Positions 1 through 39,604 of a DNA stretch of 39,604 nucleotides are shown here, piece after piece. This DNA is from an uncultured Planctomycetota bacterium. GTDB taxonomy: Bacteria; Planctomycetota; Phycisphaerae; Tepidisphaerales; Tepidisphaeraceae. The DNA is taken from positions 1-39,604 of the forward strand of contig CAWJEN010000002.1 in the NCBI GenBank assembly GCA_963841915.1, read 5' to 3'. Made by a program: the position numbers and the translations under genes. Within the stretch, counting starts at the first letter, position 1. Every line of letters begins with the position of its first letter. The notes under the pieces were generated by a model. It worked only from the letters and a program-made list of their open reading frames with translations, was not told the DNA's origin and did not search any database.

Positions 1-276
1 AAACTCGGCAGGGCGTGCATGCGTCGGGGTCGTCTCCGCCACGAACAACTCGCGGTTCTCCACCTTCCCCTCCAGCGCCTTCCACTGCAAAAACCCTAGC
101 TCGTCGCCATGCGCCTTCTGCAACGCATCGACCTGATCCAGATCATTGAGATCCCCCGGCCGAACGCGCAGGTCGTCCCCCACAACAACCGGCACCACGA
201 GCGGCCCATCCCGCCGAACCACAAGGCCGCTGTTGATCACTTCACGCCCGTCCTCATCAATGATGATCTCGTCCAT
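1..276 (-). CDS. N-terminal part of a probable GNAT-family acetyltransferase (runs off the left edge; not in the ORF track)
   Basis: My translation from ATG at 276: MDEIIIDEDGREVINSGLVVRRDGPLVVPVVVGDDLRVRPGDLNDLDQVDALQKAHGDELGFLQWKALEGKVENRELFVAE... It is open to position 1. 'VRPGDLNDLDQVDALQK' resembles the GNAT first strand/helix. Confidence 0.45.
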   Translation of the reverse strand, partial: MDEIIIDEDGREVINSGLVVRRDGPLVVPVVVGDDLRVRPGDLNDLDQVDALQKAHGDELGFLQWKALEGKVENRELFVAETTPTHARPAEF

Positions 277-492
277 CGTTGGCCCTTGCTGATATCTAAT
301 CCGATCCCGCGCCCCGACCACCCACGGCCGACCGTTCGCCCTCAAGATCGACCGGTCCGCCGCCACAACACCACGAAGCCGGTCGTCCAACTCCCTTGTC
401 GGCCGCAGCCCCGCCCTGATTACACGCGCAGCAACGCCAACTAGCCGCCCCACCACGCCGATCACGCCGTCAACGGAGCCAACCCGCCGCGC

Positions 493-797
493 ATGGGGCT
501 GTTCTTGCGAGTAATGAGGCTGTTCTTCCGCGCATTGGGGCTGTTCTTGCGCGCATTGGGGCTGTTCTTGCGCAATGGGGCTGTTCTTGGGCGCAATGGG
601 GCTGTTCTTGGGCGCAATGGGGCTGTTCTTGGCGCAATGGGGCTGTTCTTCGGCGCGATGAGGCTGTTCTTGGGCGCAATGGGGCTGTTCTTCGGCGCGA
701 TGAGGCTGTTCTTGGGCGCAATGGGGCTGATTCGCGGGGTGATACGGCTGATCGACCTGCGGCTGGGGCTGTTTGAGGTCAACTGCCGGCTGTTGCC
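493..797. repeat. 21-bp degenerate tandem array, ~15 units (consensus ATGGGGCTGTTCTTGGGCGCA)
   Basis: The GGCTG(TTCTT) core recurs at ~497, 518, 539, 560, 579, 600, 621, 641, 662, 683, 704, 725, 746, 767, 788. One unit is 19 nt and one is 20 nt. Units degenerate toward the right. Confidence 0.95.
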
Positions 798-996
798 CGG
801 CCAATCCATGCGCGTTGGGAACGCAGTCTGGCTGCGAGATGTTTGGAAGCATCTAGCGACCGCCTTTGTCATACAGATTTGCTTCGTCGCGTCGAGTACT
901 GGCTTTGACTGACCCGTCATTGTCGGCCTGATTCTGCTATCGCCGAGCCACATGCGTTCGGTCGCGTCGACTCGATGCCCTTACCGTCAAGAGAAC

Positions 997-1797
997 ATGG
1001 CGACGCTCCACACGAAGAAGGCGGGCCAGTGGGTGAAGTCGACTGCCTGGAAGCAGCTCGAACGCGAGCTGATCGTCGGCCTCGTCGCACTCATGCTCGT
1101 GATCTTCCTGTCCGGCTTCGCCGTCGGCTTCGGCCGTGGCTCTTCGCTCTGGGCGTGGATCCTGGCCATGGTGGGTGTACTGGTGGTCACCCTGCTCATC
1201 GCATGGTTGATGAAGCGTGCCGAGCGCCGGTGGGAAGTGCCTCAACAGGAACGCATCCGCCGCCTCCGCGGGGCACACGCCGAAGCGCTCGTCGCGTACG
1301 TGCTCCAGACGCAACTCATCGCCGAACCCAAGGGCCTGAACGGCACCGGCGGCTGGCACATCTGGTGCAACGTCCCGCTGGGCGACCTCGGCGACGCCGA
1401 CGTCGTCGTGATCGGGCCGGGCGGCTGTTTCGTCGTCAGCGTCAAGAGCCACCTCGGCCTGCTCACGGTCGGCGGCAACGCCCTGTCGCTGAACAACCGC
1501 CCCACGTCCGACCCATGGGCCGCCGACGCCGTCAAGCAGGCCCTCCGCCTCCGCGACCGCATCAACGCGGCGGACGGCCAAGCCCCACCCTTCGTCCGCG
1601 GCGTCCTGTGTGTTCCTCATGCCGCGCTGGAACCAAACGTCACGCCCCTCTGGTGCGGCAACACTCTGGTCTGCAATGAGCGGACGCTGATCGAAACGCT
1701 CGAGAGTCACGGCAACCCAATCGACCGATCAATCGTCCTCCGCCTCAAGGCCGCCGTCGCCACACTGAGCAACACGCCCGAGGTCAACGGCAAGTAG
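997..1797 (+). CDS. Membrane-anchored NERD (nuclease-related domain) protein
   Basis: ATG 997 after AAGAGAAC. Two hydrophobic helices, then NERD-like G-A-x-A-E, DADVVVIGPGGCFVVSVKS and QA..LR motifs. Confidence 0.75.
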   Translation: MATLHTKKAGQWVKSTAWKQLERELIVGLVALMLVIFLSGFAVGFGRGSSLWAWILAMVGVLVVTLLIAWLMKRAERRWEVPQQERIRRLRGAHAEALVAYVLQTQLIAEPKGLNGTGGWHIWCNVPLGDLGDADVVVIGPGGCFVVSVKSHLGLLTVGGNALSLNNRPTSDPWAADAVKQALRLRDRINAADGQAPPFVRGVLCVPHAALEPNVTPLWCGNTLVCNERTLIETLESHGNPIDRSIVLRLKAAVATLSNTPEVNGK

Positions 1798-1933
1798 AGC
1801 AGCCAGTCGACGTGACAAGCGGAATTTGGACAATGTCCCCATTCCCAGTCGCCCCGCTTCCGAACGCTAACGCTGCGTTTAGATTGCTGAAGGTGTACCC
1901 GATCCTGACGATTAGGATGTAACATCGCGAATC

Positions 1934-4900
1934 ATGGGCAGCAGCGGTAGCGAATTGACGAAGACGAGTGGCGGTGGAGGAGCTGAGACGGTTGGAGGCA
2001 TCTGGTATCAAGGTCTCTATATCGTTCTTCAGGCCGTCGAAAGACTGTTAGCCTTCCAAGACATATCGGGGCCCGTCCAATTCGTCGCGGAACCAAGAAA
2101 TGGTGGGGATGTTCGAGTCACCAATCGGACGCGGCACCGCGTCACGCAGATCAAGAAGAAAGCCGGGGGTGGGTCGTGGTCGCTCGGGGACGTCATTGAT
2201 GAGGTGCTGCCTGACCTTTTTAAAGCCACTGCAGACGCTACCTACGACCCGACGAAGGCGTGGACCTACGAGTTCGTGACCGAGGGGCGGCTCGGACGGT
2301 GGAAGGAGGCGCTGACCTTCTTCCACAACCTCAGCGGGCTTGAGGCGGAGCAAGTTCAGACCGGCGGCAGCTGGATAGATGCATATGAGACACTCGATGA
2401 CGTTCAGGCCCTGAACCTCGGGAACAAGAACCTTGCGTCTCCTTATCAGAACACGCGTCGCGGATTGTTCGATCACATCGTGGATTGCCTGCGAGGTCCT
2501 GCACCGGAGAAGGGGAAGCCTGACGAGCGAATTGACGTCGAGGTGGGCCGGGAGCGAACATGGTGTTTGCTCCGCGGTTTCCAGTTTATTGGTGGTCGAT
2601 CTGAGGAGCATTGCCGTGCAGAACTGAGGCGACATCTGCTGCATATCGTCCCAAACCATTCCGCCGTCGATGATCTGCTAGACCAGATGCTCGGATGGAT
2701 CACGGATGCCTCGCGACAAGGTCACAAGGTCTTCACGCCCGAGGAGATGCTCGCCGGCTGCGGTCTTGAGGGAGTGGTGCCTGTCGGCGACCTCATCGCA
2801 CTTCGGGAGCGGACACAACGATCCGCGCAAGATGCCGTTCAAGCACTTGGATATATCGCGGGGCAGGATACTCGGCGCACTGTTTGGGGTGACGATGCGC
2901 TGGTAAGCTCCTCGACAACGCCTGTCGTCGTGACGGGTGACAGTGGCGACGGGAAGTCGTGGGCCCTGTACGCCGCGGCGGATCAAGCTACAACGTCCGC
3001 GGTCGTCTTCATCGACGCGAGCAATTCTGGCAAGCTGGACGCAGAGCAGCTCGTCAACCGCGCGGCGGAGCGAGTGTGGCAGGTTGGACTCAGCCACGAC
3101 AACCAGAAGACGATGGCTGCGCTCACTGAGCGGCTAGCTCAGACCCTCGGCAAGTCGATGGGCAGACCATGGCTAACGCTCTGCATCGACCAAGTCGATG
3201 ATCCCGTGCTGGCACGTTCGCTGGTTCAACAGCCGTGGTCTACCTGGGGCGTGCGGCTCATAATCGGAGTCTCGAACACGGCGCGCTCCGCGGCCGAGCA
3301 GGCGGGGAAGGCGGACAGCGTCTCTGCCAAGCACCACGCGGTGCGGCCCTTCTCGCTTCCGGAGCTGCAGAAGTATCTCGAAGCGCGGCTCGGACCAGCC
3401 TCTTGGAAGCGTGTTCCGCACGACGTTCATGACGTTCTCCGCAAACCTCAGCTAGCAAAGCTTTACGTTGACCTGAAGCTATCCGGCGAAGCGGGCGAGG
3501 AATGGCAACCGACGGACGAATACGCTTTGGTGGACGCATTTTGGCACCGGCTGGCTTCGACAGAGAACGGCGGACATCACCGCGATGAGCTACGACTTCG
3601 ACGACTCGCGATAGGAGTGGCCGAAGGTAAGCCTTATCCATGGTCGATCGATCAGGTGGATGAGGCAGATCTTAGCGACGAAGTGCTTAACCGCCTTATT
3701 CAAGCGGGGTGGCTTCGGCAGGTCGATGAAATCTACGACATGCCGCATGATCGCTTGCTCGGCTACGCGGTGGCACGGGCGATCATCGGTCGTTGCAGAT
3801 CCGAGAATCTTGATCCTAACGCGATCGCGGACTTGCTGGATGGAACAGAAGACCGCCCAAGACGTACACGCTTGGGTTACCTTCTGATGGACTGGTTCCA
3901 CCTCGCGTTAGGGAGTGGCGAGCAACAATCACGTGCGCCCGCCGTCTTGCAGCGTGTTGTCGAGAAGAATAATGGCTCAGCGGGCACATCAATACAAGAA
4001 GTGCTTCTGCCAACACTTGGCCAGAAGGTGATTCCGCTTCTCGTGAGCGAGTCGAAACGTCTTGCAGTGTCGGCACCGGCCTGGGAACTGCAGGCAAGCC
4101 TGCGGGGACTGGCGAAGGTTCTGGCTGACGCGCTTGAAGCTGATCGAGAGCGTGTTGTACATGATTTTCTCGATGATGGTGCTCATCAGATTCGGCTGGC
4201 GGGGCTGCACTTGATGTCGATGGTCGCAGCTCCCGGATTGCTGGATCGGGCGTGGGAGTTGCATCGAGAGATTCTCGATCATCCGGACCGTTACACGGCT
4301 AGAAACACCCGCGTTGATCAGTGGCAACACGTCTTACGCAGGGCATCATTCGATGCACTGGCGTTTAACCTGCCAGCACGGCCAAGCTGGATTTGCGACG
4401 CTGTAGAACAGGTCGAATCATCGGATCATCCTGATCAACTCGCGTGGCTCATTGCGCAACTGGAAGACGATGGAGCGACGTGGCAGGCTTGCAAGCACAG
4501 GTTGTTCGACGTTGTGGCGCAGCCGGACGGTAACAGAAGCCTCGCCCGAAACATCGGCCTCTGGCAAGATCATGACGAGCTGAAGCGTCTTGAGGGCCTG
4601 ACACAGCAGCTCCTCGGCAGCAAGAAGCTGGGTGCTGCTGACTGCGTAGCAGCGATGATCCGTCTGGACCCGGAGCGTGCTGTAGAGCTGCTGACGGAGA
4701 TCGACGCAATGCAGCTCTACATGTCGCGCCTCTGGCTGCTTCCTCCGCTGATGGCTGCGACTCCGCACAAGACTCAGGAAATCCTGCACGACCGGATCAC
4801 GTCACTGCCGAGTCCACTCGACGCTCTTCGTTGGTTTCAGGGTAACGCTGATTTCATGAGCGAAGCCATCTTGCAGACGCTGCTTGACAACTTGGACGTA

Positions 4901-6718
4901 GGTCTCGCGGATTGGCCGTCGTGGACAGAAGAGGAGAAAACAAAAGAAAAAACAGCACACTGGCTCGCTACTGAGTTTGAAGTTCTTGCAAGCATCAGCG
5001 ACCCGAAGTTGATAGAGGTCTTCGCCCGATACCGAGAACAGCGGCTCGAGAACAACCTGTTTGAGCTTTTACGAACGATCGGGCCGCAGGACGGCGGGCA
5101 AATCGACTCTCCGACGCGTTATCCGCTCACTCGCGTGCTGCTGAAGATCGGCCCGAAGCGGACGAACGAGGCGGCTCGTCTCTTTCTCAAGTCGACTGAC
5201 TACATCGCTCGTTCTCAGGGTATCGCCCTGGCAGATCGCATCGCCGACGATGCCACCAGGGAAGATCTGCTCCAGGTAACTTTGGGACCGGGCACGGGTG
5301 ACGAGAACGGTGACGCGTTGAACCGGCAGGATGCGATTCAGTCGCTTGCTCGCCACGGTGATTTCGAACGTCTTCTTCGCGTTGGTCAGGATAGAGCAGA
5401 TCTTCTGGTGATTGCAGCGATTAAGACGGCACAGCAGAGCGGATGTGACGAAGCGACGGCACAGCAACTGAAGAAACAGGCAAAAAGTAGCGAACCAGAA
5501 GTGGCAGCCCGCGCGATAGCGCTGCTCAGGCTGGGAGGTGTCGACGATGCCGTGGATGCGGCGCTAGACCTTCTTCGACAGAATGCAACCCCGATTACCA
5601 GGCATTCGGCATTTACATACCTGCAGAGCTACCCGATCCGCAATGTCGAGGACGCGAAGCTAATCGCCGGCTTGGAGCAGGGGAAACACGAAGATGGTGC
5701 AATTAACAGTCTCCTTCGAGCGGACCCGGCAGTTGCCGCAGGCGCTTTGTGCGACATCCTACGAGAGAAGTGGGAGCCGCAATTCGCTGCGATCTTGCTA
5801 AGTCGTCAGCTAGCGGCGAAAGACGTCCACGATCTGGCTTTGCTTGAGCTGGAGAAGTCCGTCACAGATGATTCTCCGTTTCCTCTCTTTGATGGAGGTG
5901 ATTTTCTTTCGCACCTCTATTCGAAAGACCCGGCAGTAGCTCGTCGGATGCTGCGAGAGGTCGGGCCAGATGCTCACCATGCCCTTCTGCGGACGGCTTT
6001 GGCGGGACGGTGCGGTATCCACACAACCGGCTCACAGCGCATTGCCATACGCGGGCTGGCTGCCTTTGATCGGAGTACTGCCGCGGATTGTGCTGAACGT
6101 GCGCTGCTCGACCCGGAGTACCCCGATCGGTCGCTGATGCCGTCGGTCCTTCATGAACTCGATCCGGAACGGGCGAGAGCTGTCTTCCTGAAGCTCGCTG
6201 CAACGCTTGATGTGGATGACACAAATAGTTTCGGACATAAGAAGCCGCGAGAGGTTGCGCGGGCGATGGAACTTGCACTGTCTGAGTCCGACAGCGAATG
6301 GCTGCTCGCTAGCCTTCGCTCAAACGACTACGAAGCGCGGCTTGGCGCGGCGAAGCTTTGTATCGGAAGCGCCGCCGTGTCCGAAGGATGCGCGACCGAA
6401 CTTCGCAAGCTCGCAAATGCTCGGTCATCAAGCCTTTCGAAAGCAGCCTCAAGGACGCTGACGCGGCTGGAGAGGATACTGAGGGCTCGGCGAGTGTTGT
6501 CAGCGTTACCCGAGGATGCTTCGGACGAGCAAGCCGCGGCGGCGGTCGATGCAGCCGTGGGCGTGCTTACCGAGCGCCAAGCAGAAGAGGTTGGAAATCA
6601 GAATGAACCACCTCCGCCTTGGATTCTGGAGCTGATCCGTCATCCGGCCGTCCAGAACCGACCTGCCCTTTTCCACTGGGCAGCCGATGGGCTCAACGAG
6701 TCGAGGAAGATGCCTTAA
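1934..6718 (+). CDS. Avs-like antiviral STAND protein: N-terminal PD-(D/E)XK (Cap4/Mrr-like) nuclease, P-loop NTPase, C-terminal helical/HEAT-like repeats
   Basis: N-terminus GGAETVGGIWYQ...GGDV...QIKK. Walker A GDSGDGKS. Walker B LTLCIDQVDD. Long alpha-helical C-terminus. Composition is visibly less GC-rich than the host genes. Confidence 0.75.
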   Translation: MGSSGSELTKTSGGGGAETVGGIWYQGLYIVLQAVERLLAFQDISGPVQFVAEPRNGGDVRVTNRTRHRVTQIKKKAGGGSWSLGDVIDEVLPDLFKATADATYDPTKAWTYEFVTEGRLGRWKEALTFFHNLSGLEAEQVQTGGSWIDAYETLDDVQALNLGNKNLASPYQNTRRGLFDHIVDCLRGPAPEKGKPDERIDVEVGRERTWCLLRGFQFIGGRSEEHCRAELRRHLLHIVPNHSAVDDLLDQMLGWITDASRQGHKVFTPEEMLAGCGLEGVVPVGDLIALRERTQRSAQDAVQALGYIAGQDTRRTVWGDDALVSSSTTPVVVTGDSGDGKSWALYAAADQATTSAVVFIDASNSGKLDAEQLVNRAAERVWQVGLSHDNQKTMAALTERLAQTLGKSMGRPWLTLCIDQVDDPVLARSLVQQPWSTWGVRLIIGVSNTARSAAEQAGKADSVSAKHHAVRPFSLPELQKYLEARLGPASWKRVPHDVHDVLRKPQLAKLYVDLKLSGEAGEEWQPTDEYALVDAFWHRLASTENGGHHRDELRLRRLAIGVAEGKPYPWSIDQVDEADLSDEVLNRLIQAGWLRQVDEIYDMPHDRLLGYAVARAIIGRCRSENLDPNAIADLLDGTEDRPRRTRLGYLLMDWFHLALGSGEQQSRAPAVLQRVVEKNNGSAGTSIQEVLLPTLGQKVIPLLVSESKRLAVSAPAWELQASLRGLAKVLADALEADRERVVHDFLDDGAHQIRLAGLHLMSMVAAPGLLDRAWELHREILDHPDRYTARNTRVDQWQHVLRRASFDALAFNLPARPSWICDAVEQVESSDHPDQLAWLIAQLEDDGATWQACKHRLFDVVAQPDGNRSLARNIGLWQDHDELKRLEGLTQQLLGSKKLGAADCVAAMIRLDPERAVELLTEIDAMQLYMSRLWLLPPLMAATPHKTQEILHDRITSLPSPLDALRWFQGNADFMSEAILQTLLDNLDVGLADWPSWTEEEKTKEKTAHWLATEFEVLASISDPKLIEVFARYREQRLENNLFELLRTIGPQDGGQIDSPTRYPLTRVLLKIGPKRTNEAARLFLKSTDYIARSQGIALADRIADDATREDLLQVTLGPGTGDENGDALNRQDAIQSLARHGDFERLLRVGQDRADLLVIAAIKTAQQSGCDEATAQQLKKQAKSSEPEVAARAIALLRLGGVDDAVDAALDLLRQNATPITRHSAFTYLQSYPIRNVEDAKLIAGLEQGKHEDGAINSLLRADPAVAAGALCDILREKWEPQFAAILLSRQLAAKDVHDLALLELEKSVTDDSPFPLFDGGDFLSHLYSKDPAVARRMLREVGPDAHHALLRTALAGRCGIHTTGSQRIAIRGLAAFDRSTAADCAERALLDPEYPDRSLMPSVLHELDPERARAVFLKLAATLDVDDTNSFGHKKPREVARAMELALSESDSEWLLASLRSNDYEARLGAAKLCIGSAAVSEGCATELRKLANARSSSLSKAASRTLTRLERILRARRVLSALPEDASDEQAAAAVDAAVGVLTERQAEEVGNQNEPPPPWILELIRHPAVQNRPALFHWAADGLNESRKMP

Positions 6719-6804
6719 GGTATACAACCTTCTTCGATCTCACGGAGCAAATGAAATGGGGCGCGGGAACGGGGGCATCATTGCCCTACGACACATGAGA
6801 GGGT

Positions 6805-7440
6805 CTACGCGTTCGTTCCCACCATCGCGTGCGGGTTCCGGCGGTTGTAGAGGTCGAGCAGCGTCTTGAGGTACGCCGCCTCCGTCACCTCCCGCTCCGT
6901 GGTGGCGTCGATCAGCCGGACCGACGGCTTCGCCCCGCCGGCCGTTGCCGGCTGGAAGAGCATCATCGTGACGTTCTCGAACTTCTCCCCCGTCCCCGTG
7001 TAGTCGTCGCGGCCGGAGAGCGTCGCGAGGAGTTTCGTCGCGCGGGCGAACGTGCTGGCGGAGCGGTTGCCGCCGGCGTCGTCGTCGGCCGCGGCGGGCA
7101 TGGCGAAGAGGCAGCAGACGACGCTGTACGGGAACCGCATGTGCAGCGTGATCGCCTCGGTGCACAAATCGCCGAAGCGATTCTTGAGGTTCTTGCCCCA
7201 CGTCTCGCCGACGATCTCTTTTTGCTAGTTCCGCACGGGGGACGGGGAGGCGATCGACTTGATGCTCACGGCGAACAAGAGGCCGTGGCGGTCGTCGCTG
7301 TACGACACGTCGACCCGTTTGGGACCTAGGCCGCCTTGAAACTCCTTCTCCTTTTTGCCGCCGGCGTCGGGCTTGACGTTCGGCATGCCCCGCTCGCGGA
7401 GGGCGGCGGCGAGACGGGGGGCGAGGGCGTGCGAGTCGGG
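6805..7440 (-). pseudogene. PD-(D/E)XK restriction-endonuclease-like pseudogene (5'-truncated, internal TAG at 7225-7227)
   Basis: The frame reads ...GLGPKRVDVSYSDDRHGLLFAVSIKSIASPSPVRN*QKEIVGETWGKNLKNRFGDLCTEAITLHMRFPYSVV... The frame is closed by TGA at 7465-7467 and no credible full-length start is visible. Confidence 0.7.
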
Positions 7441-7824
7441 TTCGGAACGATCGACGCTGCTCCGTCAATCACGCTTGACCGTGAAGATCGGACGCTGCTT
7501 CTCGAGCCGCTCCGGCTTGCCCCTCCGTCTCAAGAGTGGCTGAAAGCCGAAGTGCAGTTCATCCGCATCAACCACGAGACCGGCAAGACCATCTTCCAGT
7601 TCTACGACCCAGACGGCGAAAGCCTGAAGTCGGGGGCGAAACAACACGGACGGATAGTGGATACGGCCGTTCATGAGAGCGACAACCCCTACCTCGTCGC
7701 CCAAGCGAAGATGCAGCCACTGCCCGTGTTCTACCGGCGTGCGATCGCAAAGCCCGGACAGCTTCATCCGCAGTACGAATTGACAGTCGGAGAACCCATC
7801 GAGCAAAACCTGTTCAATCAGTAA
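7441..7824 (+). pseudogene. C-terminal fragment of a hypothetical protein
   Basis: Coding-like stretch (TIDAAPSITLDREDR...EQNLFNQ*). Its upstream part is only the antisense of the endonuclease pseudogene and it has no start of its own. Confidence 0.45.
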
Positions 7825-7887
7825 GTCAAGGTAGACAAACCCGCTACGGCAGGGAGAGCGGTGCGTTGCGAATCGGTGGCGTAGCGA

Positions 7888-8712
7888 TTGCAACTCAAGC
7901 GTCTGAGACGGATAATGTTCGGTATGCCATCGCTGGTTTCGATCTCACCGTCGTTTGCCCTGCTGCAAAACCTGAACGTGAAGGCATGGTTCGGCTCGCA
8001 GAGGGAGGACGACGGGCTCCCGGTCACGGTTTCAAGGTGGCTGAGCCTTTTTCAGGAGCAACGATTCCCGCTGCATCAGGTCGGCAAAGCCATCTCGTCA
8101 TGGGACGGGCCGTTGTCTCTCCTGATGAAGCCGACGCCGGCGCTGGCGGACTACCTAACGGACGACGTGCTCGACGAGACGGCCGAGGTGATGAACGTCG
8201 AGCGGGCCTGGCTGGACGGGAATCCGTGGCACCGCCATCCGATCTTGCTGCTCAACGAGCGGCATCCGCAGGACGAGTTCGCGGCGGCGTGTGCCGATGC
8301 GAAGCGACGCGATGACGACGCCGAGTTTCTCGTGATCCGGGAGCGGCAACGAACGCGTGAACGAGGACGGTGGGATCGGGGGCTGGTCCGGCGGGAGGCG
8401 GGCTGTCTCCAGATCCGCAGCCGCGTCTGCGAGTTGCACGACGGCGAGACGGTGCTTTGGCGAAATCAGCCGGTCTTCAGCGTCGAGGACTTCGGGAACC
8501 CGGCGCAGTATTGGCTTACGTTGCAGGCGATCGAGATCGCGAAGCAACACCAGCTTTGGCTTTTCGGCAGCGAGGCGACGCGGGCGCGGATCGAGCAGAT
8601 CAGACAACAGGAGGCCGCGTGGCGCGAGGGCGACGGCGCCTTCAACGCGTGGGATCCGGAGTCGCTCCTAACGGACTTCGAGCACGTTCAAAAGCAGCAG
8701 GTGATTCTTTAG
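7888..8712 (+). CDS. Hypothetical protein (start uncertain)
   Basis: 274-aa ORF with globular composition (RWLSLFQEQ...VERAWLDG). No family confidently recognised. Confidence 0.6.
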   Translation: MQLKRLRRIMFGMPSLVSISPSFALLQNLNVKAWFGSQREDDGLPVTVSRWLSLFQEQRFPLHQVGKAISSWDGPLSLLMKPTPALADYLTDDVLDETAEVMNVERAWLDGNPWHRHPILLLNERHPQDEFAAACADAKRRDDDAEFLVIRERQRTRERGRWDRGLVRREAGCLQIRSRVCELHDGETVLWRNQPVFSVEDFGNPAQYWLTLQAIEIAKQHQLWLFGSEATRARIEQIRQQEAAWREGDGAFNAWDPESLLTDFEHVQKQQVIL

Positions 8713-8779
8713 CGGTTTAACTCGTTGCGTCCGTCGACCGGAGTCGCGGCTGATCTGTCCAGACGTGCTGCGTTCAAGG

Positions 8780-8872
8780 AGCGATCAAACGTTCAAGATC
8801 CTCGCGGTCCTGATGACGAAGAAGCTGCGGGCGTCGACGACGGTCGATTGGCAGTCCCGCGAGAGCGTGCGG
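8780..8872 (+). pseudogene. ~31-codon remnant of the type I restriction HsdR C-terminal domain (DUF3387-like)
   Basis: Translates SDQTFKILAVLMTKKLRASTTVDWQSRESVR, matching the 'LT.KLR.STTVDW..RESVRA' signature of HsdR C-termini. Confidence 0.65.
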
Positions 8873-9089
8873 GGTGGGGGGCGTAGGCATAACGGGTGAG
8901 CGAATGGCACTTCAATCTTGTGGTGTCCCGCGTGGTGTTGCCAGCCGAAAACGGTACCGATTGTTCTCGAAACTTGCTTGCGGTGACGCCCCACCTTGTT
9001 GTAGGGTGGCCGGTTCTGCGTCGGCTATTGGTTGGGGGCGTTTCCCCGGCGGCGCCGACGCTGGGACAAGAGAGACTCAGGAGAGATCT

Positions 9090-9662
9090 ATGCATATTCG
9101 TACCTTCGCCGCCCGCGGCATCGCGGCTGTGGCTTCCTTCGCCGTCGTCGGCACCGCTGCCGCTCAGAACCTGCCCGTCCTTCTCGAGATTGACATCAGC
9201 GACCCGACGGCCGTCACCATCACCTCGACCGGTGCCGCCGCGGTAGTTGATGACGCCAGCCTTGACGACTTTGACGGCATCACGCTCGACCTTTTCTTCA
9301 CGGCGTTCAACGACGTGCCGTTCAGCGACGTCGTCGGCGATCTCACCGTACCTGGTGCTCTTGCGTACGATCGTTTCTTCGACGTCAGCAGCGGCCTCGA
9401 CCTGAACTTGTACAACAATCTGGCGTCAGATGCCCTTCCTCAGGTCTTCACGACACTCAGCCCGGCCTTCACCGGCTCGTCCTTCCTCGACGTCGACCTG
9501 ACCGGTGCACCGTTCCAAGCTGACGGGTACGTCGGCACGATCAACAACGGCTTGAACAACGGACCGATCCTCGGCTCGTACGTCGTTGTCGTGCCCGAGC
9601 CAGCCAACGCCACCGCCCTCCTCGGCACCGCCGGCCTGCTGCTGGTGCGCCGCCGCAAGTAA
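9090..9662 (+). CDS. PEP-CTERM sorting-domain surface protein
   Basis: SD AGGAGA, ATG 9090, signal peptide (…GTAAAQ), C-terminal VPEP-ANATALLGTAGLLLVRRRK. Confidence 0.9.
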   Translation: MHIRTFAARGIAAVASFAVVGTAAAQNLPVLLEIDISDPTAVTITSTGAAAVVDDASLDDFDGITLDLFFTAFNDVPFSDVVGDLTVPGALAYDRFFDVSSGLDLNLYNNLASDALPQVFTTLSPAFTGSSFLDVDLTGAPFQADGYVGTINNGLNNGPILGSYVVVVPEPANATALLGTAGLLLVRRRK

Positions 9663-9683
9663 AGCAAACTCAGCCACTGATGG

Positions 9684-9722
9684 AGACGCCGCCACCCCGT
9701 CGGGTGGCGGCGTCTTCTTTTG
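9684..9722 (+). terminator. Intrinsic terminator
   Basis: 14-bp stem AGACGCCGCCACCC/GGGTGGCGGCGTCT with a 4-nt loop and T-rich tail, just after the PEP-CTERM stop. Confidence 0.85.
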
Positions 9723-9874
9723 CAGCGGGCAACAACGGGGACGTCGTTCGATTCCCGCGTCACCTCAGAGGGTTGCCCGGCCCCTCCTCGGCGGAATTCG
9801 TGTCGCTGAGGGCGGCCTAGTGCGGCTCGTGGGGTGGCGGAGGTACTGATAACCTTCGAAGGACGCTTGCCGCA

Positions 9875-9901
9875 TCAGCAGAGCGGCGAGGTCGGCCGAT
9901 A
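9875..9901 (+). promoter_or_regulatory. sigma28/FliA-like promoter candidate
   Basis: TCAGC-N15-GCCGATA, ~85 nt upstream of ATG 9986. Confidence 0.45.
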
Positions 9902-9985
9902 GAGGGGCCAGACGGGCAGGTCGTGGCCATGGTGGCGGCGTCAGATTCCCGTTCTTCACCCAAAGAGCCCTTTGAAACCACAGTC

Positions 9986-10675
9986 ATGCCCAGCCGAACC
10001 AACTACCTGCCGACTCGGATCGCCGACCTGATCGAGTGGGCGGTCGCTTTTCTCCGCAATGCAACTCTGCTCCAGGGCGACGTCGGCCTGAGCGAGCAGG
10101 CCGTGACGGATTTGTCGACAACACTCGATCGGGCCAAGAACGCCGTCAATGCCGCGTCGGACCCACGCACCCGCACACGAATCACGATCGAACGGCAGCG
10201 TGACGATCTGGACAAGCTCAGGCAGACCCTGCGCAGCCTTGTCAGACAGGTGCAGGCCCATCCACAAACCACGGACGATCAGCGGCGGCAGCTCGACATC
10301 ACCGTGCCTGATCGCTCAAGAAGTGACCGACCTGCCCCCAGCGAGGAGCCCGTGGTTACGATCACGAAGGTGCAGCGGCACATGGTGGCGATCGCGATCC
10401 GCCGCGAGGACGGCCGGGCCGGCAAGCCGGCGGGCATCAGTGGCATGAACGTCTACTACGCCGTCAGCGAGACCATGCCGTCGCACATCGGCGGCTGGAC
10501 GCACGCCGGCCAGGCGACGCGGATGAGCCACGTCATCGCCATGCCAGAGTCGATCGCGCCCGGTGCGACGGTCTACGTCACAGCCAACTACTACAACGGC
10601 CGCGGCGAAGTCGGGCCGCTGGCGGACGCGATCAGCACGAACCTGCCGGGCGGGCAGGCGCGGTTGGCGGCGTAA
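9986..10675 (+). CDS. Conserved hypothetical protein with helical N-terminus and Fn3-like beta-rich C-terminus; paralogue of 37069-37785
   Basis: Starts MPSRTNYLPTR. Shares DP.TR, T.DQR..L.....D, W..A...(G/T)R, G.T...TA...N..G..GP, S.NLP and a terminal R(L/I)AA with the 37-kb gene. Confidence 0.8.
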   Translation: MPSRTNYLPTRIADLIEWAVAFLRNATLLQGDVGLSEQAVTDLSTTLDRAKNAVNAASDPRTRTRITIERQRDDLDKLRQTLRSLVRQVQAHPQTTDDQRRQLDITVPDRSRSDRPAPSEEPVVTITKVQRHMVAIAIRREDGRAGKPAGISGMNVYYAVSETMPSHIGGWTHAGQATRMSHVIAMPESIAPGATVYVTANYYNGRGEVGPLADAISTNLPGGQARLAA

Positions 10676-10696
10676 CGACGCCTGTTAAAGCATGAC

Positions 10697-10735
10697 ACAC
10701 AGCCCGCCCGGCCAATGCCGGGCGGGCTGTGTTTG
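10697..10735. terminator. Intrinsic (probably bidirectional) terminator
   Basis: 16-bp perfect stem ACACAGCCCGCCCGGC/GCCGGGCGGGCTGTGT between convergent genes. Confidence 0.85.
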
Positions 10736-10785
10736 CAGGCTTGCGTGGTCCAGATCCGGCTGCCCTTGCATCGTTCCGCTTTATG

Positions 10786-11790
10786 CTACTTCTGCGGCTC
10801 CACCGTTGCGAGGCTTGGCTCGAACATCTTTGCCGCCAGTAGTCGCCGCCAGGCTTCGATGAACGGGAGCTGGTTGTAGCGATCCGGGAACTTTTCTCGC
10901 AGCTTGTCGCTGACGAGCGGGTAGAACCGCGAATCCATGCCCGGGAACAGGTGGTGCTCGGTGTGATACGAGAAGTTGAAGTGCAACGCGTCGACCCATC
11001 GCGGGACGATGACCGACGTGCTCGAGCCGACCGGATCACTTTCGTCGTGAATCGGATGCAGGAAGTGGTTCGTAAAGACGTACGCCATGACGACGGCTGA
11101 GGCGACGACCCACGGGAACGGGCCGATGAGCAGGTATCGGATCGGGTCGAACCCGACGACGGCAAAAGCAGCGACCTGGATCAAGACGATCACGCCCAAC
11201 TCGAGGGCGATGGCACGGCGTTGCCTGGCGTCATATTCCGGGGCGGCGGGCAGCGTGCCCCAGTGGCCGCCGCTGAGGGCGGCGATGATGTTCCGCATCA
11301 CGTAACCTACGAATTGCAATGGCACGAGCGGGCTGAACCGCAGCCAGCCCTTCTGCGGGTGGAACGCCGCCGAGATGGCCGTGTTCCGCTTGTTGGCCTC
11401 GTCGGTCATCCACCGACGGTCCGGGTCGCCGGGCGTGTTGGTGTTGCCGTGATGGGTGATGTTGTGCACCTCGTGCCACATCGTCGGCGGTATGCCGAGC
11501 AAGCCCATGAAGCCGGTTTCGATGACCTGTTTGAGCTTGCCTCGCTTGAGGATCGAGTTGTGGCTGAGTTCGTGGGCGAGAAAGGCGAGGCACGCCAGAC
11601 TGTGCCCTGCGAGGAGGCCGAGCAACGGCCACGCCCACCATGCGAGGTAGCGTGCAGCTACCCAGCACGCGACGACAATGGCGACGTGCGCAAAAGCAGG
11701 AATGATCTTCCGGGGGCTACGACGGAACGCCTCCGCCGGCAAGAGCGGGCGAATCGCGGTGGAATAGGTGCGGTGCGGGTTACTGCTCAA
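10786..11790 (-). CDS. Membrane fatty-acid desaturase
   Basis: Three His boxes (HELSH, HNITHH, HTEHH) plus TM helices. Confidence 0.92.
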   Translation of the reverse strand: MSSNPHRTYSTAIRPLLPAEAFRRSPRKIIPAFAHVAIVVACWVAARYLAWWAWPLLGLLAGHSLACLAFLAHELSHNSILKRGKLKQVIETGFMGLLGIPPTMWHEVHNITHHGNTNTPGDPDRRWMTDEANKRNTAISAAFHPQKGWLRFSPLVPLQFVGYVMRNIIAALSGGHWGTLPAAPEYDARQRRAIALELGVIVLIQVAAFAVVGFDPIRYLLIGPFPWVVASAVVMAYVFTNHFLHPIHDESDPVGSSTSVIVPRWVDALHFNFSYHTEHHLFPGMDSRFYPLVSDKLREKFPDRYNQLPFIEAWRRLLAAKMFEPSLATVEPQK

Positions 11791-11926
11791 ATCGATATCC
11801 GTTGGTAAGTGTCGGGCCTTGCTCGTGCATTGTACTGCCGAACGGTGCTCGAAGATCGCTGCTGCTTTCAGATCGACGGTGTTGGTTTCGCAGAGCGGCG
11901 ATACAGGCCGCCGTACGATTGTTGTC

Positions 11927-13306
11927 GTGCGTCGCGTCCTGCTGAACCTCTTCCTCCCGCTTTGCGCAGCAGCGGCAGGCGGGTGTGCGGCCTACACGGA
12001 AGTCGAGGCCGAAGTCGTCGTCGTTCCCGCCTATTTTTCCAGGACCGGCGAACCGGCGATGCCGTTGAAGTGGTGGACGACGTTCAGAAGCAACGCCCTG
12101 GACGGCCACGTCGATCGGGCGCTTTCCAACAACCTGTCGCTGGCCAGTGCACGTGCACGACTCGACGAGGCCGCGACCCTTGTCCGGCGGCAGCGGTCGG
12201 AGCTGTTCCCGCAGGTCGACGGCATCGCCGAGGGGCGGCGAATCGAGACAGACGGCGACGACCAGACCGACCTGAGCCTTGGCCTGGCCGCCTCCTACGA
12301 AGTTGATCTGTGGGGCCGCATCCGTGCCGACGTTGCCGCCGAGCGATTGCAGGCGTTGGCGACGGCGAGCGATCTGCAGACCGCAGCCGTAACGCTGTCG
12401 GCACAGGTGGCCGAAACATGGTTCTCGCTCATCGTCGCACAGCAGCAGCTTGACCTGCTGGCGTCACAGCTCGAGACGAACACCACGGTGCTGACGGTGC
12501 TCGAGCGACGCTTCGCCGCCGGGCAATCGGGCAGTGCAGACGTCCTGCGCCAACGTCAGCTTGTCGAGGCGTCGCGTGGGCAGATCGTTGTCGCCGAATC
12601 GCAGGTGGCGGTGCTGGAGCATCAGCTGGCGGTGCTGGAAGGTGAAGCACCGTCGCGACAGATGTCTGTGCCCGACGACTTGCCGACCATGCCGCCTTTG
12701 CCGGCGACGGGTGTGCCGGCAGCGTTAGTGCAGCGTCGGCCGGACGTGGTTGCGGCCCGGCAGCGGCTTGCCAGTGCTGACCGCTCACTCGCCGCGGCCG
12801 TGCGGGATCAGTATCCGCGGCTGGATTTGACCGCCTCGCTCACCACCGCCGCCGAGCGTCCAGCGGATCTCTTCGAGGAGTGGATCGCCTCGATCGCCGC
12901 CGGTCTTGTCGCCCCGCTCATCGACGGCGGCCTTCGCCGGGCAGAAGTCGAACGCACCGAAGCCATCCGCCGACAGCTCTTGTACGACTACGGACAAAGC
13001 GTCCTTATCGCTCTGCAGGATGTCGAAGACGCGCTCGTGCTCGAAGCGGCGCAGATTCGCCTCATCGACAGCCTGACGGTGCAACGCGACCTTGCCGAGT
13101 CGACGTACGACCAGCTCCGCAACCAGTATCTCAACGGTGCTGCCGACTTCCTGGCGGTCTTGTCGGCGTTGCAGGCGCAGCAGCAGATCGAGCGCGATGT
13201 TTTGGAAGCTGTCCGGCAGCGGGTGATCTTTCGCATCGGCCTCTACCGTGCTTTGGCCGGAGGGTTCGAGTTGCCGCCGTACGCAGAGGAGTCGAGTCGT
13301 GAGTGA
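11927..13306 (+). CDS. RND efflux outer-membrane lipoprotein (OMF, NodT/TolC family)
   Basis: Lipobox AGGC, WWTTF, N.SL..A.AR, SYEVDLWGR, RRPDV..A, LYRALAGG. GTG start ~11927 inferred from the signal peptide. Confidence 0.92.
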   Translation: MRRVLLNLFLPLCAAAAGGCAAYTEVEAEVVVVPAYFSRTGEPAMPLKWWTTFRSNALDGHVDRALSNNLSLASARARLDEAATLVRRQRSELFPQVDGIAEGRRIETDGDDQTDLSLGLAASYEVDLWGRIRADVAAERLQALATASDLQTAAVTLSAQVAETWFSLIVAQQQLDLLASQLETNTTVLTVLERRFAAGQSGSADVLRQRQLVEASRGQIVVAESQVAVLEHQLAVLEGEAPSRQMSVPDDLPTMPPLPATGVPAALVQRRPDVVAARQRLASADRSLAAAVRDQYPRLDLTASLTTAAERPADLFEEWIASIAAGLVAPLIDGGLRRAEVERTEAIRRQLLYDYGQSVLIALQDVEDALVLEAAQIRLIDSLTVQRDLAESTYDQLRNQYLNGAADFLAVLSALQAQQQIERDVLEAVRQRVIFRIGLYRALAGGFELPPYAEESSRE

Positions 13307-14510
13307 AGACGTTGTCGAATCTGCTGGTGAGGAAGCCCCTGGCACGTGGCTGCGCGTGGCGATCACCGTCGTCGCCTGCCTCGTCCTTGTCGCCGCGGCA
13401 GGCGGTGCGACGTACTGGATCTACACCAACGAACCTGAAGCTCAACGCGAGACGCAAACCCGCCGCTCCGCCGCCCCGGTCGAGACCTTGACCGTCACGC
13501 GCGGCGACTATCAGCCGCGACTCCGCGTACTCGGCACCGTCGAGCCGGCACGTGACATCATGCTGAGTCCGCGTGTCGGCGGACAAATCGTCGACGTCTC
13601 GCCCGACTTCGAGCCCGGCGGCATCATTATGGCCGGAAACCCAATCGTGCGGCTCGACCCGGCCGACTACGAGCAGGCGCTTCGTGCCAGGCTAAGCGAG
13701 CTGGACCAAGCCGAGGCGGAGTTGGCCATCGAAGAAGGCATGCAGGCTGTCGCACGACAGGAGTTCGAGCTGCTCGGCGGTGACATCGCACCCGGTGACG
13801 CGTCGCTGGCCCTTCGCGAGCCACAGATTCGCTCCATCCGCGCCAGCGTCGACGCCGCCCAAGCTGCCGTGGCACAGGCACAGCTGGCCCTCGACCGGGT
13901 CAACGTCGTCGCACCGTTCGACGCCAAAGTTCTCGACCGTGAGGCTAATCTCGGCTCACAAGTCGCACCTGGCCAAGCCATCGGTCGCATCGTCGGCATC
14001 GACCACTACTGGATCACCGCCGGCGTGCCGTTAAGCGATCTGCAGTCAATCGACTTTGCCGCCGAGACCGGCGACGACGGCTCTCCCGTGCAGGTTCGTC
14101 AAACTACGGCATGGCTCGAAGGCGTTTACCGCGAAGGGCGTGTCAGTCGGCTCGTCGGTCGCGTCGACGAGATGTCGCGACTCGCCCGTGTGCTCGTTCG
14201 CGTGCCTGACCCGCTGGCCCGCGACACCGACGGCCCACAACTTGTTCTCGGCACGATTGTCGAACTAAGCATCGCCTCCCGGCCGCTGACGAACGTCGTC
14301 CGCCTCGACCGTCAGTACCTTCGCCAGAACGACACTGTCTGGGTGCTAGCAGATGGCAAGCTCGACGTCCGCCCCGTGACCGTTTCCTTTGAAGAGCAAG
14401 ACGCCGTCTTCATCAGCAAAGGTCTTGAGGACGGCGACGAGGTCATCACCACGTCCCTCGCCACCGTCGCCGCCGGCGTCGAGCTTCGCCGGATCGAGGA
14501 GACGCCATGA
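13299..14510 (+). CDS. RND efflux periplasmic adaptor (MFP)
   Basis: N-terminal TM, lipoyl-like motifs SPRVGGQIV and APFDAKV, central coiled coil. Start overlaps the OMF end. Confidence 0.92.
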
Positions 14511-17500
14511 GCGACAACAACGCCTTCGGCGACGCGGCCGGCAGCGACACCCGTGTCGGGCCAATCGCCTGGATGGCCCGCAATCCCATTGCGGCCAACC
14601 TGCTCATGGTCATCTTGCTCCTGGGCGGCTTCTGGGCGGCCGTCGGTGTGCAGAAAGAGGTCTTCCCGTCAGCCGAACTCGATGTCGTCGAAGTCCGCGT
14701 CGGCTACCCAGGTGCCGCCCCGACCGAGGTCGAGCAAGGCATTTTACGCCCTGTCGAAGAAGCCATTCGCGGCGTCGATGGCGTGCGCGACGTCATCTCC
14801 AATGCACGCGAAGGCTCGGGCAGTGTCGATGTCGAACTTGTCAGCGGCGTCGACCGCATCAAGGGGTTTCAGGACATCGACGCCGCCGTCAGTCGCATCC
14901 GCACGTTCCCCGACGACATCGAGCAGCCCGAGGTCCGCCTTCGAGCCCGGCAGCAAGAGGTCATGTCAATCGTGCTTTACGGCCCGGTCGACACGTGGAC
15001 GCTCCGCGGCCTGGCAGAGCGGCTGCGCGACGAACTCGTCGCCAGCGAATCGATCAGCCAGGTCGAACTCGGCCGCGTCTCCGACTACGTCACGCACGTC
15101 GAAATCCCACGCGACCGCCTGCGCGAGTACGGCCTGACGCTCGGCGACGTCGCCCGCAAGATTGAGGTCGCCAGCAACGATGTTGCCGCCGGCGCAGTCG
15201 AGACGAACAGCGGCGAAATTCTCCTGCGGGTCAAAGCACGCAAGCAGTTCGCCGAGCAGTTCGAAGACGTCGAGATCGTCGCCGAACCTGGCGGCGCGGT
15301 CGTCACACTCGGCGACATCGGCACCGTCCGCGACGGCTTTGCCGAAGAAGACTTTCCGTCGCAATTCAACCAAACGCCGTCGGTCGAGCTGGAGGTTTAT
15401 CGCGTCGGCGAGCAGTCGCCGCTGGACGTGGCCGAGGCGGTCGAGGCGACGCTGGCGAACTTCGAGCAGATCCTGCCGCCGGGCGTGGCGTGGCGGACGG
15501 ACTCCAACGCCGCCGAAGACTTCAGCCGTCGGCTGACGCTCGTCACGTCCAACGGCCTGATGGCCGTTGTGATTGTGCTGCTGATTTTGTCACTGTTTCT
15601 GGAGTTTCGCCTGGCGTTCTGGGTGATGCTCGGCATGGCCGTCAGCTTCATCGGCGGCTTGCTGTTCCTGCCGGTAGCGGGCGTGAGCATCAACATGATC
15701 AGCCTGTTCGGCTTTCTGATCGTCCTCGGCATCGTCGTCGATGACGCCGTGGTTGTCGGCGAGAACGTCTACGAACGCCGCCAATCCGGTGAGTCGGCCA
15801 TGACCGCCGCCATTCGCGGCACGCGAGAGATCAGCGGGCCGGTCGTCTTCAGCATCCTGACGAACATCGTCGCCTTCGTGCCATTGATGTTCATTCCCGG
15901 CGAAACGGGTCAGTTCTGGAAGCCGCTGCCGATTATCGTCATCATCATTCTGCTCGTCTCACTGCTCGAAGCGCTCTTTATTCTGCCGGCCCACCTGGCC
16001 CACCTCAAGCAGGCCCGGCCCGCGACGCGTCGTGGCATCCGCGGCCGACTGCACGCGGCACAGCAAGGCTTTTCCAAGCTCTTTTCGCGCGGCGTCGAGA
16101 CGCTCTACCGCCCGGTGCTCGCACTGGCCCTGCGGTTCCGCTACATCACCGCGACGGCTGCCTTGTCCCTGCTCTTTGTTGTCGGTGGATATGCGACCAG
16201 CGCTCACATGGGCATGATCCTCATGCCTGAGGTCAGTGCCGACGAAATTGAAGCCGGCGTGCGGCTTCCCGGCGGCACGACACCCGAGCAGGCTGCAAAA
16301 GTCGCCGCCGACGTCACCGCCGCCAGCCTTCGGATGTTCGAAGAGCACGACCTTGATCGCGTCGCCGAAGGCATCAAGACCAACGTCCGCGGCGGTGGCA
16401 GCTTCGTCGACGTCGAGATCGTCATGCGTCCGCCCGATGAGCGTGACATGACCGCCTCGCAAGTCATCGACCTGTGGCGCGACTCCATCGGCGACTTGCC
16501 TGGCGTCGACCAGATCACCTTCGAAGCCGAACGCGGCCCCGGCGGGTGGCGACGCGACATCGCCATCGCCCTGTCCCACAGCGACACCGCCACGCTCGAG
16601 CGCGCCGCCAAAGCACTCGTCGCCCGCTGTGAGGAGTTCGCCAACGTCGTCGATGTCAACGATTCCAACGATCGCGGCAAAACACAGTTCGACTTCCGCC
16701 TCCTGCCCGAAGGCCAGGCACTGGGCCTCACGCCCGCCGACGTCGGCCAGCAGGTGCGCGGCTCGTTCGTCGGCTCGCTCGCCTTGCGCCTACTTCGCGG
16801 CACGAACGAGATCGAGGTCCGCGTCCGCCTGCCGGAAAGCGAGCGCGAAGACCTCTTTGCCCTGCGCGACCTGATGCTCCGCACGCCCGACGGTGTCGAG
16901 GTGCCGCTCTATGACGTCGTCGAAGTTACCGAGGGACAGGCTTACAGCAGCATCTCCCGCCGCAACGGCCGCCGCGTCGTCAACGTCTCGATGAACGTCG
17001 AGCCCAAACGAGCCGTCGGCCAGGTGCTCGACGCCATACAGGCGGACGTGCTCCCGAGCCTGCGCAACGACTTCCCAGGCCTGACGTGGACCTTCGTCGG
17101 CAGCAACGCCGAAATGCGTAATGCCACCGGCACGCTCTACAACGGCTTTGCGCTGGCGATGCTCATCATCTACGCCCTGCTCGCCGTCGCATTCCGTAGC
17201 TACTTGCAGCCACTGATCGTCCTCGTCGCGATCCCATTCGGCGTCGTCGGCGCGGTACTCGGCCACATGCTGCTCGGCTACGACCTGTCGCTCATCAGCC
17301 TCATGGGCGTCATCGCACTGTCGGGCGTCGTCGTCAACAACGCGCTGATCATGATCGACTACGCCAACGGCCAACGGGCGACGATGCCCGCTTTTGACGC
17401 GATGCTTAAGGCCGGCGTCCGTCGCTTCCGCCCGATCTTCCTGACGACTGCCACCACCTTCTGCGGCTTAACGCCGATCATCTTCGAGGACTCGCTGCAG

Positions 17501-17665
17501 GCTCAGTACATCGTGCCCATGGCCATCAGCCTGGGCTTTGGCATCGTCTTCGCCACCGCGATCATCCTGCTTCTGGTGCCGTGCCTGTACCTGATGCTCG
17601 AAGATCTCTTCGGCTTGAAGCGTCGCCTCCTGGGCGTAGCCACAGCACACAGCAGGCTCAGGTGA
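14507..17665 (+). CDS. RND efflux permease (AcrB/AcrD/AcrF family)
   Basis: [34 protein letters not shown] motifs. ATGA overlap with the MFP stop. Confidence 0.95.
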
Positions 17666-17743
17666 AGGTCTGACTCTCAGCGGGCGTTGATACTCTCCCG
17701 CGATGCGGAAGCCGTCGGTGCCGATCTGGCGGATGATGATGAC

Positions 17744-20700
17744 TCAGCGACGCCGACGCAGCAATGCACCGCCTGCGAGAAGGAGTGACATCGACGCCGG
17801 CTCCGGAACGGTGGCGGCCCAGGCATCCATCATCGCCAGCTCACCGGCCGATGCGGTGTTGACGCCGCCGCCGAGCGTGCTGCCGAAGTTCGCACGGAGT
17901 ATGGCAAAGTCGAGGATTGAGATCACGCCGTCACCATTGAAGTCGGCACCGCTGCGACCGGAGTCACCGAAGTCGCCGCGAAGGATTGCGAAGTCAAGAA
18001 TGCTGACCGTCCCATCGAAGTTGGCGTCGCCGTCGAGCAGTCGGGTCGGAAGGAGCGAGGTGACCGTGTCGCCGTAGACGACGTCATAGCCGAGCCCGAC
18101 GAGCGAGCCGTCGATGACGATGTCTGCAAACGTGCCCGTGGACGAGGCATGAGTTGCGATGTCGAACAGGTCGCCGGGCAGCGGCTGGAAGTTATCGATG
18201 GCAACGACGTTCAGGGAGCCGTCGAGGAGCAAATCGCCCAAGATCTCCAGACGATCGAATGCACCGAACGCGAGGCCACCGAGTTCGATTTCGAGGATGT
18301 TCGTTTCGGCGAAGACGACGTCGCCTTCGAACCTGATGATGCCGGGGCTGTTGCCGGGCGCGTACCCGCCAGCGAAGATGGCGGCGCCGGGTCCGAACAG
18401 GAAGCCGGGGCCGCTGACGAGATCGTTGAACCGCGTAGAGCCGATGTAGGTCGAATCTCCAATCAATTCGACAGGTCCGGAAACCTGCCTGGTGCCGTTT
18501 GGTGAGATAAAGACAATGTCGCTGAACGCCTCAACGACCGTCCGACCGGCGCTGTAACCGCCGATGATCGTCAGTTCGGCACCCGGCTGAACAATGACGA
18601 CGTTGGTGACCTCCAGAGTTTGATCCTGCGTGAAGGTCGCGGTCGGGCCGAACAGGCCGTTCGTGCCGATGACAAGGTCGCTATCGGTCAGAGCGAACGT
18701 GCCGCGGTCGAAGTCGACGTTGCCGAGACTCGTCGCGTTGATCGTTCCGACTTCGAACCGCCCGCCGTCGACTCGAAAGTAAGTTGAAACCGTGGCGAGT
18801 CCGTCGATGTCGAGCGTCTGGCCGTCGGTGAGCGTGCGTTCGTTGCCGACGACGAGATCGAGAGTGGCGGGCGTCAGCGTCTGCCCGGCGGGGTTGGCGA
18901 AGCGGACGGTGCCGGCGTTGAAGTTGAAGGTGCCGCCGGCGAGGGTGAGGTCGCCGAGCTCGATCGTCCCGCCGTTGACGTTGATGGTGCCGTTCTGGCG
19001 AAGGCTGAGCAGGCCACCGGTGTCGACGGTGCCGTTGTCTTCGATGTTGAGGATGCCGAAGCCACTAGCAGTGCCGGGGCCGATGAAGAGCGCGCTGTCG
19101 ATATCCCATCGCGCCGGCAGGCCGGGCCCGCCGATGGTGGCCTCGCCGCGGTCGTTGTTGAAGCGTCCGACGAAGCCGAGGTTGCCGGTCTCGACGCGTC
19201 CGCCGTCGCGGACGAAGAGGTCGCCCTGACCGTTGACCGAGCCTGTGGCGGCGACGGAGAAGTCACCGCCGGTCTGGAAGAGTGAGCCGGCGTCTTCGAC
19301 CGTCAGGCTGCCGTTGCCGGAGTTCTCTGCACCGATTTCGGCGAAAACGTCGAGCAGGATCTGCCCGCCGTTGCGAACCGTGACGTCGGCAACCGTGCCG
19401 GGGTCGACGGCGACGTTCATCTCCTTACCTTGCACGATGCCGCCGTCGACCATGAGCGTTGCGTGACTGTTGACTTGCTCTGCGATGCTGATGCGTTGGG
19501 TGGTCGTCAGAAGCCCGCCATCCGAGACGGTGACCGTCGTCGGTGCGGCACTGCTCCCGCCGAAGTGGCCGAGGATCATCCGGCCCATTCCTTGATAGTC
19601 GAGCGTGCTGCCGGAACCGGTGACGGTGAGGCTCGATCCATTGCTGGTACTTTCGTCTGCGACGACGAAGCTGCTGCCGCCGCCGACGTTGGTGACGACG
19701 GCGCCGTCGGAGACTGTCAGGCTGCCGACGCCGGTATCGCCGACGAGGAAGGTGCCGTTGATATCGGCCGTGGTGTCGGTGCCGGCGACGGTCATCGTGC
19801 CGCTGCTGCCGCCTTGGTCGCCCAGGAAGATGCCATTGGAGGTGAAGTCGGAGCCGTTGGTCACATTGACCGTGCCGGTGCCACCGAAGCCGACGAGCGT
19901 GAGATCAGCGGTCGTGCTGAACGTGGCGTCGTCGACGTTGATCGTGCCGATGGCGTTGGCTCCGTAGCCGAGAACAGCACGTCCGGCGGTGCTCAAGCTG
20001 GCACCCGAGTTGACGTTGATCGTGCCGGTGCCGGCCGTGTCGTTGCTCGATCCGCCGATCCAGACCTCCGCCGTTCCGGTGGTCGCAAAATTTGCGCCCG
20101 TCGTGACGTCCAGCGTCGCCTCACTGCCGGGGTCGTCGCCGAGCGTGACGGCGACGCCCGTCGGCTGATCGAAGGTGGCACTTGCGCCGTTGCTCACCGT
20201 CATGAACGCGACGCTGCCGGCGCCGCCGTTGTTGTTGCCGGCGAAGAGTTCGGTGCCAGTTAGCGTCGTGCCTGCGCCGTCGATGAGGACGGTGCCCGCG
20301 CCGCCTTCAAGCAGGCTGATCTGCAGGTCTTCCAATTCGACGGTGCTTCCGTTGAGAATCTGGAGGTTTCCCTGGCTTTCGACGCCGACCGCGATGTTGT
20401 TCGCGTTTAGGGTGGCCCCGTCGAGGACGTCGAGCTCGCCCTTGGCCCCTTGGCCGACGAAGATGTTGGCAGAGCTTGCCGTGGCGGACGCGCCGGCGAC
20501 GACCATGCGGTTGTCGAACGTGTTGGCGACGTTTCGGCCGATGGTGATGTCGCCGTCGACGACGAGCCGACCGGTGCCGACGCTGTTGCCGGCGAGGTCT
20601 TGGCCGATCCGGAGGGTGCCGCGCCCGACGTCGCCGACGAAGAGGTTGTCGTCGACGATGAGGGACGAGGCGTCCGCCCCGCTGCCGAAGACCGCGACGC

Positions 20701-21754
20701 TGCCGTCGCCGGTGGTGCCGACGCCGATGACGACGTCGCCGTTGAGTGTGCCAGAATTGACCGCGCGAACAAGGCCGCCCGCCTCGACCGAAAGCGTGCC
20801 GGTGCCGCTCGAACCGACGTCGAGTCGACGCAAACGCCACTGCGAACCGTTGCCGTTAACGACGGCGGTGCCGGTGGATCCGGCCTGGACGGCGATGATG
20901 CCGTCCGGCGAGCTGCCGATGTCGGCGTTGAGCGAGCCGCCGTTGGTGATGTTGAGGACACCGGCGCCTCCGAACCCGACGAAGTGGTCCTCAGCCCGGA
21001 CAATCGAGCCGACGCCGTCGACGCTGAGCGTGCCCGAACTGCCGGCGTTGACGCCGAGCTCGATGTCGGGGACGCCGATCGCGTTGTTGATCGTCGGATT
21101 CACCTGGGCGAACCCGCCGTTGGTGACGTTGAGCGTGCCGGTGCCCTCGCGGCCGATGAAGATGCCTTCGCCGTTGGACTGCCCGTCGGCGAAGAGCAGG
21201 CTGCCGACGCCGTCGACGTCGATGACGCCTTCTGAGCCGACCGCTTCGCCGATGACGACGTTGAGCCCGCGGAACGTCGAGCCTCCCGTGAGCGACAGCG
21301 TGCCGCGGCCCTGGTTGCCGACGGTCATCGAGCCGACGCTGTCCCACGCGACGCCGCTCGTCAGCGACAGATTCGCCCCGCTCGTGAGATTCAGCGCCGT
21401 CGCGTCGTCGATGAGCACGACGCCCTCGGTGTCGAGAACCGACCCGCCGATGCCGGTGAAGTCCCAGTTTCCGCCGAGAAGGCTGACGTTGTTGGCGTTG
21501 CTGGGCGCGCCGATGATGACGGTCGCCAGCGTGCCGGTTGCCGCGTCGAAGAAGACGTTGTCGGCGTCGGTGGGCGTTTGATTCGGATCCCAGTTGCCCG
21601 CCGTGTTCCACGGCAGGAACGCCCCGCCCGTCCCGCCGTCCCACGTCAGGTCCTGCGCAACCGTGGGCGAAATGGCCACAAGCGGCACCGCCACCGCGAC
21701 GGCGGCGGCAAGGAGATGACGGGTTCGAACATCGATCGGCGGCAGGTGATGCAT
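17744..21754 (-). CDS. Large secreted beta-repeat (T5SS/PEP-CTERM-associated repeat) protein with dockerin-like and PEP-CTERM C-terminus
   Basis: Signal peptide, many G.GTL.V..G repeats, APGNSPG, duplicated D(A/F)N.DG..SILDFAILR..FG, terminal VPEPASMSLLLAGGALLRRRR. Confidence 0.92.
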   Translation of the reverse strand: MHHLPPIDVRTRHLLAAAVAVAVPLVAISPTVAQDLTWDGGTGGAFLPWNTAGNWDPNQTPTDADNVFFDAATGTLATVIIGAPSNANNVSLLGGNWDFTGIGGSVLDTEGVVLIDDATALNLTSGANLSLTSGVAWDSVGSMTVGNQGRGTLSLTGGSTFRGLNVVIGEAVGSEGVIDVDGVGSLLFADGQSNGEGIFIGREGTGTLNVTNGGFAQVNPTINNAIGVPDIELGVNAGSSGTLSVDGVGSIVRAEDHFVGFGGAGVLNITNGGSLNADIGSSPDGIIAVQAGSTGTAVVNGNGSQWRLRRLDVGSSGTGTLSVEAGGLVRAVNSGTLNGDVVIGVGTTGDGSVAVFGSGADASSLIVDDNLFVGDVGRGTLRIGQDLAGNSVGTGRLVVDGDITIGRNVANTFDNRMVVAGASATASSANIFVGQGAKGELDVLDGATLNANNIAVGVESQGNLQILNGSTVELEDLQISLLEGGAGTVLIDGAGTTLTGTELFAGNNNGGAGSVAFMTVSNGASATFDQPTGVAVTLGDDPGSEATLDVTTGANFATTGTAEVWIGGSSNDTAGTGTINVNSGASLSTAGRAVLGYGANAIGTINVDDATFSTTADLTLVGFGGTGTVNVTNGSDFTSNGIFLGDQGGSSGTMTVAGTDTTADINGTFLVGDTGVGSLTVSDGAVVTNVGGGSSFVVADESTSNGSSLTVTGSGSTLDYQGMGRMILGHFGGSSAAPTTVTVSDGGLLTTTQRISIAEQVNSHATLMVDGGIVQGKEMNVAVDPGTVADVTVRNGGQILLDVFAEIGAENSGNGSLTVEDAGSLFQTGGDFSVAATGSVNGQGDLFVRDGGRVETGNLGFVGRFNNDRGEATIGGPGLPARWDIDSALFIGPGTASGFGILNIEDNGTVDTGGLLSLRQNGTINVNGGTIELGDLTLAGGTFNFNAGTVRFANPAGQTLTPATLDLVVGNERTLTDGQTLDIDGLATVSTYFRVDGGRFEVGTINATSLGNVDFDRGTFALTDSDLVIGTNGLFGPTATFTQDQTLEVTNVVIVQPGAELTIIGGYSAGRTVVEAFSDIVFISPNGTRQVSGPVELIGDSTYIGSTRFNDLVSGPGFLFGPGAAIFAGGYAPGNSPGIIRFEGDVVFAETNILEIELGGLAFGAFDRLEILGDLLLDGSLNVVAIDNFQPLPGDLFDIATHASSTGTFADIVIDGSLVGLGYDVVYGDTVTSLLPTRLLDGDANFDGTVSILDFAILRGDFGDSGRSGADFNGDGVISILDFAILRANFGSTLGGGVNTASAGELAMMDAWAATVPEPASMSLLLAGGALLRRRR

Positions 21755-22265
21755 GGCAGCGGGTGGAGTTCGGTGGTTTCAACAACAACAACGCGTGTGG
21801 TTCGCGTTCCGCCTCCTTTTAAACAAGTCGCAATCATCTGACAAGAGAGTTGCTGCGGATGGACGCAATATTTCGACTATCTGACGAGGTCGTGGGTGGC
21901 AGACAGGCGCAGGACCCGGACAGACCACCTGATTTGCCATCCGGCCGCCTTGCCATTGCGGCTTGTTGAAAATGCTTCAGGTGCGTTGCCTTCTCGATGA
22001 CAACCTGACTCATCAGCACCATCATTTTGCCTGCACGTCAGCCGACCGCGACGTCGCCATCAAGCTCGACCCGCCGATGTTCCTCATGCAGGGCGCCGAC
22101 GCCGCGCTCCCTGCCCTCGCCTGGCCGTTCCGCACCATCAACGCAATGCTTGCCGACACGGGCGACTTCTCGGATCGCCACGTCGACCAGCTACGCCGCC
22201 GTCGTCTGCGTCGGCTTCCGTTGCTGCTGCACGACGTCGCTCGTTTCCGCGTCCATAGCCCACAC

Positions 22266-22291
22266 GTCGGCGGAGGGTCGCCGCCCCTTAA
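22266..22291 (-). promoter_or_regulatory. sigma28/FliA-like promoter candidate
   Basis: Minus strand TTAAG-N15-GCCGAC, 9 nt before ATG 22256 of a 21-aa ORF. Confidence 0.4.
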
Positions 22292-22353
22292 CCGCGGGCC
22301 GCGGATCGGGCCGGTTCCGATACAAAGGGCGTTTCCAGACAGACAACGATCCC

Positions 22354-22626
22354 AGGGAATCCCTGGAAACTTTCCCGGATACCTTTGGAAGTTCCAAAGG
22401 CATGTTTCCAACTTCTAAAGGCATGTTTAGAAGATCCCGGGGCATGTTTCCAAGACGTAAGGGTATCTTTCCAACCTCCAAAGCCATGTTTACGAGTCGC
22501 AAGGGCACCCTTAGAAGACGCCCGGGCATGTTTCCAACTTGGAAGGCCATCCTTCCGAGTTTCAAGGGCATGTTCGCAAGTCGCACGGGCACCCTTATGA
22601 CTTCCAGGGGCACGCCAGACAAGCCT
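22354..22626. repeat. 21-bp degenerate tandem array, ~13 units (consensus AAGGGCATGTTTCCAAGTTCC)
   Basis: Units start at 22354+21n with G4, A7 and A16 nearly invariant and T11 mostly conserved. No indels. Confidence 0.9.
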
Positions 22627-22714
22627 CCGGGCAGTCGGCGATCCTGCGTCTACCACGTAACGACCCTGACGGACGGCTTTACCCCCCGCGGCCCGCGCCG
22701 GTTAGAGTCCGAGC

Positions 22715-23514
22715 ATGACCCACCACGACGCCTTTCCGCCCGGCGTGGCGGCGAAGCTCAAGGCGTACGTCTACCGCCTCATCGACCCGCGGAACGGCGA
22801 GACCTTTTATGTCGGCAAGGGCAGAGCCAACCGCATCTTCGCCCACGCCCGCGGTTTCCCCCCACCCTTCCCCCTACCTCCACCGACACCAACGAGAGCA
22901 CCCCCACCGACGACAGCACCGAAGACGATGAGCTGAGCGACAAGCTCCGCCGCATCCGCGACATCCGCAGCAGCGGCTTCGAGGTGCAGCACGTCATCCA
23001 CCGCCACGGCATGGACGAGAAGACCGCCTTCGCCGTCGAGGCCGCGCTCATCGACGCCTACCCGGGCCTGACGAACATTGCCGGCGGCACGCACAACGCC
23101 GACGTCGGCACGATGCACGCCGAAGAGATCATCCGCCGCTACGAGGCGAAAGAGGCCACCTTCGAGCACAAGTGCCTGCTCATCAGCGTCAACCGCTCTG
23201 CGGCCGAGCGGGATCTGTACGATGCGACGCGGTTCGCCTGGCGGCTCGACCCGAAGCGGGCGAAGCAGGCCGACGTGGTGCTGTCAGTCATCCGCGGCGT
23301 GATCGTCGGGGCGTTCGTGGCCGACGCATGGCTGCCCGACGAGCCGGGCACGTTTACGACACCGGACGGCCGCGAATCGAGGCCCGGCCGCTGGGGCTTC
23401 GTCGGCCGCGAGGCTCCGCCCGAGTTGTCGAACCCCTACATCGGCCGCCGCGTGCCGGACGGCATGCGTAAGCAAGGGGCGTCGAATCCGATTCTCTACA
23501 GTTGGCGAAAGTAG
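22715..23514 (+). pseudogene. LEM-3-like GIY-YIG nuclease, split by a -1 frameshift at ~22855-22875
   Basis: 22715 frame: [25 protein letters not shown]. It continues in the -1 frame as KLRRIRDI...HRHGMDEKTAFAVEAALID...LTN...G...NPILY. The break falls at GGTTTCCCCCCACCCTTCCCCCT. Confidence 0.85.
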
Positions 23515-23693
23515 CAGAGCGAAGTCGGGCATCAGCCGTCCGCGTCGAGCGCTTCCTTCGCCCGCGCCGCCTCGCTAAGCAGGCCGTCGGCCTTGCCGCC
23601 GGGTGCCGGTGTGGCAGCCAAAGGGTGCCACAGCAACCTCTGCTAAGACGGAACGACCTAAGCCGGCTGAAGCGGTAATGTCGGGAACGGGCT

Positions 23694-24920
23694 TTACGAC
23701 CTTGCACTGATCTTGCTCAAACGCTCGAGGAACGACGCAGCGCGGCGGAGCTTCTGGCGGGCGGCCTCTTCCAGACCGTCCGGGTTGAAGTGCATCACGT
23801 CGTTGCGAATCTCACGGACGTCGTCGAGCATGCGGACGAACGTCGAGCGGTCCAGCGGCGTGCCCAACTTCTGCCAGTGCTGCGGGCGGTCGAGGAATCG
23901 TTGCATCTCTCCGAAAGTAAGGTCTGCCGCTGATTTGATGCGACGGTTCGGGTCTTGCTCGGGCGGCTTCGCCGCTTGAATGGCTTCAAGCGTGAACGCA
24001 GATGAGATCAAATTTCTGACCTGCTTCTCGATGTCCTCGATGATGAGGAACGGACCAGCCAAGCGCTCAAACTGGCCAACCATGTCGGCGGACGTTAGTA
24101 GTCCACACATCGCCCCGTGGCGACGCACCAAAACCCGCTCGTGTTGACGTATGAGCGTCGCAACGGTCAGGAGGTTGTCCTCCACGTCAACATAGTATGG
24201 CTGCGCTTCGACGCAGTCGCCGGCACGCCCGCACGTCCCGCCGAGCGCTGCCCGCTCCGCGATCGACTGCCACGTGATGATGCCTTTGATGCTTCGTATA
24301 CCCGTGCCCACCGGCAGCTGACTGAAGTCGTGCTGCATCATGATCTGCACGGCCTTCGCAACACTATCGTCGGGCGCGACCATCGTCGGCACCCGGTTGG
24401 CGGCGTCGAGGATTCCGACACGCCGAGTCGGCTCGTCATCCGGCTTCAGCGGCGTTCCCGTCACCACCGTCACATCTCCATCCTCGGCCTCTCCATCACC
24501 CATGGACTCGTCGGGCAGCAGGGTCTCGGCCTCATCGTCCTCGATATCCGCCTGCTCATCGTCCTCGACCTCCGGAAGAACGGTATCGGCAGGCAAGACA
24601 TCGCCTTGCTCTGGTTCGGCGTACGCGGCTGACGCATTCGAAGCGTCAATTGCGACAAAGCGGACGCGGTAATCCTTTGGCACCGACTCGTACGACGGCT
24701 CGGTCCGCAGGCCGAGTTCCGCGAGTGCCGCATTGATTCGCGAGCGGACTCGATGACCGCGTCCGCGTTGATTAAAGTAGTAGAGAAGCGTTTTTACCTT
24801 TCGCTGCGGCGTTCCGCCTGCGTCGACTTCCGCTTTAATATCGCGGAGATTCGGCGGGATACCATTGCTGTCGGATTGATCTGAGACCTCGCCCGCCGTT
24901 GTGTACGCCTGCTCTTCCAT
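23694..24920 (-). CDS. CBS-domain protein with C-terminal HEPN-like (RxxxxH) domain
   Basis: ATG 24920. Small basic N-domain, acidic linker, CBS pair (MMQHDFSQLPV, GIITWQSI, GLLTSAD), then DLTFGE...W...IRNDVMHF. Confidence 0.8.
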   Translation of the reverse strand: MEEQAYTTAGEVSDQSDSNGIPPNLRDIKAEVDAGGTPQRKVKTLLYYFNQRGRGHRVRSRINAALAELGLRTEPSYESVPKDYRVRFVAIDASNASAAYAEPEQGDVLPADTVLPEVEDDEQADIEDDEAETLLPDESMGDGEAEDGDVTVVTGTPLKPDDEPTRRVGILDAANRVPTMVAPDDSVAKAVQIMMQHDFSQLPVGTGIRSIKGIITWQSIAERAALGGTCGRAGDCVEAQPYYVDVEDNLLTVATLIRQHERVLVRRHGAMCGLLTSADMVGQFERLAGPFLIIEDIEKQVRNLISSAFTLEAIQAAKPPEQDPNRRIKSAADLTFGEMQRFLDRPQHWQKLGTPLDRSTFVRMLDDVREIRNDVMHFNPDGLEEAARQKLRRAASFLERLSKISARS

Positions 24921-25117
24921 GGCTACATCATGACGCCGCTCGTTAAGCGTCACAAGCCGCGTCACCGCCACGAGACGTTGCCGGCGAATCATTTCCGCGG
25001 CAGATCACCTCATCAGAATGGCACGCGCAGACGACGTGCTCCTCCCGCCGTCTTGCTACCACCTGATCCGATCGGGAAAAGTTGTTGCAGTAGCGACCGG
25101 ACCGCCGGTACGCTTAG

Positions 25118-25194
25118 AGAAGAGGCCTGCGGGCAAAAATCGGCTTCACGCCGTGTGGCGACCTTCGGGGCGTCCTATACCCGCGGTCTCTTCT
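25118..25194 (-). ncRNA. Structured ncRNA candidate immediately 3' of DUF3800 (DUF3800-associated RNA motif-like)
   Basis: Minus strand AGAAGAG-ACC-GCGGG-TATA-GGACGCCCCGAAGGTCGCC-ACA-CGGCGTGAAGCCG-ATTTTTG-CCCGC-AGGC-CTCTTCT. This gives a long closing stem with two internal hairpins, beginning 7 nt after the stop. Confidence 0.65.
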
Positions 25195-25201
25195 TTTTTA
25201 T

Positions 25202-26053
25202 CTACTCAGCTTCGTCTGGTTCCGGGCACAGCGGACGCGACTGGCTGTAGGTGCCCGTCCCGGGCTTTGCATCGAGATCAACCACTTCGCCGACCTGTGG
25301 CCAGATCAGCCGAGCGTGCCGCGTCTCGCCACGCTCGAAGAACCGTTGCAGCGGCCAGAGGTAGTAGTCGATCGCCTGCAACGCTGCGTGCTCCGCGGTG
25401 CCCATGCCGGTGACGGTCACCTTCGTCTCGCGACGGAAGCCGAAGCTGTCCTCGAATGCGTCCTCAGCCTTGTGAATGGCGGCGTCGAGTGCTCGCGTGC
25501 GATTACGTGCGCCTCGGGCGGAGAAGCAGACCTTAACTTCGCCCGAGATGCCGCCTTGGAATCGCTCGAACAGACGCGTCGTCGAGGCATCGTAAAGCTC
25601 ATTCTTGTTGTACCGGTAGCTGGGATCTGCCGCGTTTCGAGCCTGAACCTCTGCGAGCACCTTCCACTTATTCCGCACGACGACGTAGAACCGATCCTGC
25701 CGTGAGAGCAGGTACCGGTAGACCTCCCGCCGAACCTCCGGCACGTCGTCCTTCGCGTGGAACTTCTCGGCCGTCTTTCGCTGCGACGGTTGCATCGACG
25801 GCACGTCGCGAAAGTAAGGGTCGGCTAGCAGCGAAGCTCGAAGCTCGGCCAGTTCCTTGTGGAGCGTCTCGGGGTCGTGGACGACGAGCTTCCCCATCAG
25901 GAAGTACTTCGAGCAGCCGTTCTTGCCGACGATGACCTGCTTCTTCCGATTGAAGAGCGTCGGATCGCCCGCCTCGTCGACAAAGACGTGCTGGACCGTC
26001 GGGGGCGGCGGGGTGAGGCGACGCCCCGGCAGGTTGCGGAACAGGTCATCCAC
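25202..26053 (-). CDS. DUF3800 family protein (RNase H-like acidic motifs)
   Basis: FVDEAGD near the N-terminus, FHAKDD, LQAIDYYLWPLQR near the C-terminus. GTG start overlaps the methyltransferase TGA (GTGGATGA). Confidence 0.85.
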   Translation of the reverse strand: MDDLFRNLPGRRLTPPPPTVQHVFVDEAGDPTLFNRKKQVIVGKNGCSKYFLMGKLVVHDPETLHKELAELRASLLADPYFRDVPSMQPSQRKTAEKFHAKDDVPEVRREVYRYLLSRQDRFYVVVRNKWKVLAEVQARNAADPSYRYNKNELYDASTTRLFERFQGGISGEVKVCFSARGARNRTRALDAAIHKAEDAFEDSFGFRRETKVTVTGMGTAEHAALQAIDYYLWPLQRFFERGETRHARLIWPQVGEVVDLDAKPGTGTYSQSRPLCPEPDEAE

Positions 26054-29000
26054 CCGCGGGCGTCCCTCCCGCGGGGTTGCCGGTGGCGAAGGCGTCGGGC
26101 CAGCCGCCGTGGGTTTCGATGGCCTCATCGATCTCGGCCATGAGGCGGATCGTCTCCTTCAGGGCGACGACGATCTTGCCGTAGTGGGCGATGTCGTCGG
26201 CCGAAAGCGTGCGGCCCTTGCGGTCCTTGAGCCACTTGTGGCAGACCTGGTAGCCGCCGATCTGGAACCGCCAGACGTCCTCCGGCACGCCATGGAAGCC
26301 GTAGGTGCCGGGCTGCGTCGCGATCTGCCCGGCCTTGGCGTCGGTCTTCTTCGCGTCGAGCCAGACGGTGCCGGTGTCCTTGCCCTCGTCCTTCGCCCAC
26401 CCGACGCGGCCGACTTCCGGTCCATCCGGGCCGTCGTAGGTCGTGATCGGCGTGTCGAGCAGCGGCGACTCGAGCAGATGGAGATCGAGCACTTGCCGGC
26501 CCAGCTTGGCGAGATCGACGAAAACGTCGCGTCCGCCCGGGATCGGGACGCGGGGGAAGTCGAGCTTCAACATCGGCTCAAACCGTCGACGGTACTCAGG
26601 GCTGTATAGGACAGAGTAGACAAAACCCAGCACGTCCTCAGGACCAAAGCTGTCAACAAGGTCACCGCTCCCGTCGCTGACAAAGCCTAGGTCGTTCGCA
26701 GCCTCAATAGCTTCCACATAGTCCGGGTTGAGATTCGGACGTCTGCCATTCTCGCCCTCGGGCCAGCAATTGAACATCGGCGACGAATTTGCCTTGCCGA
26801 CATTTGGATAGAGGTAGAGCGGGAATAAGTAGTTTACCTCCTTGAGTGAGACAGAGTGGTGCTGGATCATGCTTCTGCTTGCGAATGCATGAGCAAATCC
26901 ACTGCCTATCTCGACGTTTTTGGTTACGCCTACGGCCAAGTTGGTCCCGGCAAGCATCTGTGGCACTGCCTCTATGCGAGGCCAGTCCACCATCCAAGGA
27001 ACGTAGTAAACTCGCCGCGTATCGAACGGCCGCTGCAAAATCGGCTTACAACGCTTATCCCAATCTGGATCTGCCCTCAGCTTCCTTCGCGCCTGCGGGA
27101 GCTTCCAGCTTCGCGAGTCACCAGCGGGATATCGTTTTGAGCCTTTGCCACCAAAGTACTTCTGGCGGAGCTCATGATCTGCCAGATTCTCATCCCGCAA
27201 CTCGCGCACTCGCCGTTCCAACAAATCGTCACTGAAGTCAATCACAAAGTCGTCGCGAGCTGTTACGATCCCCGCAACGTTGACCTGCATTACATCTGCG
27301 ATAGTAGGCCATGCCGAGTAACTGCCCAACTCACTCTGATCGAGCGAATCGAACAGGTAGAACGGCTCGGCCGACGGCATCGACCGCCAATTGGAACCTG
27401 CCGCCACGTTTGCTTCGAGCCAGTCGTACTTGGCTTCCTGCTCACCCCAAAGGTCGGCGTGGCGGACAGATCCCGGTTCTCCTGCATCGCCGATGTTGAT
27501 AACAAACAGGCCGATTGCAACACCCTGCTGAATTTCGAAGACGTTGACGTCTCTGCCGCCTCCGGGAACAGCCTCCTTCTTCTTGAGATTGCCATGCAGG
27601 TCAAGGACGCGGAGGTCATCGAACGTCTCCATGAGCGAACATCGCATGCCGCGGAAGGTCGGGTTGTCGATGAAGCCGTGGTTGGTGATGTAGCCGTGAA
27701 CGCCGACGCCCGTTTGCTTCAGGAGATATTGGGAGTAGCGGGTGAACTTGACGTAGTCGTCTTGCAGCCAGACCTTCCGTTCACCCAACGGCTCACCATC
27801 GACGTGGTAGTAGCTGTCCGTCTTCGTGCCGTCCGGCAGCTTGCCTTTGAGCAGGCCGTCGATCCACGGCGTCATGTTGGAAGACAGCCCGGCGTACGGC
27901 GGGTTCCCGGTGACGACGGTGAAGCGTGTGTGCTTCTTCACCGCGTTCACCTGCTCCGCCTCGTGCGCGAGGGCCGGCACCATCTGCTCGAACTCACCGC
28001 TGAAGTCCTGAGCCGGCTCTAATGCATTCGTCAGGTACACCCGCGCCCGCTCGTCGTCGCCGAACTTGTAGCCGGTCTCGAAGAGCTTCAGGCCGATCTT
28101 CATGTGGGCGATGGCGTACGGGGCCATCATCAGCTCGTAGCCGTGCAGCCGGGGCAGCAGGTGCTTCGGGACGTACTCGTTCCACTTGTTCAGGACGAAA
28201 AGGTCGCCGTGGCCCTCCTTCTTCCACTTGGCGACCATCGTCGCGTGGATCAGGTCGATGATCTCGACGAGGAACGTCGCGGTGCCGGTGGCGGGGTCGA
28301 GGATCTGGACGAACGGCGTCGACGGGTTGATCGGCTTCTGCACGATGTCCGGCCCCTCGACGTGCGGCGTCGTCGGCAGCTTCAGGTAGGGGTGCTTCTC
28401 CAGCATCTCGCCCCACGTCGTCGTGTCCGCGAGTCCGTCGTCGAGGCCGAACTCGGTCTGCAGCAGCTCGTGGACGCTGCGGACGATGTAGCCGACGACG
28501 GCGCGAGGCGTGTAAAAGACGCCGCGCTGCATCCGCTTCTTCGCGTCGTAGACCTTCAGGAAGTCCTCGTAGAAGTAGATGACCGGGTCTTCCTTGAGAT
28601 CCCGGTTGCCGAAGTTGCGGAGCAGGTTCTTGACGTCGGTCTCGCGAAGCATGTCGACGACGTCGTTGACGCCGAGCTCGTCGAAGTCGATGCCAACAAG
28701 CCGGCCCGCACCTTCGTCATACCGCCGGCCGCCGACGTTCAGGAAGTGCTGGAGCAATTCCTTCAGGAACGGATTGGTGACGGGCACTAGGTCGACAAGG
28801 TTGTCGGCGGTGAAATTAGCTTCCTTGCTCGCGCGAGCGGACAGCAGGCCGTAGGCGATGGTCTGGGCGTAAGTATCGGCGAAGTCGTCGGGCGTCAGGT
28901 CGTGGAGCAGGGCCGCCTTGAAGGCGTTCATGAGGCTCGTGATCGGGCCCTCCTCCGTCTCGATCTTGAGGGCAGCGTTGCAGCGTTTGCGGATGACCGT

Positions 29001-29645
29001 CGCGAGTTTCGCAAGCTCATTGGCGAGCTGCTTCGAGTCGTTGATGACCTGCCGGTGCTCGCGGGTGAAGGCGCTTCGCCAACGGGACCGCCAGGCGTCG
29101 AGATCGTCCCCATCCTTCGGCCAGGCGAGCTTCTCCTCGAGCGTGTGCTGGACGTCGTTGAGCGTCAGGATCGTGTCTTCATCGTCCCAGCCGAGCACCT
29201 TGAGCGTGTCCCGGTCGCCCTGCTCGGCGTTGTCGGTGAAGTGGGCAAACGTGATCTGCTCGTGGTCCGCCGTCCCATACGAGTTGACGAATAGCAAGTC
29301 GTGTTTCGCCCACGCCGCCCGGCTTGCCGCGCCGGCGTTCTGCCGCTTTTTGACGACGAGTGACCGGAGGATGCGCCGCAGGGCGACGACGGGGAGCGGG
29401 CCCGGCTCGAACTCGATGAAGAAGATTCCCCACGGCTGGTCAGTCGCGAGTGGGCGGAGCTGCTTGATCTCCTTGATCTTCTTGGCGATCGTTTTATTGA
29501 TGCCGAGCTCTTCGGGCGTGTAGTCGAAGGTGAGTTCCTCGAACGTGAGTCGCTCGATCGGCCAGTCGAGCTCCTCTTCGAGGTAGCCGACGAGCGAGTC
29601 GAAGTTGGTGATGCTGCGAAGGCTTTGGCCGGCGAGGTCAGACAT
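26046..29645 (-). CDS. Type ISP/IIG-like N6-adenine DNA methyltransferase with C-terminal specificity domain (no helicase domain in cis)
   Basis: FADTYAQTIAYGL, GVFYTP, motif I ILDPATGTATFL, motif IV GNPPY, RPFD, FPLYLY, DFPRVP, IGGYQVCHKWLKDRKGR. Confidence 0.9.
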   Translation of the reverse strand: MSDLAGQSLRSITNFDSLVGYLEEELDWPIERLTFEELTFDYTPEELGINKTIAKKIKEIKQLRPLATDQPWGIFFIEFEPGPLPVVALRRILRSLVVKKRQNAGAASRAAWAKHDLLFVNSYGTADHEQITFAHFTDNAEQGDRDTLKVLGWDDEDTILTLNDVQHTLEEKLAWPKDGDDLDAWRSRWRSAFTREHRQVINDSKQLANELAKLATVIRKRCNAALKIETEEGPITSLMNAFKAALLHDLTPDDFADTYAQTIAYGLLSARASKEANFTADNLVDLVPVTNPFLKELLQHFLNVGGRRYDEGAGRLVGIDFDELGVNDVVDMLRETDVKNLLRNFGNRDLKEDPVIYFYEDFLKVYDAKKRMQRGVFYTPRAVVGYIVRSVHELLQTEFGLDDGLADTTTWGEMLEKHPYLKLPTTPHVEGPDIVQKPINPSTPFVQILDPATGTATFLVEIIDLIHATMVAKWKKEGHGDLFVLNKWNEYVPKHLLPRLHGYELMMAPYAIAHMKIGLKLFETGYKFGDDERARVYLTNALEPAQDFSGEFEQMVPALAHEAEQVNAVKKHTRFTVVTGNPPYAGLSSNMTPWIDGLLKGKLPDGTKTDSYYHVDGEPLGERKVWLQDDYVKFTRYSQYLLKQTGVGVHGYITNHGFIDNPTFRGMRCSLMETFDDLRVLDLHGNLKKKEAVPGGGRDVNVFEIQQGVAIGLFVINIGDAGEPGSVRHADLWGEQEAKYDWLEANVAAGSNWRSMPSAEPFYLFDSLDQSELGSYSAWPTIADVMQVNVAGIVTARDDFVIDFSDDLLERRVRELRDENLADHELRQKYFGGKGSKRYPAGDSRSWKLPQARRKLRADPDWDKRCKPILQRPFDTRRVYYVPWMVDWPRIEAVPQMLAGTNLAVGVTKNVEIGSGFAHAFASRSMIQHHSVSLKEVNYLFPLYLYPNVGKANSSPMFNCWPEGENGRRPNLNPDYVEAIEAANDLGFVSDGSGDLVDSFGPEDVLGFVYSVLYSPEYRRRFEPMLKLDFPRVPIPGGRDVFVDLAKLGRQVLDLHLLESPLLDTPITTYDGPDGPEVGRVGWAKDEGKDTGTVWLDAKKTDAKAGQIATQPGTYGFHGVPEDVWRFQIGGYQVCHKWLKDRKGRTLSADDIAHYGKIVVALKETIRLMAEIDEAIETHGGWPDAFATGNPAGGTPAGG

Positions 29646-29693
29646 GAAGGCAGAGGATAAAGCAACGAGGGCGAATGTGTGAGAATGTGCCAC

Positions 29694-30502
29694 CTAGATC
29701 TTGCCGCGTTGCTTCTTGGGGAGCATGCCGCGCTTGCGAGCGGTCGAGAGGCGCGCCAAAATTCATGGTGGCGCAGCGACAGGCCGGTGGCGCGGTTGAA
29801 GGCGTCGAGCAGCCACGCGAAGTCCGCCGTATACGGCAGGACGTCGACCGTGTGATCGCTGTTGCGGTAGAGGCCGATCAGGATCTGCTTCTGCGGTTCG
29901 GTCAGCGTGCTCCAGACCGACAACGGCCGGGCGGTGCGGGCGAGGAACGTGTCACGCCAGCGGAGGGTCCAAGTGTCAACGTCGATCGGCTGCGCTGGGT
30001 CGGGCCATCGGAGGCCGGCCCGCACCTGCGCTTCGATCCAGTCAAGGCGTTGCTCGGGCTCGTCGGGGTGCCAGCCGAGGAGGCGGACGTCTCGCTTCTG
30101 CGTTGCATGGCGGGTTGTCGCGTGGGCGAAGTCGAGGCGGCGCGTCGTGCTCCGCCCGCTGGCGGCGACGAGCAGGAGGTCGGCCGGCGCGAAGCAGGGG
30201 CGGGACAGGTCACGACTGCCGGCCAGCCGGGCGAGGATACGTTGGACGAGCGACAGCGGGAGGTGGCGTTGCTCGAACGCGACGTAGAAGAGTGCCCACG
30301 CCTGCTTCGAGTCGACCGGGCGGAGCTGCTTGAGCTCGACCACCCGTGCCGCCGCATCAGCGGGCAGGTTCAGGTCGGCTTGGGGGTCATAGTCGAAGGC
30401 GAGGTCGTTGGCATCCAGTTCCGCCACCGGCCAATCGAGCTCGTCCCGCAGGTACGCCAGCAGGCCATCGAAGTCGACGATGTCGCCAAGGCGAACAGGC
30501 AT
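29694..30502 (-). CDS. Accessory protein: paralogue of the methyltransferase N-terminal domain fused to a small basic C-terminal domain; apparent 1-nt frameshift at ~29750
   Basis: Residues ~1-186 align by eye with the MTase N-terminus (FD.L..YL..ELDWP, FDY.P, KQLRP, W..F...FE...LP, DLL, FAH, LGW, L.WP, W..RWR..F). Adding one C at ~29750 gives ...EFWRALSTARKRGMLPKKQRGKI* ending at 29694 (269 aa). Confidence 0.7.
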
Positions 30503-30514
30503 GATGCGGGCGAA

Positions 30515-33500
30515 TCAGTTCAGCTCCATCCAGCACAGCAGGACCGGCTTGACCGTCGCCGGAACCTGAAGCGAACGGAGGTACGTGTTCTTCAGGTGAC
30601 GTTCGACCCGCTCGCGGGTGTCGCGGAGCGTCTGGCGCGGGAGCTTCGTCACCCGCGGCGTGAGCTCGATCGACCGGATCGTCTCGGCGATGCTCGGTGC
30701 ATCGTCGGCGATGTCGCCGTCGGGTAGCGGGACGAGCATCCACCGGCAGGGCCCGCCCTCGGTGGTCCATTCGCCGTCCCGGATCGTCGGCAGCCGGTAG
30801 CAGAAGAAAGCCGCCTGTGCGCCGGTTGTGGGGTGCTCGCGGCCCGAGTAGACGCGAAGGGGCAGGGCATCGAGCCGTTGCCGTAGTTCGGGGTCGTTCT
30901 TGAAGAGGGCGTCTCGTTCGAGTTCGAGCACCTCCATCGCACTCTTTTTGCCCTCGTAGGCCTCATTGAAGTGCTGGAGGTCGCGGTACTCGTCCTCGCC
31001 GGTGAGCAGCTTGCCGCCCTCGATGCCGAGGGCCTTGCTGATCCGAAGCGTCTTGCGGGTGACGCGGCTGTAGAGCGTGAGCAGCTCGTTGAGTTCGTCG
31101 GGCGGCAGGAAGTTGTAGTAGACAATCGCCTCGCGGGTCTCGGCCTGATCGGGGTGATCGGCGGCGAGATGTTCCTCGAACTCCGGGTTCCGCCGACGGT
31201 CAACGCGGCCAATCCGCTGCATCAGGCGGACGGGGTTCCAGTGCAGGTCGTAGTTGATGAGCCGGGCCGCGTCCTGCAGGTTGAGGCCTTCCGAAAGCAC
31301 GTCCGTGCTGATAAGGATGCGGATCTCATCCTCGCCGGCCTCGGCGAGCTCCCCGGTTGACGAGTCGTTGTAGTAAGGGCTGAACCGCTCGATAATCCGC
31401 AGGCGGCCACGCTGGTTCGTGCGACTGTCGACTTGGGCGACACCCTCGATGTCCGCAGCCTTGAGCCGCCGGACGAGGTAGTCGGCGGTATCGGCGTACT
31501 CGGTGAAGATTAGCGCCTTGCCGGTCGACAAGGCCTTGTCGGTCTGAAGGAGCTTGACGAGCGACTTGAGCTTGTCGTCGTTCCGGTGGTCGAAGCGGTC
31601 GAGCTCGCGGAAGAACTTGACGAGCTGCGCAAGGTCGCCCTCGTCCCCGAGCGTCGCCTCCAGCATCTCCTCGACCTTGTAGTCCTTGCGAGAGAGCTTG
31701 TCGTAGCTGTCGGCAAACTCGATCTCGACGACGTCTTCGTCCGTGTCGTCGTCGTCCACATCCTGGAACAGGTTCGGCTGGCTCTCGCGGACCGCTTCGA
31801 TCAGCTTGATGTTCGTCTCGTGCCAGTCCCTGAGGCGCCGCTTCTCCTCGTCGGTATCGACGTTGGCCTCGCACCAGACGAGGAGCTTAACCAGCAGGCG
31901 TTCGCACGAGTGGCGGAACGCTTCGACGGAGCTTTCAAACCGCTTCAGGAAGCTCGTGCGGACAAGGGCGACGACCGCCTTCTGACGATCGGCCTCGCCG
32001 GGCTGGATGTCCTTCTCCGACCCCTTGTAGTAGAAGAGCGGGTAGTAGAGCGGGAGCGTGAAGAGCGGGTTCTCGTTCTCGAATGCGGTCTCGAGCTCGT
32101 TGAGCAGCTTTCCGTAGACCTTCTTAAGCGAGTACTTCACGACAACGGGCGGTCGCCGGGGCGGGAAGGCGACTTGCCGGCCGCCCTCGCGTTGCTGCTT
32201 CTCCTTGACGAACGCACGGCTGCGCTGCACGACGAGTGCACCGACGAGCGGGTCGCGGGCCATGATCTCCTGCGCCTCCTCGTTGTTTACAAAGAGCGGC
32301 ATCTCGTCGCGCCCGTCGTCGTCGAGCTGCTTCTCCATCCGCTTAAAGTGCGCGGTCAAGGAGTGGATGCCGAGGGTTTGCCCGAAGTGGCTCTCCTGAC
32401 TCTGCGTGAACAGCTCGATCATGTGACGCAGGTCCTTGAACGAGTTGTTGATGGGCGTCGCGGTGAGCATGAAGACCCGCTTCGCCGTCCCGTCGCTGTT
32501 GGCAATGATGTCGGCGAGCTCCCGGTAACGCGATCGGCGCACCTGCTCGAAGAGCATGGGGTTTGCCTTCGATCGCGGCGATTCAATAAAAGAGACGCCG
32601 GTGCCGGCCGGGCCGGGATTGCGGTAGTGGTGGGCTTCATCGATGACGAATGCGTGCGCCTGCTCTTTGGCCGCCTCAAAGGCGTCCCGCTTCTTCGGCT
32701 GGCCAAGGTCGGTGTGGGCCGCCACGTAGAGGTTGCTGAACGCTCCGGCCCCGAGCTTTCGCAGGTATCGCTTCAGGTTCGGCTTCCAAACCGACTCCAC
32801 CGCGCCCTTCGGCGCAAGCAGAACGACGTTCTTTTGCTCGCGGACGACGAGGCGTTCGATCAGCATGAGGCCGACGAACGTCTTGCCGAGACCGACGCCG
32901 TCGCAGAGAAACGCACCTCCGTGCTGTTCCGCGATCTTGATGAGGTTGCGGTATCCGTCCTGCTGGTAACCGTCGAGCTTGCCGAACATCTTCGACCGCT
33001 CTCGGTCCCACTTCTGTTCGCCGGGCGTGACGTCGAGGAATAGCTCGTGAAGCGCCTTCGCGTAGACGTCGAAGGGCGTGTACTCGGCCACATGGCGTTC
33101 GATGACCTTCAGAACCTCGACCGTCACGTCTTCCGCCTTCTCCCAGTGGCCCTCGAACCACTCCTGCAGCACGGTCACGGGACGGCCCGTGATCTGCACG
33201 TTCAGCTCGATGTTCTGCGTGAGCCCGGGATAGGTCAGGTTGGAAGAGCCAACAAGCGCTGCCGAGCCCACCACGTCGAGCCGGCCGTGCGTGATGTATG
33301 CCTTCGCGTGGAATTTTTCCTTGCGGTAGACCTTGCACTTGATCTTGCCGGTCTTGATGCCCTCGACGATCGCCGGGACGCCCTCAAGGAAGTCGTTCTT
33401 TTCCTTCTCGTTCTCGAGGCTGGCGTCGAGCGTCTCCTTCATGCCGGCGAGCCCCTTTTCGAAGGCGCCCTTCGTCCTTAGCGAGACCTCTTCACCCATC

Positions 33501-33697
33501 AGGATGCGAATCTCGTCCACCTTCTGCCACTCGTCTTTGAGGGCGAGGAGCGCCCCGATCTCGAAGTAGCCGGTGGCAATGTCGATTCTCTTCGCAAGCT
33601 GGCACCAATCGTGGAGGTAGCGAACGACCTTCCAGTCTTCATCTGAATTATCGACAATGAAGAGTTCACTGCCGGTGGTGCTGGTTCGCTGAGGCAT
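30515..33697 (-). CDS. PLD (HKD-type nuclease)-SNF2/SF2 helicase fusion
   Basis: IATGYF, FHAKAYI and GSSNLT (PLD); DGVGLGKT, IDEAHHYRN, LTATP, TDVLSEGLNLQ, WNPVRLMQRIGRVDR (helicase). Confidence 0.92.
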   Translation of the reverse strand: MPQRTSTTGSELFIVDNSDEDWKVVRYLHDWCQLAKRIDIATGYFEIGALLALKDEWQKVDEIRILMGEEVSLRTKGAFEKGLAGMKETLDASLENEKEKNDFLEGVPAIVEGIKTGKIKCKVYRKEKFHAKAYITHGRLDVVGSAALVGSSNLTYPGLTQNIELNVQITGRPVTVLQEWFEGHWEKAEDVTVEVLKVIERHVAEYTPFDVYAKALHELFLDVTPGEQKWDRERSKMFGKLDGYQQDGYRNLIKIAEQHGGAFLCDGVGLGKTFVGLMLIERLVVREQKNVVLLAPKGAVESVWKPNLKRYLRKLGAGAFSNLYVAAHTDLGQPKKRDAFEAAKEQAHAFVIDEAHHYRNPGPAGTGVSFIESPRSKANPMLFEQVRRSRYRELADIIANSDGTAKRVFMLTATPINNSFKDLRHMIELFTQSQESHFGQTLGIHSLTAHFKRMEKQLDDDGRDEMPLFVNNEEAQEIMARDPLVGALVVQRSRAFVKEKQQREGGRQVAFPPRRPPVVVKYSLKKVYGKLLNELETAFENENPLFTLPLYYPLFYYKGSEKDIQPGEADRQKAVVALVRTSFLKRFESSVEAFRHSCERLLVKLLVWCEANVDTDEEKRRLRDWHETNIKLIEAVRESQPNLFQDVDDDDTDEDVVEIEFADSYDKLSRKDYKVEEMLEATLGDEGDLAQLVKFFRELDRFDHRNDDKLKSLVKLLQTDKALSTGKALIFTEYADTADYLVRRLKAADIEGVAQVDSRTNQRGRLRIIERFSPYYNDSSTGELAEAGEDEIRILISTDVLSEGLNLQDAARLINYDLHWNPVRLMQRIGRVDRRRNPEFEEHLAADHPDQAETREAIVYYNFLPPDELNELLTLYSRVTRKTLRISKALGIEGGKLLTGEDEYRDLQHFNEAYEGKKSAMEVLELERDALFKNDPELRQRLDALPLRVYSGREHPTTGAQAAFFCYRLPTIRDGEWTTEGGPCRWMLVPLPDGDIADDAPSIAETIRSIELTPRVTKLPRQTLRDTRERVERHLKNTYLRSLQVPATVKPVLLCWMELN

Positions 33698-33821
33698 TTA
33701 CTGCTCCGCACCCTACAGGACGCAGCGGCTACAGGCAAAGCGTTGGCAGCCTGAGCCTCGTGCTGGTTTTCACACCTGAAGAGTTCAGTCGAGAGGCGGG
33801 TAAAGTATTCGCGGGAGCGGC

Positions 33822-33847
33822 TCAAGTGCTCCTGCGGCTCGGCCGAC
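33822..33847 (+). promoter_or_regulatory. sigma28/FliA-like promoter candidate
   Basis: TCAAG-N15-GCCGAC directly before copy 1 of the 37-bp repeat. Confidence 0.45.
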
Positions 33848-33854
33848 CAATTAT

Positions 33855-33891
33855 CTGTCGGCGGTTTCAGCGGCAACGTGGCCGTGCTCCC
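33855..33891 (+). repeat. 37-bp perfect direct repeat, copy 1
   Basis: CTGTCGGCGGTTTCAGCGGCAACGTGGCCGTGCTCCC, identical to 37002-37038. Confidence 0.95.
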
Positions 33892-34054
33892 CAATCAAGC
33901 CCGCGTCGCCGCGGCGAGTGATCAGGCGGAACTAAAGGAGGTCGACCAGACGGAGCGGCACCTGCTGTACGTGGCGTGCACCCGCTCGCGGGACCGGCTG
34001 CTCGTGACGGGACTGGAACCGGGCTCCGAATATCTGGTAGATATGCGGCTATGA
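33884..34054 (+). pseudogene. C-terminal remnant of a UvrD/Rep-like SF1 helicase
   Basis: VLPNQARVAAASDQAELKEVDQTERHLLYVACTRSRDRLLVTGLEPGSEYLVDMRL*, containing motif VI LLYVACTR.R. Confidence 0.8.
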
Positions 34055-34202
34055 CGGCCCTGCTTGATCGCGCTCGCGTGCGATCAATTTGGGTAATGCG
34101 AACTTTCCATCGCTCTGCACTCAGAAGCCACTATGACTGCCTCAGCAGTAGCAAACGGGTGAGCTGCGGTCGTTGAAGCAAAGCCGCCATATAATATTTG
34201 AT

Positions 34203-34436
34203 ATGAGTTATCAGCGGGAACTGACGTGGCGGGACGCGATCCAGCGGGTGCTGCGGGAAGCCGGCGAGCCGATGCACTACGCAGACGTCGGCGACGAGAT
34301 CGCCAAGCAGCAGCTGCGGACCAACCTAGGGGCAACGCCGGCGAGTACGGTGACAGCAGTCGTTACGAGCGAGATAAGGGAACATCGTTCTTTTTTGCCC
34401 GCATCCCCTTCTTGTAAACCCAGCGTCTATTCATAA
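34203..34436 (+). pseudogene. HARE-type winged-HTH N-terminal fragment (truncated at ~34385)
   Basis: LTWRDAIQRVLREAGEPMHYADVGDEI....GATPASTV is followed abruptly by AT-rich non-coding-like sequence. Confidence 0.6.
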
Positions 34437-34501
34437 AGAACGATATCCCGTCTTCTGCCAGATATTCTATTATCTATCACTAATCGCTCTAGGGTCTTGC
34501 C

Positions 34502-35494
34502 ATGCACTACCTCACCCGCATCTCGTACAACGGCTCGGGCTGGCAGCACCCGACGAGCGACGCTCGCGACCAAGAAACGGGCGACACCTACAACCAGAAC
34601 TTCGGCTTTGGCCATGAGGACTGGCTATTCCGATCGGACTGGCTGATCCATGGCTGGCGATACGCGTTCCTGCAGGGGGTCAACAGGAGCCATGATCGGC
34701 TCGTGCGGGAGGCGGAAACGTTTGACGTCACCTTGTTCACCATCGACGCGGCGAAGGCCCGTCGATACGTAGCGACGATCTGCAATGTCGAATGCCTCGA
34801 CACGCAGCAGGCCGAAGACGCATTGAGCGTCTTTAAGCAGCGCGGCTGGTACGCCCAGATGGAGCGTGAAATCGTCGCGGCAGGCGGGGACGTTTCCGCT
34901 CTAGGTCGGTGGGATTGGGCGAAACACGTTTTAAACCTCCGCTACCGACTCGACAACGTGACGCGGCACGACCACGAAGACGATTTTGAGCCGGGTGATT
35001 GGATAAGGCGCTTCAACCGTTACCAGTTATATGACTTTGGCGCGCAGCAGCCTGAGGCCTCGAAGCAGCTGTTGCGCCGCGGGCATACTGCCCTGAATCT
35101 GCCATCGACTCAGCCCTACGCGAAGAAAGGGTCGCAGGCGACGATGATCACGCCCGAACACGCGCGTATGCAGGTGAAGCTTGTGGAGATGCTGCGCGAG
35201 CGGTATCCCGGGGCGGAGATTCACTGCGAAGACGGCTTTGTTGACGTGACCGTGCGGACACAGGACGTGTTCCAGCTCTATGAGATCAAGTCGGATCTCC
35301 GGCCGTCTACAGTCATCCGTCTGGCACTCGGGCAGATCCTCGAGTACGCCTATCACCCGACGCGAAAGCATCCGCACCCGACTGAGCTGTTCATCGTCGG
35401 CCGGCAGGAGCTTGACGAGGACGACCGCGCGTACCTGGAGCAACTTCGCGAGCGATTTGCGCTGCCGCTGTCTTACCTTGCCGTGCCGCTCTGA
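34502..35494 (+). CDS. Putative restriction-type endonuclease: N-terminal recognition domain plus C-terminal PD-(D/E)XK domain
   Basis: N-terminus RISYNGSGWQHP...GFGHEDWLF. C-terminus H..MQ..L...E..FVDV...YEIKS....IRLALGQILEYAY. Confidence 0.75.
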   Translation: MHYLTRISYNGSGWQHPTSDARDQETGDTYNQNFGFGHEDWLFRSDWLIHGWRYAFLQGVNRSHDRLVREAETFDVTLFTIDAAKARRYVATICNVECLDTQQAEDALSVFKQRGWYAQMEREIVAAGGDVSALGRWDWAKHVLNLRYRLDNVTRHDHEDDFEPGDWIRRFNRYQLYDFGAQQPEASKQLLRRGHTALNLPSTQPYAKKGSQATMITPEHARMQVKLVEMLRERYPGAEIHCEDGFVDVTVRTQDVFQLYEIKSDLRPSTVIRLALGQILEYAYHPTRKHPHPTELFIVGRQELDEDDRAYLEQLRERFALPLSYLAVPL

Positions 35495-35677
35495 GTTATC
35501 TCAAGGCGTTCCGAGAACAGGCCACTTGCGGTTGTGTCCGCTGTACTTACCGATGCGGCTTGACTAGCCATAGATGAGATCGCTTAGGCGAGGCCAAACT
35601 TTTCGCCGAAGAATGTAAGGGTGGCCGGATTGGGGGGCCTCCGGCTGGACATTGTTGTCAGCGGTTACACTGCGAAG

Positions 35678-36799
35678 GTGCCCGTTCAACACGCTCTTTG
35701 GAATGTCGCGACCGTTCCCACGCCGCTCACGGCAAGCGCGCTCGTCAGCGAGCAGGAGCTCGAGGACATGATCGTTGCCTCGCCGGAGATCCTCTCGAAC
35801 GAGTGGATGCTCATTGGCCAACAGGAGCAGACCGGCCTCGGTGGGCGGATCGATCTGCTCGCCATCGCCCCGGACGCGTCGCTCGTCCTCATTGAGCTCA
35901 AGCGGAACAAGACGCCCCGCGAGATCGTCGCTCAAGCGATCGACTACGCCTCGTGGGTGGAGACGCTCTACGCGGAAGCCATCAGCGAGATCTACCAGCG
36001 CTTCTCCAAGGGGCAGAACCTCCGCGAGGCGTTCCGAGAACGCTTCGGCCAACCGCTGGAGGAGGAAGCCCTGAACACGTCCCACCAGATTGTTGTGGTT
36101 GCGGCGGAGCTGGACGCTGCCAGCGAGCGCATCATCGGCTACCTCAATGCCCGCGACATCGCCATCAACGTGCTCTTCTTTCAGGTCTTCCAGCACGGTG
36201 CCGAGCGCCTGCTCAGCCGGGCGTGGCTGATCGACCCCGGCGAGACGCAGGCGAACGTCGCCGCGACGACGACAAAGTCGCTCGCGAAGCAAGAGCCGTG
36301 GAACGGCGAGTACTACGCGTCGTTCGGTTACGACCGCTCCTGGGAAGAGGCACGAAAGTACGGCTTCATCAGCGGCGGTGGCGGCACGTGGTACAGCGGA
36401 ACGTTGAAACAACTCAGTCCGGGCGATCGCGTGTGGGTTAACATCCCCGCCACCGGCTACGTCGGCGTCGGACGGGTGACGGAGGAACGAGCTGCCGCCA
36501 AGGACTTCATCGTCCCGACGCCCGACGGCGACCGGCCTGCTCTAGAGGTTCTTAGCAACGGCGACGCCTTGAAGGCCAACGCGAACGACCTGGAAAAGAC
36601 CGAGTACTTCGTGCGCGTGGAGTGGCTCGACAGCGTTCCGAAGGAAGAGGCCTTCAACGAGATCGGCCTGTTCGGTAATCAGAACACCGTCTGTCAGCCG
36701 CGGACGCCGAAGTGGCGCAAGACGCTCGACCGGCTGAAGCACGCATTTCCGGAGTGGGACACCGCCGCCCCCCCCAATCGCAACCTGACGACCGTTTGA
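35678..36799 (+). CDS. NucS/EndoMS-like (DUF91) PD-(D/E)XK nuclease with C-terminal EVE/PUA-like domain
   Basis: GTG 35678. EQELEDMI, GRIDLLAI, LIELKR, AQAIDYA. C-terminus SWEEARKYGFISGGG, LSPGDRVWV, GYVGVG.V. Confidence 0.8.
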   Translation: MPVQHALWNVATVPTPLTASALVSEQELEDMIVASPEILSNEWMLIGQQEQTGLGGRIDLLAIAPDASLVLIELKRNKTPREIVAQAIDYASWVETLYAEAISEIYQRFSKGQNLREAFRERFGQPLEEEALNTSHQIVVVAAELDAASERIIGYLNARDIAINVLFFQVFQHGAERLLSRAWLIDPGETQANVAATTTKSLAKQEPWNGEYYASFGYDRSWEEARKYGFISGGGGTWYSGTLKQLSPGDRVWVNIPATGYVGVGRVTEERAAAKDFIVPTPDGDRPALEVLSNGDALKANANDLEKTEYFVRVEWLDSVPKEEAFNEIGLFGNQNTVCQPRTPKWRKTLDRLKHAFPEWDTAAPPNRNLTTV

Positions 36800-36968
36800 G
36801 TCGCCGCTGAACCCGGGGTGGGGGCGGCGGCGGGACCGTCTGCAGGAAGTCGGGTCCCTTCAGGCGGCCGATCCCGGGTACGAGCGGCGGCAACGCGAGC
36901 AGCTTGTCATGTCGCTGTTGCAGCGGTAACAGCGTGAGGTGAGGCCGCGGAAAAATCTTCACGTCGCC

Positions 36969-36995
36969 TGAAGGCTTGCTGCACGTCAGCCGTTA
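36969..36995 (+). promoter_or_regulatory. sigma28/FliA-like promoter candidate
   Basis: TGAAG-N15-GCCGTTA directly before copy 2 of the 37-bp repeat. Confidence 0.4.
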
Positions 36996-37001
36996 TCTCG
37001 G

Positions 37002-37038
37002 CTGTCGGCGGTTTCAGCGGCAACGTGGCCGTGCTCCC
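37002..37038 (+). repeat. 37-bp perfect direct repeat, copy 2 (5' leader of the Fn3-like gene)
   Basis: Identical to 33855-33891. Here it extends into a hairpin GTCGG(37004)...CCGAC(37041). Confidence 0.95.
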
Positions 37039-37068
37039 GACGCATCCGTCTACGAAAAGCAGGAAGGC

Positions 37069-37785
37069 ATCCCTTCGAAAGACGTCGTCCCGACGACCGA
37101 CCGGGAGCTTCGCGACTTCGCGGAAAACTTCTACAACGTGTGTGCCGCCAACGCAGCGGCCTTCAATCTCGCCGAGCCCGTCATGACCCAGCTCGACCTG
37201 CTTTCCAGCGGCTACGTCAGCAAGCTCACCGCCGCCGTCGACCCGCAAACCCGCGGCGTCCGCACCGTTTACGAGAAGGACCAAGCCCGCAAGGCGCTCG
37301 TCACGCTGATCCGGAAGGTCGCCAAACAGATCAACGGCCTCATGGATGTAACGAACGACCAGCGACAGGCGCTCGGCTTGAACATCGCCGACACGACCCC
37401 GACCCGAATCGATCCGCCGACGACGGCCCCCTACGTCCGCGTGACGGGTGTGAAGAACGGCGAGATCTTCTTCGAGCTGCGCCAGAACGGCGACCTGCGG
37501 GCCAAGCCGACGAACGTCGCCGATGCGCTCGTCTTCACCTACGCCGGCGACGCCAGGCCCACGAGCATCAACCAGTGGAACTACGCGATGACGACGGGCC
37601 GCACGAACCTGTCGATGCCCTTTCCCGAAGGTGCCGGCGGCCAGACGCTTTGGATCACTGCATTCTGGACCAATGCCAAGGGGCAGAGCGGCCCGAGCAG
37701 CGAGCCGGTCAGCGTGAACCTGCCGGCCATCAGCGCCCGGCCGTCGCAGATCGACCAGCAGTCGAATCTGCGGATCGCGGCGTGA
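37069..37785 (+). CDS. Conserved hypothetical Fn3-like protein, paralogue of 9986-10675; the expected start codon reads ATC
   Basis: AGGAAGGC-ATC-CCT-TCG-AAA (I/M-PSKDVVPT) lines up with MPSRTNYLPT of the paralogue. Ends ...NLRIAA. Confidence 0.75.
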   Translation: MPSKDVVPTTDRELRDFAENFYNVCAANAAAFNLAEPVMTQLDLLSSGYVSKLTAAVDPQTRGVRTVYEKDQARKALVTLIRKVAKQINGLMDVTNDQRQALGLNIADTTPTRIDPPTTAPYVRVTGVKNGEIFFELRQNGDLRAKPTNVADALVFTYAGDARPTSINQWNYAMTTGRTNLSMPFPEGAGGQTLWITAFWTNAKGQSGPSSEPVSVNLPAISARPSQIDQQSNLRIAA

Positions 37786-37808
37786 GTGTTTGACGACCCA
37801 AAACAAAG

Positions 37809-37843
37809 AACCGCCCCGCGAGCGTTGGCTCGCGGGGCGGTTT
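37809..37843. terminator. Bidirectional intrinsic terminator
   Basis: 15-bp stem AACCGCCCCGCGAGC/GCTCGCGGGGCGGTT, with A-rich sequence before and Ts after, between convergent genes. Confidence 0.85.
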
Positions 37844-37866
37844 GCGTCGGCTTGCCGATCGATCGA

Positions 37867-39408
<1,542 letters not shown>

Positions 39409-39604
39409 GGTCAGTTGTTCAGGAAGAGAGAAGTCGAAGTACCGCTCTGCCAGCGAAGCCAATCGCGTAGGCCAGAGCGAATGCTGAGAGAATGCAGAGA
39501 ACGAGCGAGAAAACCCACAGCAGGATGAACTGCCAAAGCGGAATCCGACGTCGGAGCCGATCGGCAGAGTGCAACGTCTTCGAGCGGTGCAAGGTCAAGC
39601 AGAG

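Follow-up and report, generated by a model that had tools for sequence, protein, structure and literature searches.

MANTIS, as far as the accessible part of its description goes, pairs a PLD-SF2 effector with an m6A methyltransferase (MTase) of group alpha, requires a DUF499 AAA+ ATPase together with a small co-regulator, and in some operons adds a small regulator (10.64898/2026.09.23.753747). HKD-helicase BR systems with inactive REase domains are treated in the accessible portion of PMC12839542, and restriction-modification (R-M) controllers and SauUSI in that of PMC12707154. Here, we describe an operon that, set against these accounts as far as they could be consulted, shares a PLD-SF2 helicase effector and an N6-adenine MTase with MANTIS and with BREX-related type 2 (Gao_RL). 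It lies in a stretch of 39,604 nucleotides from an uncultured planctomycete of the Tepidisphaeraceae, the whole of which is called the window below. The operon is not a member of MANTIS. Its MTase carries a C-terminal TRD, the accessible MANTIS description has no counterpart of the gene studied here (gene X), and no DUF499 linked to the operon was found among the scanned window neighbours or in three other carrier genomes of unstated completeness (0/3). The source genome does encode a DUF499 ATPase on another contig (C4:37138-45854), where a match to an SNF2-type helicase falls in the same 9-kb span; this may be a separate BREX-related locus.

The system was also compared with other restriction enzymes. 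Type ISP enzymes (LlaBIII, LlaGI) and DrdV-like Type IIG/IIL enzymes have the same MTase core and Type_ISP_C recognition domain, and the helical spacer of the window MTase is also that of single-chain paralogues. A Type ISP enzyme is a single polypeptide that combines nuclease, helicase, MTase and TRD; in the window, as in all loci described below, helicase and MTase are encoded by two genes. The window system differs further in its PLD nuclease and in a stand-alone extra copy of the MTase N-terminal domain (N-domain). The DrdV-like enzymes begin with an active PD-(D/E)xK nuclease, but the front domain of the window MTase lacks the motif. An ATP-driven PLD nuclease is, in the accessible accounts of SauUSI and CglI, common to both of these and to the window system; SauUSI, however, has a built-in SRA reader where the putative targeting module here is a separate, optional gene, and CglI has a separate helicase subunit where nuclease and helicase here form one chain. 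X also resembles R-M controller (C) proteins as a small helical gene, of predicted DNA-binding type, in an R-M operon, but it lacks their HTH families, sits mid-operon and carries a fused MTase-derived domain. The best explanation of X is that it is an accessory subunit of a two-gene restriction-type system of PLD-SNF2 helicase and N6-MTase. Neither X nor its C-terminal module is mentioned in the accessible parts of PMC12839542, PMC12707154 or 10.64898/2026.09.23.753747, and none of the titles and abstract openings examined describes this gene, although supplementary tables (e.g. the large ones of PMC12839542) might list such loci. X is an optional accessory gene, real and conserved, and apparently undescribed.

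Results

The operon is read from the minus strand. Its core gene (30515-33697) encodes a PLD (HKD-type) nuclease joined to an SNF2-type helicase (1060 aa; PLDc_2, SNF2-rel_dom/ResIII and Helicase_C), which matches PADLOC C3a139 HKD+Snf2 at E 5e-58. X (29694-30502) follows, beginning at 30502 after a gap of 12 nt from the helicase stop, and comprises an alpha/beta N-domain of residues 1-189 (29936-30502) and a C-terminal module (C-module) of about 72 aa, modelled as three helices and a basic tail in a Myb/SANT/MADF-like fold (29697-29917). The last gene (26046-29693) encodes an N6-adenine MTase whose C-terminal specificity domain is of Type ISP (Type_ISP_C at E 2.5e-73, N6_Mtase); its open reading frame spans 1215 aa from a GTG at 29693, and homologues favour a start at the ATG at 29645. 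Matches of this MTase to DrdV, LlaBIII and LlaGI are confined to residues 445 onward; its own N-domain (29058-29645) stands where single-chain paralogues hold an active PD-(D/E)xK nuclease. The initial annotation had described the front of X as an old duplicate of this domain, and both points hold: residues 5-186 of X align with the MTase at 35% identity (65/188, E 9e-34), the N-domain motifs it quoted are found in X, and at the DNA level the two genes are alike in short patches only, the best being 75% over 80 nt.

The same annotation had treated 29694-30502 as one gene, tacitly joining two frames. The interval is 809 nt, not a multiple of three; the frame that begins at the X start reads ...HHEFWRASRPL, passes the quoted tail and continues to 29165 (445 aa). 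The tail itself, LSTARKRGMLPK with its stop at 29696-29694, lies in a different frame from the start, but the joined reading agrees with the family, in which 13 of 13 full-type homologues (about 270 aa) stay in frame across the point concerned. Relative to these homologues, one base is missing in the CC at 29751-29750 (29749-29752), inside helix 3 of the C-module. The joined X reading therefore fits the family, but it is not what the assembled letters of the window encode. A programmed frameshift was considered and is unnecessary, the homologues being in frame.

Whether the missing base belongs to the organism or to the assembly was approached through a proxy for assembly quality, in which 300 kb of another genome of the genus, with 163 ORFs, was compared with the source genome. 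The orthologue filter passed 109 of them (45,000 aa), and four of the 109 had frame changes, five in total; this puts residual assembly indels at about one in every 27 kb, which for a gene as long as X means a chance of roughly 3%. These include single-base shifts in rpsB (C1:104200) and atpA (C6:246496), and since these too are frameshifted, the break in X may be an assembly error. In argH (C5:839877-841303) several apparent frame changes were seen; residual indels in these genes call for caution with other frameshift findings from this genome. The window copy retains 82 of 88 near-invariant family positions, similar to an in-frame homologue (P0001) that has lost seven, and its pairwise dN/dS is somewhat higher (0.19-0.49 for the N half, 0.32-0.74 for the C half). 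We consider it about equally probable that X in the source genome is mis-assembled or recently broken.

The operon is embedded in a defence cluster (22027-36799) that also holds a PD-T4-3-like GIY-YIG protein (22027-23514), a DUF3800 protein (25202-26128), an unannotated 330-aa ORF (34502-35494) and a PDC-S11/NucS-like protein (35621-36799), the last of which also occurs near the operon of L014. Downstream of the ISP-type MTase, a CBS-domain protein is encoded both in the window (23694-24992, minus strand) and in L013 (12581-13666); the two are 44% identical, share a conserved helical region at the C-terminus and may represent an accessory effector that recurs in such loci. An identical 37-nt stretch is found at about 33855-33891 and at 37002-37038 of the window and at C6:1339391-1339427 of the source genome, and a further 166 nt, near 34203-34368, are repeated at C6:1338527 next to another helicase-like region.

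Intact homologues of X do exist in the same gene context, which speaks against the one-off decaying duplication that the initial annotation had named as a refutation of its reading. Twenty in-frame homologues were gathered, several of them close kin and hence not independent. In a protein search, 13 of 20 matches are X-type (245-292 aa, 49-63% identity), the other seven matching in the N-domain only, and a search of representatives gave two further X homologues, one at 40% identity. Scans of sequence collections, with patterns derived chiefly from the C-module, yielded ten loci. Complete X stands between PLD-SNF2 helicase and MTase in all five complete loci, X is cut off within its C-module in one of the ten (L008), and a solo 72-aa C-module gene fills the helicase-MTase slot in four of the ten. 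The initial annotation regarded the C-module as standing in for the MTase and TRD portion, a view that these loci show to be too simple: it is an independent domain and, in other genomes, the sole occupant of the slot. All three named genomes among the loci belong to the Phycisphaerales. The MTases behind X in L007 (1819-2487) and L008 (about 910) have an internal stop and a frame change.

The slot gene is optional. Among 400 genomes of the phylum, the helicase was present in eight others, with the downstream region readable in six, and the MTase was directly adjacent in each (6/6); among 400 genomes of the class, the N-domain was present in 11 others, as a single copy directly after the helicase C-terminus (11/11). 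No slot gene is present in any of the 14 distinct helicase-MTase operons of the two surveys, which had three genomes in common. A search of 40 relatives did not find X, and neither of its domains was matched on plasmids.

A tree of N-domains (37 rows, midpoint root, truncated P0012 left out, no one-clade test) separated the 20 X N-domains from the rest by a well-supported branch, with the MTases of L013, L010, L007 and L008, not that of the window, as sister. In a tree of C-modules (52 rows, only 73 columns), X and the slot-solo C-modules group at 95/97, with X nested inside as sister to the solo of L013. These placements are consistent with one fusion of the C-module to a copied N-domain in an L013-like operon. 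The C-module, found there by itself in four of the ten loci, is the older occupant of the helicase-MTase slot. A recent duplication from the adjoining MTase was rejected, X being 36% identical to its own neighbour and up to 41% to other MTases.

The MTase behind X varies. It carries Type_ISP_C in the window and is of the Eco57I/TaqI_C kind in L009 and L012; other loci have TaqI_C, or no detected recognition domain, instead of Type_ISP_C. The X proteins of L006 and L012 are 89% and 86% identical in their two halves, yet their MTases differ: that of L012 is Eco57I/TaqI_C, while that of L006, typed by its visible N-domain only, is 59% identical to the ISP type of the window. The data thus support persistence of X while the MTase behind it changed type. 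These N-domains also bear on a proposal in which the N-domain of X pairs with the MTase's own, giving the MTase rather than the helicase a second DNA-binding arm. Single-chain paralogues hold a nuclease domain at this place, and such domains often self-associate; the N-domains of the Eco57I-type loci, however, are only 24-36% identical to X, and a partner surface would need to have tolerated that change. We regard this pairing as improbable.

For every unsaturated pair, dN/dS is below 1 in both halves of X, and in the least saturated pair (L006/L012) it is 0.14 for the N half and 0.17 for the C half; judged by these ratios, both halves are under purifying selection. The ratios weigh on the idea that X is a passenger relic, in which recombination left an old MTase front end on a small gene and the C-module alone is functional. 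A solo form exists, and MTase exchange in the operon offers a route to such a fusion, but the N half is constrained as much as the C half, keeps X-specific invariant residues and is full length in 18 of the 20 in-frame homologues (P0005 and P0012 start late). A relic is accordingly the most doubtful of the readings considered here, and we give it very little credence.

The N-domain, of alpha/beta type, has no match in Pfam, NCBIfam, PADLOC or PDB. It occurs in at least 937 longer protein clusters. Among the best 240 of 1483 matches, 236 were examined and no further fusion was seen: 191 run into the MTase spacer, 25 end within 25 aa, and the remaining 20 have tails resembling shifted or truncated MTase. 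A subset of ISP-type MTases with this N-domain (P0194, P0200, P0224 and others) also carries PF00717, presumably the LexA-like S24 peptidase. In single-chain paralogues with the same helical spacer, 25 of 29 loci have a PD-(D/E)xK motif at the N-domain position, and the N-domain has a helix and strand order compatible with the REase fold at that position; the motif is absent from 24 aligned N-domains. Profile comparison of the N-domain with 19 HsdR cores and 25 DrdV-type nuclease domains gave hhalign E-values of 0.41 and 0.17, within the range of shuffles, against 3e-5 for the positive control. A dead-nuclease origin is thus suggested by position alone. In fold searches with the full X model, the N-domain gave weak rows, SLFN12 409-524 (Z 5.0, rmsd 3.4 over 102) and a TSEN subunit (Z 3.5); a viral structure library had no match at E<=0.001 and the Atlas no usable match. 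The constant adjacency of this domain to the helicase makes a helicase-docking role plausible.

The C-module has no Pfam, PDB-sequence or NCBIfam match, and no Myb or MADF entry appears among Pfam or PDB sequences even at E<=10. Its profile nevertheless recovers 652 clusters at E<=0.001. Among the best 150 of these, 34 are solos of 64-98 aa; of the longer ones, 68 were scanned, and they carry AXE1 (8), AAA_14 with or without DUF4143 (7), glyoxalase (4), DUF3644 (2), ArgH (2), Mrr_N (1), DinB (1) and hydrolase (1) domains, 42 having no Pfam match. The module heads the DUF3644 and AAA_14+DUF4143 proteins, follows the Mrr_N domain, and in many fusions is present as a tandem pair. Across the Phycisphaerae such pairs occur on their own or in fusion with ArgH, AXE1 or DinB, frequently with a thiamine-phosphate-kinase-like gene lying just downstream; the source genome itself encodes a glyoxalase-like protein ending in a tandem pair (C5:656364-656792, L026). 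The solo C-module gene of three genomes (L002, L003, L015) either lies behind a Fic gene or overlaps with it.

The AlphaFold2 model of the C-module has three helices and no strand (pLDDT 86). Of 48,161 chains compared, the closest to it is the DNA-binding domain of Zeste (Z 8.3, rmsd 2.2 over 64), a borderline score, in the range common for helical bundles, that can reflect a common arrangement; GT-1 (6.5), a UFL1 chimera and Sap1 (6.4) follow at 6.4-6.5, then mostly Myb, SANT, homeodomain and winged-helix rows, and Zeste is again on top with the full X model (Z 7.6). Foldseek found nothing at E<=0.001, Zeste being given the best probability (0.60; TM 0.70, E 2.6). With Zeste, GT-1 and Sap1, members of the Myb/SANT/MADF trihelix group, the modelled C-module shares the three-helix arrangement of about 64 residues, and with the group also tandem pairing, a basic tail and a conserved Trp in the third helix; it differs in its identity of about 10% and in being bacterial, members of known taxon coming mostly from Planctomycetota. 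Helix 3 together with the tail has a basic character (median charge +6), and the conserved residues include several aromatics. Judged by the model, the C-module probably binds DNA. SANT-type relatives bind proteins, not DNA.

The initial annotation had envisaged X as an alternative adaptor that redirects the helicase to other, possibly modified, DNA. The adaptor part gains from the DNA-binding-type fold of the model, the position of N-domains behind the helicase (11/11) and the retention of X across a change of MTase; nothing points to redirection to modified DNA. A stronger form of that last idea has the C-module read a modified base and turn the PLD-helicase on modified phage DNA in the manner of SauUSI, which joins PLD, helicase and methyl reader in the accessible part of PMC12707154. 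The several conserved aromatics of the C-module could be invoked here, but they suit the core of a Myb-like fold, non-defence enzymes are the fusion partners of many family members, and the model consists of three helices without strands. SRA, EVE, YTH and PUA readers are beta-sheet folds, unlike this model; an HTH-type domain can read methylated DNA, as does the winged helix of DpnI. Base reading by the C-module seems to us distinctly improbable.

Discussion

The results point to an accessory protein built from two parts, and we tentatively favour, at somewhat less than an even chance, the reading in which X tethers a DNA-binding C-module to the helicase-nuclease by way of the same surface as the MTase. 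The data support its history: in some Phycisphaerales the helicase-MTase slot was already filled by a free three-helix gene of 72 aa, which was then joined to a duplicated MTase N-domain, on trees that fit one event, and selection has maintained the fusion, also where the MTase behind it changed type. The N-domain would be the surface by which the MTase chain grips the helicase-nuclease, and the C-module would contact DNA via helix 3 and its basic tail. In that case X would be a competitor of the MTase for the helicase, and the C-module would select the DNA to which the helicase is tethered, so that the helicase would be loaded at, or parked on, sites independent of the MTase recognition sequence. 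Several observations count against this reading: a Z of 8.3 is common for helical bundles and the Foldseek E is 2.6; the solo C-module persists in the slot without an N-domain, so its basic role can do without a tether; the housekeeping proteins ArgH, glyoxalase, AXE1 and DinB carry tandem C-modules, which indicates no defence-specific job; gene adjacency is no proof of contact between N-domain and helicase; and the pairwise dN/dS of the window X is somewhat raised.

Alternatively, the C-module may be a controller-like transcription regulator of the operon, with the N-domain sensing or sequestering the helicase-nuclease until the host genome is methylated. In favour of this, the operon is of R-M type and contains a small basic helical gene that is optional and can occur by itself, and Fic and IrrE-like genes are neighbours of solo relatives. 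Controller or repressor genes exist in R-M operons and in MANTIS, according to the accessible parts of PMC12707154 and 10.64898/2026.09.23.753747. On the other hand, X sits mid-operon, the C-module has no Pfam match to controller-type HTH families, and the six slot-bearing loci have no upstream motif in common beyond shuffles (9-12-mers in 300 nt each, upstream of the helicase); scans for promoters, terminators and operators gave nothing above chance. In addition, L006 and L009 already have an HTH_17 gene of their own ahead of the helicase, and L012 has a broken one. This excisionase-like gene abuts the helicase start (L006 1082-1249, L009 4534-4761, L012 about 4565-4735); a stop interrupts the L012 copy, and none was seen upstream in the window. 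We consider a regulatory role unlikely, though not negligible.

Returning to the tether, a broader and more speculative extension, which we hold to be doubtful as a whole, is that the MTase N-domain is a portable helicase-docking tag, spare copies of which have been fused to other DNA-binding modules (here a bacterial Myb/MADF-like one), giving the PLD-helicase a second, methylase-independent targeting arm; the C-module family would then be a bacterial branch of a mainly eukaryotic transcription-factor fold. Independently of its role in X, the C-module is a domain of 652 clusters that has no Pfam name and, in the model, a Myb/MADF-like fold, and it merits a family entry.

X isolates a candidate docking domain in a protein of 270 aa, making the way in which a nuclease motor and a recognition subunit are joined directly testable. 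Two-gene operons of PLD-helicase and MTase are common, and if X does redirect the motor, it would show that plug-in adaptors can retarget a restriction machine in a modular way.
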